DNA from: Nibricoccus sp.
GTDB taxonomy: Bacteria; Verrucomicrobiota; Verrucomicrobiia; Opitutales; Opitutaceae
Length of the DNA stretch: 64,000 nucleotides
Direction of reading: 5' to 3'
Assembly (NCBI GenBank): GCA_047602425.1
Contig: JASGHG010000001.1
Location: 2,944,001-3,008,000, forward strand
Part shown: in pieces, positions 1-64,000 of the stretch
How the letters are laid out: each line of letters begins with the position of its first letter
Numbering within the stretch: position 1 is the first letter of the stretch
The notes under the pieces: model-generated
Told to the model about the DNA's origin: nothing
Database searches by the model: none
What the model saw: only the letters and a program-made list of their open reading frames with translations
Program-made: the position numbers and the translations under genes

Positions 1-107
1 ATTGAAACGGTCCAACTAAGCGGACGGGTGCGGGGATGGTCAACCCGGCGTTTGTGAAATCACGGAGGGTTTTGCGTTGCCGGTGATTGTTGATAGAAGT
101 TGTGCGC

Positions 108-2252
108 ATGCCCAACCGCCTCGCACAGGAAAAATCGCCTTATCTGCTTCAGCATGCCGACAACCCGGTGAACTGGCTGCCTTGGGGCGAGGACGCTTTT
201 GCAAAGGCGCGGACCGAGCAAAAACCGATTTTTTTGAGCATCGGATATTCGACGTGTCATTGGTGTCACGTGATGGCTCACGAGTCGTTCGAAAACACTG
301 AAGTCGCGGCCATACTTAACCAACACTTTGTGGCAATCAAGGTGGACCGCGAGGAGCGACCCGACGTCGACCGCGTGTACATGGCTTACGTGCAGGCGGC
401 GACGGGACACGGCGGCTGGCCGTTGAGCGCATGGCTGACACCGCAGTTGAAACCTTTTTACGGCGGCACGTATTTTCCACCCGAAGACTGGAATGGACGC
501 CACGGTTTCAAGGCGGTTTTGCGGGCGCTGGCGCACGCGTGGGAGACGGACCGCGAGAAAATCGAGGAGGAAGGCGAACGCGTGATCGGTTCTTTGCGGC
601 AGCATTTTGCCGAACAGGGTAAAACCGACACAATTCCCGGCGATCTTTCCGGCGCGGTGGCGGTGGCGCTGGGGGGAGCATTCCAATATTTTCACGAGTA
701 CTTCGACGGTGGTGAAGGCGGCTTTGGCGGAGCGCCGAAGTTTCCGCGGGCATCGAACATCGACCTGCTTTTGCGCTTTGTGGCGCGGGCGGGCCAGGAG
801 ACCGCACGCGGGCGCGAGGCCCTCGCTATGGCGGAACTGACCTTGCAGAAAATGGCGAAAGGAGGGATCCGCGATCACGTCGGCGGGGGCTTTCACCGCT
901 ATTCTGTCGATGATGAATGGTTTGTTCCGCATTTCGAGAAGATGCTCTATGACCAGGCGCAGATCGCGGCAAATTATCTGGAGGCATTTCGTGTGACGGG
1001 CCGGGAAGCATATGCCTGGGTGGCGCGAGATACGCTCGACTATGTTTTGCGCGATCTGCGGTCGGCCGATGGCGGATTTTTTTCCGCCGAGGATGCCGAC
1101 AGCCTGATTGCGCATGGAAAACCCGAGCACGCGGAAGGTGCGTTTTATCTTTGGACACAGGCTGAGCTTGAGCAGGCGCTCGGCGAAGATGCGCGTTTGG
1201 TCTGTGCGCATTTTGACGTGGAAGCGACGGGGAATGTAAGTCCTGAACGCGACGCACACGAGGAATTTGTCGGGAAAAACATTCTGCGCCAACGTAATGC
1301 CCTCGTGAATACAGCCGGCGCGCAGGGAATTTCTTCCGAGGATGCCGAAGTTCGGTTGAGCGCTGCATTGTTACGATTGCGCGAGGTGAGGGCGAAACGT
1401 CCGCGGCCCCATCTCGACGATAAAATCGTCACGGCATGGAATGGGCTGGCGATATCCGCGTTGGCGAAGGCGGGACGAATCCTGGGCGAACCGGTCTATG
1501 AGGCTGCGGCGACGCGCGCGGCGGAATTTTTGCAACGGGAACTGTACGATGAGCGTCGCGGAATCTTGTTTCGAAGCCACCGTCAAGGGCGCGGCGCCGC
1601 CGAAGGTTTTGCCGAAGATTATGCTTTTTTAATCGAAGGGTTGCTCGACCTCTATGAAACGACATTTGAAACGCGCTGGCTGCAATGGGCGCAGAGCTTG
1701 CAGGCGAAGATGAATGAACTTCTCTGGGACGAAGCGCAGGGCGGCTATTTTAATTCGGCGGCTGGCGATGCCAATTTGTTGCTCCGCTTGAAGGAAGAAT
1801 ACGACGGTGCGGAACCTGCGCCGAGTTCCGTGGCGATTTCGAATCTGGTTCGCCTGGCACCGCTTTCGGGTGACGAAGCGGTTTTCATGGAACGCGCGCG
1901 GCGGACGGGCGCGGCATTTCAAAAGCAGTGGAGCCGCGCGCCGCAGGCACTGCCGCGGATGTTATGTTCCTTGGAATTGGTTGTGGAAACGCCGGGACAG
2001 GTGGTGCTGACGGGCGATCCTCAATCAGCGGCTTTTCGCGAACTATTGGCGGTAGTCGACCGGTCGTTAGGGCCGCGTCGATTGGTCTTTGCGGCAAAGT
2101 CGGTTGCCGACTGGCAGTGGTTGGTGGGTCGCGCACCCTGGTTGCAAGCCATGAACAAAACGCCGGAGCGGGCGACGGCGTATGTGTGCGAGCACTACAG
2201 CTGCAAGGTGCCGGTGACGAGCGCGGCGGAATTGCACGCGCTGCTTAAATAA
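108..2252 (+). CDS. Thioredoxin-domain protein, YyaL/SSP411 (DUF255) family
   Basis: [50 protein letters not shown] at 108. Confidence 0.93.
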
Positions 2253-2296
2253 AACGCCTGATGCAAAACGGTGGCAATGAGCCCCGTTGTTTTCAC

Positions 2297-2788
2297 TCAG
2301 CTGCTTTCGGCGACTTCAAGGTGTGCCTGCATTTCCTCGGAGGACCGCGCGGAACGTGCGGCCACGAGGTCGCGGATATTTTCGAGGATCGTGATGATTT
2401 CCGGTCGGCCGGAGGCGAAGAGAAGCGCGCGAATTTGGTCCACCGTAAGATGTTCAGCAATCACGGTGTCGGCGAGCAATTGCGCCGCTTCCTGCTCGGT
2501 GGCGCGATAGCGGGCGATTTTTTTGCGAGCCTCTTCCGTGCTTTGTTCGGAGGTGAGGTTGACGCCGCTGACGGCTTCAAGCCAGAGCAGGGCAATGCTC
2601 TTGAGCTCGGCGGATTCCTGCCCGTAGCCCATGACGGTCATGAGCTCGGCGATCGTTTTGAACTTAACCGGCCGGCCGCTCTCAACGTTTATCACGGTGT
2701 TGCGGTGGCAGGCAGCTTTGCGGGCGAGGCCTTCGTGGGTCAGCCCTTTGATTTCCCTGAGGTTGCGGAATAGCTGGGTGTAGTGCAT
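2297..2788 (-). CDS. XRE-family HTH transcriptional regulator
   Basis: LREIKGLTHEGLARKAACHRNTVINVESG; likely ATG at 2788. Confidence 0.8.
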   Translation of the reverse strand: MHYTQLFRNLREIKGLTHEGLARKAACHRNTVINVESGRPVKFKTIAELMTVMGYGQESAELKSIALLWLEAVSGVNLTSEQSTEEARKKIARYRATEQEAAQLLADTVIAEHLTVDQIRALLFASGRPEIITILENIRDLVAARSARSSEEMQAHLEVAESS

Positions 2789-3069
2789 GCGGTCTTTTGT
2801 ATGTGGATGCTGAGGGGTGTGGCGTGATGCTAAGTCAACGGCGTCGTGAGGACGAAGCCCGTACGTACCTTGTAGCGGGTAGTTGTCTACCGGCCGGGTG
2901 GTTTGCCGGTTGACAATTGTTGGGCGTACACAGAGCGTTGACGTATGCCGATTGCTAACATCGAGCACGGAATGTCGGACGTCAATGCGTTACATGCAAG
3001 TTGTAGCGAAAAAGTGGTTACAAATCAAAATCCGTCCCTAACTAGCTGCCATCGGGAGGTGTGGTGACG

Positions 3070-3429
3070 ATGGCCCGGGTGCTGGTGGTCGACGACGACA
3101 ACGCGGTGCGCGAAGTGCTGCAATTGATCCTGCGGCGCGCCGGTTACGACGTGCATGTGGCGGGCAACGGCTTGGAAGCCCTGGAGAAGATGCGGACTGG
3201 CGGTGCGGACTTGGTATTGCTCGATATTGAGATGCCCGGAATGAACGGGCTGGAATTTTGCGAGCAGTTGCGCGCGGATCCCGCCTGGCAAAAAATCCCT
3301 GTGATCATGATGACGGGACGGCCGGTGCAGGGACTTTCGGAAAAAGCGAACCGCGTGGGGGCAATCGAATTGGTTAGCAAACCGTTTGAACGCGTGACGT
3401 TGTTGGAAAAAATCAAAGCTTCGCTTTGA
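3070..3429 (+). CDS. Single-domain response regulator (CheY-like)
   Basis: VLVVDDD...LLDIEMPGMNG...SKPF. Confidence 0.9.
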   Translation: MARVLVVDDDNAVREVLQLILRRAGYDVHVAGNGLEALEKMRTGGADLVLLDIEMPGMNGLEFCEQLRADPAWQKIPVIMMTGRPVQGLSEKANRVGAIELVSKPFERVTLLEKIKASL

Positions 3430-3581
3430 GAGACTTGAGAGTGCAATGGGTGCCCGGGGAAAGATAGGTCGAGCGGCAGTGGGGAACTTCGAAAAATTCG
3501 TAAACCCAAAGTAAAAGCGGCTGCGGCGGGCGTTTTTGGCTGATACCCAGGGACAACCCCTCAAACCATACGTCACCACAC

Positions 3582-6386
3582 ATGCACGACTCGGGGACAG
3601 TCCGTATACTATTAGTTGGGGACGACGAGTCTGACGACAGGTTGCTGCGGCGGCTGTTGATCGAGGCACGGAGGCCCGAATGGGGATTCGCCTGGCTGCG
3701 TTCCCCCGATGCCGCGCTGGCGCGTTTGATGCAGGAAGGTTGTGAGGTTGCACTGGTGAGCGAGCAATTGGGAAGGCAGAGTGGATTGGAGTTGGTTCGG
3801 CAGGCGCTGGCCCGCGGCTCGAAAGCGGCATTTATTTTGCTGACGGAAAACGAAGACCGGGAGATGCAAGAGGAAGCGTTGAGGGCGGGGGCGGCAGATA
3901 CATTGCCCCGCAACGAACTCTCAGGCACGCTGCTCGAAAGGCTGGTGCGCGCGGTGGTCGAGCGCCAGCGGGTACGCGAGGAATTGCAGGAGAGCGAGGA
4001 ACGTTTTCGCTCGCTTGCGGCCGCGACGCCGTTGCCGCTCTACGTGAAGGGGGCGGACGGCCGCGGAGTTTTTTTCAATCAAAGTTGGCTCGATTTTCGT
4101 GGGCGCGGCCTGGTGCAGGAATGCGGGGATGGCTGGCAGGAGGGATTGCATCCGGAGGATCGCGCGCGAATTCTCGCGTTTCTCGCGAACGCGACTCATC
4201 AGAAAACTCCTTTCGAGATCGAATATCGCGTGCGTCGACGCGATGGCGAATTTTGCCGCATGCTCGATGTGGGCCGGCCCCGTTTTGCCCCTGGCGGAAA
4301 GTTCGTCGGTCACGTTGGGACGTTGACGGAGATTCCGGCCCAGTCGCGGCTGGAGCACGATGTCGCGCTCGCGCGCGAGGAGGCGGTGAGCGCGTCGCGC
4401 CTCAAGTCCCAGTTTCTCTCCAACATCAGCCACGAAATTCGCACGCCGATGAACGGGATCATCGGCATGGCCGGCCTGTTGCTCGATACGCCCCTGACGC
4501 CGGAACAGCATGAACTGGCCGAAGCGGTGCAGAAGAGCGCGGACGTGCTATTGGGCGTGGTTAACGATATACTTGATATCGCCAAAATCGAGACGGGCCG
4601 CCTGCAGGTGGACGCGGTTGAACTGGAGTTGCGCAGCCTGATCGAGGACACGGTGGCGCTGCTGGGCGAGCGCGCGCAGGACAAAGGACTGGAACTCGTT
4701 TGCGAGATCGAGCAGGACATGGCGACGTTGCTGCGCGGAGATCCCGGGCGGTTGCGGCAAGTGCTCGCGAACCTGGTGGGCAATGCCGTTAAGTTCACCG
4801 AGGAGGGCGAGGTGCTGGTGAGCGCGCGCCGGGTGGAGGAGACGGAATCGATTTTGGTGTTTCGCGTCGAAGTGAAGGACACGGGCATCGGCATCACGCC
4901 CGAGGCGCAGAAATTGCTTTTCCAACCCTTTGTGCAAGCCGATGGCGGCCCGGCGCGGCGGCATGGTGGCATGGGACTTGGTTTGGCTATTTCGCGCCAG
5001 CTGATCGAATTGATGGGCGGGCGGCTGGGCCTGGAGAGTCAGCCGCAAAAAGGTTCTCTCTTCTGGTTCGAGTTGTCGTTGCCCAAGCTCGTGGGCGGCG
5101 GCGCGACGGTGGCCGCACATGCACGGCTGCCGCACGAGCCTTCGGTGCTGGTGGTCAATACCAGTGCGACGAACCGTCGCGTCCTGCTTAACCAATTGGC
5201 TGAACTCGGCGTGATGGCCGAGGCGGCGGGGGGCGCGGCCGAGGCTTTTTCGTTGTTGCGAATGCGGGCCAACGCGGGCCGACCGTTTGACATGGCCATG
5301 ATCGACCGGATGCTTCCCGGCACCAGCAGTCGCCAGTTGGCCCGGGAAATCCGGGCGGATTCCGCGCTGTGCTCGACGGCCCTGATCATGGCGACCTCGG
5401 CAAGTCACCTGGCGGAATTGCAGGGATTCAAGCAGAGTGGATTCGATGCCTTCCTTTTAAAACCCATTCGCCAGAGCCAATTGCGCCAGTGCCTGCTGCG
5501 ACTGTTGACCCGTCCGGTGCCAAACCGGTCCGGAGAGCGGAGATCCGCCCACCCATTCGTTCCGGAAATATCGCCGACGCGGCGCGGAGGGTTGCGGGTG
5601 CTGATTGTGGAGGACAATTACGTCAACCAAAAGGTCGCCCAGCGGCACGTCGAGCGGTTGGGACATCTGGCGGAAACGGCGGAGAACGGCGCGCAGGCTC
5701 TCGATATGCTGGCTTTGCAGCGTTACGACATCGTTTTCATGGACTGCCTCATGCCGGTATTGGATGGTTATGAAGCCACGCGCCGGATTCGCGCCGGGCG
5801 TGTGCCCAATCTCGATCCCAATCTTCCGGTCATCGCCTTCACCTCGTATGCGAACGAAACCGACCGCCAGAAATGCCACGCGGCGGGGATGGATGACGTG
5901 GTTTCGAAGCCCGTGAGATTCGAGGATTTTCAGGCCGTGCTCGAGCGCCGGGTGGTGAAGAATGGCGAACGCCACGTGATTCGTTCCGATTCCCAAGTGC
6001 CGTTCGAGAGAGACTTCGCTGTGCTCGATCGCAGCCGGCTCGATCACCTTTACGGACAGCATGCGGGCGACGAGGAATTTATTTGCACGTTGATCGATTT
6101 GTTTTTGGCGGAAACGCCGCGTCGCATCGAAGAGCTGAAGGCCGCCCGCTCCCGCGGCGATTTGCGCGCCTTGGCGAATCTCGCCCATACCGTTCAAGGC
6201 GCTGCCGCCAATCTCGGCGCCCGCGCGCTGGAGCAACATTGTTTGCGGCTCGATGAAATGGCGCAGGCAGGGCGCATGGGGGAAATTGATATTTTGATCG
6301 CCGGTCTCGACGAAGAGCTTGCCCGGCTCGCTTCGGCCTTAGATAAACAGAAGCAAAAGGCCTCCCTTGAAAATCCTCACCGTTGA
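3582..6386 (+). CDS. Hybrid sensor histidine kinase (REC-PAS-HisKA-HATPase-REC-REC-Hpt)
   Basis: SHEIRTPMNG H-box, NLVGNAVKFT, DTGIG, GMGLGL, FMDCLMP, LAHTVQGAAANLGA (Hpt). Confidence 0.93.
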   Translation: MHDSGTVRILLVGDDESDDRLLRRLLIEARRPEWGFAWLRSPDAALARLMQEGCEVALVSEQLGRQSGLELVRQALARGSKAAFILLTENEDREMQEEALRAGAADTLPRNELSGTLLERLVRAVVERQRVREELQESEERFRSLAAATPLPLYVKGADGRGVFFNQSWLDFRGRGLVQECGDGWQEGLHPEDRARILAFLANATHQKTPFEIEYRVRRRDGEFCRMLDVGRPRFAPGGKFVGHVGTLTEIPAQSRLEHDVALAREEAVSASRLKSQFLSNISHEIRTPMNGIIGMAGLLLDTPLTPEQHELAEAVQKSADVLLGVVNDILDIAKIETGRLQVDAVELELRSLIEDTVALLGERAQDKGLELVCEIEQDMATLLRGDPGRLRQVLANLVGNAVKFTEEGEVLVSARRVEETESILVFRVEVKDTGIGITPEAQKLLFQPFVQADGGPARRHGGMGLGLAISRQLIELMGGRLGLESQPQKGSLFWFELSLPKLVGGGATVAAHARLPHEPSVLVVNTSATNRRVLLNQLAELGVMAEAAGGAAEAFSLLRMRANAGRPFDMAMIDRMLPGTSSRQLAREIRADSALCSTALIMATSASHLAELQGFKQSGFDAFLLKPIRQSQLRQCLLRLLTRPVPNRSGERRSAHPFVPEISPTRRGGLRVLIVEDNYVNQKVAQRHVERLGHLAETAENGAQALDMLALQRYDIVFMDCLMPVLDGYEATRRIRAGRVPNLDPNLPVIAFTSYANETDRQKCHAAGMDDVVSKPVRFEDFQAVLERRVVKNGERHVIRSDSQVPFERDFAVLDRSRLDHLYGQHAGDEEFICTLIDLFLAETPRRIEELKAARSRGDLRALANLAHTVQGAAANLGARALEQHCLRLDEMAQAGRMGEIDILIAGLDEELARLASALDKQKQKASLENPHR

Positions 6387-6969
6387 AGACGACCTCGTTG
6401 CACGTAAAATCCTAGTGCAAGCTCTGCATCGCCTGGGCTACGCCACGGCTGAGGCGGCCAATGGCGAAGAAGCGCTTCAAGTCATCGAAAAGGAGCCCGT
6501 GCGGGTGATCGTGAGCGATTGGCTGATGCCGGGAATCGACGGGCTTGAGCTGTGCCGGCGCATCCGCTTTCGGGTCAACAGCGAATACACTTATTTCATT
6601 TTGCTCACCAGTCGCGAAGCCGATTCGACGAATCAGCGCGAGGCGATCGAAGCGGGCGTGGACGATTTTCTGACGAAACCGCTCGACATGCAGGAGCTTT
6701 GGATGCGGCTGCACGTTTCCGAGCGTATTCTGAAATTCACTACACAAGTCCGGCAACTGGAGGCGTTTCTCCCGATCTGTTCGTACTGCAAGAAAGTGCG
6801 CGACGACCAGAATTACTGGCAGCAGATCGAGGCTTACATCAACGAGCGCACCGGCAGCGAATTCAGTCATTCGATCTGCCCCGACTGTTATCAACGCGTG
6901 ATCGTCCCTGAGTTGGAACGCATGAAAATTCCGCTGCCCAAGCCAAAGGTCGAGCGCCCAAAGGGTTGA
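6367..6969 (+). CDS. Response regulator with C-terminal Cys-rich tail
   Basis: ILTVEDD, VSDWLMPG; LPICSYCKKVR...SHSICPDC; TTG start overlapping the kinase stop. Confidence 0.88.
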   Translation: MKILTVEDDLVARKILVQALHRLGYATAEAANGEEALQVIEKEPVRVIVSDWLMPGIDGLELCRRIRFRVNSEYTYFILLTSREADSTNQREAIEAGVDDFLTKPLDMQELWMRLHVSERILKFTTQVRQLEAFLPICSYCKKVRDDQNYWQQIEAYINERTGSEFSHSICPDCYQRVIVPELERMKIPLPKPKVERPKG

Positions 6970-6991
6970 TCGCTCCGGCTCGAAAAACCAC

Positions 6992-7198
6992 ATGGACCAA
7001 GCGCAACAAATTGCCCGGCTTGAGGAGCGGCTGGCCTGGCTGGAACGTCACGTCGTCGAGCAAGACAAGGTGATGCTCGAAATGTCGGAGGATATCATGC
7101 GGCTGCATCGCGAACTACGCGCCATGCGCGATCGCCTGCCCTCGGGCACCCCGGGCGAACCTGACGATACCGCTAACGAACGTCCGCCGCACTATTGA
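6992..7198 (+). CDS. slyX: SlyX family protein
   Basis: IARLEERLAW...C-terminal ERPPHY. Confidence 0.8.
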   Translation: MDQAQQIARLEERLAWLERHVVEQDKVMLEMSEDIMRLHRELRAMRDRLPSGTPGEPDDTANERPPHY

Positions 7199-7424
7199 TT
7201 GTTGCGGATGGAGCAGGGTTTATTTGATCGGAATCTGGCCTGATGACGGGACCTGGATTTTAGGTCCGACCCGATAGCCGGATTTAGTCGCGCAACCGGT
7301 GCAGAAGAAACCGAGCAAAAACACAATTGCGGCCGAAGCCCAGAGTTTGTGAAGCATTGAGTTTGCGATCTTGGCGGGGCGGATTCGTTCGGTCGATCGT
7401 GAAAAGTGGCGAAAACTCGCAACC

Positions 7425-9023
7425 TTAGTTGAAGCTGGCCATGACTTCATGCTGATGTCCGGGGGCAATCGAGAGCGTGCCCACGTTGGAACATTCCTGC
7501 GTGTCGTTTTTGTAGAGCTTGAGTTGCACGGGACCGGTGGCGTCGGCGGATTCCCAGCGCCATTTGCCGATGGAGACAAATTGGAGCGGAACGCCGCGAT
7601 CCCAAGCAAGGCCGGGACCTTCGCCGCGGACGTATAATTTATTTCCGATGCCAATGTAGGCGGTGACAATCAAGCGGGTGAGTCCGTCGGCGGAAACCGC
7701 GGGAATCGCTTCGTCGGGTGCGAGTTGGGAGAAATCGCTGGCCGGTTCAAGCTCGATGCCAAGGGTGAGCTCGTTGTCGGTGACCACTGGTTTGCGAGAA
7801 GCGCGTTTGCGAATGGGCTTTTCCTCGGTGAGCAAGGCGGTCGGCACGTCCTCGGCCGCGGGCTCCAGCAAGGCGGAGGTTTCCGGAGTGGAATTTGGAG
7901 CGCGGTGGGGCGAGGTTTCCGAAAAGGACTTGGTGGCCAACGGTGGTCGGGTGGCGGGCTTTTCGGCTGGCGCGGAGCCGGTTTTGGCAATGGGGAATTT
8001 TGAAGGGGAAGGCGGGCTGTCCGCGCTCTCGGCCGAAATTTCGGCGGAGGTATTCGGAGAGTCGGAAGGAGAAATATTGGTGTCTGGCTCAACGGACGGC
8101 GCAGGCGCGGGTATTTCGAACGGGGGAGTGGTGGCCGCCTGCGTCGGAGGGCGCGAGCTGGTGCTGGTGACTGGTTTGGCCGCGATTACCGAGGGAGTTT
8201 CAGCAGCCTGGGTCGTCGCCGGCTTGGCCGCAGGAGTCTCGATTTTAGCACTGGCTATTTGTTCGGAAAGTTTGTCCGCAAAGCTGGAAAATTTCTGGTC
8301 GAGGCGGGCGATGGCGCTCGCGACGGATTCCTGGAGGGCGTCAAGGGCGGCCGTGTGGGCGGTGGAGAGGGATTTTTCAGCGGCGTGGCGGGCCGATTCG
8401 ATGGATTTCGCGGCGGAATCGGCCGACTTGCCGGCGTCGGCGGTGAAACGGGCCAGCGATGCGTTTAGCTCTTTGAGATGTTTTTGGGTGGTGGCTTCGA
8501 GGTTGGAAAGCTCGAGGGCGATCTTCCGCACGCCGGTCAGCGCGGTTTCGAGACGTTCGGTTTCGCTGGTGCGCAGCGTGTTGACCTCCTGCGAGAGGGC
8601 CTCGTTTTCGGTGACGGCGACCTCGTTGAGCTGGGTTTTGAACTCGTTGATTTTTTCCTGAAGCTTGTGGGGAAGGGCTTCACCGAGTTTGAGGGCGCGC
8701 GCGGTGTGGTCGGCGAGCGTATGCAGACTGGCGGCGGCGATGCTAATCTGTTCGGCCGAACTGGCGGTGGTTTGTGCGAGCGCGGAGATTTCGCGCTGGC
8801 GGTCGGCAAGGGCGAGGTCCTGTTTGCGCGTGTGATTCAGGACAAATGGAATGACCGCGACCACGGCGCCGAGGCAGACACAAACGGTGATGGCGATGAG
8901 CGGCAGTCCGTTGAGAGGAGCTTGGGCCTGACTGGAGATCAGAATAGCAGTGGCGACTAAGAGGGCGTCACCGGCGAGGAAGGGCCAGGGGTTGAGGGGT
9001 GGAGCCTCATCATGAATGTGCAT
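7425..9023 (-). CDS. Membrane-anchored coiled-coil protein with Pro/Ser/Thr linker and small C-terminal beta domain
   Basis: Two N-terminal hydrophobic helices, heptad region, low-complexity linker, C-terminal YIGIGNKLYVRGEGPGLAWDRG motif. Confidence 0.7.
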   Translation of the reverse strand: MHIHDEAPPLNPWPFLAGDALLVATAILISSQAQAPLNGLPLIAITVCVCLGAVVAVIPFVLNHTRKQDLALADRQREISALAQTTASSAEQISIAAASLHTLADHTARALKLGEALPHKLQEKINEFKTQLNEVAVTENEALSQEVNTLRTSETERLETALTGVRKIALELSNLEATTQKHLKELNASLARFTADAGKSADSAAKSIESARHAAEKSLSTAHTAALDALQESVASAIARLDQKFSSFADKLSEQIASAKIETPAAKPATTQAAETPSVIAAKPVTSTSSRPPTQAATTPPFEIPAPAPSVEPDTNISPSDSPNTSAEISAESADSPPSPSKFPIAKTGSAPAEKPATRPPLATKSFSETSPHRAPNSTPETSALLEPAAEDVPTALLTEEKPIRKRASRKPVVTDNELTLGIELEPASDFSQLAPDEAIPAVSADGLTRLIVTAYIGIGNKLYVRGEGPGLAWDRGVPLQFVSIGKWRWESADATGPVQLKLYKNDTQECSNVGTLSIAPGHQHEVMASFN

Positions 9024-9181
9024 AGGCGATGCGCTGCGACCGAAGTTTTCTGCGACGGGAAATAATTTTTCTCAAGGCCAAAGCCACGCTGTCGCCGGCA
9101 ATTTTTTATCCAAAGGATGTGACATTGGCGACTGACTCCCTAGATCGCTTCAGTAATTTTATTGGCGGTGTCAAAATGTTA

Positions 9182-9200
9182 TGTCATCTAATAGATGACA
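9182..9200. repeat. Palindrome TGTCATCTAATAGATGACA (copy 1)
   Basis: Perfect 9-bp arms; recurs at 9255, 44132 and 57935. Confidence 0.85.
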
Positions 9201-9254
9201 AGTGTATTTTGGGATAGTTACGATACGGAAACTCGCAGAAAATGGCGCGGATGG

Positions 9255-9279
9255 GTTTGTCGTCCATTAGATGACAAAC
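9255..9279. repeat. Degenerate palindrome copy GTTTGTCGTCCATTAGATGACAAAC (copy 2)
   Basis: Two substitutions relative to the core of copy 4. Confidence 0.7.
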
Positions 9280-9545
9280 TTGCTGGGTGGGGACGGCGGA
9301 TGGGCAACCCCGAAATGTGCAATCGAATAGGGACGTCGTTTGTTGAATTCAGATATCGTTTGCTGAAATGCCCGCCGTGTACGGAGACGTCACTTGCCCG
9401 GGATGAGACGGTGGGCGTGGCACTTGGCTGGGGGATGGAAGGGGAGCGTGGTCGTCGCGGCGGGGAGGTGGGGCGGCAGAAATCTGAGTCTGCGACGCAG
9501 GCGGGCAAAGTGGAGGCCGACCGCGGGTGGACAAAAAACAGGCCG

Positions 9546-9914
9546 TCAGAGCCGGCGCCAGATTACGGCGGCGAGCGAGAGAAGCATGCCGATGCGGATC
9601 GCGCCTTCAAAGGTGAGCACGACTAGCACCCACTTGAGGCCGCAGTTGCGCCGAATCGAATAGCCCACGATCGTGATGACGATCATCGCAGCGACTTGTC
9701 CGCGGCCAATCGGCTGGAGAAGCATCGTGAACTGCCAGAGCCAGAAGAGCACGAGGCTGGCGCTCCACCCGAAGGCAAGCGATTCGCGCGGTCCGTTTTG
9801 GCGCGGGTCGGTGCCGGCCTCGATTTGTTTCACCCCCAGGAAACGTTCGCAGGCGACGAGCTGCGCGATTTCCGCGACCATCCAGAGAGGGGTGAGATAA
9901 ACGAGGGGCCACAT
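9546..9914 (-). CDS. Small integral membrane protein
   Basis: 122 aa with several hydrophobic segments; co-oriented with upstream gene. Confidence 0.65.
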   Translation of the reverse strand: MWPLVYLTPLWMVAEIAQLVACERFLGVKQIEAGTDPRQNGPRESLAFGWSASLVLFWLWQFTMLLQPIGRGQVAAMIVITIVGYSIRRNCGLKWVLVVLTFEGAIRIGMLLSLAAVIWRRL

Positions 9915-9920
9915 GCCAAC

Positions 9921-10439
9921 TCAGGGTTTGGCGCTGACGGTGAGTTCGGTCACTTCGCGACTGAAAACGAGGGTCTGCTTGATCGCGCCGTCGCGCAAAT
10001 CGACCGAGTTGATCTGGTCGGGGAGGCGTTCGAGGAGAAGGGTATTCGCGACGCGCAGGCCTTGGAGGCTGCCATTGAGCGGGGTTTCAAAAAAGAGAAA
10101 GAGCTGTTTTTCCGCGACGTCGTGGCCAGCCCACTCCAGGCGAAGAGCGTCGCCGCGCGGAGAGGTGAGGCGGAGTTTTTCGCGCACATACTCGAGAGCG
10201 AGGGGGGCGAGTTCGCCGGGTTCGGAGGCGGAGATTTTATGTTTGGCGCGTTCGGAGAGGACGGCTTCGAGGTCGGCGGTTTGTACGCGAACGGTGAGAA
10301 GGAGGCGGCCGCGTTCGCGGTTGAGAGTGGCCTCGGTCAGGCTGAGATGAAGGGGGGCCGATGGCTCGGCTCGCAGCGGCGAGAACACACAGGCGAGAAT
10401 AAGAAGACAGACGAGACGAGGGAGTCTGGCGATAAGCAT
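9921..10439 (-). CDS. Exported protein, DUF6702-like
   Basis: Signal peptide; HLSLTEATLN...DLEAVL...NTLLLERLPDQIN; start approximate. Confidence 0.6.
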   Translation of the reverse strand: MLIARLPRLVCLLILACVFSPLRAEPSAPLHLSLTEATLNRERGRLLLTVRVQTADLEAVLSERAKHKISASEPGELAPLALEYVREKLRLTSPRGDALRLEWAGHDVAEKQLFLFFETPLNGSLQGLRVANTLLLERLPDQINSVDLRDGAIKQTLVFSREVTELTVSAKP

Positions 10440-10639
10440 GAGATGAAGAATGGGCAGGCGGGCGGGCCGGATGTTCCGGGAAAATTTACCGAAGGGCAAC
10501 CGCGAGCTGGCGCAGCTTGACGATTTTTTGCACGGATTGGGCTAAAATTGATGCAACGCCCACCGGTGTTGGGCGTCTATTTTCAGCGGGGCTGCGCTGG
10601 ACAAGTACCCCGCCGACCGAATAAACACTCTTCACCACC

Positions 10640-11095
10640 ATGCATCACACATACCCTGCCCACTCAAGGTGTCGCCAGGCCAAAGCGGCCGTGCGCGCCT
10701 TCACTGTTCTCGAAATGATGGTCGTTATCGCGATCATCGCCATGCTTGTCGGCCTGACAGTGACCAATTTCGACAAGATTATTGGCGATACGCGCGGCAA
10801 GACCGCTGAGATGTTCGTCAAGAGCAGCATCAAGGTCCCTATGCAGCAATATAACATGGCGATGGGCGACTATCCCAGCACGGCAGAAGGTTTGCAGGCA
10901 TTGGTGACCGCCCCCTCAAGCAAAGCAGATCGTTGGAAAGGGCCTTACTTGGAAGGCGGGAAATTGCCGGCCGATCCGTGGGGTGAGCCTTATCAATATC
11001 GATATCCCGGCACGAAGAATAAGAACGGTTACGACATCTGGTCCAAAGGTCAGGATAAACAGGACGGCACCGAAGACGACGTCGGCAACTGGTAA
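10640..11095 (+). CDS. gspG: T2SS major pseudopilin GspG
   Basis: AFTVLEMMVV; YPSTAEGLQAL; WKGPYL; DPWGEPYQY; DDVGNW. Confidence 0.93.
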   Translation: MHHTYPAHSRCRQAKAAVRAFTVLEMMVVIAIIAMLVGLTVTNFDKIIGDTRGKTAEMFVKSSIKVPMQQYNMAMGDYPSTAEGLQALVTAPSSKADRWKGPYLEGGKLPADPWGEPYQYRYPGTKNKNGYDIWSKGQDKQDGTEDDVGNW

Positions 11096-11137
11096 ACTTC
11101 TGTGCCAACTGAGGCACAACGGCAGAGACAGGACCGC

Positions 11138-11665
11138 GTGATTCAACGTTTACATCGTTATCGCGCGTTCACCGTCTTGGAGGTCATGGTGGTCATCGCC
11201 TTGATCTCCTTGCTTGCGGCTGTGCTGGTGACGGGTGGTTTGCATCTTACTCGCGAAGGTTCGGCCACTCCGGAAGAAACCTTCTGGAATGCCGTGACTG
11301 AAGCGCGTCGCATGGCGCTGCTTTCGGGACGCGATGTCCATATGAGTTTCGTTGGCGCGGCAAAGGGCGAGAAGGAACGGGCGCTCGTGATTCGCGCCTT
11401 GGACGGCACCGAAAAACGCATTCCTTTCGAGCCAACGTCGGGCGAACTGATCATGGATTTTCTTTCCGCGCAAAAAGGCGGGGCGTCGATTCTGCTGGCC
11501 AGCCAGATTGTGGAAACCTCCACGGTCCCTTATGTGACATTTTATGGCGATGGCACCTGCTCGCCCTTCCGCGTACAAATTCGCACTGGAGGCGAGGCCC
11601 GCCAATTGAGGATCGATCCTTGGACCTGTGCGTTGGTTTTGCCGGGCACGGAGGAGAAAAAATGA
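11138..11665 (+). CDS. Minor pseudopilin, GspH-like
   Basis: RAFTVLEVMVV prepilin motif; FYGDGT; position after gspG; start uncertain (11102 or 11138). Confidence 0.75.
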   Translation: MIQRLHRYRAFTVLEVMVVIALISLLAAVLVTGGLHLTREGSATPEETFWNAVTEARRMALLSGRDVHMSFVGAAKGEKERALVIRALDGTEKRIPFEPTSGELIMDFLSAQKGGASILLASQIVETSTVPYVTFYGDGTCSPFRVQIRTGGEARQLRIDPWTCALVLPGTEEKK

Positions 11666-12219
11666 GCTTCCGCCGCAAAGGTTTCACCGTGATCGAAGTA
11701 ATGGTCGCCATGGCGATCTTTTTCGGTGCGGTCGTGGTTTTTGCCGGCTCCTACCTCGATATTCTCAATGCCTACGCGAAGATCGAAAACGACGGCGACT
11801 ACAAGAACGACGTGAAGTTCGCCCGCGCGATGCTCATGGCCGAGCCCGATCTGGAGACGGTCGAAAAAGGCGCCGACTTCGAAACGGTGGGCGGTCATCG
11901 CATCAGCTGGAAAGCCACGATTGAGGGAACGAATGTCGCCGACCTTTTCGCGGTGACTTTCGATTGCGACATCAATTCCGCCGAACTCAAGGAACCGCTG
12001 CATATCACCGAAAAATTCCGTTTGCTGCGTCCGACGTGGTCGAAGCCGGAGGACCGCGACAAGCTTCGCGCCGACGCGCGCACCCGCATCCAGGAAATGC
12101 AGGGCAACAATGGTGGCGACAGTAGTGGCGGCGGCACTACAAGTGGTGGAACCATCGGGGGGGGATCGACGAACCGAAACGGCAATACTTCGAGACCAGC
12201 TGGAGGAAACCGCCGATGA
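11662..12219 (+). CDS. Minor pseudopilin, GspI-like
   Basis: KGFTVIEVMVAM; ATG overlaps upstream stop. Confidence 0.75.
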   Translation: MSFRRKGFTVIEVMVAMAIFFGAVVVFAGSYLDILNAYAKIENDGDYKNDVKFARAMLMAEPDLETVEKGADFETVGGHRISWKATIEGTNVADLFAVTFDCDINSAELKEPLHITEKFRLLRPTWSKPEDRDKLRADARTRIQEMQGNNGGDSSGGGTTSGGTIGGGSTNRNGNTSRPAGGNRR

Positions 12220-12860
12220 AACGCCGCGCTGCCTTCACCATGCTCGAGATCCTCATCGCGGTCACGATGGTGGGCATGCTGCTGCTGGCGCTGAACACCT
12301 TCATTTTTTCGATGGGCGAACTTTGGGGACGCAATTCCGAGCCGCGCCTCTTCGAACAGCACGTGCGCAACGTCACTCGTTTCCTCCAGCAGGAGCTTGA
12401 GCGTGCCGCGTTGCCGCCTGCCGGGCGCAGCGGCCAGAACGCAATCGCGTTGAAGGAAATCAAACCGCAAAACGGTTCCACGGAAAACCTGATCACCTTC
12501 GAACTGCCGCAGGGCAGCCGCCTTATTCACTGGCCGGGTCGAGCGCTTCCCGACGTCGAATGTTCGCTCCAAGTACGGGAGCGCGAAGGCTTGTACCTCC
12601 TCTGGCATTCGCGGTTGGAAAAGAATTTCGAGGATGAGGCGCCGCGCGAAACGGTGATCACTCCGCTCGTGACCGCGCTGGCTTACGATTACTACGATAC
12701 GGATTTCAAACGCTGGAAAACCGAAAACAACCTCCAGCGCGATTCCACCGGCAAATATCTGACGCCGCAACGGCTGCGCTTGAAATTCACCTACGAAAAA
12801 CTCACGCGCGAGACCGTTGTCACGCTGCCTAACACCACGGAGGGATTGCCGCAATTCTAG
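12216..12860 (+). CDS. Minor pseudopilin, GspJ-like
   Basis: AAFTMLEILIAV; C-terminal PQRLRLKF. Confidence 0.75.
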   Translation: MKRRAAFTMLEILIAVTMVGMLLLALNTFIFSMGELWGRNSEPRLFEQHVRNVTRFLQQELERAALPPAGRSGQNAIALKEIKPQNGSTENLITFELPQGSRLIHWPGRALPDVECSLQVREREGLYLLWHSRLEKNFEDEAPRETVITPLVTALAYDYYDTDFKRWKTENNLQRDSTGKYLTPQRLRLKFTYEKLTRETVVTLPNTTEGLPQF

Positions 12861-12861
12861 C

Positions 12862-14052
12862 ATGAACCCGCGCGTTCCAACCTCTCTTCCCTGCGAGCTC
12901 GTTCTGGCGCGTCCCGCGCCCGTAGCTCGCCGCGCACGCGGTTCGGTGTTGCTCGTCGTGTTGGTGACGATCGCTTTTGTGACCGTTGCGTTGACCGCCT
13001 TTATCGAGCGTTCAATGAACGACCTGCTGGTCGAACACCGCGCCTACGCCGCGAACCGCTTGCGCCTCGAAGCGTGCTCCGTGCTGGAAACGACGCTGGC
13101 CGTGCTGGAGGATTTTCGTCTTGCGAATGGTTCGTTGAAAAGCCCGGCCGAAGGCTGGGGCGATCCGTTGACCTGGGTCGGTTACGAACCAGCCGAAGGA
13201 CACAAGGTCGAGGTTACCTTCATCGACGAGAGCGGAAAGTTTTCCCTCCCCAATGTCACCCAGTCGACGCTTCTGAACCTCTTCAAAGACTGGGGCCTTT
13301 CCCAGTCCGAAGGCGAAATCATCGCCGACGCCATCCTCGGTTGGATGAAGGCCGATTACGTGCCGACCTCGGCCAGTGCGCCCGACAAGGACGACTATGA
13401 ACGCGAGGAAATCCCCTTCACGCCACCCGGCCGTCCGATGCGCTCCTTCGACGAACTCGCGACGATTGCGGTGGCTCGCGATGTTTTTTACGATGACGCA
13501 GGCCAGCCGAACGAATTGTGGCACCGTTTCGCGTCCGCTTTCTCGTTGTATAGCTATCAGAGTCCCAGCCTCAACGGCGCGACACCCGAGCTGCTGGCAG
13601 GCCTTGGGGCCTCCGACGCCAACCAGCAGAAACAACTTAACGATTACCTTGCGGGGCGAGGCGTGTACGAGAGCAACGGCCCCGGCTTTTTCAAATCCGC
13701 TGCCGATGCCGCCACCATCCTCGGCGCGCAATCTCCTGCCACGCAACTCGACACGCAAATTCGTGCCCTGCGCATTATCGTGACGGTTCGCGAAGGCCGC
13801 TCAGCCTATCGAATCAACGCTCTCATCGCTCCGCCGAACGGCGCAACCATTCCGGCCGCCGCGCCGCCTCGTAAAGCTGACACCACCAAGCAAAACGAGG
13901 GTCAGACCAGTAACAACCCGCCTACGCCCGCCGTCAGCAACACTTCCGGCGCCACTCAAACCGCAAAAAAACTCAATTATCCCTTTACGATCTTGGAATT
14001 CCGCGAAAACGATGAGATGCCTAGTCCGATAACCCCACCCACCAGCTCCTGA
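12862..14052 (+). CDS. gspK: T2SS protein GspK
   Basis: RGSVLLVVL; DESGKFSL; ADAILGW; RSFDEL. Confidence 0.8.
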   Translation: MNPRVPTSLPCELVLARPAPVARRARGSVLLVVLVTIAFVTVALTAFIERSMNDLLVEHRAYAANRLRLEACSVLETTLAVLEDFRLANGSLKSPAEGWGDPLTWVGYEPAEGHKVEVTFIDESGKFSLPNVTQSTLLNLFKDWGLSQSEGEIIADAILGWMKADYVPTSASAPDKDDYEREEIPFTPPGRPMRSFDELATIAVARDVFYDDAGQPNELWHRFASAFSLYSYQSPSLNGATPELLAGLGASDANQQKQLNDYLAGRGVYESNGPGFFKSAADAATILGAQSPATQLDTQIRALRIIVTVREGRSAYRINALIAPPNGATIPAAAPPRKADTTKQNEGQTSNNPPTPAVSNTSGATQTAKKLNYPFTILEFRENDEMPSPITPPTSS

Positions 14053-14054
14053 GC

Positions 14055-15194
14055 ATGCAACTGCCAGCCCGTTTCAAACTCACCGTGCCCACGCGGAAAG
14101 TCGTGTTGCTTCCCGACACGCACTTTTTCTGCCGGACCGTGCCGGTGCCCGCAATGGCTTCGCCGGCGGAAGTCGCCGGGCAGGTCGAAATTGCGCTGGA
14201 AGGCATGGCTCCTTTCCCGGTCGCGCAAATGTACCACGGACACTATTGGCGTTCGGGTGCGCGAAACGCCCTCGTCTACGCGGCCTACCGCAAACGTTTT
14301 CCCTCCGAGCAGGTTGAAACTTGGGCCGACGCGGAAGCGGTGATGCCGGCCTTCGCCAGCATGTTGCACGCGAAAGTCGCAGGCTCGACCACGCTCCTGA
14401 TTTGGGCGGAAAAAACACTTACCGCCATTCGTTGGGAAGATCCTTTCGACGCCCCGATCAGCGTCCATGCCCGTGAATTGCCGCCGGATTTCAAACCCGA
14501 GGATCGCGACGCCTTGCGTGACGATCTCCTGCGCATCTCGGGCGCCAGCATTCACGTCGCTGAGACCGAAGCGGCGCCGACGCTGGACTCGGCCGCCTCG
14601 CAGGACGACGAGTACCTTTTCCGCAGCACGTCCTACGACTCCAACTTTACCCGCGAGGAGATGGACGTGCTCGACGTGCGCGACAAAGAGGAGCTTCAAA
14701 GCCGGCGTCGCGCGCGTTCGCGCGACCTTATTCTTTGGCGTGTATTGCTTGGTTGCGCTGCGACCATCGCCTTGTGCTTGCTCCTGGAAGGCACGGTCTT
14801 CGGCCTCGGGATCTGGCAGAAAAATCGCGAAAACCTGGTGCGCGAGCAGACGCCTCAAGTGGAAAAGATCAAACAAACCAACAGCTTGGTTTTGCAGGTC
14901 GAAGAACGCTCCACCAAACGCATTCGCCCCTTTGAGATGTTGACGCTCCTCGACGGAAAGCTGCCGGCTTCGGTCGTATTTTCCCGGGCGACGGTGAAAG
15001 ACCTCTACACCTTGGAAATCGAAGCCTCCGCCACCAATCCGAGCGACACCGATCTCTTCCGCGTGACGCTCAGCAGTCTGCCCTTCTGCGAAAGCGTCGA
15101 CGTCAAACTCCAACCAGCCCAAGCCGGCCGCAATCCGTTCCGCGCCACGGTTAAATTCCGGCCCAACGCCTTTCAAGGATTCACGCAGTCATGA
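14055..15194 (+). CDS. T2SS GspL/PilN-like assembly protein
   Basis: Position in cluster; single TM then periplasmic domain. Confidence 0.6.
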   Translation: MQLPARFKLTVPTRKVVLLPDTHFFCRTVPVPAMASPAEVAGQVEIALEGMAPFPVAQMYHGHYWRSGARNALVYAAYRKRFPSEQVETWADAEAVMPAFASMLHAKVAGSTTLLIWAEKTLTAIRWEDPFDAPISVHARELPPDFKPEDRDALRDDLLRISGASIHVAETEAAPTLDSAASQDDEYLFRSTSYDSNFTREEMDVLDVRDKEELQSRRRARSRDLILWRVLLGCAATIALCLLLEGTVFGLGIWQKNRENLVREQTPQVEKIKQTNSLVLQVEERSTKRIRPFEMLTLLDGKLPASVVFSRATVKDLYTLEIEASATNPSDTDLFRVTLSSLPFCESVDVKLQPAQAGRNPFRATVKFRPNAFQGFTQS

Positions 15195-15799
15195 AAGCCT
15201 TGAAACTCCCCAAACTTTCCATGCGTGCGGCCCCCAAACTGCGGCTGCCGAAACACGCGTCGCTCCTAAAAGTCTTTTTTCTCACGCGTGCGCTTCGCGA
15301 AAAAGTCCTTTTGCTGGCCTTTATCCTGATCGTCACCGTGACCTGGCTCAGTAGCGTTGCCGGGCGAACCAGCAAATTTAGAAGCCATTTCAAGGAGACT
15401 TCGACCGAACTCGAAACCCAGGCCGAATGGCTCAAAAATCAAGCCCGCATCGACGCCAACGCCAAGGCCGCAGTCGAGCATCTTGATCCCGCCAAAACTT
15501 ACGACGGCGTGCGCCTGCAATCGGAAATCGTTTCGATTTTGCAACGCGTCGGAATAACCACGGGTTACAGTGCCGATCCTGCAGTTTCCGAGCGGGCCAG
15601 CGTCTTCACCAAGCACTCGATCCAAGTCACCATTCGCAACGTGGAATATGCCGCGCTCGTGAAATTCTATCTCGAGATCATCAAGCAGACGCCATACATC
15701 GGCTTCGACCAGGTGAATATCACGGTTCCCAGCAACAATAACAACCGGAACATCCACAACGCGACAATGCGCATCACTTCGGTCGAGTTGGTGAAGTGA
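15191..15799 (+). CDS. T2SS GspM/PilO-like protein
   Basis: REKVLL then TM and coiled coil; last gene of cluster. Confidence 0.6.
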   Translation: MKALKLPKLSMRAAPKLRLPKHASLLKVFFLTRALREKVLLLAFILIVTVTWLSSVAGRTSKFRSHFKETSTELETQAEWLKNQARIDANAKAAVEHLDPAKTYDGVRLQSEIVSILQRVGITTGYSADPAVSERASVFTKHSIQVTIRNVEYAALVKFYLEIIKQTPYIGFDQVNITVPSNNNNRNIHNATMRITSVELVK

Positions 15800-15939
15800 A
15801 CGCCGCGGATATTTGAAATCGCGCAAAAATTAAGCGGTTTCAAATTCGCGAAAAAACCAGCCGACAAAACAGGGCAAACTTTTCGCTCGGATCTACGGCG
15901 GGAATTGCGGTTTCCTTTTGCCAGGCGCGACTCCTGCTG

Positions 15940-16563
15940 GTGAAGTCGCCCTTTATGTTGCTCGATATTCCCAAAGGCGATTTCGCCGGTTTTATCTTCG
16001 ATCTTGATGGTACACTCGTCGACACCATGCCGCTCCACTACTTGGCGTGGGATGAGGCGATGCACGACGTCGGTCTGAAAGAGAAATTGAGCGAAGATCT
16101 TTTCTATTCGCTCGGCGGGGTGCCGACACGTCTCGTGGCCGAAAAAATCGCGCAACACTACGGACTCACGATCGATTCCGCCGCCGTGATGCACAACAAG
16201 GAACAGCTCTATCTCAAGCTCGTGCATCAAGCGCAACCCATCGGTCCGGTTGTGGAATTTCTCGAAAGCATGGCGTCCAAATTTCCGTGCGCGATTGCCA
16301 CGGGCGGCACGCCCGATGTGGCGTTGCCCGCGCTCGAAGCCGCCGGCTTGCGGTCGCATTTCAAGGTCATCGTCACGCCGCTCGACGTCCCTCCTGGTCG
16401 CGGCAAACCTGCGCCCGACATGTTTCTGCTCGCAGCTAAAAAAATCGGCGTGGCTCCGGAGAAATGCCTCGTTTTCGAAGACGCAGAGCCCGGCATTGTC
16501 GCCGCCAAAGCCGCAGGAATGAAAGTCGTGCACGTCCCCAGCCGCCGCTACGGCAAAAAGTAG
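15940..16563 (+). CDS. HAD-family phosphatase (beta-PGM/YqaB-like)
   Basis: FDLDGTLVDT; GKPAPD; FEDAEPGI. Confidence 0.9.
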   Translation: MKSPFMLLDIPKGDFAGFIFDLDGTLVDTMPLHYLAWDEAMHDVGLKEKLSEDLFYSLGGVPTRLVAEKIAQHYGLTIDSAAVMHNKEQLYLKLVHQAQPIGPVVEFLESMASKFPCAIATGGTPDVALPALEAAGLRSHFKVIVTPLDVPPGRGKPAPDMFLLAAKKIGVAPEKCLVFEDAEPGIVAAKAAGMKVVHVPSRRYGKK

Positions 16564-16574
16564 TCCTGAGGATT

Positions 16575-16682
16575 GCCACAAAAAGCACAGAAATTTCCCC
16601 GGCTCCGTCAAAATCCCCTGCGCGCCTATAGGCACGATGGAGAGTTGAGGAAAAACCTTGGAATTTTTGCGCCTTTTGTGGC
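16575..16682. repeat. Imperfect inverted-repeat-bounded intergenic element
   Basis: GCCACAAAAAGCACAGAAATT ... AATTTTTGCGCCTTTTGTGGC. Confidence 0.6.
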
Positions 16683-16762
16683 GAAAAATCCGGCCCACTG
16701 TACTGCCTCGTGCCTGCAATAAAGACTTCCGCCTGTCGGCCGGTTCCGCTTGAATGGCGGGC

Positions 16763-17851
16763 ATGAACGTTTTGTCCCTCGCCAAAGGCGCCGTGCTTTC
16801 CCAACCGGTCTATGAACCGGGTAAACCGATCGAAGATGTCGCCCGTGAACTCGGACTCGATCCGGCCGGCATCATCAAGCTCGCCTCCAACGAAAATCCC
16901 TTCGGCCCGTCGCCGCTCGCGGTCGAAGCCGCCCGCAAGGCCCTGACGCAGGCGGAACTTTATCCCGATGGCGGGTGCGTTGTGCTTCGCAACAAGCTCG
17001 CCAAAAAACTCGAACTCGCGCCCGAACAAATCGTCATCGGTAACGGCTCCAACGAGCTGCTCGAACTGGTCGGCCACGTTTTTCTCGGCCACGGGGACGA
17101 AGTCGTCATGGGCAACCCGGCCTTCATCGTCTATAAACTCGTCACGCTGCTCTTTGGCGCAAAAGCAGTCGAAGTGCCGCTCGTGAAACACCGCCACGAC
17201 CTTGGCTTGCTGCTGGAGGCGGTGACACCGCGCACCAAGATGGTTTTCCTGCCGAGCCCGAACAACCCAACTGGCACCGCCAACACACAGGAGGAAATTT
17301 TCGCCTTCGTGCGCAGCCTGCCCGAGCACGTGATCTTCGTGTACGACGAAGCCTACGCCGAATTTTTGGACAACCCGCCCGACCTGCGTCCGCTGACCAA
17401 GGAAGGCCGCAATGTTATCTGCCTGCGCACGTTTTCGAAAATCTACGGCCTCGCCTCGCTGCGCGTTGGCTACGGTTATTGCAGCCCTGAAATGGCCGGT
17501 TTGCTCAACCGCGTTCGCCAGCCTTTCAACGTCAACGCCATTGGCCAGGCCGCGGCGATTGCCGCGCTTGACGATCAAACCTTTACCGCCAAATGCCGGA
17601 AGGAAAACGCCGCTGGCCTCAAGCAACTCGAAGCCGGCTTCACGAAGCTCGGATTGGAATGGGTGCCCAGCGTGGCGAATTTCATCCTCGTGAAAGTAGG
17701 CGACGGCGTTCGCGTTTTCGGTGAACTGCAAAAACGCGGCTTAATCGTCCGCCCCATGCGCCCCTACGGCATGCCCGAATGGCTCCGCGTCACCGTCGGT
17801 ACGCCGACGCAGAACGAAAAGCTGTTGGCTGAGCTCGCAAAGGCGAAGTGA
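16763..17851 (+). CDS. hisC: Histidinol-phosphate aminotransferase
   Basis: KLASNENP; GNGSNE; PNNPTG; DEAY; RTFSKIYGLASLRVGY. Confidence 0.95.
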   Translation: MNVLSLAKGAVLSQPVYEPGKPIEDVARELGLDPAGIIKLASNENPFGPSPLAVEAARKALTQAELYPDGGCVVLRNKLAKKLELAPEQIVIGNGSNELLELVGHVFLGHGDEVVMGNPAFIVYKLVTLLFGAKAVEVPLVKHRHDLGLLLEAVTPRTKMVFLPSPNNPTGTANTQEEIFAFVRSLPEHVIFVYDEAYAEFLDNPPDLRPLTKEGRNVICLRTFSKIYGLASLRVGYGYCSPEMAGLLNRVRQPFNVNAIGQAAAIAALDDQTFTAKCRKENAAGLKQLEAGFTKLGLEWVPSVANFILVKVGDGVRVFGELQKRGLIVRPMRPYGMPEWLRVTVGTPTQNEKLLAELAKAK

Positions 17852-17857
17852 ACCTAT

Positions 17858-18184
17858 ATGGCGCTCAAAACTATGATCGTGCGCTTACTGGCACTGCCTC
17901 TTCTATTTTGTTTGGTTCTCCCGCTTAGCGGGTGCCGAACGGCCGGAATCGTTGTTGTCGATACGGCTGGTGCGCCGATTAAGGACGCAAAAGTTGTGGG
18001 TATTTCACTTTCGATGGGCGGGCAATCGACTGTAACGAACAAGAAGGGTCGTGCGTCGATACCGTCGGCGATCCAGCAAACCCGATGGATTTACGTCACG
18101 AAAGAAGGCTACTTTCAAAGCGACCAGATAGAGGTTTCCGCCCCCAAGCCAATTAAAGTGATTTTAAGAAAACGGGGAGAATAG
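17858..18184 (+). CDS. Putative lipoprotein (carboxypeptidase-regulatory-like fold)
   Basis: Lipobox LSGC; VVDTAGAPIKDAKV. Confidence 0.65.
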   Translation: MALKTMIVRLLALPLLFCLVLPLSGCRTAGIVVVDTAGAPIKDAKVVGISLSMGGQSTVTNKKGRASIPSAIQQTRWIYVTKEGYFQSDQIEVSAPKPIKVILRKRGE

Positions 18185-18196
18185 ATTGGGCAGGAT

Positions 18197-19276
18197 TCAA
18201 CGTTTCGCCGCCGCTCGCGTCAGCCGGTCGTTGATCGCGAGGGCGAGGGCGTCTTGGCCGGGGGCGCGTTCGGCGCGGATTTGTTTCCATTTGCCTTGAT
18301 CGAGCGCCCGCAGTTTGGCGAAAAGATTTTTGGCGGCGGTCGCTAGTTCGCCTTTTTCCGAGAGCCAGAAAATATTTTTCGGCTCGCGACCTTTTGCAAA
18401 TTCAGCGGGGCGACGGAAGTAGAGGTAGGCTTCGGTGGATCGAAGGTAGGGACGCACCGCCGGGGCGTCCGTTACCGTTGCCTGTGTCTGGCGTTGCGGA
18501 CGGCCCGGCGGTCCGTCCCTACCTTCGGAAAGCTGGTCGTACAACTTGATCGGCGTGCGCGGACTGTAGTGCCGGGCGAGCAGGCCGGGGGCGATGGCGG
18601 CTTTGGTGCGTTTGACTGTTTCGCCAGCGGCGGGTTTTACCTTTGCGCGCAGGACGCGTTCGATCGCCCGGCGTTCGATTGCACCGGGACGCAAAATCGC
18701 CGGGTGCTTCGGATCCCGCAGATCGAGGATCGTCGATTCGAGTCCGATGGCACAGTCGCCGCCTTCGAGGATGTAATGTATTTTTTTGCCAAGGCTCTCG
18801 GCGACGTGGGCGGCGCTCGTCGGGCTGATGTAGCCGAAGGGGTTCGCACTGGGAGCGGCGAGGGGACGGCCGCAGGCGTGGAGGAGTTTTCGAAAAAGCG
18901 GATGGCGTGGCATGCGGATCGCCACGCTCGGACGGCCGGAAGTCACGAGATCGGGCACGGCCGGTTTTTTCGGTAGGACGATCGTGAGCGGGCCGGGCCA
19001 GAAGGCGCGGGCGATTTTCTCGACGGCCGGATTTGTCTCAGCGAGCTGGTTGAGCTGCTTGAGCGAGTGCAGATGTACGATCAACGGATCGTTGGCGGGG
19101 CGGCCCTTGGCGCGGAAGATCTTTTCGACGGCATTCTCGTTCAACGCGTCGCCCGCCAGGCCATAGACAGTTTCCGTCGGCACGGCGACGACCTCGCCGT
19201 CGTTCAGCGCGCGGGCGAGAAAGGCGAGGTTGCGAGGGGTGCCGCGAAAAATTTTGGCGTTGGGCCTGATGGGCAT
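18197..19276 (-). CDS. tsaC: L-threonylcarbamoyladenylate synthase, Sua5 type
   Basis: PTETVYGL; KGRPANDPLIVH; FWPGPLT; APSAN; PGLLARHYSP; INDRLTRAA. Confidence 0.95.
   Translation of the reverse strand: MPIRPNAKIFRGTPRNLAFLARALNDGEVVAVPTETVYGLAGDALNENAVEKIFRAKGRPANDPLIVHLHSLKQLNQLAETNPAVEKIARAFWPGPLTIVLPKKPAVPDLVTSGRPSVAIRMPRHPLFRKLLHACGRPLAAPSANPFGYISPTSAAHVAESLGKKIHYILEGGDCAIGLESTILDLRDPKHPAILRPGAIERRAIERVLRAKVKPAAGETVKRTKAAIAPGLLARHYSPRTPIKLYDQLSEGRDGPPGRPQRQTQATVTDAPAVRPYLRSTEAYLYFRRPAEFAKGREPKNIFWLSEKGELATAAKNLFAKLRALDQGKWKQIRAERAPGQDALALAINDRLTRAAAKR
18441..18527. repeat. GTAG-type REP doublet (REPIN) inside sua5 CDS
   Basis: GGTAGGGACGCACCGCCGGGGCGTCCG (18445-18471) and inverted CGGACGGCCCGGCGGTCCGTCCCTACC (18497-18523); homolog at 39103-39190. 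Confidence 0.85.
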
Positions 19277-19287
19277 CGTGGAGGCAC

Positions 19288-19314
19288 AAAAAAACCGGAG
19301 GCATGCTCCGGTTT
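19288..19314 (-). terminator. Intrinsic terminator after rpsR
   Basis: AAACCGGAG/CTCCGGTTT stem followed by T-run on minus strand. Confidence 0.7.
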
Positions 19315-19339
19315 GGAAAGAGGGCGACGAGCGGATCGC

Positions 19340-19537
19340 TTATTTGGCGAGCAGCATGTTGCGCGACTTCTTGATCGTCGAGGTGACGACGCGCTGTTGT
19401 TTGGCGGAAAGGCCGGTGTATTTGCGCGGAAGGATCTTGCCGGTGTCGGTGACGTAACGGTTCATCAGCTCAGGAGCCGTGAAGGGAAAGTTTTCGGGCG
19501 TGAGGCTGTGTTGGGTTTGTTCGGGCGTGCTGCTCAT
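19340..19537 (-). CDS. rpsR: 30S ribosomal protein S18
   Basis: YVTDTGKILPRKYTGLSAKQQRVVTSTIKKSRNMLL. Confidence 0.92.
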   Translation of the reverse strand: MSSTPEQTQHSLTPENFPFTAPELMNRYVTDTGKILPRKYTGLSAKQQRVVTSTIKKSRNMLLAK

Positions 19538-19882
19538 AAAAAGTAGAGTTGGCCAAAAAGCCACGCGCTGAGGGCCTTGTCAACAGGTTTGTCCGGGCGG
19601 AATTTCTCTTTGGGAGGGCAAATGCCTTCGCCGTCGGCGATCCGCTGCTACAAAGCAGGGGCGGGGCAGGCGAATGCTCAGAGTTTACGGCTTCGTCGCT
19701 TGGTCGGCCTCGCCAACCTTACCCTATGTCCGGTAGGGCCTTTTGACCCCACGGCGGGGCGGATTTTACAACTTTACGTAACTGTTTCGGCGGACTTGGC
19801 GGGAGGATCCAGTTGAATGGTGCCATCGCGGCCGGGACGGCCGACGACCCTCTTTTTACTCAATTTCCCGCATTTCGCTCCC

Positions 19883-22800
19883 ATGAAAACAAAGATTTTT
19901 GCCGCGTTTGCCTTATTGGTGCTCCTTGGGGCCATCGTAGTTGTTCGCCGACCCGTCGCGGAGATGGCGGTTGGGAAAAATCCAGCCGCAGCGCCGCATG
20001 CTTCCGAAACGCCGCCGGGGCTGCCCGGTGATCAAGACCGCAGCGGCTCCGCGACGACGACGGCCGAAAAAATGAGCGGCGAGCAAGCGAAGGGTGCGGT
20101 TGCCCCTACTCACACCGCCGCAGTGCCGAGTCTGAGCTTGGAGGCGGAAAAAGCATTGCTGGCGAAAATCCCTGAAGGGGACTTGCGAACGGATTTGTTG
20201 AAACTGCGGCCCGAAGTTCGCAGCCGCGTGCTTGCGCGCATCGATGAACAACAGATCCCGAAGGAGGATTTCGTGTCGTTGCGGGTTTCGGCCGAGGGCG
20301 ATCTTTTTTATGTGTGCGTCTTGAAACCCCAGGCCGAGGCTCAAGGCTCGGCGTCGGTGCACGAGGACAATGAAGTTGTGACGCGTGCCGACACGGGTGG
20401 GCTTGAACAAGCGCCCGTTCTGATCGCGAATCCTCCGGCCCGCCATTCGCGTCCCGGTGCGACCAAGGTGCTCTATCTCGACTTCAACGGCCATACGATC
20501 ACCGGCACGGCGTGGAATTCTGGCGGCAACACCCTCGTAGCGCGACCGTTCGACACGGATGGCGACGAATCGACTTTCAGCGATGCCGAACAAACGCTCA
20601 TTATCCAAGTGTGGGAACGCGTGGCGGAGGATTTCGCGCCATTTGACGTCGATGTGACGACCGAGGAACCTGCTACTTTCACCAGCACGACCGGTCGGGC
20701 GCTCATTACGCGCAACGTCGATGCCAACGGCGTCGACATGCCCTCGACTTCAGCGGGCGGCGTGGCCTACCTCAGTGTTTTCGGCAATTCCAACTACGCC
20801 ACTTACTCTTCGCCTGCGTTGGTCTATTTCAACAACCTTGGCAGTTCCGCTAGCAACATCGCCGAAGCGTCCTCGCACGAGTTGGGTCACAACCTTGGCC
20901 TCAGCCATGACGGAACGACCAGTGGTTCGACCTATTACGGCGGCCATGGTTCGGGCGATACGTCGTGGGGCCCGATCATGGGCACGGGTTATGGAAAAAA
21001 CGTTTCGCAGTGGTCGAAGGGGGAATATTACCTCGCGAACAACACGCAGGACGACCTCAGTATTATCGCGGCGCGGCTGACCTTGCGGGCCGACGATGTC
21101 GGCAACTCCACCGGTACCGCGTCGCCCTTGGTGGTTACAGCCGGTTCGTTTAGCGGCTCGGGCCGTTTGCATGCGTCGAGCGATGTCGACGTGTTTTCCG
21201 TCACGCTGGATGCGGGCACGCTCAATCTTTCCGCCATCGGTTACCGGGCGTCCAGCAGCACGCAGGGCGGCAACACCGATCTCAAACTGGAGCTGCTCGA
21301 CGCCGGAGGCGCTGTCATCGCTTCCGACGATTCGGCTTCCACCACGAAATGCTCTCTGCCGATCACCATTGGTGCGGGTAACTATTTTATTCGCATTTCC
21401 GCCTCTCAAACCGGGGCGCCGCTTATCGCTTCGCCCACGGGCTACACGAGCTACGGCTGTCTCGGTCAATACACGATCAGCGGAACCGTCACGACGACCA
21501 CCAACATCGCTCCCGCCTTTACGACCCAGCCGGCGACGCAGTCCGTGGTCAATGGCACCGGCGCCACCTTTACAGCTGCCGCTGTCGGCAATCCCGCGCC
21601 CACTTATCAGTGGTATTTCAAAGGTGCTGCGATCAGCGGTGCAACTGGCACGTCCTACACTCTGGCAACCACCAGCTCGACGAATACGGGAAACTACCAC
21701 GTCGTTGCCACCAATGCCGCGGGCACGGCCACGAGCGCGTCGGCCTATCTCACCGTGCAATACGCGACGGCGATCACGAGCCAGCCGGCCAGCATTTCGA
21801 TTCCCAGCACCACCTCCACTACGCTCAGTGTGACGGCTACTGGTGTGCCCACCCCAACCTATCAATGGTACCAAGGCGCCAGCGGTACGACGACGACTCC
21901 AATTTCCGGCGCAACTTCCGCCAGCTTCTCGACACCTTCGCTCACCGCCACGACTTCTTACTGGGTGCGCGTGACGAACCTTCTTGCCACGGTCGACAGC
22001 AACACCGCCACGGTGACCGTTGTTCCCAACGTCGCACCGGCGATCACGACGCAGCCCGTTTCGCAAACCGCCATCGCCGGCAACAATGCGACGTTGAGCG
22101 TGGTGGCGACCGGTACCCCGGCGCCGACCTATCAATGGTTTTTCAATGGCGCGTCGATCGCCAACGCCACCGGTTCCAGTTACACCCTTGCCCCCGTCGC
22201 ACCTTCCAATGCGGGCAATTACTACGTCCGCGTCAGCAATCTCGCCGGCAATGTGAACAGCAATACCGTCGCGCTCACCGTGAATGTTGTTCCGACCATC
22301 ACGGCCCAGCCCGCCAGCACCTCAATCCTCAGTGGAGCGACGGCTACACTTAACGTTACCGCCAGTGGCACACCAACTCCTACCTACCAATGGTATCAGG
22401 GCGCCAGCGGTGTCACCACCACGCCCGTTTCCGGTGCGACCTCGGCCCTGTTGACCACGCCGGCGCTTACGGCGACGACGTCTTACTGGGTGCGCGTCAG
22501 CAACGCTGCCGGCACTGCCGACAGTAACACCGCCATCGTCACGATCACCGCTGCTCTCCAACCACCGGTTATCACCAGTGCGACGCAGGCCGGCGCAGCA
22601 GTGGGAGAACCGTTCAGCTACACCATTGCCGCCACCAATTTCCCTTCTGGCTTTGCTGCCCCGGCCCTTCCTGCGGGTCTCTCGCTCAACACCATTACCG
22701 GTGTCATCACTGGTACGCCCACTGCAGCGGGCATCAACAGCGTGACGCTTAGCGCGACCAACGCGGCCGGCAGCGGCAATGCCACGCTTTCGCTCTCGGT

Positions 22801-24277
22801 GTTGCCCGCGACGACCATCACGACCTTTGCCGGCGTGCTGGGCGGCAGCGGTTCAACCAATTCCACGACGCCTACTCTGGCCAGGTTCAACGCTCCTTAC
22901 GGCATTGCGAGCGATTCCACCGGAAACATCTATATTGCCGATTCTCTCAACAACCAGATTCGCAAAGTCGCCCTTTCCGGCGCGGTGACCACCTTTGCTG
23001 GCGCCACGACTTCGGGTGTGGTTGACGGCACGGGCACCAACGCCCGGTTCAACAACCCTCGCGGCGTGGCCCTCGATGCCAACGGAAACGTTTACGTTGC
23101 CGACACCAACAATTCTACGATTCGCAGCATTACTCCTGCCGGCGTGTCCTCTCATTTTGCGGGCGCGGCCAGCATGGTCGGCTCGACCGACGGCACGGGA
23201 CTCAACGCGCGTTTCAACCTGCCCACCGCCATCGCGGTGGATGGCGCCGGCAACCTTTACGTGGCTGACACCGGTAACCACACGATTCGAAAGATTACTC
23301 CGGCGCGCGAGGTGACCACCTTGGCGGGCCTGGCTGGTTCGTCAGGCATGTCCGACGGCACGGGCACGGCGGCCCGCTTCAATTCTCCGAATGCGGTTGC
23401 CGTCGACAGCGCGGGTAATGTTTACGTGGCGGACTCTGGCAATCACACAATCCGAAAAGTAACGTCGGCGGGCGTTGTGACCACCCTGGCTGGGACTGCT
23501 GGCACGGCGGGAACGGCCGACGGCGTGGGCACGAGCGTGCAGTTCAATTCGCCTTCAGGTCTGGCGCTCGACACCGCTGGCGGGCTCTATGTTTCGGATA
23601 CGTCGAACCATACGCTAAGACTAGTGAAGATCTCGAACGGCCTGGTTGTCACGGTGGCTGGCGCCGTCGGAACTTCCGGCGCGGTCGATGGCAGCGGCGC
23701 CACCGTGCGATTTAACCGTCCATGTGGGTTGGTGGTGGATACCGACGGGTATCTCTTCGTTGCGGATAACAGCAACCACGGCATCCGTGTGACCAGCCGC
23801 AGTCCGTCGATCACCCTGCAACCTCTCAGTCAGTCTGTCACGGCTGGCACGACCGTCACGTTCACCGCCGCGGTGCTCGGGCACCCGACGCCCACTTTGC
23901 AATGGTACAAGGATAACATGGCCTTCACAGGCCCGACTTCGGCCACGCTCACCCTGACCAACGTGCAATCGACAAATGCCGGCGCTTACAAGCTCGTTGC
24001 GACAAACAATATGGGTAGTGCCACCAGCGATACCGTCATGTTGACGGTCACCGGCTCCAGCAGCTCATCTTCGTCCAGTAGCAGCAGCAGTTCCTCGTCG
24101 AGCAGTTCGTCTTCTTCCAGTTCATCGAGCAGTAGCAGCTCCAGTTCGTCGTCGGGTGCCACCGGTTCAGGCTCGTCGTCTGGTGGTGGGGGAGGTGGCG
24201 GAGGCGGGGCGCCCGGCGCGGGTTTCTTCATGGCGCTTGCCCTGTTGGCCACCCTTCGTCGGACGATTCGGCGGTAG
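19883..24277 (+). CDS. Large surface zinc metalloprotease (metzincin) with PPC, Ig-like and NHL repeats, Ser/Gly linker and C-terminal membrane anchor
   Basis: HELGHNLGLSH; PIMG Met-turn; repeated PTYQWY Ig units; NxYVADTxNHTIRK NHL repeats; GGGGGAPGAGFFMALALLATLRRTIRR. Confidence 0.85.
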   Translation: MKTKIFAAFALLVLLGAIVVVRRPVAEMAVGKNPAAAPHASETPPGLPGDQDRSGSATTTAEKMSGEQAKGAVAPTHTAAVPSLSLEAEKALLAKIPEGDLRTDLLKLRPEVRSRVLARIDEQQIPKEDFVSLRVSAEGDLFYVCVLKPQAEAQGSASVHEDNEVVTRADTGGLEQAPVLIANPPARHSRPGATKVLYLDFNGHTITGTAWNSGGNTLVARPFDTDGDESTFSDAEQTLIIQVWERVAEDFAPFDVDVTTEEPATFTSTTGRALITRNVDANGVDMPSTSAGGVAYLSVFGNSNYATYSSPALVYFNNLGSSASNIAEASSHELGHNLGLSHDGTTSGSTYYGGHGSGDTSWGPIMGTGYGKNVSQWSKGEYYLANNTQDDLSIIAARLTLRADDVGNSTGTASPLVVTAGSFSGSGRLHASSDVDVFSVTLDAGTLNLSAIGYRASSSTQGGNTDLKLELLDAGGAVIASDDSASTTKCSLPITIGAGNYFIRISASQTGAPLIASPTGYTSYGCLGQYTISGTVTTTTNIAPAFTTQPATQSVVNGTGATFTAAAVGNPAPTYQWYFKGAAISGATGTSYTLATTSSTNTGNYHVVATNAAGTATSASAYLTVQYATAITSQPASISIPSTTSTTLSVTATGVPTPTYQWYQGASGTTTTPISGATSASFSTPSLTATTSYWVRVTNLLATVDSNTATVTVVPNVAPAITTQPVSQTAIAGNNATLSVVATGTPAPTYQWFFNGASIANATGSSYTLAPVAPSNAGNYYVRVSNLAGNVNSNTVALTVNVVPTITAQPASTSILSGATATLNVTASGTPTPTYQWYQGASGVTTTPVSGATSALLTTPALTATTSYWVRVSNAAGTADSNTAIVTITAALQPPVITSATQAGAAVGEPFSYTIAATNFPSGFAAPALPAGLSLNTITGVITGTPTAAGINSVTLSATNAAGSGNATLSLSVLPATTITTFAGVLGGSGSTNSTTPTLARFNAPYGIASDSTGNIYIADSLNNQIRKVALSGAVTTFAGATTSGVVDGTGTNARFNNPRGVALDANGNVYVADTNNSTIRSITPAGVSSHFAGAASMVGSTDGTGLNARFNLPTAIAVDGAGNLYVADTGNHTIRKITPAREVTTLAGLAGSSGMSDGTGTAARFNSPNAVAVDSAGNVYVADSGNHTIRKVTSAGVVTTLAGTAGTAGTADGVGTSVQFNSPSGLALDTAGGLYVSDTSNHTLRLVKISNGLVVTVAGAVGTSGAVDGSGATVRFNRPCGLVVDTDGYLFVADNSNHGIRVTSRSPSITLQPLSQSVTAGTTVTFTAAVLGHPTPTLQWYKDNMAFTGPTSATLTLTNVQSTNAGAYKLVATNNMGSATSDTVMLTVTGSSSSSSSSSSSSSSSSSSSSSSSSSSSSSSSSSGATGSGSSSGGGGGGGGGAPGAGFFMALALLATLRRTIRR

Positions 24278-24418
24278 CGAAGCGCGGTTCCGCGCTCCTG
24301 CTTGATAATACCTCTCTGTTCAACAACGTGAACAGAGGGAAACTTGGCTCGTGCCCGCAACGTCGTCAGAAAAGCCAGTTCCCGTGTTTTTCACACCAGC
24401 CCCGATCGACTGACCACC

Positions 24419-25831
24419 ATGCCTACCCGATATTTTTGTGTCTTAGCACTCTTTTTGGCCGCCGCCATTCCCTTCACCGCCACGGCAAAACCAGTGGGCT
24501 GGGAATCCATGCCCGCCATCCTCGCCCGCATCAAGGCTCCGGAATTTCCGTCGCGCGATTTCGAAATCACAAAATACGGCGCGGTCGCGGGTGGCGCCGA
24601 TTGCACCGATGCGATCAAGCAGGCCATCGCTGCCTGCAACAAGGCGGGCGGCGGTCGCGTGGTTGTGCCCGCGGGCGTCTGGCACACCGGCGCCGTTCAC
24701 CTCCTGAGCAACGTCAACCTCCACATTAGCGAAGGCGCCACGCTTAAATTTTTTCCCGATCAGACCAAATACCTGCCCAACGTGCTCACGCGCATTGGCG
24801 GTATCGAGTGTTTCAACTACTCGCCTCTCATCTACGCGTTCGAACAGGAAAACATCGCGCTCACCGGCAAGGGGATCATCGACGGCGGCGCCTCGTGGGA
24901 GAAAGGCGGCTGGTGGGAATGGACCAAACGCGGCAAGCTCGCCAAGGAAGGCCAGGCCAGCGGCGACCGCATCATGGAGATGGAGGAGAAACAAATTCCC
25001 GTTGCCCAGCGCATCTTTGGCGAAGGTCACTATCATCGCCCGAATTTCGTCCAACCTTTCCGCTGCAAAAACGTCCTCATCGAAGGCGTCACAATCCACA
25101 ACTCGCCCAACTGGGAAATCCATCCCGTCTATTGCACCAACGTCACCGTCCGCGGACTCACGATCGACACCCACGGCCCGAACAATGATGGCATCGATCC
25201 CGATTCGTGCCGCGACGTGCTGATCGAAAACTGCTCCATCGACACCGGTGACGACTGCATCGCGATCAAGTCCGGCATCAACGACGACGGTCGCCGCGTC
25301 GGCCTCCCTTCGGAAAACCTCATCATCCGCAACTGTGTGATGAAGGACGGCCATGGCGGCGTCGTGCTCGGCAGCGAAGTGGCCGGCAGCGTGCGCAATG
25401 TCTTCGTCGAAAACTGCAAAATGGACAGCCCGCACCTCGACCGCGCGCTGCGCTTTAAGTCCAACGCCCGCCGCGGCGGCGTGCTCGAAAACGTTTTCCT
25501 GCGCAACATCGAGATCGGCCGCGTCGCCGAGGCGATTGTCACCGTCGACTTCCTCTACGCCGAAGGCGCGAAAGGTCCGCACAAGCCCGTCGTGCGCAAC
25601 GTCCGCCTCGAAAATGTCACCAGCAAGTCCAGTCCGCGTGTGTTGTACGTGATCGGCTTCCCCGGCGCGATTGTCGATGACGTCGAGTTCGTGAACTGCA
25701 CATTCCGCGGCGTCGAAACCGCCGAAGTCGTGATGAACTCCGCCAACTTCTCTTTCCGCAACACGACCATCGAACCAGCGAAGCTGCCGAAGGCACTCAA
25801 CTCGCCCAAGGTCGAACCGGCGAAAGAGTAA
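24419..25831 (+). CDS. Glycoside hydrolase family 28 (polygalacturonase-like)
   Basis: NNDGIDPD; TGDDCIAIKSG; GHGGVVLGSE; LRFKS; signal peptide. Confidence 0.92.
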   Translation: MPTRYFCVLALFLAAAIPFTATAKPVGWESMPAILARIKAPEFPSRDFEITKYGAVAGGADCTDAIKQAIAACNKAGGGRVVVPAGVWHTGAVHLLSNVNLHISEGATLKFFPDQTKYLPNVLTRIGGIECFNYSPLIYAFEQENIALTGKGIIDGGASWEKGGWWEWTKRGKLAKEGQASGDRIMEMEEKQIPVAQRIFGEGHYHRPNFVQPFRCKNVLIEGVTIHNSPNWEIHPVYCTNVTVRGLTIDTHGPNNDGIDPDSCRDVLIENCSIDTGDDCIAIKSGINDDGRRVGLPSENLIIRNCVMKDGHGGVVLGSEVAGSVRNVFVENCKMDSPHLDRALRFKSNARRGGVLENVFLRNIEIGRVAEAIVTVDFLYAEGAKGPHKPVVRNVRLENVTSKSSPRVLYVIGFPGAIVDDVEFVNCTFRGVETAEVVMNSANFSFRNTTIEPAKLPKALNSPKVEPAKE

Positions 25832-25999
25832 TCGCAAGTCGAACGCGGGGAGAAATTCAATTTCCCGAGCGTGACGGCTTGTCGCGCTCTGTGACGCCCC
25901 CAGGTTCAGCTCGGCACACAGGGATTTTGGCATGCGAATCCTGCCAAGGGAAGCACCTAGGTTTCCATTTGGAACATTCCATGCAAGAATGTGGGCACC

Positions 26000-28582
26000 A
26001 TGGACCCGCAAAAGCTCACCGTCATGTCCCGTCAGGCTGTCACCGATGCGCAAAACGAAGCGCGCCGCCGCCAGCACAACGAGGTCGACACCTGGCATCT
26101 GCTGCACGCGCTGCTCACGCAGGAAAACGGACTCGTGCCGGCCCTCGTTGAGAAATTGGGCCTAACCACCAGCGCGCTCCAACTCGCCGTCGATCGCGAG
26201 CTCGATCGTCTGCCGCGCGTTTCGGGCAGCGTCGATGTTTCCAAAATCTACGTCACGCAGGCCGTGCAGGAAGTGCTCACCCGCGCCGAGAAAGAAGCCG
26301 AGAAACTCAAGGACGAGTTCGTGAGCGTCGAACATCTTTTCCTCGGCCTCATCGACGTCGCCAAGCCCGATGCGCTGGCGAAACTTTTCAAAAGCTTTGG
26401 CCTCGATCGTGCAAAAACTCTGAACGTGCTCCGCGAAATGCGCGGTGCCCAACGCGTCACCACCGACAATCCCGAAGCGACTTACCAGGCGCTCGAAAAA
26501 TACGGCATCGACCTCGTCGCCCTCGCGAAAAAGGGCAAGATGGACCCGGTGATCGGCCGTGACGACGAGATCCGCCGCACGATCCGCATTCTTTCCCGTA
26601 AAACAAAAAACAATCCTGTGCTCATCGGTGAACCCGGCGTCGGCAAGACTGCCATCGTTGAAGGGCTCGCGCAGCGTATTCTCCGCGGCGACGTGCCGGA
26701 GGGGCTGAAGGACAAAACTATTTTCGCGCTCGATATGGGCGCGCTGCTCGCGGGCGCGAAGTTCCGCGGCGAATTCGAAGAGCGTCTCAAAGCCGTGCTC
26801 AAGGAAATCAAGGAGAGCGACGGACGCATCCTGCTTTTCATTGACGAACTCCACACCATCGTCGGCGCGGGCAAAGCCGAGGGCGCGATGGACGCCGGTA
26901 ATCTGCTCAAGCCCATGCTCGCCCGCGGTGAGTTGCACTGTATCGGCGCGACCACGCTCGACGAGTACCGCAAGCACATCGAAAAAGACGCCGCACTCGA
27001 ACGTCGTTTCCAACCCGTGTTGGTCGAGCCGCCGAGCGTCGAGGACGCCGTCTCGATTTTGCGCGGCCTGAAAGAACGCTTCGAATTGCACCACGGCGTC
27101 CGCATTCAGGACAACGCGCTCGTGAGCGCCGTGACGCTTTCGAACCGCTACATTTCCGATCGGTTCCTGCCCGACAAGGCGATCGACCTTGTTGACGAAG
27201 CCTGCGCGATGATTCGCACCGAAATGGATTCCGCGCCGCAGGAACTCGACGCGCTCCAGCGCCGCGTGCTCCAGCTCGAAATCGAGGAAGCCGCGCTCAA
27301 ACTGGAAAAAGACGAAGCCTCCAAACGGCGTCTCGCCACGCTGCGTAGTGAATTAACCGATACACGCGGACAGACTGCCGCGCTCAAGGCCAAATGGGAG
27401 AAGGAAAAAGCCGCGGTCAACCGCGTGCGCAAGGTCCGTGAGGAACTTGAGGCGGCGCGTCTCGAAATGGAAAAAGCCGAACGCGCCTACGACCTCAGCA
27501 AGCTTGCCGAACTGCGACACGGAAAAATCCCGAACCTTGAGGCCGAGCTAAAGAAACTCGAAAAAACCGAGGCCAAAACCGAACTCTTCAAGGAAGAGGT
27601 TTCCGCCGAGGAGATCGCCGAGGTCGTTGCGAAGTGGAGTGGCGTGCCGGTCACGCGTTTGATCGAGAGCGAAAAAGAAAAACTTCTGCGCCTCGGCGAC
27701 GTGCTGCACGCCCGCGTGATCGGTCAGGATGAAGCCGTGCAACTCACGAGCGAAGCGATTCTGCGTGCGCGCGCAGGCATCAAGGACCCACGCCGTCCCG
27801 TCGGTAGTTTCCTTTTCCTCGGTCCGACCGGCGTGGGCAAAACCGAACTCGCCAAGACGCTCGCCGAAACCCTTTTCGACAGCGAAGCCGCGATGATCCG
27901 CATCGACATGTCGGAATACATGGAAAAGCACAGCGTGGCTCGTCTGATCGGCGCACCTCCGGGTTATGTTGGTTACGACGAGGGCGGCCAGCTCACCGAG
28001 GCCGTGCGTCGCAAGCCCTACGCGGTTGTGCTTTTCGACGAAATCGAAAAGGCACATCCCGATGTATTCAACGTCCTGTTACAAGTCCTCGACGACGGGC
28101 ACATCACCGATTCGCAGGGACGCACGGTCGATTTTAAAAACACGATCATCATCATGACGTCGAATCTCGGCTCGCGCTTTTTGCTCGAAGGCGTCAGCGG
28201 CGACACGATTTCGGAAAGCGTGCGCGAGAGTGTGATGAGCGAATTGCGCCGTGCGTTTCGCCCGGAGTTCCTCAACCGCATCGATGAGACAATTCTGTTC
28301 AAGCCGCTCACGCTCGAAGAAATCACGAAAATCGTGGACCTGCTCGTGGCCGATTTGAACAAACGCCTCGCCGATCGTCGCGTGACCGTGTCGCTCGACG
28401 CGAAAGCGAAAGAGTGGGCCGCCGAAAAAGGCTACGATCCGGTCTTCGGCGCGCGTCCGCTGAAACGTTTTCTCCAGCGACAAATCGAGACGAAGCTGGC
28501 CCGCGCACTTGTCGCCGGCGAAATCGCCGAAGGCAGTGCCGTAAAGTTCAACGTCAAGGAGGACGAACTCACCATGAAGTGA
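26000..28582 (+). CDS. clpB: Chaperone ClpB
   Basis: Two AAA modules ([16 protein letters not shown]), long coiled-coil M domain, GARPLKR. Confidence 0.97.
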
Positions 28583-28605
28583 TCAGACGCTTGCTTTGCG
28601 TCGCC

Positions 28606-28636
28606 GGAACTTCAGTGCCTTGGGCACTGAAGTTTC
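28606..28636 (+). terminator. Hairpin downstream of clpB
   Basis: GGAACTTCAGTGCC / GGCACTGAAGTTTC stem. Confidence 0.55.
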
Positions 28637-28678
28637 TGCTTTGCGCTCCGCGGGATTTGCGCGAACGTGTGCATTCTC

Positions 28679-29600
28679 ATGCCTGCCGTACCGATCCAAT
28701 TCTACAATCGCTACACCAAATCGCTCGAGACCGAGGCCGTCTACGGCGAGGCCTGGCTGCGCTTTGCGTACGAAAATCCCGCGGGTCGTCTGATGGTGTG
28801 GGCGTTTGCCCAGCGGGCCTTGTTCTCGCGATACTTTGGATGGCGAATGGGCCGGCAATACAGCCAGTTCAAGGTTCTGCCGTTCATCGTTAAGTATAAT
28901 CTCGATGTGGAGGAATTTGCGAAGAAGGCCTACGATTACGCGACCTTCAATGAATTTTTCACCCGCGCGTTGAAAAAGGGAGCGCGTCCCATAGCCGAAG
29001 GCGATCGCGTGGCGGTTTTTCCCGCCGACGGACGGCATTTGGCCTTTCCGAATATTGACCTCGCGGAAGGCTTTTACGTGAAGGGCGCAAAGTTTAGCCT
29101 TGCCGAGTTGTTCGGTGAAGAAAGCTTGCCGCAGGATCAGCAAGTTCTAACCCTGAAATATGCCGGTGGGGCGATGGTGATTTCGCGGCTGTGTCCGGTG
29201 GATTATCACCGTTTTCATTTCCCCTGTGCCGGTGTGCCCGGCGAGCCGCGGCTGATCGACGGACCGCTTTTTTCGGTCAGCCCGATCGCGCTGCGCCGCA
29301 AAATCAATTATCTGGTGCGCAACAAGCGCAAACTGACCGAGCTGGAATCGCCGGTTTTTGGCTCTGTGGCTTGTTTCGAAGTGGGTGCGACGAATGTCGG
29401 CAGCATTGTGCACACATTTGTGCCGGGCCGGTCCGGTGGCGAAGGGCGCGGAAAAGGGCCTGTTTAAATTTGGCGGTTCCTGCACGATCACCCTGTTCCA
29501 GGCCGGGCGCATCCGTTTCGACGAGGATGTGGTTGCGCAAAGTCGCGAGTGCATCGAGACCTACGCGCGCATGGGCGACCGGATGGGCGAGGCGCCGTAA
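28679..29600 (+). pseudogene. psd: Phosphatidylserine decarboxylase with +1 frameshift near 29432 (pseudogene or sequencing error)
   Basis: FNEFFTR, PADG, RLCPVDYHRFHFP, EVGATNVGSI in one frame; KGAEKGLFKFGGSC in the next frame. Confidence 0.85.
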
Positions 29601-29664
29601 ACGGATTTATTTTCTCCGCTTGCCTGAGAACAATCAGGTCGCAAGCTGGGCAACTCCTCAACCC

Positions 29665-29748
29665 GCCCGGGTGGTGGAATGGCAGACACGAAGGTCTTAG
29701 AAGCCTTTGCCGTAAGGTGTGCAGGTTCGAGTCCTGTCCCGGGCACCA
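29665..29748 (+). tRNA. tRNA-Leu (anticodon TAG)
   Basis: Acceptor GCCCGGG/CCCGGGC, D-loop TGGCAGA, anticodon arm AAGGT-CTTAGAA-GCCTT, long variable arm, GGTTCGAGTCC, encoded CCA. Confidence 0.96.
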
Positions 29749-29769
29749 ATTACGGAGGGAGAGCTATAG

Positions 29770-29985
29770 CTTTGCGTTGATTCTGTCCGCTTTCTGGAAA
29801 TCCCTGAAATAGCCAGCAATAGCTTAAATTAAGTTATGGATCAACGACTTGGGAGAGTGAAAATCCGCGCAGGGCGATTTCGCCTTTGCGTTGATTCTGT
29901 CCACTTCTCACTTTGCGTTTGTGCTTTGTAAGTGGTTGGCCAGCTTGAAAAATCGCCCGAAAAAGTGGACAGAATCAACGCAAAG
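29770..29985. repeat. Left-end putative transposase-binding sites, three copies of CTTTGCGTTGATTCTGTCCRCTT
   Basis: 29770-29792 and 29884-29906 forward; 29963-29985 inverted. Confidence 0.88.
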
Positions 29986-30065
29986 GTCTGCCGATACACA
30001 AACAGTTGTTTTTTACAGAGGTGGCGGATTTGCTCACCGCTTGCAGGTGAGGTGCAAGGGCGTTG

Positions 30066-30716
30066 CTAGCCTGTCTGTAGATGCGATTTTGGATCGGATT
30101 TGCGTAGGTCGTTTTGAGAACGACGTGAAGCGATCTTCCGATTCGCAGGTAATTGTTCGAAGTCTTCAGTTTCCATTTTTGCTACAGCCCAGTTGCCCAA
30201 CATTTTTACCCAAAAAACTTTGGATCGCTCATTCATCTTCACGTTTTTGAGGACGTCTTGGATTGCCTCCATGAGCTGACGGGAAGTCATTTTCTGACAG
30301 AGAAGGGCAACGACGACTGTAATTTGGGTGTTTTCCTCAAGCTCGTTGCCACGTGGTAGCTCATTCGGTTCCTTTCCTCCAGTGATATTCGGCCGGATTT
30401 GTTTTACCCCAGCCATCAGCATTGAGCCGAACATTTCAGGAAGAGTAGAGAGCGCCTCCGCCAAGCTCTTTTCCTTGGGAGGCTGGATTTCTCCTGTTTC
30501 AAGCCAAGTCGAGTCGCACCCTAACGCCTGAGCCAAAGCGGTAATTGTCGGTTTCGAAGTGACATAGTCACGCTCAGATTCCATGCGGCCAATTGCTGCT
30601 GCCGAAAGACCTACTTTTTCCGCAAGCATTCGTTGCGTAAGTTTCTTTTCCTGACGTAGCTCGCGAACACGGTCCCCAACAGTCTGCTTACTGGGTGGTT
30701 TTTTTTGTTGCGTCAT
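30066..30716 (-). CDS. CI-like XRE HTH repressor
   Basis: VGDRVRELRQEKKLTQRMLAEKVGLSAAAIGRMES...LAQALGCDSTWLETG. Confidence 0.88.
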   Translation of the reverse strand: MTQQKKPPSKQTVGDRVRELRQEKKLTQRMLAEKVGLSAAAIGRMESERDYVTSKPTITALAQALGCDSTWLETGEIQPPKEKSLAEALSTLPEMFGSMLMAGVKQIRPNITGGKEPNELPRGNELEENTQITVVVALLCQKMTSRQLMEAIQDVLKNVKMNERSKVFWVKMLGNWAVAKMETEDFEQLPANRKIASRRSQNDLRKSDPKSHLQTG

Positions 30717-30725
30717 GTCTACTGA

Positions 30726-30742
30726 GTAAGCATGTTGCTTAC
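30726..30742. promoter_or_regulatory. Palindromic operator GTAAGCA-TGT-TGCTTAC
   Basis: Perfect 7-bp inverted repeat in the 31-bp gap between divergent HTH genes; extra half-site at 30685-30691. Confidence 0.65.
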
Positions 30743-30747
30743 GTAAT

Positions 30748-30978
30748 ATGGTTGCCGCACCTGAGAAAAACTTCAAGCCCCGAGCGCAAACGCCCTTTGC
30801 GGCCGTACTGGCTTTGGAGTTTCAACGGACCAAAGGGCATATTCATCGTATCTGCACGGGAGAGAGAAAATCCCCGCTGCGCGAGCGTATTTTGGCGCGC
30901 CAGGCGGAACTTATGCACAGCGCGGCCATGGCTCCGGTGCCGGCGGAAACCTCAACCGATTCGAACCATGGAAACTGA
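30748..30978 (+). CDS. Cro/Ner-like small HTH protein
   Basis: LALEFQRTKGHIHRICTGERKS; divergent from the repressor. Confidence 0.6.
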   Translation: MVAAPEKNFKPRAQTPFAAVLALEFQRTKGHIHRICTGERKSPLRERILARQAELMHSAAMAPVPAETSTDSNHGN

Positions 30979-31186
30979 ACTCAATTCGAGCAGCCGAAAA
31001 GCCCGCCTCGTGCAGAAGCTCACCGCGATCTTCGCCGACGGCCCTCTTGTCGCGGCCCAAAATGCCGCGTCGGGAAATCCCCGGCTCGTGAGCGCAATCG
31101 GCCCCGAGCAGGCCTTCGATCCGATCCTGACCCAGGAGCGCGAGAGAACGCCGGGCCTCATTGCGGCGCACAACATCAAGGACTGA
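30968..31186 (+). CDS. Hypothetical protein (72 aa)
   Basis: ATG at 30968 overlapping previous ORF; co-oriented. Confidence 0.5.
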   Translation: METELNSSSRKARLVQKLTAIFADGPLVAAQNAASGNPRLVSAIGPEQAFDPILTQERERTPGLIAAHNIKD

Positions 31187-31221
31187 TCCTGCCAATTTCC
31201 CAAGTAACCGAACCAATTTTT

Positions 31222-31911
31222 ATGAAGAGAAACCAAGCACTTCCCACCGATCAGGCCCTTGACGCCTGCATCGCCGAGATTGCCACTCACCAAGAGGCCT
31301 ATCTCCAGCAACGAAAGGAATACCGCGCAGCATTGACCATGGAGCCGAAGCTCGTGCAGGACATCGAACGCCGGCAGGCCAGCTGCAAACTCGGAGATAT
31401 GCAGGAGGCCCGCGAAATCTGTATTGCGAAGGAGGCGCTGCTCAATGTCCGCAAACGGGCGGCCACGCTTACGCCCAACCCAAGTGACGATCTGAACATT
31501 TGGAGGGCTCGCTGGGACCGCGCGTTGCCGCTGGTTCGCCCCGAAGGCTACCGGCTCCTGGAACGCATGCGGGCGGAGTTCACCGCCAAATTGGTGCCGA
31601 TCATCGGTGCTGACGATGCCGGCAAGCTCGTTGAGTCGCTCACGCCCGTTCAACTTCTGGGCGAAACGCTCCGCGTCGGCTTTTTGATCCCCGGCGAGCC
31701 CGACTCTTATCGCGAAGCTTGCATTCGGATGATGGAACTCATCCGGGCGATGCGGAGTGATGGATTCGATGCCCACAAATGGAGCAAGGGCGAGCATCGC
31801 CTGATCAGATTTCTGCCGTCGAAATCGGCTCAATCCGAGCCGGCCCTCACCCAGGCCCTTGTCGAAGTGCCCGCCGCCGATGAGGAAGCGGAATCCGAAC
31901 AGCCGGAGTGA
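31222..31911 (+). CDS. Hypothetical alpha-helical protein
   Basis: 229-aa ORF in element operon; N-terminal coiled-coil character. Confidence 0.7.
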   Translation: MKRNQALPTDQALDACIAEIATHQEAYLQQRKEYRAALTMEPKLVQDIERRQASCKLGDMQEAREICIAKEALLNVRKRAATLTPNPSDDLNIWRARWDRALPLVRPEGYRLLERMRAEFTAKLVPIIGADDAGKLVESLTPVQLLGETLRVGFLIPGEPDSYREACIRMMELIRAMRSDGFDAHKWSKGEHRLIRFLPSKSAQSEPALTQALVEVPAADEEAESEQPE

Positions 31912-31998
31912 GCTTGTCCGCCGGCTTCCAATTCTTCACCGCAACCAATCAATCCACTTTCGACGCCCAGCAATGACGTCGTTTCGACATGGAGAAAC

Positions 31999-32034
31999 AG
32001 CGGGGCAGGGCTGACAGGCTCTGCCCCGCTTTTT
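31999..32034 (+). terminator. Intrinsic terminator inside the element's rightward operon
   Basis: AGCGGGGCAGGGC-loop-GCTCTGCCCCGCT then TTTT. Confidence 0.7.
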
Positions 32035-32063
32035 CCGACCGAAAAAACCAATCCCAGCTCACC

Positions 32064-32363
32064 ATGAAAAAACCGGTCACACGCTCGCCGCTCGATTTGC
32101 TGCCGCTACATCAGAAACAGGCTGTCATGGCCTGGCTGACGACGGGTGGTAAGCACGGCCAGGGCATGAGCTACGAGGACGCCAGCGCGAAGCTGAAGGC
32201 TGAGTTCGGCGTGCGTGCCTCTGCAACGGCTCTGCATGCCTTCTACCACCGCCATCGCGGCGCGCCGACTACGCCGCAGGTGCAGACCGCGTTCGATGCC
32301 AAATCGAACGTACTCACAATTTCGATACAGATAAACCTCAACCTCAATCCCCAAAAAACATGA
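32064..32363 (+). CDS. Mu gp27/DUF3486-like small DNA-binding protein
   Basis: RSPLDLLP...AWL...SYEDASAKLKAEFGVRASATALHAFY resembles the N-terminus of the family (by eye). Confidence 0.55.
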   Translation: MKKPVTRSPLDLLPLHQKQAVMAWLTTGGKHGQGMSYEDASAKLKAEFGVRASATALHAFYHRHRGAPTTPQVQTAFDAKSNVLTISIQINLNLNPQKT

Positions 32364-32926
32364 ACCCTACGACTGAAACAGCGACTGCTCCCACCCGTGC
32401 CCCCGAATGCGATGGCGACTGGAAACACCTCGAATTCAATGCCCGCCAAAAAATCGAGACACGCCTATTAATCGGCGCGCATCTGTTCAACGAAGCATTG
32501 AAAGGCAGTGTCGCAGACATCCAGAGCGCTGCTTTTAGAATTGAAGAAGCCGGGCTTTTTGAGGGCACGTATTACGCTGGCGACAGTTGCACCATCAAAA
32601 ATATTATACGGTTGGTAGAAACGCTGAATGGCGGATTGAACGAAGCCTTTCCCCTCTGCTACGCCGCACTGCCCGCGCATCTGAATGTCAATTTTATGCC
32701 GTTCGACCAGGCGGTTTCCTTTTTTAGGCAAGAGGTATTTTGGACAACCAAAGGTGTCGAACACATGCACCGGTGCGAGGAGATGATTTCCAAGATGCGT
32801 GAAGTCTACGCTTTGGTTCGTAGGGTGATCGATGAAATCGATCACTCGACGGACGATGGAATTTACCAGGTGCGCAACAGTGTACCTGCGATCCCGGCGA
32901 ATCTATTCTTCGAAAAAGCTGTGTGA
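32360..32926 (+). CDS. Hypothetical protein
   Basis: 188 aa; ATGA overlap with upstream stop. Confidence 0.7.
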   Translation: MNPTTETATAPTRAPECDGDWKHLEFNARQKIETRLLIGAHLFNEALKGSVADIQSAAFRIEEAGLFEGTYYAGDSCTIKNIIRLVETLNGGLNEAFPLCYAALPAHLNVNFMPFDQAVSFFRQEVFWTTKGVEHMHRCEEMISKMREVYALVRRVIDEIDHSTDDGIYQVRNSVPAIPANLFFEKAV

Positions 32927-32927
32927 C

Positions 32928-33164
32928 ATGCCTCAACCGCAACCAGACACCGAGATCGTGACCCCGTGGTTTATCTTCACGCATGAGCGTGGCTACGTGG
33001 TGAACGCCGAGACCGTGACGAAGGCCATTTCGCAATGGCGAAAGAGTCACAAAATCGGCTATATCTGCGGGGTGATTCGCGGTGCGGTTGCGGAGGGGCA
33101 GCTGGGGGCGGTCAGCGCCACGGCAATTTATGGTGTGATTTGCTGCGGAGGAAAAACGCCATGA
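32928..33164 (+). CDS. Hypothetical protein (78 aa)
   Basis: Fills the gap exactly; stop overlaps next ATG. Confidence 0.6.
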   Translation: MPQPQPDTEIVTPWFIFTHERGYVVNAETVTKAISQWRKSHKIGYICGVIRGAVAEGQLGAVSATAIYGVICCGGKTP

Positions 33165-34723
33165 GCGAACCAGGCCTAAACTACAAAGTCACGGTGTCCG
33201 GTGCGTCGCAAGGCGCGGCCGATGTCAGCAAGCTCGCTGACGCCTCCGGCAAAGTCGCTGACGCCACCGGCAAGGCTGCGCCGCAAGCGAAAGGCCTTGC
33301 CGATGCGATCTCTTCGCTCGGTAGCCGTAACAACCCCGCGAAGGACGCCCTTGAGGGTCTGAGCAGCGCTGCCCGTGGTGGAGAGGGGTCAGTCTTCGGC
33401 CTCACGAAGGCCTTCCGCGCATTTCGGGAACTCATCAACGGAGGCTTCGCGGCCCTCGGCCCTGGTGGTATTCTAGTTGCCGGATTGGGTCTGGTGATCG
33501 GTTTGCTACCGAAGATCATCGAGCTGTTTAAAGGTACGAGCAAATCAGCCGAAGAACTTGCCGCGGAGTCGAAGAAGGCAGCCGACGAGGTGAAGGAACT
33601 GGGCCAGCAACGAATGGAGGCGTTGGCCGCTGGTTTCGCCGCCGCCAATGAAGCGGCAAAGAAGGCAAACGCGGAGTTCGAACGCGCACTTAACCTTCAG
33701 AAGCGTCTAAACGAGGCTGCCCGTAATGCAGAACTCGCCGAAAATCCCGATAAGGCCAAAGAGATCAACGCGAAATACGATCAGAAAAACAAGGCGCTTA
33801 CCCTCACTGCAAAAGAATTTGCAGCCTCCCAAGCAGATGAGGTGGTCAAAGCTGCCGCTTCAAATCAAGAGGATGCTTTCAACGCCGAAGTCAGGGCTAA
33901 AAAAGAACTCATCGAACTGCTAAAAAAAGAGGGTGAGTTAAAAAAACTGAATGCCCTTATTGAGCAAAATAAGTATACATCCGAACTCTCGAAGGAGAGC
34001 GTAGCCGAGCAGAAAAAGCGCGAGGATCAAGCGAAAGCGTTACAAAATCAAATCGCCAAAAAACCGGAGATTGAAGCGGAAGTGGCGGCTCGTATAAAAG
34101 AGTCCCAGCGAGCCGCCGACAACCTCACCAAAGCCAAGGATACCCAATCCACCGCACGAGCGGAATTGAAGACTGAGGAAATTGGTCAGAAGGCTGAAGC
34201 GGACAGCAGCCGTAGAATAGAAAATGTGGAGGAAAAAAAGCGAATCAGCGAACAACTCAGCGATGCCACAAAGCGCAGGCAGAATGCCGGAGATCGGTCT
34301 GAGTTCCTTGCGGCAGCTCAGGATGAAATTGCGGCGCGCAACGCGCTGAAGAAACCTGCTGGGAGAGGAAAGTCTGAAGCGGCGAACGCAGAGCAAGCGC
34401 CCGCACTCGAAAAAGCAGCTGAGGAAATTGCAGATAAAAAAGTTGATGACAGACCGCTGAAAGAGGCCGCGAGTGCTATCTCAACGGCAATCGAACAGAG
34501 CGTGAGCGATAGTAATCGAGCCATCAGTGAGGGTGCTCAAGCCATTCGTGCCGCAGTGGGCGAAAGAATGCAGGTGCCAGATTTAGAGCCGTTGGTGAGC
34601 ACCGTGAAACAAGGTTTTAGCACGGTAAATAATGCGATGCGTAATATGCAGCAGCAGATAAACCAGAATAGCTATGCCATCAGGGAGATCATCAATCAGA
34701 TGTCATCGGCGAGGAACAAATAG
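33161..34723 (+). CDS. Tail tape-measure-like coiled-coil protein (520 aa)
   Basis: GGAGGA RBS; LNYKVTVSGA start, Ala/Gly-rich region, hydrophobic GPGGILVAGLGLVIGLL, long A/E/K helical region. Confidence 0.6.
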   Translation: MSEPGLNYKVTVSGASQGAADVSKLADASGKVADATGKAAPQAKGLADAISSLGSRNNPAKDALEGLSSAARGGEGSVFGLTKAFRAFRELINGGFAALGPGGILVAGLGLVIGLLPKIIELFKGTSKSAEELAAESKKAADEVKELGQQRMEALAAGFAAANEAAKKANAEFERALNLQKRLNEAARNAELAENPDKAKEINAKYDQKNKALTLTAKEFAASQADEVVKAAASNQEDAFNAEVRAKKELIELLKKEGELKKLNALIEQNKYTSELSKESVAEQKKREDQAKALQNQIAKKPEIEAEVAARIKESQRAADNLTKAKDTQSTARAELKTEEIGQKAEADSSRRIENVEEKKRISEQLSDATKRRQNAGDRSEFLAAAQDEIAARNALKKPAGRGKSEAANAEQAPALEKAAEEIADKKVDDRPLKEAASAISTAIEQSVSDSNRAISEGAQAIRAAVGERMQVPDLEPLVSTVKQGFSTVNNAMRNMQQQINQNSYAIREIINQMSSARNK

Positions 34724-36906
34724 TGAACACTGAGCGAGCAACGATCATCCCCGCCTCTCCGGCTTGGAATCGGCTAAACGCCCGAACCAAGCAACAGGCG
34801 CATAAGTTGCGGCAGGCGCTTGCGTCTGCACTGGAGTTGCACCGCAGTGGCCGCTGGGGGCGCGCTGAAATCGAATCTGCGGGGCTTCGTGACTACCAAC
34901 AGGTATTTGGGCATGCCATCACGCCTCGGCATTTCTGGAGGCTTTTGGATCTCGTGGTCGAACGCGATGCTGGTCGCAACCAGTTCGATAATTTGGGGTT
35001 TTATTTGCCCGGCCGCATTGTCCGCAAGCGCCCGGCCGATTCGCTCGACCGCTATGCAAAGCAGCTGCCGCGACTCTGCACCACGGTTGCAGGGTGCGCA
35101 AATATTGCGGAGCCCACCGCGCAGGAAATCCTTTTGGTGTGGGATGCGGCCTGTTCTGAATATCAGGCGATGATCGCTGTAGGGATGACTGACGGGAAAG
35201 CCCGCCGCCTCGTAGTTGCTGCGCTTGATGTCAGCGGGCTGCCGCTGGCTCTGACGAGGGCCGCACTCAGGCGCAGTTTCTGCCGCAAGCTCGATCGCTG
35301 GATTGAGGGCGGGCGCAAACCAGCCGCCATCCGCGATCAGCGGGAGTTGAAGTGCGGCCGTAAACTTCAAGCAGTGCCGACGCCTGAAGATTTGAATTTG
35401 CTGACGGCGCGAGCCCTGCACCTACGCAGCGTGCCAGCGGCTTGGCGTGAGTTGCTCCATGCGGGGGAATTGTCTCCAGCCGTGACACAGAGCTACATCA
35501 GCCAGACGGCGAGCAAGTCCTATTGTCCGGAGTCGATCCGAAGGGTGATTGTTCATCGCATTGGCCTCGTCGACGACATTCACCACGGCCCAAGGCAAGC
35601 CACATTGAACGGGGCGCATATCACGCGCGATTGGTCGGATGTTGCGCCTGGGGATTGGCAGCAAGCCGACGACGTGACGTTGGAGGTATACTATTGGTTT
35701 AAGGACGTCAGCGGCGTGCCGCAGGTTCTGCGCGGGCAGTTCCTTTTGATGATCGATCTTCGCAGTCTACGGATTCTGAATTTCGCCCTGCACGCGGAAA
35801 ACAACTACAATGCCAAGGTGATTCGTGGCCTGATGTTGCGTACGCATGACGCTTACGGTCTACCCCGGCGAGGCTATGCGTTTGGAAAAGGAATTTGGAA
35901 AAGCTCGCGACTGGTTAAGGGCCGTGAACTTCCGAAGGGAGACGAAATCCCCAACGAAGAAACCGAACTGGGCTTCCGCGATTTCGCGTTGGAGTTTAGG
36001 CACGCCAAGCTCCCTAGGGCGAAGCCAATCGAGCGCGTAATTGGGCTGTTGCAAGCCAGACTGCGCGATCAACCAGGCTGGGTTGGTCCAAACGAAATGA
36101 AGGAAAAATTTGAGCGAGTGCAGGAGCGTCTGCTCGCTGCCCGTGGCGGTTCGGTGCATCCCTCGAAATTCTTTTTGCATCGCGATGAGTGGTTTGAGCG
36201 GCTTCAGGAAGTTTGCGATGAGTACAACAATGAGCCGCAGCAAGGCCGCATGCTCAATGGGTTGTCTCCCCGGCAATATTGGGAGGCCAATTTTGACTAC
36301 GCCCGTCCGTTGGTGAAACTGGGGCAGGGTACTCGCTACCTTCTGGCAAATCATCGTCGCCCTGAAAAGGTCACGCGCAACGGAATCCGGATCGTCGTCG
36401 GCAAAGAGATCTGCAATTTCAAGAGTCCTGAGCTGGGCCATCACGTTGGGAAAATTGTCCAAGTGTACTTCGATCCTGAGGACATGAGCAGCGTATTTGT
36501 AATGGTAGATTGTGAGGGCAAAAGTGCGTTGGTTGTACCACGTGAAAAGGGTGTTCCCGCCATGGACGCGACGGATGAGCAACTACGCACTGCTCAGGGA
36601 ATTAATGAGGCGATGAATCAACCTGCTCGCACCCTGTATGCTGAGATAAAAACATATTTCCCGAAAAATGGTCCGTCACTCTTCCGCCGGGAGATCGCTG
36701 ACGCTGTGACCGTTGAGCTGGGTCAGGACATCGCTGCCGAACAAGACGCTATCCGCCGTGAGAAAACGCAACAGGTGCAGGACGCACGTTCGCTGAAACG
36801 GCGCCGGCGTGAATTGGGGCTTCGCCCTCAGTCAGAACAGATCTCTACTGAGCGGCAGTTGGCTGCGCTAAAACTTTTTGAGGAGGCTCGCCGTGACGAC
36901 ACGTAA
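34723..36906 (+). CDS. MuA/TnsB-like DDE transposase
   Basis: WQQADD(316); IDLRSLRILNF; YGLP; PRAKPIE(437)R; YNNEPQ...GLSP; KVTRNGI; VYFDPEDMS. Confidence 0.9.
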   Translation: MNTERATIIPASPAWNRLNARTKQQAHKLRQALASALELHRSGRWGRAEIESAGLRDYQQVFGHAITPRHFWRLLDLVVERDAGRNQFDNLGFYLPGRIVRKRPADSLDRYAKQLPRLCTTVAGCANIAEPTAQEILLVWDAACSEYQAMIAVGMTDGKARRLVVAALDVSGLPLALTRAALRRSFCRKLDRWIEGGRKPAAIRDQRELKCGRKLQAVPTPEDLNLLTARALHLRSVPAAWRELLHAGELSPAVTQSYISQTASKSYCPESIRRVIVHRIGLVDDIHHGPRQATLNGAHITRDWSDVAPGDWQQADDVTLEVYYWFKDVSGVPQVLRGQFLLMIDLRSLRILNFALHAENNYNAKVIRGLMLRTHDAYGLPRRGYAFGKGIWKSSRLVKGRELPKGDEIPNEETELGFRDFALEFRHAKLPRAKPIERVIGLLQARLRDQPGWVGPNEMKEKFERVQERLLAARGGSVHPSKFFLHRDEWFERLQEVCDEYNNEPQQGRMLNGLSPRQYWEANFDYARPLVKLGQGTRYLLANHRRPEKVTRNGIRIVVGKEICNFKSPELGHHVGKIVQVYFDPEDMSSVFVMVDCEGKSALVVPREKGVPAMDATDEQLRTAQGINEAMNQPARTLYAEIKTYFPKNGPSLFRREIADAVTVELGQDIAAEQDAIRREKTQQVQDARSLKRRRRELGLRPQSEQISTERQLAALKLFEEARRDDT

Positions 36907-38383
36907 ACAAGACCCAGCAACAAAAGAATTCCGGCAAGACGCCTATGCGTCGTCAGCCGAGTACGAACGCGGCATCCTCGGAAACCGGGTGGCCGCGCGG
37001 TGCCAGAAGCTTACCGATCCCGAAGAGATCGCCATGCTTTGGTGGTTGCAGCAGGTTTCATGGAGAGACGGCGGTATTGAGAAATTCACAGAGCAGTTTC
37101 TGGTTGAAAATGAAACCATGCTCGGGACGCCATCGATGCATCGATTTGGGATGAAAAAAGGGCAGGTCTACAACGCTGCCCAGGTGCGCAAAGTCCGGTC
37201 GGAACTAGGGGCGCCTGAGTGCATGGAGTTCCCATTGAGAGACGATAAAAGGGCGGATCGCCTAGCAGATTTTCTAGACTTGCCGGACTACGAGGATTTG
37301 ACGGTGTACCCGGAAAGTTACCCAGCATCGGAATTTCTGGATGTTTGTACAGGTTCGCTGCGTCAGTTTTCCAACTGGCTCAAGGGAATGTTGGTCGATC
37401 CCCAAAGTGGCAGCCTTCGGAGTGGATATTGGAGCATGTCTGGTTTCTGGGATGCGCTCTGCAAATGGCGGGATCGCGAGCGTGAAGTTGCGCGAGCCGC
37501 CATTGTCGAAACCGACGTTACGCGCCGGGTATTCGAAGAGTTGGATTTCGCTTACGAGACGCGGAGTTTTGTTCTGATCGAAGGCCGTGAGGGAATCGGC
37601 AAGAGCGAGGCGGCGCGTTGTTGGTGCGACCAGCGGCCCGGCCAAGCCATCTACGTTCGGTTGGAGTCAGGCAGCGATGAGACGACGCTTTATCGCTCGA
37701 TTGCCCGCGAGATCGGAACGGCGTGCAGCTACCAACGAAAAGCCGTTGAGATGCGAGCCCGGATTCAAGACGCACTGCAACCTGGTCACCTGATGCTCGT
37801 GCTCGACGAAGCGCATTTTCTGTGGCCAACCAGTGCCCGCAGTGAACGCACCACGCCCAAGCGCCTGGACTGGCTGAGGACGGCATTGATCGATTTTAAC
37901 GTCCCGATTGCGCTCGTGAGTACACCGCAATTTTTCACGCAACAATGCGACCGATTTAGAAAGGCGGGATGGAATTCGAATCAAATCCAGCGCAGGCTCA
38001 CTCGTTTGGTTCGGTTGCCTGAATCTCTGAGCAAGGAGGATGTTCTCGGCGTTGTCGCGCGCAACTTCCCGGAGGTCCCTCTACGTACAGCCAAAGAGAT
38101 TGCGGCAGTTGCCCTCTTGAGCGTCGGTTATCTCACGACCATCGTGAGCCTGCGAAAGCGATTTGATTTTCTTAGTTCGCGCCGGCCGTCAACCGCGCCA
38201 GCCGATCTATTGCGCGAGATTCTGGATGAGAAATCCGCTGAACTTGATTTGGCCGTGCAGCCCGTCGAAAAACCCGTTGCAACGCCAACGCAGGCCATTT
38301 GCAGGGTGCGTCCAGGGGCCCCGCAGGGCCGTGGAAACTTTGCGCCTCCGCTGATTGTTCAGCCTGAGTTGAGCGTCGTTTGA
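36893..38383 (+). CDS. MuB/TnsC-like AAA+ transposition ATPase with long N-terminal extension
   Basis: AGGAGG RBS then GTG; Walker A GREGIGKS; Walker B LVLDEAH; QIQRR. Confidence 0.88.
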   Translation: MTTRKQDPATKEFRQDAYASSAEYERGILGNRVAARCQKLTDPEEIAMLWWLQQVSWRDGGIEKFTEQFLVENETMLGTPSMHRFGMKKGQVYNAAQVRKVRSELGAPECMEFPLRDDKRADRLADFLDLPDYEDLTVYPESYPASEFLDVCTGSLRQFSNWLKGMLVDPQSGSLRSGYWSMSGFWDALCKWRDREREVARAAIVETDVTRRVFEELDFAYETRSFVLIEGREGIGKSEAARCWCDQRPGQAIYVRLESGSDETTLYRSIAREIGTACSYQRKAVEMRARIQDALQPGHLMLVLDEAHFLWPTSARSERTTPKRLDWLRTALIDFNVPIALVSTPQFFTQQCDRFRKAGWNSNQIQRRLTRLVRLPESLSKEDVLGVVARNFPEVPLRTAKEIAAVALLSVGYLTTIVSLRKRFDFLSSRRPSTAPADLLREILDEKSAELDLAVQPVEKPVATPTQAICRVRPGAPQGRGNFAPPLIVQPELSVV

Positions 38384-38475
38384 CTTTTGTTTTCGAACCA
38401 CTCCCGGTTTGCGTTTTTTCACGCAATCGCCGGGAGTTACCTCTTACCCTGATGTCGCGGACATTTTGCTATTAA

Positions 38476-38504
38476 AAAGCGGACAGAATCAAAACGAAGA
38501 TACA
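38476..38504. repeat. Right terminal inverted repeat
   Basis: Reverse complement TGTATCTTCGTTTTGATTCTGTCCGCTTT aligns with left end TATAGCTTTGCGTTGATTCTGTCCGCTTT. Confidence 0.88.
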
Positions 38505-38553
38505 GAGCTCCAAGTGGACCTTGTACAATGCCCCATATGCGGTAGGCTGTTTG

Positions 38554-39066
38554 GTGAGCAAAGCTTTCACTAAAGAAGACGACGGGGGCCAACCGCCACT
38601 CGTAGCACGGCTTCAATCACCACTGAGGTCAGGCGAAAGAAATTACCTGACTCCGGCGGGTGCAAAGAAACTACGCGAGGAACTGGAGCAATTAGCCCAC
38701 GTAGAGCGTCCTTTCCTCCTGGCGGCTGCACGCACGGACGATCAGGCCAAGCAGCAGCTTGCGGTGCTGGACCAACGTCTCGCCTATCTGGAGGAAAGTC
38801 TGCGGACTGCCGAAGTGCAGCCGGCGCCGGTGGGGGAAGAGAACCGTGTGCGGTTTGGTGCGAGTGTAACGGTTAAGGAGAATTCCGGCGAAACAACGAC
38901 CTATCGTCTGGTTGGGGTCGATGAAACGGATCTAGATCGCAACTGGGTGAGCTGGCAATCGCCGTTGGCGCGCGCGCTACTTAACCGGCAGCTGGGTGAA
39001 CGTGTGACTTTCACCTTTCCCGCGGGAAAGTCAGAGCTTGAGATTACGAAGATCGAATACTTGTAA
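38554..39066 (+). CDS. GreA/GreB-family elongation factor
   Basis: NYLTPAG; VRFGASV; YRLVGVDE; VSWQSPLARAL. Confidence 0.88.
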   Translation: MSKAFTKEDDGGQPPLVARLQSPLRSGERNYLTPAGAKKLREELEQLAHVERPFLLAAARTDDQAKQQLAVLDQRLAYLEESLRTAEVQPAPVGEENRVRFGASVTVKENSGETTTYRLVGVDETDLDRNWVSWQSPLARALLNRQLGERVTFTFPAGKSELEITKIEYL

Positions 39067-39102
39067 CATCACTTCTCACTCAAACATATACAAACGGTAA
39101 AA

Positions 39103-39190
39103 GGTAGGGACGACCCGCCGGGTCGTCCGTCAACGTTGTTCCCCGATGGCTCGTGCACAACAGCGGTCGGCCCGGCGGTCCGACCCTACC
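39103..39190. repeat. GTAG-type REP doublet (REPIN)
   Basis: GGTAGGGACGACCCGCCGGGTCGTCCG and inverted CGGTCGGCCCGGCGGTCCGACCCTACC. Confidence 0.85.
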
Positions 39191-39411
39191 CATCGAACAC
39201 CGGCATTATTATACGTTGGAAGGAGAAACTCTATTAGCCATCGTTGTAACGTCCCACCCGAGATGAGTGCGACGTGTGATCTTAGCGAAAGCGGGATAAA
39301 TCCGGAGCAAGCTGGTCGCGTTGCACCAATCGGGCTCTGCAGACTTTTCCCGTATAGGGGCACCTTGCGTCGACTCATTGCAACCGGACCGTCTCATTTC
39401 GGTCTATCGCA

Positions 39412-40509
39412 ATGATGCCCTCCGAGCACGCTGCCACTTTGGAAAAAATTCCTGTCGCCGACGGAAAACTAAGCGCTAAGGAGGCGCATCTTCGGTACGT
39501 GTCGGACCGCGCAGCGGGATTTTCGCGGCGAAAGCAAGGAGACCGGATCACCTATTTTGACCAGCACGGGCGGCGGTTGACAGATGCAGCGGAAATTTCG
39601 CGGATCCGTGCACTGGCCATTCCACCGGCTTGGGATGGGGTCTGGATTTGCCCGCATGCGCACGGGCATGTACAGGCGACCGGGCGCGATGCGCGGGGGA
39701 GGAAGCAATACCGTTACCATCCCGAGTGGCGGCGTGTGCGGGATCATGCCAAATATGATCACCTCCTAGCCTTCGCTCATGCGCTCCCCAAGATCCGGCG
39801 CCGGGTCGCAAATGATCTCCGTCGTCGCGGTCTTGGGCGGGACAAGGTCCTTGCGGCGATGGTCCGTTTGCTTGAGACAACGCTGATCCGTGTCGGGAAT
39901 GAGCAATACCTCAAGCAAAACCATTCAGTTGGACTAAGCACCCTTCGCGACCGACACGTGCGGGTGAGCAAGGGCACGGTGCATTTCTCGTTTCGTGGCA
40001 AGAGCGGCAAGGAACATGAGATCGACCTCGACGACCCAGGCTTGGCGCGCATCGTGCGGCGGTTACGGGAAATTCCCGGTCAGGAATTGTTTCAGTACAT
40101 TGACGAAAACGGAACGTCACAAAAAATTTCTTCGACCGACATCAACGCCTACCTCCACGAAATAGCGGGGGCGGAGTTTTCCGCGAAGGATTTCCGGACC
40201 TGGGCGGCGACCGTACACGCGGCGCGCGCGCTTGCAGCCACACCAGCTTTTCGCACGGATCGCGAAGCGCGGCACAATGTTGCAGCCGCCATCCGGAGCG
40301 TCGCCGAACAGCTGAGGAATACCCCGGCAATCTGCCGGAAATCCTACGTGCATCCGGCAGTGGTTGAAGGCTATCTCGCCCGGCGTATTCTAAAACTGGT
40401 TACAAACAATACCGAATCCGCGAAACCAGCCCCTCGTTTCGGTCTCAGTGCCGAAGAACGAGCCTTGTGCACATTTCTCCGAGCGGCTGCTCGCTCCGCG
40501 CAGAGATGA
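39412..40509 (+). CDS. Bacterial DNA topoisomerase IB
   Basis: IPPAWDGVWIC; GRKQYRYH; IRVGN; GKSGK; KDFRTW; NTPAICRKSYVHP. Confidence 0.93.
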   Translation: MMPSEHAATLEKIPVADGKLSAKEAHLRYVSDRAAGFSRRKQGDRITYFDQHGRRLTDAAEISRIRALAIPPAWDGVWICPHAHGHVQATGRDARGRKQYRYHPEWRRVRDHAKYDHLLAFAHALPKIRRRVANDLRRRGLGRDKVLAAMVRLLETTLIRVGNEQYLKQNHSVGLSTLRDRHVRVSKGTVHFSFRGKSGKEHEIDLDDPGLARIVRRLREIPGQELFQYIDENGTSQKISSTDINAYLHEIAGAEFSAKDFRTWAATVHAARALAATPAFRTDREARHNVAAAIRSVAEQLRNTPAICRKSYVHPAVVEGYLARRILKLVTNNTESAKPAPRFGLSAEERALCTFLRAAARSAQR

Positions 40510-40575
40510 AAGCGGTGTTTACTCTCCAACTCCGACTTGTCGCACACCGAACTCGTGGTAAATGTGATTACTATC

Positions 40576-40956
40576 ATGGTCAAAAAACTTATCCACACGC
40601 GCATGCGCGTAAACGACATCGAGCGCACGGTTAAATTTTATCAGGACGCGCTGGGACTTACCGTCGCCCGCCGCAGCGTTTCGCCGCGCGGCGCGCAAAT
40701 CGTCTTTCTCGCCACGCCCAACAGCGACGAGGAAATCGAAATCTGCCAGTTGCCCAATAGTCCCTCCGTGCAGGTGCAGCCTGACCTGATGCATCTCGCT
40801 TTCGAGGTGGACAGTATTGAAAAATACGCCGCGGAGATTGCGAAGAAGGGCTTCAAGCTCAGCGACGGTCCAACCAAGACGGGCAGCGGCGCAACTATCG
40901 CCTTCATTGACGCCCCCGAAGGCTACGAAATCGAATTGATCGAAAAGGCGCGATAA
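40576..40956 (+). CDS. VOC/glyoxalase family protein
   Basis: HTRMRV; HLAFEV; DAPEGYEIELIE. Confidence 0.88.
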   Translation: MVKKLIHTRMRVNDIERTVKFYQDALGLTVARRSVSPRGAQIVFLATPNSDEEIEICQLPNSPSVQVQPDLMHLAFEVDSIEKYAAEIAKKGFKLSDGPTKTGSGATIAFIDAPEGYEIELIEKAR

Positions 40957-41061
40957 GAGCGGGCATTTTGTCCGTCGTAAGGGCCGCAATTTTATTGCAC
41001 CCGGTTTGGTTGTGCTCGGAGAAGGCGCAACGGGATTGCGCCCTGAAAGCTGCGTTCAAAT

Positions 41062-43995
41062 TCAGGGCGAAATTTCGAAGCCGCCGATATCGAGCGTTTC
41101 CTTGTTTTCCTTCAGGCGAACGGTAATGCGCTCTTCTTTTTGCTCCCTGGTGCCGAAATGGGTGATCAGACGGACTTGCGCGGTGACGGGGCCGAGCGCG
41201 TTTTGCCGGCGATCGCCGAAATAGTTGATTTGGACTTTGTATTTCCCGGGCTTCGGCGTGCGGAGAATAAACTCCTCGGGTCCGTAGCCGCCGGTGAAAT
41301 CGCGCGACATATGGCCGCCTTGGTAGGTGAGCGGATGGTTGTACATGGCGACTTCGCCGTTGGGATCGGTGACCCAGAGGTCGATATCGCAGTCATTGGC
41401 ATCCCACGTGAGAATTACCCGCGTGGTAACGGGAAGGTTTTTCAGCAGGCGGCGGTCGATCTTGCTGAGGTCGAGTTTCGCATCGCAGGTCGAGACGATG
41501 GCGTTGAGTTCGGCTAACGCCAGCTGTTCGATCTCGGGAAAACGGCCATCCCAAGGTTTGAAAACGATGACCCAGAGCAAATCGACGGCGCGCTGGTATT
41601 CCTTCGTTGCGGCGCAGACGAGCGCGAGGTCGCGGTGACTCTGAGGTTCGTCGGGACGCAGGATCAGCACACGCTCAAAGAGCGGTTTTGCGAGATCGGG
41701 GCGGTCGGCCTGCGTCAGGCGATGGGCGAGCACGCGCAGCAGGGCGACGTCTTCGAGTTCCATTTCGGCCAGGTTCGAAAGGATCCGAAGCGCCAGTTCG
41801 GGTTGCTTTACCTCAAAGAAGTAGTTGGCTACGTCGAGGAAAAAACCGGGCTGTTCGGTGTGGTCGGCGCGTTCTTCGAGGTAGATGGTGTAGGCTTTTT
41901 CAGGCGATGTCCGGCGGAGGTGATCGAGGTAACCGGCATTGGGTTTCCAGCTTTGCAGCGAAATGGTGGCGGTGGGTGTGGAGGCGTCGTCGGCAGAATC
42001 GCCTTTGCGTTTTGCTTCCAAAGCAGTGATTCGGCCCACGGCTTCGCGACGTTCGCGTTGGGTATCCTGTCTGCGGCCTGCCGGCGCTTGGCTGACCGAA
42101 AACGAATTTAGCACAATCACATCGTCCGAACTTCCTGCTCTGACTGAAGCTGGTGCGGCCATTCTCTCCGCATCTCCATAAATAACTTTGTCGAAGTTAG
42201 TCGTTTTAGGCGGTTCGTCTTTGGGAAATTTCTTTTCCCACCAAGCGACCCGATCCTTGAAAGCTCGGAGCACAGCATCGAAGTGGATATCGAAGGAGTT
42301 TTTGCGCTCAGCCTCGGTTCGATTCTGCACGGTGCGCCATTCGTTTCGGAGTTCGGCGGGTGGCGTGATGTTGTAGCGCACGTAATCAGCCAGCGTTTCG
42401 AGCACGATCAAGGAGGTATTCGCGGTGACGATTCCAAAATCCTGGCTCGTGCGGCGAATATCTTCGCGGTTGGCCGTGGGATTGAGGGATAAAAGGTTGA
42501 GCTTGGTCGTAGCCCAGGCGCGCGCGGCGAGACGGCTCGGATTTTCGCCGGAGCAAAGGACGAGTTCATGGTCGCGGGCGTCGCTGTTGTTGTGTCCGAT
42601 GCGGACGCGAATGCTCGTCTGGGGAACGCGCAAGAGGCCGGTCACAACCAATGACTCAGCGGTAATCGGCGTACCCGGTTCGGGGAAAATTTGCGCGACG
42701 GTTTCGGGGTCGTAATTGACGGCAATCACACGGAGCGATTCGGCGCGAAGTTTTTTGGCCGAATCGGCGGACTCGGTTTCAAGCAAATTCACAAATTCTC
42801 CATTGTGGCGTGCGGCGATGCAGCGTAGCTGGGCTGGATCGGCTTTGCCGCACGCGAGAATTGCGTGCACCGAGCCTTTGAGCGGAAGCGGGGTTTGTGC
42901 GGATTGGCTGCCATAGTTGAAAAGCCCGTCGGAAAAGAGCAGCCATTCGTCCATGGGCAGATTGTCGGCAAGACCGTCGAAGGAAGTCGCGCCATCGTAC
43001 ACGGTTTTCTTGAGCTCGGCTTTGAGTGCGGACCATTTTCCATCGCGAATGGCGAACGAGACCGGAGCCTCGGCGCGATCGCGAAGGCGGATGAGCTGCA
43101 CATCGACGTTTTTCACCAGCGCAAACCATTCGTCGAGCAAGGCGAACTCCTTGTCATGATCGCGTTCGCGGCCCGAACCGGAGCTGTCCCAAAGCAGTCC
43201 GACGGTCCGCGGAGCGGGACGAGCCTTGGACGAACCAGTTGCTTGAACCTCGGCGTAAAAATATTCCTTGTCCTCCTGTTTTCCGGTAATGACGCGGGCG
43301 TGTTCAGATGGCGGCAGCATCAGTTCGAAAAGTCCACGCGCCTTAAAATCGGTCTTTTCGACGTCGAGGAAGCGGGCGTCGCGCCAAGCGGGCAGATCAA
43401 GGCCGAGCGTTGTGCGGGTTTTGGGCTCTTTCGTGCCATCAGAAAAAGCCACAACGGAAAGACGGAAGGTTTTGAGCGGCTTTTCGAAATTTAGGTTTAT
43501 ACGGTAGATCGGCTCGCCGGCGTTGCGGACGAGATCCTCCTGGTACGCGAGCACGATTCGACGAGTGCCGTGGGCAGGAATGGGAAATACGCGGGCTCGG
43601 TAGTTGTTGCCCTCGGTCTGTTCGAGAAGTCCCGGATCGACACGGCGGCGTTCAATCTCCTCGAAGACGACGCGGCCCTGAGTTTTTTCAACCGGCATGG
43701 CCTCGCGGAGGCTGCCGTTAATATCGAGGGCGAAGCGAACGACGCTCTGACCATCGAGCAGGGGAAAAACAAAATTGCCCTCAAGGACGCGCGCATTGGG
43801 ATTTTTGAACACCAAATCGAAAGTGGTGACGGCGATGCGGCCGGTGACCTCGGTGGAGATGACGGCGGATTCGACGACCACGGGTGAAACATTTTTTTCA
43901 GTCAGTTCCATGCGTTGCGCGCGAACGGGAACGGGTCCGATGGAAAAAATGCCGAGCAAAAGGAAACGTTGGAACAGCATGAGAGGGATCTTCAT
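41062..43995 (-). CDS. VIT-domain / TPR / DUF2135 protein
   Basis: N-terminal VIT (NPNARVLEG...DPGLLEQ), WDSSGSG, TPR-like helices, DIDLWVTDPNGE...GYGPEEF. Confidence 0.8.
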   Translation of the reverse strand: MKIPLMLFQRFLLLGIFSIGPVPVRAQRMELTEKNVSPVVVESAVISTEVTGRIAVTTFDLVFKNPNARVLEGNFVFPLLDGQSVVRFALDINGSLREAMPVEKTQGRVVFEEIERRRVDPGLLEQTEGNNYRARVFPIPAHGTRRIVLAYQEDLVRNAGEPIYRINLNFEKPLKTFRLSVVAFSDGTKEPKTRTTLGLDLPAWRDARFLDVEKTDFKARGLFELMLPPSEHARVITGKQEDKEYFYAEVQATGSSKARPAPRTVGLLWDSSGSGRERDHDKEFALLDEWFALVKNVDVQLIRLRDRAEAPVSFAIRDGKWSALKAELKKTVYDGATSFDGLADNLPMDEWLLFSDGLFNYGSQSAQTPLPLKGSVHAILACGKADPAQLRCIAARHNGEFVNLLETESADSAKKLRAESLRVIAVNYDPETVAQIFPEPGTPITAESLVVTGLLRVPQTSIRVRIGHNNSDARDHELVLCSGENPSRLAARAWATTKLNLLSLNPTANREDIRRTSQDFGIVTANTSLIVLETLADYVRYNITPPAELRNEWRTVQNRTEAERKNSFDIHFDAVLRAFKDRVAWWEKKFPKDEPPKTTNFDKVIYGDAERMAAPASVRAGSSDDVIVLNSFSVSQAPAGRRQDTQRERREAVGRITALEAKRKGDSADDASTPTATISLQSWKPNAGYLDHLRRTSPEKAYTIYLEERADHTEQPGFFLDVANYFFEVKQPELALRILSNLAEMELEDVALLRVLAHRLTQADRPDLAKPLFERVLILRPDEPQSHRDLALVCAATKEYQRAVDLLWVIVFKPWDGRFPEIEQLALAELNAIVSTCDAKLDLSKIDRRLLKNLPVTTRVILTWDANDCDIDLWVTDPNGEVAMYNHPLTYQGGHMSRDFTGGYGPEEFILRTPKPGKYKVQINYFGDRRQNALGPVTAQVRLITHFGTREQKEERITVRLKENKETLDIGGFEISP

Positions 43996-44131
43996 GGGGA
44001 TGAAAAAAGGATGACGAAAAACGGCCGTCCGACGAGCTGATAGTCGAACAGTATCATCCCTACAACGACCTGGCTGCCGTTTTATTAGCCGCGAAGTGTT
44101 TTCGGCGTACTCCAAGAATCGCCAGAGACGT

Positions 44132-44152
44132 TTGTCATCTAATAGATGACAA
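44132..44152. repeat. Palindrome TTGTCATCTAATAGATGACAA (copy 3)
   Basis: Perfect 10-bp arms. Confidence 0.85.
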
Positions 44153-44190
44153 CGGCATTGGTTGCCGGCGGACGTTTCTATTGTCGCCGG

Positions 44191-45069
44191 TCAAATCTGT
44201 TTTGCGGCGCGGCGCTCGTAGGCGAAGAGATATTGTTGGGCAAGTCCGGCCAGTGGGCCGAAATGGACACGGCCGAAATGGGCGGCTTGGGCGGGCTTCC
44301 AATCGTCGAGACCGTAGCGGCGAGCCATGGTTTTAAGAATCCAAGTATCGACGGGAAACGCTTCGAGGCGGCCGGCGCCGAAGAGCAGCACGCAGTCCGC
44401 CACTTTTTCGCCGACACCGGGGAGGGTGCAAAGACGTTCCTTTGCCTGGTTGTAGGGAGCGGTTTCGGTGGTGTCGAGCCAGCCGGGGTTTTTTGCGAGG
44501 AATTGCGCGGTTTCCCGTATATGTTTGGCGCGAAAACCGAGCTTGCACGCCCGTAAGGAGATTTCGGATACGCGGGCAAGTTCATCCCATGTTGGCAGAC
44601 GATGAATGCCCGGCGCGATTTCGGCACCGTGGCGCTCGGCGAGAAGGGCGATCATTTGTTTTATCTGCACAATTTGTTTCGTGGCGCTGCACAGGAAGCA
44701 CAGCAGCGTTTCGCCGAATGGCTGGCGAAGAATGCGCAAGCCGGGAAACGTATCGAGGCAAATGGCGAGATGGGCATCGCTGCGCCAGGGGAGGGCGTCG
44801 ATTCGGGCGTCGTGGAGGGAGCTGAGGTTAAGGTAGTCCGCTAAAGCGTGCGCGGTTCCGTTGGCGCGGTCACAAGGCGCACTCCAGAGGACCTTTTCGT
44901 CGCCTGCGACGGAAAGCCGGGCGACGTTCTCGCCCCAAATGCCGATCCAAGTGCCATCGACCTGGCGGTGCCAGCGGAAACTTTGGCCGCCATCGAGTAG
45001 TTCGGCGAGGACGTCCGTCTTGATTTTCAACTGAAGCGGTTCCCATTTGTTCCAGAATGACACGGGCAT
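44191..45069 (-). CDS. 8-oxoguanine DNA glycosylase/AlkA-type HhH-GPD protein
   Basis: GQSFRW; GLRILRQ; LPGVGEKVADC; AFPVDTW; AQQYLF. Confidence 0.88.
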   Translation of the reverse strand: MPVSFWNKWEPLQLKIKTDVLAELLDGGQSFRWHRQVDGTWIGIWGENVARLSVAGDEKVLWSAPCDRANGTAHALADYLNLSSLHDARIDALPWRSDAHLAICLDTFPGLRILRQPFGETLLCFLCSATKQIVQIKQMIALLAERHGAEIAPGIHRLPTWDELARVSEISLRACKLGFRAKHIRETAQFLAKNPGWLDTTETAPYNQAKERLCTLPGVGEKVADCVLLFGAGRLEAFPVDTWILKTMARRYGLDDWKPAQAAHFGRVHFGPLAGLAQQYLFAYERRAAKQI

Positions 45070-45229
45070 GCCGAACAAAGGAGCAGGGCTTCCAAAAAAG
45101 TCCAGCGGGGCCCCCAGGGAAACCGCAAGGTGTGCGCGCATTTTTTCGGGCGAAACCTTGACGCGAATCAAACTCCGTTTGAACTGTGATGGTCAACCCG
45201 CCGCCTGACTTCACCTTCGCGAGTTTACT

Positions 45230-45706
45230 GTGCCCACGAACGCCCACAAAACCCGTCTCATTCTTGGTCTGATCCTTGCCTCGACGATCGGGCTTTTCGC
45301 TGGCGTGGGCGGGTACACGTTTTATTACGGTCAGGGTTTTTCCTACCTCTCGAACGACCCGCGGGCCTGCGTGAATTGCCACATTATGCGTGAGCAGTAC
45401 GACGGCTGGCAAAAGGCGGCCCATCACGCCGTGGCGACCTGCAACGACTGCCATACGCCGCACGATCTCATCGGCAAGTACATGACCAAGGCATCGAATG
45501 GCTACCATCATTCGAAGGGCTTCACGCTGCAGGATTTTCACGAGCCAATCATGATCAAGCCCTCCAATTCGGCCGTGCTGCAAAAAAACTGCGTGGCCTG
45601 CCATAAAGGAATCGTCGACGGCATCAATACGCACCCGGGCGATCCGAAGAAGATGCTCAATTGCGTGCACTGCCACCGCGAAGTCGGGCACGGGCCGGTG
45701 CGCTGA
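45230..45706 (+). CDS. nrfH: Cytochrome c nitrite reductase small subunit
   Basis: TM plus four CxxCH (CVNCHIM, CNDCH, CVACH, CVHCH). Confidence 0.93.
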
Positions 45707-45755
45707 AAAAAGCGAAACTATTTAACAACGCCAAAATATCCACCCCATTTCCGCC

Positions 45756-47257
45756 ATGAAATCCAATCCTCTTCACCGCCAGCGTGGCCTTGCTCTTATG
45801 GGCTATGTGCTTGTCATTTTTCTCGTGGCTGCCGCCGCCTTCGGCGTGTTTCTGCTCTATCAAAACATTGTTACACGCAAAGCCGAAGCCACTCAGCACG
45901 CCTTCAAGGTGGTCGAACTCGACGAGACCACGGTCAATCCCGCGAAGTGGGCCAGAATTTTCCGCGTCAATACGACAGCTACAAACGCACGGTGGAAAAT
46001 TACGGCACCAAATACGGCGGTGCCGGCAGCGAGGCGGCTCCGATCAGCAAGCTCAAGGCGGACTCGCATCTGCCCGAGATTTTTGCCGGTTACGCTTTCG
46101 CAATCGACTACAACCAACGTCGCGGCCATGCGCACATGCTCGAAGACCAGCGCACCACCAAGCGCGTGACCGAGCGTCCACAAACCGGCGCCTGTCTGCA
46201 TTGCCATGCGAGCAACACCGTTCTCTACCGCCAGGAAGGCCTCAAGCAAGGCGCCGCTGGCACAATTGACGAACCCATGGACTCCGCCAACGGACGCGCC
46301 CAGTTGATGGCCGGCTTCGAAGCGGTCTGCAAGATGCCTTACAATAAAGCCACTGAGCTAGCCCAGCATCCCGTCGCGTGCATCGATTGCCACGATCCCA
46401 AGTCGATGGAACTGCGCGTGACCAAGCCTGGCTTTATTCGGGGCATCGACGCCCTGGCTCGCAGCTCCGAGCCGGTGGCGCATCTGCCTTCGATTGAGCG
46501 CTGGCGCATGGGCAATCGCAAAGAGCCCTACGAACCCAACCGCGATGCTTCCCGCCAGGAAATGCGCTCGATGGTCTGCGGCCAGTGCCACGTCGAATAC
46601 TACTGCGGTCCCAAGATGACGCTCTTCTTTCCTTGGGGCAAAGGCCTGAAGGTCGAACAAATCGAGGCGACCTACGATGAAACCAAGTTCTCCGATGGGC
46701 ACCGCTTCTTTGATTTTGCACACGCCAAGACCGGCGCAGAGGTCCTAAAAGCGCAGCACCCTGAATTTGAACTGTGGAGTCAGGGTATTCATGCCCGCAG
46801 CGGTGTAAGCTGTGCCGATTGCCACATGCCTTACGTTCGCGAAGGCGCGATCAAGGTCAGCAGCCACCACGTTCGCAGCCCGCTCATGAACATCGCGCAG
46901 GCCTGCCAGACCTGCCATCGCTATCCGGAGTCGGAAATCAAGGCCCGCGTGGAAGCCATCCAAGATCGCACTGCGGCTCTGATGGATCGTGCGGAAACCG
47001 CGGTGGTCGGACTCATCCGCGCGCTTGAAACGGCCAAGAAACAAGGCGCCACGCCGGAGCAACTCGCACCGGCTTATGAGCTCCAGCGCAAGTCCCAATG
47101 GCGCGTCGACTTCATCAACGCGGAAAACTCCATGGGCTTCCACGCTCCGCAGGAAGCCGCGCGCATCCTCGGCGAAGCGATCGACTATGCCCGTCAGGGC
47201 GAATTGCTCGTCCTCGGACTCAAGACGGCGACGACGGCCGCCGTCACCACACCGTAA
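45756..47257 (+). pseudogene. nrfA: Ammonia-forming cytochrome c nitrite reductase c552, frameshifted at 45949-45951 (likely one G missing)
   Basis: [12 protein letters not shown] split across frames; five heme motifs; [24 protein letters not shown]. Confidence 0.9.
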
Positions 47258-47281
47258 ACGGTCCACCGAACTACATTGAAG

Positions 47282-47314
47282 CGCCAAAGCCCGCGTTCAA
47301 CGCGGGCTTTGGTG
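47282..47314. terminator. Hairpin between convergent genes
   Basis: CCAAAGCCCGCGTT / AACGCGGGCTTTGG. Confidence 0.7.
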
Positions 47315-47334
47315 TCCAGTTGTCGGATGAAATC

Positions 47335-47694
47335 TTACTCCAACTTGTTCGCGAAGAGAGGCGCGTACATCAACAAGACCGTGACGGTGGCGACGAAATA
47401 GGTGCGCGCATCACCAACTGACAGGAGAAACGTCGCGATGATGCCGGACCCTTCCGCGAGCGACAGGCCGACGATGAATACCGGCAACACCTTGGTCAGG
47501 GATTTGAACTTTGGCAGCAGGATGAAACGTACGGCGATCGAGCTGACGAGCGTGACGAAAGGGAACCAGCGCAAAACCGATTCGGGCGCGGACGCTTCCG
47601 AATTTTTGGCCGGGGCTAAAAACAAATAGACCAGGCAAAAGCCGGAAACGATCGCGAACCAGATGATCCAAAGAATGAGCCGCCGGGAGTGCAT
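47335..47694 (-). CDS. Small membrane protein
   Basis: About four hydrophobic segments. Confidence 0.65.
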   Translation of the reverse strand: MHSRRLILWIIWFAIVSGFCLVYLFLAPAKNSEASAPESVLRWFPFVTLVSSIAVRFILLPKFKSLTKVLPVFIVGLSLAEGSGIIATFLLSVGDARTYFVATVTVLLMYAPLFANKLE

Positions 47695-47928
47695 GAACGT
47701 GGATTGTTTTAGGATGATCAAGGGACTGGGCACAGCACATTGGCCCCAATGCGCTGGGATGAGAGCGACTTGCCAAGCGCGTTGAAGCCCAGAGTGCTTC
47801 ACCTAGGACTTTGCTTTTCTCCAAGCGAATTTCAGCCAATCGCACGGTTGTGGCGAACCAATTTGTTCACACACAGAAAACCTTCCAAGCCGTTGGCCGA
47901 ACTCGGAAGGGAAGGGGACGATTACCGC

Positions 47929-48222
47929 TTAGGCTGCGGGAGCCAGCAAATCGGCGAACTCCGGGTGGCGCTCGATGAAACGCGCGGTGTAGGAGCATTG
48001 CGGGACCACTTTGAGTTTCTCCGCGCGGGCCCACGCGAGGGCGGACCGAACCATTTGTTCGGCGAGGCCGTGTCCACGCAGTGCGGGAGGAACGTACGTA
48101 TGAATAATGGTCACGCGTCCGCCGGCACGCACGTATTCGATGAGCGCGGTATCTGTGCCCGTGTTGATTTCGAAACGGCTGGCGGCGATGTCGTGGTGGA
48201 TGGTTTCGGGGTTGCTGGTCAT
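47929..48222 (-). CDS. GNAT N-acetyltransferase (YjdJ-like)
   Basis: HTYVPPALRGHGLA; VVPQCSY. Confidence 0.9.
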   Translation of the reverse strand: MTSNPETIHHDIAASRFEINTGTDTALIEYVRAGGRVTIIHTYVPPALRGHGLAEQMVRSALAWARAEKLKVVPQCSYTARFIERHPEFADLLAPAA

Positions 48223-48366
48223 GGCTGGGGCAAGTTGCTGGGGGTTGTCAGTTGCGCAAGGGAAGCAAAGAGATTTGTGCAGATTTTGCCACTCTTATGT
48301 CATAGCTGCGTCCGGTCTTGACCGCCTTCGGCCGAGGGCGCTTTTTGGCGAAATCCTCTTTTCGTT

Positions 48367-49602
48367 ATGTCCTCCTCCAAACCACGTAAAGTAGCCCTTC
48401 TCACTGCTGGCGGTCTTGCGCCGTGCCTCAGCTCCGCCCTTGGCGGCCTGATCGAACGTTACACGGAGATTGCCCCTGAGATCGAAATTATCGCCTACCG
48501 CGGCGGTTACAAAGGCCTGCTGCTTGGCGACAGCTACGCGGTGACGCCGGAAGTTCGCGCCAACGCGCACATTCTCCATCGCCATGGCGGCAGCCCGATC
48601 GGCAACAGCCGCGTGAAACTCACCAACGTGAAAGACTGCGTGAAACGTGGTTTGGTGAAAGAAGGTCAGGACCCGCAAAAAGTCGCGGCCGACCAACTCG
48701 TCAAAGACGGCGTCGATATTCTTCACACCATCGGCGGCGACGACACCAACGGTGCCGCAGCCGACCTCGCGGCGTTTCTCGCGAAAAATAATTACAACCT
48801 CACCGTCATCGGTCTGCCCAAGACGATCGACAACGACGTGTTTCCCATTCGCCAGTCGCTTGGCGCGTGGACCGCGGCCGAACAAGGCGCGCGCTATTTC
48901 CAGAACGTCGTTGCCGAACACGGTGCGAATCCCCGCATGCTCATCATCCATGAAGTGATGGGCCGTAACTGTGGCTGGCTCACGGCCGCGACCGCGCAGG
49001 AGTACCGCAAGCTGCTCGACCGTCAGGAATACGTGCCGGGACTTGGCCTCAGTCGCGACCGCCTCGAAGTGCATGCTGTTTTCATCCCCGAGATGGCGGT
49101 CGATCTTGCGGCCGAAGCCGCGCGCCTAAAAGGCGTGATGGATCGCACGGGCAACGTGAATATATTCATCTCCGAGGGCGCCGGCGTCGAAAGTATCGTC
49201 GCCGAAATGACTGCCAAGGGCCAGGAAGTGCCGCGCGATGCGTTTGGCCACGTGAAACTTGATGCTGTTAATCCTGGCAAATGGTTCGGCGAGCAGTTTG
49301 CCAAGATGCTCGGCGCTGAAAAAACGCTCGTGCAGAAGAGCGGTTATTTCGCCCGCGCTGCCGCAGCCAACGTCGACGATCTGCGCCTCATCAAAAGCTG
49401 CACCGACCTGGCCGTCGAATGCGCATTGCGTCGCGAGAGCGGCGTGATCGGCCACGACGAAGACAAGGGCAACATTCTTCGCGCCATCGAATTCCCGCGC
49501 ATCAAGGGCGGCAAGCCGTTCAATGTCGATCTGCCCTGGTTCGGCTCGCTCCTAGCCGCCATCGGCCAGCCAAAGGGCGCGAAGGTCGACGTGAAGCATT
49601 GA
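48367..49602 (+). CDS. pfp: PPi-dependent phosphofructokinase
   Basis: TAGGLAP; GGDDT; PKTIDND; MGR. Confidence 0.93.
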   Translation: MSSSKPRKVALLTAGGLAPCLSSALGGLIERYTEIAPEIEIIAYRGGYKGLLLGDSYAVTPEVRANAHILHRHGGSPIGNSRVKLTNVKDCVKRGLVKEGQDPQKVAADQLVKDGVDILHTIGGDDTNGAAADLAAFLAKNNYNLTVIGLPKTIDNDVFPIRQSLGAWTAAEQGARYFQNVVAEHGANPRMLIIHEVMGRNCGWLTAATAQEYRKLLDRQEYVPGLGLSRDRLEVHAVFIPEMAVDLAAEAARLKGVMDRTGNVNIFISEGAGVESIVAEMTAKGQEVPRDAFGHVKLDAVNPGKWFGEQFAKMLGAEKTLVQKSGYFARAAAANVDDLRLIKSCTDLAVECALRRESGVIGHDEDKGNILRAIEFPRIKGGKPFNVDLPWFGSLLAAIGQPKGAKVDVKH

Positions 49603-49629
49603 GAGCGCGACCTGTTTTTTGACTTCCAT

Positions 49630-49659
49630 GCCCGGAGCTCCTGCTCCGGGCTTTTTTTT
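49630..49659 (+). terminator. Intrinsic terminator after pfp
   Basis: GCCCGGAGC/GCTCCGGGC followed by T8. Confidence 0.85.
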
Positions 49660-49863
49660 GGCGGTTGGGAACGATGGAAGCACGATGATGCCGTCAAATT
49701 GTGCGACTTTCGATTGCAGAACTCGGCGGTTGGCACTCGCGTCCAATTCGCTGGCAGCCATGCGAGCGAAAGCGGTCTGCCACGAATGGCGTCTGTTCCC
49801 GTCTCTTGACCCCGCCGAGCGATTGCGATCATTGTGCATTTGTTACCCTCCCCACATCACCGA

Positions 49864-51288
49864 ATGGAAAACGTACCCCCTCGATCCGAGATTGCTCCAC
49901 CTGAACCTGAACGCGCGCAGGAGCCTGTTGCCGGCGTTTTGACCCGCTCCACGTTTCGTCTCGATTGGATTTTTTATGTGCTGATTGCGGCCGGTTGCAT
50001 CCTTCGGATGACTGAGGTCTTTCGGCATAACCCGCTCGATCATCTTTGGAGCGATCCCATGCGGCACTGGGAACATGCCAGCAAGCCATTGGAGCCATCG
50101 CCGATGTCCTTGTTCGATCCACCGGTTTATCAAGTCTGGCTGAGCATCGTGCAGCGTGTCACGATGGGAATACCAGCGTTGATCGCGGTGATCGTCGGTG
50201 CCCTGTCGATTGTTGGTCCTTGGTGCTGGTATCGGTTTTTGCGTGAAACAATCGCCTCACGGACATTCGCGCTGGCGGGGTGGGCGATTCTTGCACTGCT
50301 GCCCTCGTGGATCGGTATCTATAGCTATTTCATGACCGAGACACTGCTGATCCCGATGATCGGGCTGAGCTTGTGGATGACGCAACGCGCTCGGCGACGG
50401 AGGACGCTTTCAACCTTCTTGGCGATGGTTGTTGTATGGACATTAACGGGACTGACCCGGGGAATCACGATCCCTTGGGCTGGCGTGGCCTGCCTGCTTG
50501 TTTGGATCACGCATCCAAAAAAAATCAGCACGGCATTTTATTCCATAATAATACTCGCCGTCACCTTGGTCCCGCTCTCCATTCGCAATCATCATTTTGT
50601 TTATCTATGGCCGCCCTATGGCAACGGGTGGATAGCGAAGATTTATAGCGAGTCCGGCAAACGCGAAATCATGCTCCACTTCGAACGCGAGGGAGCCCGA
50701 TGGGTTTACGGCTTCACTTCTCCGATGGTGGACGAGCGGCCATTTGATTTCACCCAAGATTGGAAGAACACATTTCTTTCCTCTTTTGGCGAATGTCCCG
50801 ACTTTCTTAAATCCGACTGGAAATCAAGTCGTGAAGGAACCGTTACAGTAAACGTCGATTTTACGCACGGCACGCAGGATTGGAAAAACAGTTTGGAGAA
50901 AAATGCGATTCACGGCGCCGCCCGCTGGAAGATGCATTTGGAAAATCTCGTATTTATATTCTTCGGGAATTCGTGGCCCGATAACGATAATTCGGTATTT
51001 GTCTGCAGAATGTCCAACCTGTCGCGGTGGTTGTGGCTTCCGTTTTTCGTGGCGGTCGTTGCGATAGGCGCGGCTAGATGGAGAATCCTTCTGCGTTATC
51101 CTCTGCTTCCGCTGCTCATTGCCACCTGGCTTTTTTTCCAAGTCGGCATGTTGGTGTCCGGGAGCGAAGGCCGCTACCGGAAGCCCTTTGAGGGATTGCT
51201 GATCGCTCACGCGGTGATTTTGGCTGCGGCTATTTCTGAGAAGCGAAAATGCGCAGAGAAGCAGCCCGGCGCTCTTGAAACCGTATAA
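49864..51288 (+). CDS. Polytopic GT-C (ArnT/PMT-like) glycosyltransferase
   Basis: WSDP; PPVY; MTETL; EGRY; many TM helices. Confidence 0.65.
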   Translation: MENVPPRSEIAPPEPERAQEPVAGVLTRSTFRLDWIFYVLIAAGCILRMTEVFRHNPLDHLWSDPMRHWEHASKPLEPSPMSLFDPPVYQVWLSIVQRVTMGIPALIAVIVGALSIVGPWCWYRFLRETIASRTFALAGWAILALLPSWIGIYSYFMTETLLIPMIGLSLWMTQRARRRRTLSTFLAMVVVWTLTGLTRGITIPWAGVACLLVWITHPKKISTAFYSIIILAVTLVPLSIRNHHFVYLWPPYGNGWIAKIYSESGKREIMLHFEREGARWVYGFTSPMVDERPFDFTQDWKNTFLSSFGECPDFLKSDWKSSREGTVTVNVDFTHGTQDWKNSLEKNAIHGAARWKMHLENLVFIFFGNSWPDNDNSVFVCRMSNLSRWLWLPFFVAVVAIGAARWRILLRYPLLPLLIATWLFFQVGMLVSGSEGRYRKPFEGLLIAHAVILAAAISEKRKCAEKQPGALETV

Positions 51289-51354
51289 AATTACCGCCGA
51301 ATCATCGCACCGTTGAGTGAGTATATAAACTCAGTCGCCCCGCGCTATATTGAA

Positions 51355-52065
51355 ATGACTACCCCCGAATTCGATTCATACTCGCAAGACTACGGAGCCG
51401 GGATGGAAGACCCGCTCAAAAAGGCGGCGGGCGCATCTGCCTACGCTTTCCTCGAGGCCAAAGTCCCGACCATCAGGCGTATTCTTTATAAAACCGACAT
51501 CCCTGCACTTTCGAATCCTGCGATTCGTTGGCTCGACTTTGGTTGTGGAGCGGGCGACTTCATCCACGTCATGAAGGCCCAGGGAATCCCGTGGCAATCT
51601 GAAGGCTGTGATATATCGACGGGCATGCTCGACGAAGGACGCAGACGGCATCCTTCGTTCGCTCAGAACCTATGGGAAATTTCGGCGGATTCATTTCCGA
51701 AGGCAAAATACGATATTATTACCGCGGTTTGTGTCTTTCATCATATTCCACCTTCGGCTTGGGCGGCGACGGTGGACATGCTCAAGCAAGCGCTGAAGCC
51801 GCTCGGCCAATTGATCATAATCGAGCATAATCCGTGGAATCCAATCACACGTCTATTGGTGAAACGTGCGCCGATTGATCAAAACGCCATCCTGCTTTCT
51901 TCTCGAAAAACAAAAAATCTTCTCGCGTCCGTTGGCCTTGTGAACGTGGCAAGCCGGCACTTCCTGTTTTTTCCCCCGCGCTTCAAATTCCTGCAGTTTC
52001 TTGAAGGGCTTTTTTCAAAGATTCCACTCGGAGGCCAATACGCAATCCGTGCGATAAACGGATAA
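51355..52065 (+). CDS. Class I SAM-dependent methyltransferase
   Basis: LDFGCGAG; VFHHIP; EHNPWNP. Confidence 0.88.
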   Translation: MTTPEFDSYSQDYGAGMEDPLKKAAGASAYAFLEAKVPTIRRILYKTDIPALSNPAIRWLDFGCGAGDFIHVMKAQGIPWQSEGCDISTGMLDEGRRRHPSFAQNLWEISADSFPKAKYDIITAVCVFHHIPPSAWAATVDMLKQALKPLGQLIIIEHNPWNPITRLLVKRAPIDQNAILLSSRKTKNLLASVGLVNVASRHFLFFPPRFKFLQFLEGLFSKIPLGGQYAIRAING

Positions 52066-52072
52066 ACCCTGT

Positions 52073-53053
52073 TCAGCGTGCCGATGGCGGCTTGTTCGTC
52101 ATTTGGGTATCGTCTTGCACGATATAGAGCGGGCGACGTTTAATTTCCTCGAAGATACGGCCAACATATTCGCCGATCACGCCGAGGCTCACCAGAATCA
52201 TGCCGCCGATGATGCCGAGGATCACGACGAGGCCTGTCCAGCCGGGTACGGTTGCTTGAAAGAAGTATTTTTCAACGATGGCAAAAATGCCATAGGCGCA
52301 CGCAAGCAGTGCGGTCAGAAATCCGCCCGCCGTGATCAGCTTGATGGGAAACGTCGAGAACGACAAAGCGGCATCCCACGCGAATCTCATCATTTTGAGC
52401 AGGGGATATTTGGTTTTTCCATGTAAGCGGGCATTGCGCTTGTAGCGAACCGCCACTTGGTGAAATCCCATCCAGGCAAACATGCCTCGCAAAAAACGAT
52501 GCTGCTCCGGCATTTTTAAAATGGCGTCGAGGCAGGAGCGCGAAACCAGGCGAAAATCTCCGGTATCTTCGGGGAGATCTTTGTGAACGAAGCGCCGCAT
52601 GATCCGATAAAATACCCACGCAGTTGTTCGCTTGAAAAAGGTTTCTCCCTCCCGCTCGGCTCGCTGTCCATAGACGACATCGTAGCCCTCGCGATAACGA
52701 AGGAGCATCTCGTCCACGACCTCCAGCGGATCTTGAAGATCGGCATCCATGATCACAACGGCGTCGCCCTTCGCGAGAGCCAAACCAGCAGAAACCGCCA
52801 TCTGGTGGCCGAAATTTCTGCTGAAGGAAACGCCGTGAACGCGTGCGTCCTCTTTGGCCCATTCTTGAATTAACCGGTAGGAATCGTCGCGGGAACCATC
52901 GTCCACCAGGATGAATTCCGCGGCCCCGGGATTTTTTTCCTGCCACTCGTTTAGCGCGTTGCGCAGGTGAGGGAGACTTTCTGATTCGTTGAAAACCGGG
53001 AAAACAAAACTAAGGAGTTGCGGGGTCGTGCGTGGTTGAAGCGGCGCGCTCAT
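52073..53053 (-). CDS. GT2 polyprenol-phosphate glycosyltransferase (GtrB/ArnC-like)
   Basis: PVFNE; DDGSRD; SRNFGHQ; MDADLQDP; two C-terminal TMs; GEYVGRIF. Confidence 0.92.
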   Translation of the reverse strand: MSAPLQPRTTPQLLSFVFPVFNESESLPHLRNALNEWQEKNPGAAEFILVDDGSRDDSYRLIQEWAKEDARVHGVSFSRNFGHQMAVSAGLALAKGDAVVIMDADLQDPLEVVDEMLLRYREGYDVVYGQRAEREGETFFKRTTAWVFYRIMRRFVHKDLPEDTGDFRLVSRSCLDAILKMPEQHRFLRGMFAWMGFHQVAVRYKRNARLHGKTKYPLLKMMRFAWDAALSFSTFPIKLITAGGFLTALLACAYGIFAIVEKYFFQATVPGWTGLVVILGIIGGMILVSLGVIGEYVGRIFEEIKRRPLYIVQDDTQMTNKPPSAR

Positions 53054-53415
53054 GCTGAGTGGGGTTTCGGAAGGTTCAGCTGGGGTTTGTATCTGGCCGA
53101 AATGAGGCTGTGATGCGAAGGTTTGAAATTGGGTGGAAGTTATTTTGGCCGCGAGAAGGATTTCAGCCAAAGAAACGGGGAAGTTTTTCTGCAACCATGA
53201 CGGAATGGATCGGGCGACGAGGGAAGGGCAATGCGGCGAAACTATAAGGGGTGGGATAACATGCCGATGTTCGGACTTTGCGCGGACGAGCTGCCGCGAA
53301 GAATCAGGATTTGTTGACGGGAAGAATTAACAGGAGGAAATGCAGCTTGCACTTCATGCGGACACCTGTCCGGATGCAAGCACGTCCCGCTTCCTTAGCT
53401 TTCCGTTGGTTTCCC

Positions 53416-54939
53416 ATGTCCTCCTCCGCCGGTTCATCCGCGAATAAATCGAATGCGTCGCTCGGTCGTCGCTCTTTTGTGAAAGGCCTTTCCCTCGCCG
53501 GCCTCGGCTTGGCGATGGGCGTGCAAACTGCGTCCGCCGCGAGCGCTTCAGCTTCAGACTCTGCGTCTACGCCCGTGACCCGTCGGCGTCGCTTCGCGAT
53601 TGTCGGCACTGGCCATCGCCGCGAAATGTTTCAGAACGCGATCGAGGTCGATTTCAAGGACACCGCCGAGTTGGTCGGCATTTGCGACAAAAACCCGGGC
53701 CGCATGAAGGTCATTCAGGAAATGGCGGCGATGCATGGCGCAAAAGTGCCGCCGGCTTACCTCGCCGCCGATTTTGACAAAATGCTCGCTGAGACGAAGC
53801 CCGACGTCGTCATCGTCACGACCGTCGACGCTTTCCATCACGAGTACCTCGTGCGGGCGATGAAGCAGGGTTACGACGTCATCACCGAGAAACCGATGAC
53901 GACGCGCGCGGACTCTTGTCAGCAGATTTTGGATACAACGGCGGAGACGGGTCGCAACTGCCGCGTTACTTTCAACTATCGCTATTCGCCGCCGCGCACG
54001 CAGGTGAAGGAAATCCTGATGAGCGGCGAGATTGGCGACATCCTTTCGGTGGATTTTCACTGGATGCTCAACACCTTTCACGGCGCCGACTATTTCCGCC
54101 GCTGGCATGGCCAGAAGCGCTTTTCAGGCGGCTTGATGGTGCACAAGGCCACGCATCATTTCGACCTGGTGAATTGGTGGTTGGGAGCGGTTCCTGTCAC
54201 GGTCTCCGCCGTGGGCAAGCGCGAATTTTATACGCCGGCCATGGCAAAACGCCTGGGACTTTCCGGGCATCATGAGCGCTGCCATACGTGCCCGGAAAAG
54301 AACAAGTGCGGTTTTGTGCTCGATTTGGAAAAATCGCCGCGCCTCAAACAACTGTATCTCGATCAGGAAAAGCATGACGGTTATTTCCGCGATCGCTGCG
54401 TGTTTCGTCCGGAGATCGACATCGAGGATACGATGAACGTCATCGTGCAATACGACACGGGCGCGACCCTCAGTTATTCGCTCAACGCCTTCAATTCCTG
54501 GGAAGGCTACACCATCGCATTCAACGGCACGAAAGGCCGGCTCGAACACACGATTGTGGAAAGCATCTACGTCAACGGCACCGACACCGTTCAGGGCGGC
54601 ATCAAACCCGGTGGCGTGACAACAAAAGTATTTCCGCTGCGTGGTCCGGTGCGCGAAGTCGAGCCATGGACCGGCACGGGCGGACACGGTGGCGGTGACA
54701 CCGTGATGTTGAGGGAAATTTTTGGCGCTGCGCCCGAGGCGGACAAATACCTGCGCGCCTCCAACGAACACGCTGGCGCCTATTCCTGCCTCGTCGGCAT
54801 TGCGGCCAACCGCTGCTTCGAGACGGGCCAGCCGGTGCGCATTGAAGATTTGGTGAAAGGCCTGAAAAAGCCGAACTACGCGCCCATGCCTAACCACGAA
54901 CAGTCATTGCCGATGCCCCCGGCTCAAAGAATTTCTTAG
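53416..54939 (+). CDS. Gfo/Idh/MocA oxidoreductase with Tat signal
   Basis: GRRSFVK; VGTGHR; TEKPM; HKATHHFD; GHGGGD. Confidence 0.9.
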   Translation: MSSSAGSSANKSNASLGRRSFVKGLSLAGLGLAMGVQTASAASASASDSASTPVTRRRRFAIVGTGHRREMFQNAIEVDFKDTAELVGICDKNPGRMKVIQEMAAMHGAKVPPAYLAADFDKMLAETKPDVVIVTTVDAFHHEYLVRAMKQGYDVITEKPMTTRADSCQQILDTTAETGRNCRVTFNYRYSPPRTQVKEILMSGEIGDILSVDFHWMLNTFHGADYFRRWHGQKRFSGGLMVHKATHHFDLVNWWLGAVPVTVSAVGKREFYTPAMAKRLGLSGHHERCHTCPEKNKCGFVLDLEKSPRLKQLYLDQEKHDGYFRDRCVFRPEIDIEDTMNVIVQYDTGATLSYSLNAFNSWEGYTIAFNGTKGRLEHTIVESIYVNGTDTVQGGIKPGGVTTKVFPLRGPVREVEPWTGTGGHGGGDTVMLREIFGAAPEADKYLRASNEHAGAYSCLVGIAANRCFETGQPVRIEDLVKGLKKPNYAPMPNHEQSLPMPPAQRIS

Positions 54940-55011
54940 TGCCCCCAAAAAGCCGGCGCGCCGTTTTTTTGTGGGCGGCGCGCCGGTATTCATTTACGCC
55001 TTCGTTCACCC

Positions 55012-55728
55012 ATGCCATCGCGCGTTGTCCTGAAGGCCGTTTTATTCGCTCTGATTGTGTTTCCCGGTGGGGGCGCGATTTTCGGGGCAGGTAACGAAAA
55101 AACGAATACAAGAACTGCCTCTGTGCCCATGGCGTCGGCGGTTTGGAAGCTCGACGGCGTCTCAGACATCGGCGGCTTCAAGCCCGAGGTGCTCGGCTCT
55201 CCCCAAGTCGTCGAAGAGGACGGTTGCAAGGGACTGGTTTTCAACGGCCGCGACGATGGCTTGATCCTGCCGGTCAACCCGCTCGCAGGCTGGCCGCGTT
55301 TTACCATTGAAATATTAATCAAACCCGATCCGACCGGCGAGGAAGAGCAGCGGTTTATCCACATTCAGGATACGCAAGGCCGTCGCGCCATGGTCGAGAC
55401 GCGCATCACCCGCGACCGCCAATGGGTGCTCGATACTTATCTCCGCGCCACCCTGGATCACAACCGGACCTTGATCGACCGGACCAAAAAGCATCCGACC
55501 GGCCAGTGGCACTGGGTCGCCCTTGTCTACGACGGCGAAGTCATGACGAACTATATCAATGGAGTAAAAGAACTCGAAGGAGAGGTCCTAATGCCGCCGA
55601 TGACGGAAGGATCCATTTCCATCGGAGTGCGCCAAAACCGGGTTTACTGGTACAAAGGCGCCATTCGTGAGGTGCGTTTTACACGCGAGGCGCTCAAGCC
55701 GGCGTCGTTGCAACGCGTGGCTCGCTGA
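55012..55728 (+). CDS. LamG/ConA-like domain protein
   Basis: WHWVALVYDG...YINGV; GAIREVR. Confidence 0.8.
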   Translation: MPSRVVLKAVLFALIVFPGGGAIFGAGNEKTNTRTASVPMASAVWKLDGVSDIGGFKPEVLGSPQVVEEDGCKGLVFNGRDDGLILPVNPLAGWPRFTIEILIKPDPTGEEEQRFIHIQDTQGRRAMVETRITRDRQWVLDTYLRATLDHNRTLIDRTKKHPTGQWHWVALVYDGEVMTNYINGVKELEGEVLMPPMTEGSISIGVRQNRVYWYKGAIREVRFTREALKPASLQRVAR

Positions 55729-55790
55729 AGCGGCCGAACTTTGAGGGGAACGGCTTTGACCGTTCAGCCAGTTCTTATTTATCTTTCAGC

Positions 55791-56924
55791 ATGCGTCAGC
55801 GCGCGCTCCATGCATTCGTGGCCCTGGGCTTGAGTTGGCCGCTTGCCTTTTTCGCGGCCGACAACGTTCCGACTGCGAATGCGCCGACGCCAAAAGCCGT
55901 CCTGCGTGCCATGCACAAGGTCGGCCGCTGGCAGATGAGCCAGCCGATCAAGGAAAAACCGACAAGCTGGCCCATGGGCACCTTTTTCGCCGGGGTGTCG
56001 GCGCTCGCTGTCACGACGAAATCGGTCGAATACGAGCAGTGGTTGATCGACACCATCGACAAGGTCACAAGTTGGGAAATGGGACGCCACCGATACTACG
56101 CGGACGATCAATGTGTTGGCCAGGCCTACCTCGAACTCTACCTGCGCCACCGCGAGCCGCGCATGATCGCGGATATTAAAAAGCAATTCGATGCCATCTT
56201 GAGGCGGCCGCCCAATCACGGCCTTGAATTTCAAACGGATGTCGCGCGACGGGACGAGTGGTGCTGGTGTGACGCCTTGTTCATGGCTCCTCCGGTTTGG
56301 ATGCTCCTCTACGCGGCGACGGGCGACAAGGCTTACATGGAATTCGCCGTCGAACGCTGGTGGAAAACCTCCGACTATCTCTACGACAAGGAAGAGTCCT
56401 TGTATTTTCGCGACAACAGCTACTTCAAGTCACGCGAGCGCAACGGTCGCAAAATTTTTTGGAGCCGCGGAAATGGTTGGGTCATGGGAGGACTTGTGCG
56501 TGTGCTGCAATTTCTTCCCGCCGACCACCCGTCTCGTCCGCGTTTCGAGCAACAGTTTCGGGAAATGGCGGGAGCGTTGGTGAAATGCCAGCAACCCGAC
56601 GGACTCTGGCGCAGCAGCCTCCTTGATCCGGAAGACTATCCTATTCCCGAGACGAGCGGCACGGGATTTTATTGTTACGCGTTCGCCTATGGCGTGAACG
56701 AAGGAATTTTGCCAAGAGAACTTTATGAACCGGCCGCGATCAAAGCGTGGCAAGGCCTATTGGGTTGTGTGACGCCGCAGGGCAAACTCACCAACGTGCA
56801 ACCGGTCGGGGCGGATCCAGTGAAGTTCGACACATCCAACACCGAAGTCTATGGCGTCGGCGCCTTCCTTCTTGCCGGTAGCGAAATGTTCAAGTTGGCC
56901 GAGCGGATCGAGTCCGGGCAGTGA
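55791..56924 (+). CDS. Glycoside hydrolase family 105/88
   Basis: WCWCDALFMAPP; FWSRGNGWV; ETSGT; YGVGAFLLA. Confidence 0.9.
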   Translation: MRQRALHAFVALGLSWPLAFFAADNVPTANAPTPKAVLRAMHKVGRWQMSQPIKEKPTSWPMGTFFAGVSALAVTTKSVEYEQWLIDTIDKVTSWEMGRHRYYADDQCVGQAYLELYLRHREPRMIADIKKQFDAILRRPPNHGLEFQTDVARRDEWCWCDALFMAPPVWMLLYAATGDKAYMEFAVERWWKTSDYLYDKEESLYFRDNSYFKSRERNGRKIFWSRGNGWVMGGLVRVLQFLPADHPSRPRFEQQFREMAGALVKCQQPDGLWRSSLLDPEDYPIPETSGTGFYCYAFAYGVNEGILPRELYEPAAIKAWQGLLGCVTPQGKLTNVQPVGADPVKFDTSNTEVYGVGAFLLAGSEMFKLAERIESGQ

Positions 56925-56933
56925 CCGCCTCTG

Positions 56934-57782
56934 TCATTGGCCGAAGAGGCGTTGGAAATTTGCTGCGACCGTTGTGGCCAGCTCTTCGACTGTCACGCCA
57001 AGCAGCCCGGCCAGACCTGCATAAGCAGCTTCAATGTTGCCGGGATGATTAATGGTCTGGCCTCCGGGGGCCGGTGGAAGTTTGTAGGTGCGCCACGGTT
57101 GTGGAAGCGGCATGGCTGGGGCATCGGTCTCGACCAGGAGGCGGTCGCGCGGAACATGTTTGAAGGTTTCACGATGACGGGCGTGGCGGTCATCGAGAAA
57201 GGATCCATTGAAGGAAAAATACGCGCCGCGATCGGCGAGGCCGCGAATCATCTCAGCGGGGCCGGAGTACGCGTGAAGTAAGAACCCGCATGCAGGGAGG
57301 GCGGCAGTGCGAAGCACGTCATTGAGTGCACCCCATGCTTCCAGGCAATGGACCGTGGCAGGGCGATTAGCGCTGGCAGATAGTTCGAGTTGAGCGCGGA
57401 AAACTTCGATCTGTTCCTCCAGCGGCGCCCTGCGTAGTCCCGCCAGTCGCGGATCGTCGGGTTTGGCCCGGTCGAGAATCCAGCGGTCGAGCCCAATTTC
57501 GCCGATTCCGGCGCGAGGATGCTCGGCCAGGACCGTGGTGAGTTTTTCGATCCACGTGGGAGAACGATTGCCGACATCCCAAGGATGCAGGCCGAAGCTG
57601 GGTGCAATCCATGGATATTGTCGCGAAAGTTCGGATACACGCCCCCAATCGCTTTCACAGGTGCCGTTGACGACGGCGGAGCGCAGCCCGAGGGCGTTGA
57701 GTTGGCCTGCGATCTTCTCGAAATGCGGAGCGAGCCACTCGTCCTGCAGGTGATTGTGCGCATCGTAATAGGCGAGAGGCAT
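56934..57782 (-). CDS. tatD: TatD-family hydrolase
   Basis: DAHNH; GLHPW; IGEIGLD; ETDAP. Confidence 0.9.
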   Translation of the reverse strand: MPLAYYDAHNHLQDEWLAPHFEKIAGQLNALGLRSAVVNGTCESDWGRVSELSRQYPWIAPSFGLHPWDVGNRSPTWIEKLTTVLAEHPRAGIGEIGLDRWILDRAKPDDPRLAGLRRAPLEEQIEVFRAQLELSASANRPATVHCLEAWGALNDVLRTAALPACGFLLHAYSGPAEMIRGLADRGAYFSFNGSFLDDRHARHRETFKHVPRDRLLVETDAPAMPLPQPWRTYKLPPAPGGQTINHPGNIEAAYAGLAGLLGVTVEELATTVAANFQRLFGQ

Positions 57783-57934
57783 GGTGAAAGTGAACGATAG
57801 TTAAAGTTCGCGGAAAAGCTGAAAGCCACCGTCGAAAAATGCGCGCGGGCAGTCCTCTCACCGCTCCCACGCTCACCTGTGACAAACGACCCAGCTACAC
57901 GCCTGTGCGGGGTTGGAGGCGGGCGGGACGGACA

Positions 57935-57975
57935 CCCAGAAAGTTTGTCATCTATTAGATGACAAACTTTCTGGG
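57935..57975. repeat. Perfect 41-bp palindrome containing the TGTCATCTA-W-TAGATGACA core (copy 4)
   Basis: CCCAGAAAGTTTGTCATCTA-T-TAGATGACAAACTTTCTGGG. Confidence 0.9.
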
Positions 57976-58147
57976 ATTGATGGAACGGTCAGACCGTGTT
58001 CGGGAGCGGAGGGAGAGGGCTTCGACGAGAAGGTGAGGCGATGACGAGAGGCCGCGGGTTCGACGACGGGGACAGGCGCGGGCGGACGACGCGAGGAAGG
58101 GAGGAGGAGATGAGAGGCCGGGTTTTCAGCGGCCGGGGGCGGGACGG

Positions 58148-58579
58148 TCAGGCTAGGTTTTGTGCGGCGAGGGCGGTTCGAGCGAGGGTCTTGATGCGGG
58201 CGTGGACGGCGGCGACGCCGTTGCGGCGGGTGGGGGAAAGGTCGCGCAGGAGTTCAAGTTGGTCGATAAAGGTCGGTTCGGTCGCGAGGATTTCGGCGGG
58301 CGTCGCACCGGTGTAGGCTTCGCAAAGCAAGTTGACGAGGCCCTTGACCATAGGGGAATCGGTATCGGAGCGCAGGCTGAGCGTGCCGTTGGGTTGAAGT
58401 TCGCCAATGAGCCAGACGGCGGACTGACAGCCTGGGACGCGATGATTTTCGAGCCGTTCCGCAACAGTAAAAGGCGGGAGCCGGCGTGTCCGATCCACAA
58501 TGACCGCGAGTCGCTCATGGCGGTCGGGAATGAGACTGAGATCTTCGAAAAGTTGCCGGTGCCGGTCAGCGAGAGACAT
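58148..58579 (-). CDS. sufE: SufE family Fe-S protein
   Basis: VPGCQSAVW; DSPMVKGL; LSPTRRNG. Confidence 0.92.
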   Translation of the reverse strand: MSLADRHRQLFEDLSLIPDRHERLAVIVDRTRRLPPFTVAERLENHRVPGCQSAVWLIGELQPNGTLSLRSDTDSPMVKGLVNLLCEAYTGATPAEILATEPTFIDQLELLRDLSPTRRNGVAAVHARIKTLARTALAAQNLA

Positions 58580-58669
58580 GCTCGGGAGCACAGCGATATT
58601 CAGAAAAAACGCGAGCCGGCGTCGCGCATCAAGCAACGCCGGCTCGTTAGTTCCCCTAAGCAATTCAGG

Positions 58670-59554
58670 TCAAAATTCTACGTCGCGGCAGCGGCTCTCG
58701 AGCTGTTTGGTGACCAAATCCACCTGTTCTTCGGTCAACATGGGCGTATTGCGGCTTACGACGGCGAGGATCTGTTTGGGATTTAGAACGCGAACGGTGT
58801 TGATCGCGTGTTCCTCGACCCACCAGCCCGGGAAAACAAGGATCGGTTGCACCGGGACCTGACGGCCGAGGACTTGGGCAATCCAGCTTTCGAGCCAGAT
58901 GGCGCGGTCGCGGGCGAACTCGAGGCCCTGAAAATCGTCACCCCATGGATAGACGAGTTTTTGTCCATCAAAGATAATCTTGTGCTCAGCGAAACCCGGA
59001 CGGGGAGTACCGCGGGTGCGTGCTTTAGTTTGAATGGCAAAAATTCCCGTCGAGCCCACGACGACGTGGTCGAGATGGAAAATTGGCTGGGCTTCGCTCG
59101 CGGGAACATTGTGGAAGACCTGAAAGCCTTTCATGCGCAGGGCTTCGACGGCTTCGCCGACTTCGCGTTCGCCAAAATAGCCGATGCGATATTCGTAGCG
59201 CTCGTCGAGGATTTTGATCAGCCACTTCGCGGCGAAGTAGAGCGCGGTCGCGAGCACGGCGAGCAGGAGGATCAGGCCGAGGGTTTGATAGGGACCGGCC
59301 AAACCACTGATAATCCACAAGCCAACCACCATCAACAGCAGCGGGATGAGCGCGGTGCCCGTCAAATGAAGGAGAAGCAGGTCGTCAAACGCGGAGAGCT
59401 TGCGGCGAAAGCTTTCACCGGGCGTGCGCAGAAGTTTTTCAACGACAGGGGAGCGTTCGTTGCGGCGTTTTACCCGCCACACCCAAATGCCACCGACAAC
59501 TCCGAAGTAGATCAGGATGTAGACCACCAAATACGCGAAACTTAGGGAATTCAT
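58670..59554 (-). CDS. Membrane protein with NERD nuclease-related domain
   Basis: Three TMs; GEREV; HLDHVVVGSTGIFAIQTK. Confidence 0.8.
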   Translation of the reverse strand: MNSLSFAYLVVYILIYFGVVGGIWVWRVKRRNERSPVVEKLLRTPGESFRRKLSAFDDLLLLHLTGTALIPLLLMVVGLWIISGLAGPYQTLGLILLLAVLATALYFAAKWLIKILDERYEYRIGYFGEREVGEAVEALRMKGFQVFHNVPASEAQPIFHLDHVVVGSTGIFAIQTKARTRGTPRPGFAEHKIIFDGQKLVYPWGDDFQGLEFARDRAIWLESWIAQVLGRQVPVQPILVFPGWWVEEHAINTVRVLNPKQILAVVSRNTPMLTEEQVDLVTKQLESRCRDVEF

Positions 59555-59735
59555 AGAGCGTTAAAGGGCTGGCAGTAACGTGCGAGGCTCCGCCGCCTGA
59601 GTCGAGGCAAGTGACGATAGCGGTGGGTTTTTCACCAGGCTTTGACGTTTCCCTGATAAGTTTTTGCCAAGCCGCATGGGCAATTCCCCCGCCGGGCGAA
59701 ACAACCGCCACCGCTATGCGAGAGTATCGTAAAAC

Positions 59736-61754
59736 TTACGCGGCCTCTTGACTGGCACCGAGCGCGGGCATCGGACAATCGAGACAGGCGGCGAAAGCGC
59801 GCAAGAGTTCGGCTTCGCCCACCAGGATTTGACCGTCAACACTGGCGGCTTGGGCGCAAGCTTGGAGCAGGCGTTGTTTGATTGGGCCGGCGGCGTGCGC
59901 CAGTTTATCGAGCGCCGGATCGAGATGCCGCGGATCGCAAGATTCGAGCGTGAGAAGTTCGGGCAGCGGCGAAATGGTTTTCAACAAATTCGCACCCGCG
60001 GCGAAGGCGCGTTCGGCCTGGCCTGGTTCCTGGGTCGAGGCATGGGCGACGGCCGAAAGGACGATGGTGATTGGTTCGCTCATCGCCTGGAAAGAGAAGA
60101 TCTGCGAGCCGAGGGAAAGCTTGGGCTTTTTGCTCAGCAGAAGCTGGTGGTGCAGGAGCTTTTGCAGGGCGAATTCGAAGAGGGTGACCCGGGCATCCGC
60201 TTTTATCAGGGCGTCGAGCGTGGCGAAGAAATCCGCGAGTTCGCTATCGCTGAGTTCGCGCAGCGCGGGCTGGGCGAGCTGGCAAAGGGGAATCTTATGC
60301 CGTTGCTGAAGACTGGCGAGTGGTTCGGCCAGCGCATGCAAAATAGTAACCGTCGCAGTCGGCAGGAGCGCAAGTTGGCGGTTGCGAAGCTCGGCATGGC
60401 TGTCGAGCAACAGGCTGTAGATCAATGCGGGCGCTTCGCCGCTCAGTCGCGCGGCCTGCCGGAGGCGTGCGGGAATTTCGTCGAGCAGCGTTTGTGCATT
60501 GGAGACTTGTTCGGGTGTGAGAGTGCCGATCGACGCAAGGGCCAGGGCGGGTGCCACGGCCCCGAAGACACGCAGCGCGGGATCGGAGGATGGCTGGTCC
60601 TGTTGTCGTTTGATCGGAGGTGGAACGAGGCCGGCGCTGACAAAACTCTCCTTGGTGATGTCGATTGTTTCAGTGGGTTCGAAATATTTGCCGTCGAACT
60701 GCGGGTCGATGGCCAGAATCCGTTTATCGAGAGGCGGGTGTGTGGCGAGCAAACCGGTAAGACCGGAGCTCATGGCCTCAGCGAAGAAGAAATGGCTGAT
60801 GGCGGCGGCGCGGGCGTTGTGGATGCGTCCGCCGAGGGCGTAACCGCCAATTTTCTTGAGGGCGCCGGTGATGCCGCCGGGGTTGCGGGTGAATTGCACG
60901 GACGAAGCATCGGCGAGGAATTCGCGCTGACGCGAAACGGCGGCTTGGATGAGGCGCCCGAAAAAGTACCCGATATAACCGATGACCATGAGAACGACAC
61001 CGATCACGAGGATAACGACCACGATGCGGCCATCCTTTTTGCTGCGATTGCCCCCGGTGAAACGAATGCTGCGGATGAGTCCGCGGCCGATGATTGTGAG
61101 CACGAAAATTCCGAAAAGCACGGACACGAGCCTGATGTTCAGGCGCATGTCGCCATTGAGAATGTGGCTGAACTCGTGGGCGACGACGCCTTGGAGTTCG
61201 TCGCGGTTGAGTTTATCGAGGGTGCCTCGCGTGACGGCCACGACTGCGTCGTTCGTCGTGAGTCCGGCGGCGAAGGCATTCAAGCCTGGTTCGTCGTCGA
61301 GCACGTAGACTGCCGGTACGGGGATGCTCGAAGCGATGGACATTTCCTCCACGACGTTGAGCAAGCGTTTTTCCTTCAAGTCAGTGGTTTGGGGATCGAC
61401 CGGGCGTCCGCCTACCATTTCCGCCACCGCGGGCCCGCCGCTGCGCAACTGAAACGTTTTAAAAATCGAAGCGCCGGCGATGACCAGAATGGTGCCGCCA
61501 GCGACCAGAACGAAAAGTTGCGGGTCCCAAAGTTTAAGCGCCGCTGGCGCGGTGGCGGACGGCTGCTCGTAATAATAGTCGTAGCTGTGCTGCCGGTACC
61601 TGCCGTGGCGCGAATATTTTGCGGGCAACTGCCCGAGAGCAACCACGAGTAACAGGTAAATCGCCGCAATGGTGGCGGCGACCGCAATGACAAAGAGTGC
61701 AATCAGCTTCTTCGTCCGCTTTTGCGCGGTGGCTTGGGCTTGGAAAAAATCCAT
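59736..61754 (-). CDS. M48 family (HtpX-like) metalloprotease
   Basis: NAFAAG; AHEFSH; SRQREFLAD; THPP. Confidence 0.92.
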   Translation of the reverse strand: MDFFQAQATAQKRTKKLIALFVIAVAATIAAIYLLLVVALGQLPAKYSRHGRYRQHSYDYYYEQPSATAPAALKLWDPQLFVLVAGGTILVIAGASIFKTFQLRSGGPAVAEMVGGRPVDPQTTDLKEKRLLNVVEEMSIASSIPVPAVYVLDDEPGLNAFAAGLTTNDAVVAVTRGTLDKLNRDELQGVVAHEFSHILNGDMRLNIRLVSVLFGIFVLTIIGRGLIRSIRFTGGNRSKKDGRIVVVILVIGVVLMVIGYIGYFFGRLIQAAVSRQREFLADASSVQFTRNPGGITGALKKIGGYALGGRIHNARAAAISHFFFAEAMSSGLTGLLATHPPLDKRILAIDPQFDGKYFEPTETIDITKESFVSAGLVPPPIKRQQDQPSSDPALRVFGAVAPALALASIGTLTPEQVSNAQTLLDEIPARLRQAARLSGEAPALIYSLLLDSHAELRNRQLALLPTATVTILHALAEPLASLQQRHKIPLCQLAQPALRELSDSELADFFATLDALIKADARVTLFEFALQKLLHHQLLLSKKPKLSLGSQIFSFQAMSEPITIVLSAVAHASTQEPGQAERAFAAGANLLKTISPLPELLTLESCDPRHLDPALDKLAHAAGPIKQRLLQACAQAASVDGQILVGEAELLRAFAACLDCPMPALGASQEAA

Positions 61755-61790
61755 AGCGAAAACGCGAACCTGCGTTGCAAGAGCGCAGGC

Positions 61791-62159
61791 TTATTTGATC
61801 AATCGCAACGTGAGCGGGTACTGGTAACAACCGTTGTCCGAGGCCTTGATCGCGGCGATGATGGAAAAAACCAGCGAGCCCAAACCAATGAGAATCATGA
61901 TTGGGATTCCGACGATGACAAAGGCGAGCGGGATGCAGCAGATTACATAAATCAGAATGGAGATATGAAAGTTCAACGCTTCGCGGGCGTTGGCTCGCAC
62001 ATATTCCGATTCACCTTTCATCGCCAAATAAACGACCAGCGGCAGGATGAATCCTACGCCGAGAAACGACGAGAGGTGGCAGAGGATGCTCCAGATCTTG
62101 TCGCTCCCGCTCGGGGTCGGAACCGGCGGGGGCAATTGCGATTCGTTCACGGTATTCAT
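61791..62159 (-). CDS. DUF4870 membrane protein
   Basis: LCHLS; AREALNFHIS; YQYPL. Confidence 0.85.
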   Translation of the reverse strand: MNTVNESQLPPPVPTPSGSDKIWSILCHLSSFLGVGFILPLVVYLAMKGESEYVRANAREALNFHISILIYVICCIPLAFVIVGIPIMILIGLGSLVFSIIAAIKASDNGCYQYPLTLRLIK

Positions 62160-62178
62160 GAGATTTCGAATATCTCAA

Positions 62179-62781
62179 TCAGGTGAATTTGACCTGCGGA
62201 GCATTGCGCTCGGAGGGATCTTCGATCTTGAAAAGCTCGGCGGGCAGGAAGCCAAACATCCCGGCGAAAACGACATTGGGGAAAGTCTCGCGGGTCGTGT
62301 TGTAGGTCATCACGGAGTCATTGTAAGCCTGGCGGGCGAAAGAAATTTTGTTCTCCGTCGAGGTAAGCTCCTCGGTGAGCTGCATCATGTTCTGGTTGGC
62401 CTTGAGTTCGGGGTAGGCCTCGGTGACGACCATCAAACGACTGAGAGCGCCGGCGAGTCCCGACTCGGCTCCAGCCAGACTGCGCACGGCATTCGCGTCG
62501 GCGGGGTTTGCGGCGGCGGCCTGGGCGGCCGAGGCGGCGATGTTGCGGGCCTTGATGACGGCTTCGAGGGTCGAACTTTCGTGTTTGAGATAACCTTTGG
62601 CGATTTCGACTAGATTGGGAATCAGATCGTAGCGGCGCTTGAGTTGTACGTCGATCTGGGCGAAGGCGTTTTTGAAGCGGTTGCGAAGGGTGACGAGGGT
62701 GTTGTAGATGCCCACGACCCACAGGGCGAGGCCGATGACAACGATGGCAAGGATGCCGAGGACAATGAGAAGTATGCTCAT
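62179..62781 (-). CDS. lemA: LemA family protein
   Basis: QIDVQLKRRYDLIPNLV; EAYPELKAN; TENKISFARQAYN. Confidence 0.95.
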   Translation of the reverse strand: MSILLIVLGILAIVVIGLALWVVGIYNTLVTLRNRFKNAFAQIDVQLKRRYDLIPNLVEIAKGYLKHESSTLEAVIKARNIAASAAQAAAANPADANAVRSLAGAESGLAGALSRLMVVTEAYPELKANQNMMQLTEELTSTENKISFARQAYNDSVMTYNTTRETFPNVVFAGMFGFLPAELFKIEDPSERNAPQVKFT

Positions 62782-62921
62782 AGATTGGGATTGGTTCGAC
62801 TTGGGTAGTGTGGCGATTACGGGCGGTTCTACGAGAAGGAAGTGATTACATTTGCGAAGGATTTTTCCAACCGGCCACGGGCTTGCGTCCGGCGGCTTCC
62901 CTGCACAACGTGCGTCCAGAC

Positions 62922-64000
62922 ATGCGCCAACCGTTTCGCCCGTTTGCTGTAATCCGTTTGTTTTTGCTTTTGCTGCCCGCCGCCCTTCTGGCGCAGGACA
63001 TTGTGTTGCCCGCTCCGTTCGCGGGCAGGAATACCGAGGCCCCAGCTGGGGATTTCGCCCTGCAAATCGCCGCCGAACGGGCGTTGCAGATGGGTTTCCC
63101 CTCGGCGGCGGTCGATCTTTATCAAAAGCTTATCGACAATCCTGCGCTCAAGCCCGACGACCGCAACAAGCTGCTCGTGGCCCAGGCCACCGCGTTGCTG
63201 GAGGATAATCGGACGGACGAGGCGGCGGCGGCTCTGAAAAAATATGTCGGCTTGCCGACGGCGGCCTGCCAGCTGCGGCTCGCGTTAATCGCTTTTCGCG
63301 AACGACGTTTTGACGATGCCCGACGGCAGGTCGGCGGCATTACTCCTGACCAATTGCCGGAGGACGATCGGAGCTGGTGGTATTATTTAAACGGCAAGCT
63401 GGCCGAGACGGTGCGGGATTTCACCCACGCGAACATCTTTCTTCAACAAGCCGTCGACGTGTCGAAATCCGAGCCGCAACGCGTGCATTTTTCCCTGGCC
63501 CAGGAACTGGCCAGACTGAGCATGGGCGAATTTTCCGAAGCGAGGGCAACTGAACTTCGGCAGGGTGTGGAGCGCTTTCAAGGCCGGCCATTGTACGCTG
63601 CCGTTACGTCATACGTAATCGTGTTGAACCAACTCGGGAGGAAAGCCGAGGCGATCGCGGTTCTTCAGCGTCAGTTGCAGGCCCTGCCGCTCGACGAGCG
63701 CGCGGTGAGCGATGAATGGCGTTTGATACTGGGATTATTGAGCGGTGCGGAGGAAGGGGTGGGGCGCAACGCCATTGGCGCGCTGATTGCGACGGGCGTC
63801 GACCGCGGCAAGCAGCGTGTTGCCCTGCAATTTCTGGCACGCGCCTCAGGTTCGGTCGCGGCTCGCGACGATTTTCGCCGCCGGCTCGACGAACTCATCG
63901 GCGCGCCCGCCCCGCATCCATTGCTGGAGGACCTTTTGATTTTCCGCGCACAAGTGGCACTGGCCGAAAAAAACTATGGCCGCGCCGAGGGCGATGCGAC
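62922..64000 (+). CDS. Exported TPR-like protein, truncated by window end
   Basis: Read manually: MRQPFRPFAVIRLFLLLLPAALLAQD... signal peptide then helical repeats; not in ORF track, consistent with no stop before 64000. Confidence 0.7.
   Translation, partial: MRQPFRPFAVIRLFLLLLPAALLAQDIVLPAPFAGRNTEAPAGDFALQIAAERALQMGFPSAAVDLYQKLIDNPALKPDDRNKLLVAQATALLEDNRTDEAAAALKKYVGLPTAACQLRLALIAFRERRFDDARRQVGGITPDQLPEDDRSWWYYLNGKLAETVRDFTHANIFLQQAVDVSKSEPQRVHFSLAQELARLSMGEFSEARATELRQGVERFQGRPLYAAVTSYVIVLNQLGRKAEAIAVLQRQLQALPLDERAVSDEWRLILGLLSGAEEGVGRNAIGALIATGVDRGKQRVALQFLARASGSVAARDDFRRRLDELIGAPAPHPLLEDLLIFRAQVALAEKNYGRAEGDA

Follow-up and report, generated by a model that had tools for sequence, protein, structure and literature searches.

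Introduction

Among transposons that pair a DDE transposase with an AAA+ ATPase, survey work finds that TniQ/TnsD marks the Tn7 clade and that no such protein marks the Mu clade, in which MuB is described as non-specific. Targeting of tRNA genes is known from Tn7-like elements (McCAST, PmcCAST and the CyCAST TnsD pathway), at distances given in the accessible portions of the reports as 29 ± 1 nt (PMC9881144) and 30–33 nt (PMC10293859). TnsF, a selector other than the canonical TnsD, works with TniQ and targets comM, according to the accessible text of PMC10293859. Only TniQ-family tRNA targeting is described in the accessible parts of PMC11837452 and bioRxiv 10.1101/2025.07.27.667033; a figure legend of PMC9881144 mentions cyanobacterial elements without TniQ. 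Dada elements, as summarised in parts of PMC3706591 and PMC8869645, are eukaryotic DNA transposons specific for tRNA and snRNA genes.

Here we describe an element from a 64,000-nucleotide stretch of the Nibricoccus sp. genome, referred to throughout as the window. The original prediction placed a transposon end 16 nt past a tRNA-Leu gene and suggested that, if this position were not due to chance, the element uses an unrecognised target selector.

The element and its ends

The coordinates of the original prediction are confirmed: the CCA end of tRNA-Leu(TAG) is at 29748 and the left end of the element begins at 29765, 16 nt further on. The element spans 29765–38504 (8,740 bp), its left and right ends pair as an inverted repeat, and it is flanked by a 4-bp target duplication, GAGC. 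Its own flanks would fit a duplication of 4, 5 or 6 bp; the length of 4 bp is settled by the family pattern, which rules out 5 or 6 bp for these ambiguous flanks. The target site and the ends are organised as follows.

29665–29748, plus strand: tRNA-Leu(TAG), the target gene, with its T-arm core at 29724–29734
29749–29764, plus strand: 16-nt spacer, whose final 4 nt (29761–29764) are the left duplication copy GAGC
29765–29793, plus strand: left end, first putative transposase-binding site, beginning TA where the right end begins TG
29884–29907, plus strand: second left-end site, a direct copy
29962–29985, minus strand: third left-end site, an inverted copy
38476–38504, minus strand: right end, one site found, starting TGTA on the minus strand as in nearly all homologs
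38505–38508, plus strand: right copy of the 4-bp target duplication

Four copies of the end motif are present in the window, where 0.35 would be expected, and none of 100 shuffles contains as many; three copies lie in 29765–29985 and one, inverted, at 38476–38504. In 29962–29998 the inverted third site leads into a right-end-like terminus, which lies 8 nt farther from the site than it does at the true right end, and the segment 29765–29998 resembles a miniature element. The element is single-copy in the complete 5.16-Mb host genome, where no other copy was found.

As had been predicted, the tRNA 3' end is not repeated at the right boundary; a search of 29765–44000 for an att-type repeat of the tRNA region gave longest matches of 9 nt on the plus strand and 11 nt on the minus strand. 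Nor did any ORF of the element match an integrase or TniQ/TnsD, again in agreement with the prediction. PF06527 and PF15978 found no match across the host genome, which is a weak test as the TniQ control matched nowhere either.

The predicted empty site was not found in its exact form among 40 relatives searched. In two same-genus genomes lacking the element the tRNA runs straight to a glyoxalase gene, so that the segment 38505–40560, which precedes the glyoxalase gene here and carries a greB-like gene, a hairpin repeat and a topoisomerase IB gene, is also extra in this genome. Other relatives included one genome with different DNA and one with a different island after the tRNA. No att repeat was found around 38505–40560, and its hairpin repeat (39101–39190) recurs at 18441–18527.

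Elsewhere in the window, the phosphatidylserine decarboxylase gene (28667–29600) has a one-base insertion near 29430 relative to the two same-genus genomes, reflecting either a pseudogene or an assembly error. Four copies of a 19–23 bp palindrome, at 9182, 9258, 44133 and 57946, are probably operators of one transcription factor. The host genome also has two similar large tRNA arrays, at 2388522–2391778 (14 genes) and 2425174–2431080 (22 genes).

Homologous elements and their targets

Homologous loci were gathered solely by transposase similarity. The 151 loci represent 118 distinct elements, of which 56 could be placed and 62 could not (49 with less than 7 kb upstream, 13 with 7 kb or more and no tRNA-adjacent end called). 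Where a clear end next to a tRNA was missing, 14 loci were scanned with Rfam, and the sole matches were tRNAs in L067 and L068. L033, L036 and L037, replaced by longer fetches, and the distant transposases L152, L173, L174, L186 and L197 were dropped before counting.

An end lies 12–19 nt past the 3' end (tRNA position 76) of a tRNA or tmRNA gene in 49 of the 56 placed elements, with spacings of 12 nt (1 element), 13 nt (4), 14 nt (27), 15 nt (9), 16 nt (6), 17 nt (1) and 19 nt (1). For comparison, the chance that an end falls within an 8-nt window behind any of the 84 tRNAs of the host genome is about 1.3e-4 per insertion, against which even the worst case, in which the 13 unplaced elements with 7 kb or more upstream are counted as misses, leaves 49 of 69. 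A second round, run with the end profile already fixed, placed 19 more elements, 15 of them next to a tRNA gene. The left end faces the tRNA in 43 of the 49, as it does here, and the right end in six. Tabulated in this way, distance and orientation speak against the alternative that the homologs lie at random loci, and the position seen in the window is not a matter of chance.

The targets comprise 20 named types, namely 19 anticodon types of Leu, Val, Arg, Met, Asp, Ser, Gly and Glu tRNAs together with tmRNA; for four further tRNAs the anticodon was not called. Leu, Arg, Val and Met account for most of the named targets, and there are none for Pro, Thr, Lys, Ala, Phe and several others. Encoded CCA is absent in nine targets, which places the anchor upstream of CCA. 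The modal spacing, 14 nt past position 76, is about 37 bp from T54; in targets with unrelated trailers and in tmRNA, spacing follows the position of the T-arm to within about 2 nt. Because tRNA-adjacent ends served as the seed for the end profile, and a T-arm pattern was imposed during placement, conservation at those positions is partly built in. The original prediction had named tRNA-Leu as the target; a tRNA target is borne out, but the feature addressed appears to be a generic one, the T-arm, rather than tRNA-Leu as such.

Homing to tRNA genes is found throughout the tree (FastTree, 66 rows) and close sisters occupy different tRNAs, which together indicate independent insertion events. The 41 complete elements are 8.0–16.5 kb long, with a duplication of 4 bp in 30, 5 bp in two and none in nine; the right end is nearly always TGTA, whereas the left end varies after the first T. 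In L043 (13814), L056 (13766) and L165 (17764) a second left end lies 4–5 nt past the right end, as expected if one site is used repeatedly; these are either tandem insertions or end-to-end junctions. L192 (4735, 17687) has a tRNA-Ser on one side and an inverted T-arm-like sequence on the other, at distances of 14 and 15 nt from the two ends.

Insertion could in principle be near-random, as in Mu, with only harmless sites behind tRNAs surviving, and the seven off-tRNA elements among the 56 placed, intergenic where identifiable, would fit such a bias. Selection cannot yield a 14-nt mode or a 43:6 orientation bias, nor can it account for sites where a first element is followed by a second end 4–5 nt further on, and we consider this reading very improbable. 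Site-specific tRNA homing by the family is, on the pattern of its insertion sites, as good as certain.

All taxon-labelled records of the family are from Verrucomicrobiota. No match was found among annotated phages and one weak match among plasmids. The ATPase profile recovers 854 clusters (50% identity) at E 1e-30 or better, an upper bound on family size. The element is best explained as a DDE/AAA+ transposon of the Mu type, found in Verrucomicrobiota and homing to a generic feature of tRNA genes.

Elements away from tRNA genes

Seven complete elements are off-tRNA. Three of these, L163, L165 and L166, form one clade (support 100) located 108–113 nt upstream of the mraZ start, and in two cases 49 nt from a -35-like box; this site in the dcw cluster is a second fixed target of the family. 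L055 lies before nrdR, L070 before the suf region and L178 before an unnamed gene, while the flank of L064 is too short. The flank genes are those that we take to be mraZ, nrdR and suf by recognition of the translated flanks, rather than from a library match.

Genes of the element

The element encodes a MuA-like transposase and a MuB-like ATPase, the ATPase gene following that of the transposase, together with regulatory and accessory genes.

30066–30776, minus strand: CI-like HTH repressor, with its true start probably downstream of the listed TTG
30748–30978, plus strand: 76-aa Cro/Ner-like protein, divergent from the repressor; family in 31 of 41 elements
31222–31911, plus strand: 229-aa ORF, function unknown, without a homolog in the loci tested
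31989–32363, plus strand: 124-aa HTH-like protein
32360–32926, plus strand: 188-aa ORF, unknown; family in 8 of 41 elements
33164–34723, plus strand: 519-aa coiled-coil protein
34723–36906, plus strand: 727-aa MuA/TnsB-superfamily transposase
36893–38383, plus strand: 496-aa MuB-like AAA+ ATPase

One member of the 124-aa HTH-like family weakly matches Mu gp27 (E 4.6e-4, below the cut-off), and a tape-measure-like identity for the coiled-coil protein is a mere lead, its Atlas match scoring high yet under the bar.

The transposase, which has long helical N- and C-terminal regions, matches PF09299 and phrog_310, and the top PDB match of its model in Foldseek is the Mu transpososome (4fcy, E 1.8e-14). 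The ATPase has MuB (8xvb) as its top match; among the structural matches of the two proteins, TnsB and TnsC come directly after MuA and MuB. Residue 388 of the transposase (codon 35884–35886) is Gly, where Glu is found in 51 of 52 aligned sequences and in 88 of 89 locus homologs. Loss of this family-conserved acidic residue suggests that the transposase of this particular copy may be catalytically dead.

The N-terminal domain of the ATPase, of about 200 aa, belongs to no known family; its residues 1–38 form a candidate target-reading arm. No family was found for it in Pfam, PDB sequences, NCBIfam, ESM Atlas or BFVD, and matches in a longer search were limited to ATPases of the same type. A profile of 75 such domains found no TniQ in PDB sequences (E 10) or Pfam (E 1). 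The fold search, made with the ATPase as a whole, is dominated by the AAA+ core.

The search for a target selector

ORFs of 40 aa or more were clustered across the 41 complete elements. Apart from the repressor/Cro-type HTH proteins no accessory family is universal, leaving the transposase and the ATPase as the sole other universal genes. The original prediction had allowed that a cargo ORF might be a divergent TniQ; among the matches listed for 306 accessory ORFs of homologs there is no TniQ, TnsD or integrase (of the second-round accessory ORFs, 85 of 129 listed were scanned, at E 1e-5). These results point to a selector in the transposase, the ATPase or the host. With homologs that are not randomly placed, an unrecognised target selector is thus the best reading, as was originally suggested, its identity being a matter of inference.

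Specificity might still come from an accessory or trans-acting protein that is small or very divergent (wHTH/excisionase-like, TnsF-like or a helper-phage product), and several small HTH families are indeed common, each in 13–22 of the 41 elements. None of these is universal, even with ORFs down to 40 aa clustered; the present element is without the HTH_17-like families, which the mraZ clade has; and the host genome gave no TniQ/TnsD, a weak control. We judge such a protein improbable.

Residues 1–38 of the ATPase are strongly conserved among 42 tRNA-class ATPases and degraded in six of the seven off-tRNA elements. In the mraZ clade the first 38 residues are replaced while the following helices are kept. 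By sliding leave-one-out scores, this segment is the strongest outlier for the mraZ clade (z -5.8 to -7.1), L055 and L070, and nearly the strongest for L178 (z -2.6 to -2.9). All seven pairings of an off-tRNA element with a tRNA-class relative show an arm difference in the same direction. Arm scores differ by target class with a Mann-Whitney p of 0.001, an optimistic value because the segment was picked after viewing the alignment, and the rows are related. Two elements depart from this pattern: L064, off-tRNA, has a nearly normal arm (z -1.3), and L164, on-tRNA, has a poor arm that is probably frame-damaged and stands as a counter-example. The mraZ clade deviates also in AAA+ residues 248–323 (z -3 to -4) and in parts of the transposase, and the transposase N-terminus of L070 scores -6.1, at a point where its ORF is split. 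The middle of the N-terminal domain can shrink to about 30 residues with homing kept. From these comparisons, residues 1–38 of the ATPase emerge as the best selector candidate, and probably the right one.

The transposase might itself recognise the tRNA gene, with the ATPase merely activating it. It is universal, it has the long helical terminal regions, and the 5-bp consensus of Mu is a property of MuA (accessible text of PMC7350765). No stretch of the transposase separates all off-tRNA elements from the tRNA ones, though; across almost its whole length the scores of L055 and L064 are normal. The conserved motif, 14–39 bp from the joint, also lies outside the 20–25 bp of contact described for the Mu transpososome in the text available. 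Recognition by the transposase is thus rather unlikely.

Slightly better placed, if still unlikely, is the possibility that the ATPase arm or the transposase, rather than reading bases, docks at the ends of tRNA genes on some host factor or structure found there. Candidates would be RNA polymerase, a nucleoid protein, an R-loop and an extruded hairpin. Where off-tRNA sites can be identified (mraZ, nrdR, suf region), they come directly after divergent promoters; the family is seen only in Verrucomicrobiota-labelled records; and Mu avoids the mature tRNA sequence but samples the leaders and trailers (accessible text of PMC7350765). Against docking of this kind, the tie between spacing and T-arm holds across unrelated trailers and tmRNA, and nothing resembling a terminator was called in the stretch from the tRNA to the left end.

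A model for target selection

We favour, with some confidence, a selector built into the ATPase. Its N-terminal arm (residues 1–38) and adjoining helical domain would read the DNA of the T-arm, some 37 bp away from the joint; the ATPase would then oligomerise on the DNA just downstream and recruit the MuA-like transpososome, which would join with a 4-bp stagger behind the gene, so that the tRNA stays intact. Changes in the arm would relax or redirect targeting, giving sporadic promoter-side sites in some elements and a clade fixed upstream of mraZ.

Comparison with known systems

The family shares with Mu a MuA-family DDE transposase, a MuB-family AAA+ ATPase, a repressor/Cro pair and multiple left-end sites, and a Mu-type portal and protease occur in relatives. 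It differs in target choice, being near-random in Mu and behind tRNA or tmRNA genes in most placed elements here; in the duplication, 5 bp in Mu and 4 bp in 30 of 41 elements; and in content, the 8.0–16.5 kb elements lacking the full virion gene set of a genome of ~35–40 kb. MuB has a four-helix HTH domain in the accessible text of PMC11292022, unlike the ~200-aa N-terminal domain found here.

With the Tn7-like elements that target tRNA genes it has in common the DDE transposase and AAA+ adaptor, fixed-distance, orientation-biased insertion behind an intact tRNA gene, and tandem build-up. No TniQ/TnsD, TnsA or Cas was found here, one family spans all 20 target types, and the distance of 14 nt is half of theirs. 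As regards Tn7 membership, a TnsB/TnsC-superfamily core and fixed-distance biased insertion are present and a TniQ/TnsD gene was not found. Tn6022, with TnsF and Tsy, resembles the family in using a selector other than canonical TnsD, but no tyrosine-recombinase-derived gene was found here. Dada elements, compared by their description in the sources available, differ in being eukaryotic and in inserting into genes.

The relatives carry scattered capsid, protease, portal, tape-measure, tail, RadC and defence-like genes, with no large terminase among the matches listed for homolog accessory ORFs. Integrase-driven tRNA islands and PICI-like phage satellites are similar in size, repressor switch, partial head and tail cargo and location at tRNA 3' ends; here, with neither an integrase nor an att duplication, the element inserts outside the gene and produces a short duplication. 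Small size, a regulatory switch and partial morphogenesis genes, traits of phage satellites, are seen in relatives, this copy offering weak leads only. The elements (8–16.5 kb) might, more tentatively, spread as satellites of helper phages through these scattered head and tail genes.

No description of this family was found in the literature covered, which lay outside subscription journals and bioRxiv supplements; as a variant within the Mu/Tn7 superfamily, one that probably uses a new selector, it is apparently undescribed in print. We see an even chance that it represents a natural two-protein system for site-specific integration, borne by a transposable phage satellite. The MuB-type ATPase of such a system would include its own reader, an arm of ~40 residues for the T-arm that all tRNA genes and tmRNA have in common, and replacement of this arm would retarget insertion, as in the clade at the mraZ promoter; this would be a selector class distinct from TnsD/TniQ, TnsE, TnsF and Cas.

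Implications

Island finders based on integrases and att sites would miss this large family. If the model is correct, it would offer a compact two-gene tool for placing 8–16 kb of cargo behind tRNA genes, a neutral site in every bacterial genome. For the family itself, the finding means tight targeting of Tn7 grade on the Mu side of the superfamily, with no gene that can be recognised as a selector. Should the ATPase arm prove to be the reader, the family would show directly by what route an AAA+ adaptor without specificity comes to read an address, and the naturally retargeted clade would serve as a control.

Follow-up and report, generated by a model that had tools for sequence, protein, structure and literature searches.

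tRNA-homing transposable elements with phage virion genes in Verrucomicrobiota: a possible family of Mu-like phage satellites

The window analyzed here, a stretch of 64,000 nucleotides from Nibricoccus sp., contains an 8,740-bp element at positions 29765-38504, the existence of which was suggested in an earlier note on the sequence and is confirmed here. As that note described, the ends are inverted and flanked by a direct repeat: a 36-nt inverted repeat pair occupies 29758-29793 and 38476-38511, the actual element limits lie at 29765 and 38504, and GAGC is found on both sides. Relatives occur across Verrucomicrobiota, and both ends could be mapped in 28 elements. From the window alone a 5-bp duplication, GAGCT, was an ambiguous candidate, which the relatives ruled out (5-bp duplications in 0/28). 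The gene layout, consisting of a leftward repressor, a divergent 76-aa ORF and then a rightward run, is given below with the flanking features.

29665..29748, + strand: host tRNA-Leu(TAG), the element's target; element starts 16 bp after CCA
29761..29764, + strand: target-site duplication, left copy, GAGC, 4 bp
29765..29793, + strand: left end with putative transposase-binding site L1; degenerate terminus TA.. instead of TG..
29884..29906, + strand: L2, second end-motif copy, direct; putative binding site
29963..29986, - strand: L3, third end-motif copy, inverted; putative binding site
30066..30716, - strand: CI-like XRE/HTH_3 repressor, 216 aa (HTH_3, E 2.8e-12)
30748..30978, + strand: Cro/Ner-like ORF, 76 aa; label from relatives
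30968..31186, + strand: 72-aa ORF for which no relative was found; possibly not a gene
31222..31911, + strand: 229-aa helical protein, loosely aligned to a post-Cro family
32064..32363, + strand: truncated Mu gp27/small-terminase-like protein, 99 aa, N-terminal part only
32360..32926, + strand: 188-aa helical protein common to sister elements; no family
32928..33164, + strand: 78-aa protein common to two relatives (L025 and L029)
33161..34723, + strand: tape-measure-like protein, 520 aa, Ala-rich, coiled coil, one hydrophobic segment
34723..36906, + strand: MuA-related transposase, 727 aa (Mu-transpos_C 2.7e-7; phrog_310 6e-24)
36893..38383, + strand: MuB-fold AAA+ ATPase, 496 aa (AAA_22 2.6e-16; phrog_296 5e-18)
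38476..38504, - strand: right end, TGTAT.. terminus plus end motif
38505..38508, + strand: target-site duplication, right copy, GAGC, 4 bp

The end motif is 23 nt long, with two extra copies (L2 and L3) within the left end, and the inverted third site is present in 23/28 mapped elements. The degenerate left terminus also recurs in several relatives. The tRNA-Leu gene 16 bp to the left had escaped the earlier note; measured from its T-loop TTCGA, the element begins after 39 nt.

The divergent repressor/Cro pair, followed by a rightward run ending in transposase and ATPase, is as previously read, as is the tight packing of the genes from 32064 on, where successive junctions overlap or abut (-4, +1, -4, -1 and -14). 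Likewise, none of the 10 element ORFs matched a capsid, portal, large terminase, lysis or integrase family in Pfam or PHROG. The Cro-like, gp27-like and tape-measure-like ORFs of the window have no Pfam or PHROG match of their own, and owe their labels to relatives. For example, the 76-aa ORF clusters with 23 loci, several of which match repressor PHROGs. The 229-aa protein aligns loosely (about 19%) to a family found directly after Cro in sister elements, and an Atlas structure search with the 188-aa protein returned nothing. The gp27-like call of the earlier note is borne out by a match of 39% over 61 aa (E 2e-13) between the 99-aa protein and a phrog_426 gene of a full Mu-like prophage, which sits upstream of the large terminase, in the gp27 position. 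Only the N-terminal ~60 aa are kept, the C terminus being different, and searches of the family against PDB gave chance matches only. The tape-measure label, also proposed earlier, is weakly supported: the 520-aa protein has no direct family match and reaches PHROG tape-measure families only indirectly, through a relative (L105; E 4.6e-5).

By motif position, the catalytic triad of the transposase family is D316/317-E388-E437. In the window enzyme, however, the conserved catalytic Glu is replaced by Gly388 (codon at 35884), a substitution not remarked on before. Since this residue is the second catalytic acid, the window copy probably cannot move by itself. Frameshifted transposases are found in two relatives (L045, L072). 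No fold is assigned to the roughly 300 aa that precede the catalytic core. A profile of the transposase found no match among PDB sequences up to E 10 or in 50,697 phage records, and the nearest transposase of a full prophage is only 29% identical over 280 aa.

The ATPase core has MuB as its top match by profile, Foldseek and VIA (Z 19.7, rmsd 3.2, 232 aligned), ahead of ShTnsC (Z 16.4); its Pfam matches are AAA_22/TniB, with none to IstB. In addition, the family ATPase carries a conserved N-terminal domain of ~180 aa (824 clusters), which is family-specific and absent from the 337-338-aa ATPases of related prophages. The domain is modeled confidently (pLDDT 92). Foldseek found nothing under E 0.001 in PDB and BFVD and nothing usable in Atlas, and all VIA fold matches had Z of 5 or less (best 5.0), below typical background; the resemblance of the model to a MuB-NTD/lambda-repressor fold should be taken as a lead and no more.

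A key finding of our comparative genomic analysis is that insertion is directed to tRNA genes at a fixed distance, the main feature of the family. A tRNA 3' end adjoins 26/28 elements with both ends mapped (23 at the left, 3 at the right), a figure that is partly circular, as the end matrices had been built starting from ends next to tRNAs. The T-loop lies 36-39 nt away in 33/39 motif matches (overall spread 34-42 nt), where chance would give about 0.011 per end, and the insertion point falls 11-21 nt past the tRNA end. Among 18 loci that were extended, 7 more had their best left-end match 13-17 nt after a tRNA, and in 10 no tRNA was seen. In an independent phylum-wide draw all four new elements lay 36-37 nt from a T-loop, one of them at tmRNA. 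The target genes comprise many tRNA types as well as tmRNA and are left intact, insertion shows an orientation bias, and a 4-bp duplication is present in 20/28 mapped elements. No tRNA fragment longer than 13 nt inside the elements, or longer than 9 nt beyond the far end, was found in the 28; the same search found neither an integrase-type att duplication nor an internal tRNA-matching guide.

Dedicated targeting proteins were also sought. TniQ and Cas families had no match in the window ORFs or in 150 cargo ORFs of relatives, and integrases or recombinases had none in the window or in 300 relative ORFs; searches of this genome for TniQ and Portal_Mu were likewise blank, as were the controls for both. 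Because no TniQ/TnsD, Cas or integrase was found, we infer that the ATPase N-domain is a candidate target selector. A non-tRNA sister clade, placed by a FastTree phylogeny lacking an outgroup, retains a recognizable N-domain; its members insert close to gene starts, in intergenic DNA where Rfam found no match. Its N-domain has lost 12/39 conserved columns versus 10/71 in the AAA core, a comparison resting on this single clade split and partly matched by the transposase, which has lost 38/160. The inserted N-domain segment falls to 16-22% identity in 10/11 non-tRNA members, without such a drop in the AAA core.

The mapped elements range from 3.5 kb (L040, the smallest derivative) to 13.7 kb, with 22/28 between 9.7 and 13.7 kb. 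A virion-gene PHROG match occurs in 27/36 loci, with subsets that differ by element (tape measure, capsid, protease, portal, gp27-like) and with HK97-type and Mu-type head genes mixed, and a tape-measure-like protein is recognizable by composition in 22/28 elements. Several cargo genes are closest to Mu-like prophage genes from the same bacterial family. Not one cargo gene is shared by every element, and three (L038, L040, L041) carry none. Some virion genes are duplicated or truncated (L106, L019), and two elements (L049, L063) have intact protease-capsid-portal sets under purifying selection. Across the cargo the median dN/dS is 0.19, and 0/28 pairs reach 0.7, consistent with purifying selection. 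The 300 relative ORFs scanned contained no large terminase, and no primase or replicase was matched in the window or the scanned cargo, many ORFs of which have no family. HEPN and NYN defense-type genes occur in a few elements.

The earlier view of an evolved small element, as opposed to a unique prophage deletion, is supported by these relatives: the closest homologs are not all full-length Mu-like prophages, and the cargo does show phage similarity. Among about 135 loci, of which 18 were followed up to 19 kb upstream, none turned out to be a full-length prophage with the family transposase. Mu-style replication by transposition, which had also been envisaged, does not fit a family that is site-specific, mostly single copy per genome and marked by 4-bp rather than 5-bp duplications. 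Within this genome, tblastn and blastn matched only the element itself. A complete Mu-like prophage, the kind of helper that had been imagined, was searched for in the same genome and not found: Terminase_6N, TerL_ATPase, Phage_portal and phrog_10 had no match, with working controls. A Mu-type portal is present in 10/38 carrier genomes, and two or three of these portals lie in or near the elements themselves. The contig ends at the right element end in 5/81 loci (4 distinct), too few for any inference of variable flanks, and IMG/VR holds two family loci, which does not imply a virion origin.

We therefore favor, with a probability of about 0.58, the reading that these are site-specific, tRNA-homing transposable phage satellites descended from Verrucomicrobial Mu-like phages. 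As comparative genomics shows, the MuA-like transposase and MuB-fold ATPase place the element 36-39 nt past a tRNA or tmRNA T-loop; the gene is not broken, and a 4-bp duplication results. The extra N-domain, perhaps a helix-turn-helix of the MuB type interrupted by ~85 aa at residues 58-145, would read the conserved T-arm DNA and set the spacing. The CI/Cro pair might repress the rightward operon until infection by, or induction of, a Mu-like siphophage. The operon would then yield the satellite's own forms of a few virion proteins (here gp27/small-terminase-like and tape-measure-like), which could divert packaging and tail assembly toward the element, spoil helper particles, or both, while the transposase, last in the operon, would move the element. 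The element may thereby be packaged by its helper. Several observations sit uneasily with a satellite: no replication gene was recognized that would supply enough copies for packaging; no helper was found in this genome, and a Mu-type portal accompanies only a minority of carriers; and cargo varies widely, being absent from some elements.

The same virion genes could be purely defensive, dominant-negative decoys by which a tRNA-homing transposon poisons Mu-like phage assembly (Tab/Tai-like), with spread by transposing onto conjugative DNA or into the tRNA gene of a passing prophage, or by natural transformation, in place of preferential packaging. Every element holds a different incomplete virion set, unable to build anything; the gp27-like gene is cut down, other copies are duplicated or truncated, no replication gene was recognized and defense-type genes are occasionally present. 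There is also precedent for a Mu-like prophage protein that can block tail assembly (PMC10884400). We nevertheless consider this unlikely, as virion genes co-transcribed with a transposase under a CI/Cro switch fit helper-triggered mobilization better than constitutive defense, sizes cluster as if capsid-limited, and the protease-capsid-portal sets of L049 and L063 are intact and show purifying selection. Alternatively, the elements might be decaying, passively mobilized remnants of site-specific Mu-like prophages, with leftover virion genes. Homology of the cargo to Mu-like prophage genes, the broken transposases (Gly388 here, frameshifts in L045 and L072) and the short L040 derivative would all suit such decay, but this very unlikely reading was already disfavored by the failure to find a full-length prophage with the family transposase in the roughly 135 loci, by a gene order unlike Mu (transposase last) with mixed HK97-type and Mu-type head genes, by purifying selection on the cargo, and by the distance of the nearest full-prophage transposase, whose ATPase has no N-domain.

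A separate question is which protein chooses the target. The transposase itself, or a host factor at tRNA 3' ends such as a terminator-associated or nucleoid protein, is a somewhat unlikely candidate that would make use of the ~300 aa without assigned fold, would explain why the non-tRNA clade retains the N-domain while inserting elsewhere, and would accommodate a spacing that shifts by several bases. The N-domain, however, is the only clear gain over related prophages, and its inserted segment diverges in non-tRNA members while the AAA core holds steady. Target choice also goes through the ATPase in Mu and Tn7-like systems, as is established (PMC10293859).

It is tempting to go further and to propose, more tentatively and at rather less than even odds, that these are the first transposable phage satellites, in which the ATPase alone reads the universal T-arm sequence of tRNA and tmRNA genes through its new N-domain, two proteins integrate at a safe site without TniQ, and spread occurs in Mu-like helper particles partly built from satellite tape measure, capsid or portal. 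As far as we know, every site-specific transposon of the Mu/Tn7 line depends on a selector of its own, be it TniQ/TnsD, TnsE, TnsF or a Cas complex, and phage satellites known to us integrate with recombinases; the family departs from both patterns together. If the proposal is true, it would reveal a new mode of target choice by an AAA+ ATPase, the first dedicated parasites of Mu-like phages, and a path by which random, replicative transposition could turn into site-specific homing. Were two proteins enough to install about 10 kb behind almost any tRNA gene, they would offer minimal, host-independent safe-harbor integration. The main text of open-licence PMC and bioRxiv papers contained no description of the family, a scope that stops short of subscription journals and supplements (e.g., those of PMC10293859).

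Compared with known systems, the family is closest in its machinery to Mu and Saltoviridae, with which it shares a DDE-type transposase with a Mu C-terminal domain, a MuB-fold ATPase, several spaced (putative) left-end binding sites, a divergent repressor pair, and gp27-, I-protease-, portal- and tape-measure-like genes. Unlike those phages, family elements are 3.5-15 kb versus about 35-40 kb, lack genes for a large terminase, tail or lysis, place A/B last in the operon, occupy a fixed site behind a tRNA instead of inserting almost at random, with a 4-bp rather than 5-bp duplication, mostly occur once per genome, and encode an ATPase of about 500 aa versus about 310-340.

PICIs and cf-PICIs are tRNA-associated elements of about 10-15 kb with a tyrosine integrase, an att core duplication, a primase/replicase module, a divergent repressor switch and a small-terminase-like gene, some with capsid, protease or portal. 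The family resembles them in small size, tRNA location, divergent repressors, small-terminase-like gene and, in some members, capsid, protease and portal genes, but has no integrase, att core duplication or recognized primase/replicase, never a complete head module with both terminases, and transposition replaces excision. IS21 (IstA/IstB) is also a two-gene transposase and ATPase module, and 4-bp duplications are common there; it is compact (2-2.5 kb), whereas the family has larger enzymes, no IstB Pfam match, a passenger operon, a repressor switch and site specificity.

PLEs integrate via a recombinase. They and EPIPs have other hosts and helpers and no transposase, whereas the family has no recombinase match. 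What they share with the family's tape-measure-like gene is a satellite-encoded tape measure, described as functional in PLE11 (PMC12987554), and present with a small terminase and serine integrase in EPIPs of about 11 kb (PMC12822802).

Tn7-like elements that home to tRNA genes share a transposase plus AAA+ ATPase, a measured distance 3' of an unbroken tRNA, and orientation bias. In CAST I-B2 and I-D such homing is TnsD-dependent, and CyCAST leaves 30-33 nt between the end of the tRNA and its insertion (PMC10293859). In contrast, the family inserts 11-21 nt after the tRNA with a 4-bp rather than 5-bp duplication, targets many tRNA types and tmRNA, has no TniQ/TnsD, TnsA or Cas that we found among the scanned ORFs, and carries phage virion cargo; its core is homologous to TnsB and TnsC, but its ATPase scores nearer MuB (Z 19.7) than ShTnsC (Z 16.4). 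The cargo, a partial collection of virion genes akin to those of a helper type, is one mark of a phage satellite, whose functional definition also includes induction by a helper phage and packaging into its particles.

We place the element behind tRNA-Leu(TAG) in a family of tRNA-homing, TniQ-free, Mu-derived transposons, a reading to which we assign a probability of roughly 0.93. The gene junctions listed in the earlier note were borne out when the coordinates were re-checked, and the genome (closed, 5.16 Mb) holds a single copy.

28667-29600: phosphatidylserine decarboxylase gene, with an apparent frameshift near 29440 and its likely tail in an other-frame ORF (29358-29600)
tRNA-Leu(TAG): 3′ end 16 bp before the left end of the element (ARAGORN)
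29765-38504: element, 8,740 bp, inverted ends, GAGC flanking both sides
Within the element: leftward HTH_3 repressor, divergent 76-aa ORF, then a rightward gene run
32064-32363: gp27-like 99-aa gene
33161-34723: tape-measure-like 520-aa protein
Last two genes of the run: 727-aa transposase (Mu-transpos_C, phrog_310) and 496-aa ATPase (AAA_22, phrog_296)
38521-39066: GreA/GreB-like gene
39412-40509: type IB topoisomerase
40537: glyoxalase-like gene

Four same-genus genomes were searched by pattern for the empty site, and the tRNA was located in three. In two of these the glyoxalase-like gene directly adjoins tRNA-Leu, so the site is empty there; an IS-like ORF follows the tRNA in the third. The GreA/GreB-like and topoisomerase segment (38505-40536), missing in the two congeners, is further foreign DNA at this site. 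Elsewhere in the genome, some 40 atypical tRNA genes, whose T-loop is mostly of GGTGCRA type, are listed together in two near-duplicate sets and suggest an extensive tRNA array. A shorter, IS-like, phrog_310-matching transposase is present in four copies (contig C1, 326853, 3860766, 4544236 and 4744970) and showed no relation to the element by tblastn.

The insertion site is the main feature of the family. Among 28 elements mapped with both ends and flanks, a tRNA lies at the left end in 23, at the right end in three and at neither in two, and a 4-bp target duplication is kept in 20 (5-bp in none). Counted by single ends, a T-loop motif occurs 30-45 nt from 28/33 left ends and 11/73 right ends, of which three were not tRNAs and were dropped; the TTCGA-to-element distance is 36-39 nt in 33 of 39 motif matches (about 0.011 per end expected by chance). 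These counts are partly circular, as tRNA-adjacent ends had served to seed the end matrices, and two tests less prone to this were therefore added. When 18 loci were extended upstream by up to 19 kb, a tRNA was found in eight and none in ten, and the best left-end match lay 13-17 nt behind the tRNA in seven; duplications matched in L031, L042 and L046, mismatched in L045, and agreed at three of four bases in G068b. In a phylum draw, four of five non-self matches were fetched (the fifth was weak and broken), and all four adjoin a tRNA-Met, tRNA-Leu, tRNA-Arg or tmRNA, with 36-37 nt between T-loop and element; for tmRNA and tRNA-Arg the left end was read by eye. Duplications match in both elements whose right end was mapped.

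Integrase recombination was ruled out, since no piece of tRNA was found repeated inside the element or beyond its far end. Together, these data show DDE-type, site-specific insertion behind tRNA and tmRNA genes, with a 4-bp duplication and no recognised selector. Target genes across the family include Leu, Arg, Met, Val, Ala, Gly, His, Glu and Lys tRNAs and tmRNA, and in the tree close relatives use different tRNAs; the sequences thus point to the shared T-arm, rather than the anticodon, as the targeting feature. In one clade (L052, L056, L064, L066, L131) the right end faces the tRNA, and in its two complete members the tape measure is encoded on the same strand as the repressor.

What might select the target? 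The ATPase core is nearest MuB (profile E 1.9e-10; structure Z 19.7, rmsd 3.2, 232 aligned, versus Z 16.4 for ShTnsC), and residues 24-202 form an extra, confidently modelled domain (pLDDT 92) without a strong structural match; the ATPases of three full Mu-like Verrucomicrobia prophages are 337-338 aa. The best of its weak matches are to helix-turn-helix domains of the lambda-repressor/POU type, among them the N-terminal domain of MuB (Z 4.0, rmsd 3.4, 62 aligned), in alignments that cover only 60-75 residues scattered over the domain. Our tentative reading, offered as a lead only, is a MuB-type helix-turn-helix with a large insertion. Identity to the window copy in the inserted segment is 24-44% for 18 distant members of the tRNA type and 16-22% for 10 of the 11 non-tRNA ones (core, 30-43% versus 28-36%), a divergence that is suggestive only, because the transposase shifts between clades too. 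We consider it fairly probable that this domain is the target selector.

The non-tRNA members form an 11-row sister clade (including L048, L058, L060, L070, L121, L125, L146 and L148) with the same enzymes and no tRNA-labelled member, and it possibly follows a second targeting rule. L060, L062 and L133 have 4-bp duplications at intergenic sites. Sister-clade copies and L019 lie in intergenic DNA close to gene starts; mraZ adjoins both L060 and L019, L146 and L148 precede what we take to be a nitroreductase gene, and L125 presumably a superoxide dismutase-like gene.

In the transposase, with catalytic residues that we assume from motif position against MuA/TnsB, D316/D317 and E437 are invariant, and the usual second catalytic position is Glu in 46 of 47, as it is in 86%-identical relatives of the window copy and in related prophage transposases. 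It is Gly in the window copy alone; this copy is probably inactive, unless the base is a sequencing error.

At least 150 transposase homologs were found, and all named ones among the matches listed are from Verrucomicrobiota. Profile searches gave 51 genome, two viral and the best 80 of 95 metagenome loci, or 117 after removal of duplicates and addition of the window. The ATPase N-domain profile matched 824 clusters at 50% identity and 6 of 401 phylum genomes, this one among them. Most of 34 carrier genomes have one copy (maximum, three places). Sizes range over 3.5-13.7 kb, with 22 of 28 mapped elements within 9.7-13.7 kb; L210 is about 15 kb. Cargo is mostly lost, with both ends or the tRNA junction kept, in the short derivatives L040 (3.5 kb), L041, L095, L104, L154 and L211. 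L149 (1-13282) has, near tRNA-Leu, two adjoining and oppositely oriented transposase-ATPase pairs, set back to back.

The cargo bears on what the family does. We scanned 300 ORFs of at least 60 aa from 36 loci (150/153 and 150/361 candidates) against PHROGs, and 27 loci gave a virion-gene match at E ≤ 0.01. Tape measures account for 13, major capsids (of HK97, phrog_283 and Mu type) for 12, Mu I-type proteases for five, portals for three, gp27/small terminase and neck proteins for two each and a scaffold for one. The same ORFs gave no match to large terminase, tail tube, sheath, fibre, lysis gene, integrase or primase, and a Pfam scan of 150 remaining ORFs none to TniQ. A long Ala-rich tape-measure-like protein occurs in 22/28 mapped elements. 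Against full Mu-like prophages (in same-family genome G008 and others), tape measures are 38-50% identical and portal, protease and capsid 27-64%. In one G008 prophage, the phrog_426 gene that immediately precedes the large terminase matches the window's 99-aa gene (39% identity across 61 aa, E 2e-13); the A and B proteins of this prophage have no detectable similarity to the element's transposase and ATPase. The 520-aa protein has profile links to L025, L089 and L027 and a weak one to L105, itself a weak tape-measure match, and no match to a profile built from tape measures with strong annotation.

Median cargo dN/dS is 0.19, with no pair at or above 0.7 (28 of 31 pairs computable, 62-97% identity, some not independent and none a tape measure), and core-gene pairs give 0.14; that the elements are debris appears very improbable. 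Possible defence cargo (L102 510-1439, L038 5886-6749, L063/L076/L111/L122) consists of HEPN and NYN nuclease genes close to left ends, plus RadC-like genes carried by several elements. A decoy island serving defence only is unlikely, though far less so than debris. We lean modestly towards elements that live as satellites on a helper phage, as the earlier note had proposed for the window copy. No helper was found by searching the genome of the window; a Mu-type portal is present in 10 of 38 carrier genomes, and the full Mu-like prophages of G008 (contig C1, about 1.82-1.85 Mb, 5.12-5.15 Mb and 6.96 Mb; one present twice with identical scores) are candidate helpers. We postulate that the ATPase N-domain would read the T-arm, that the CI/Cro pair may tie the virion-gene operon and transposase to the helper's lytic cycle, and that the satellite's own forms of gp27 and the tape measure could redirect or spoil Mu-like siphophage assembly.

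In open-licence PMC and bioRxiv text we found no published description of a tRNA-homing Mu-derived transposon family. PICIs, cf-PICIs, IS21 and Mu were compared by their familiar genome features. In Faure et al. (PMC10293859), the Tn7 clade is defined by TniQ/TnsD, and Tn7-like tRNA homing is TnsD-dependent, 30-33 nt downstream. Other sources describe Mu-like transposons with CRISPR targeting (a review, PMC11656645), chimeric tails that PLE11 builds using a tape measure it encodes itself (PMC12987554), EPIPs that encode a small terminase and a tape measure besides a serine integrase (PMC12822802), and blockage of tail assembly by Tab (PMC10884400). By their defining tests, the element falls outside Mu-like phages, Tn7-like elements, PICIs and EPIPs alike.
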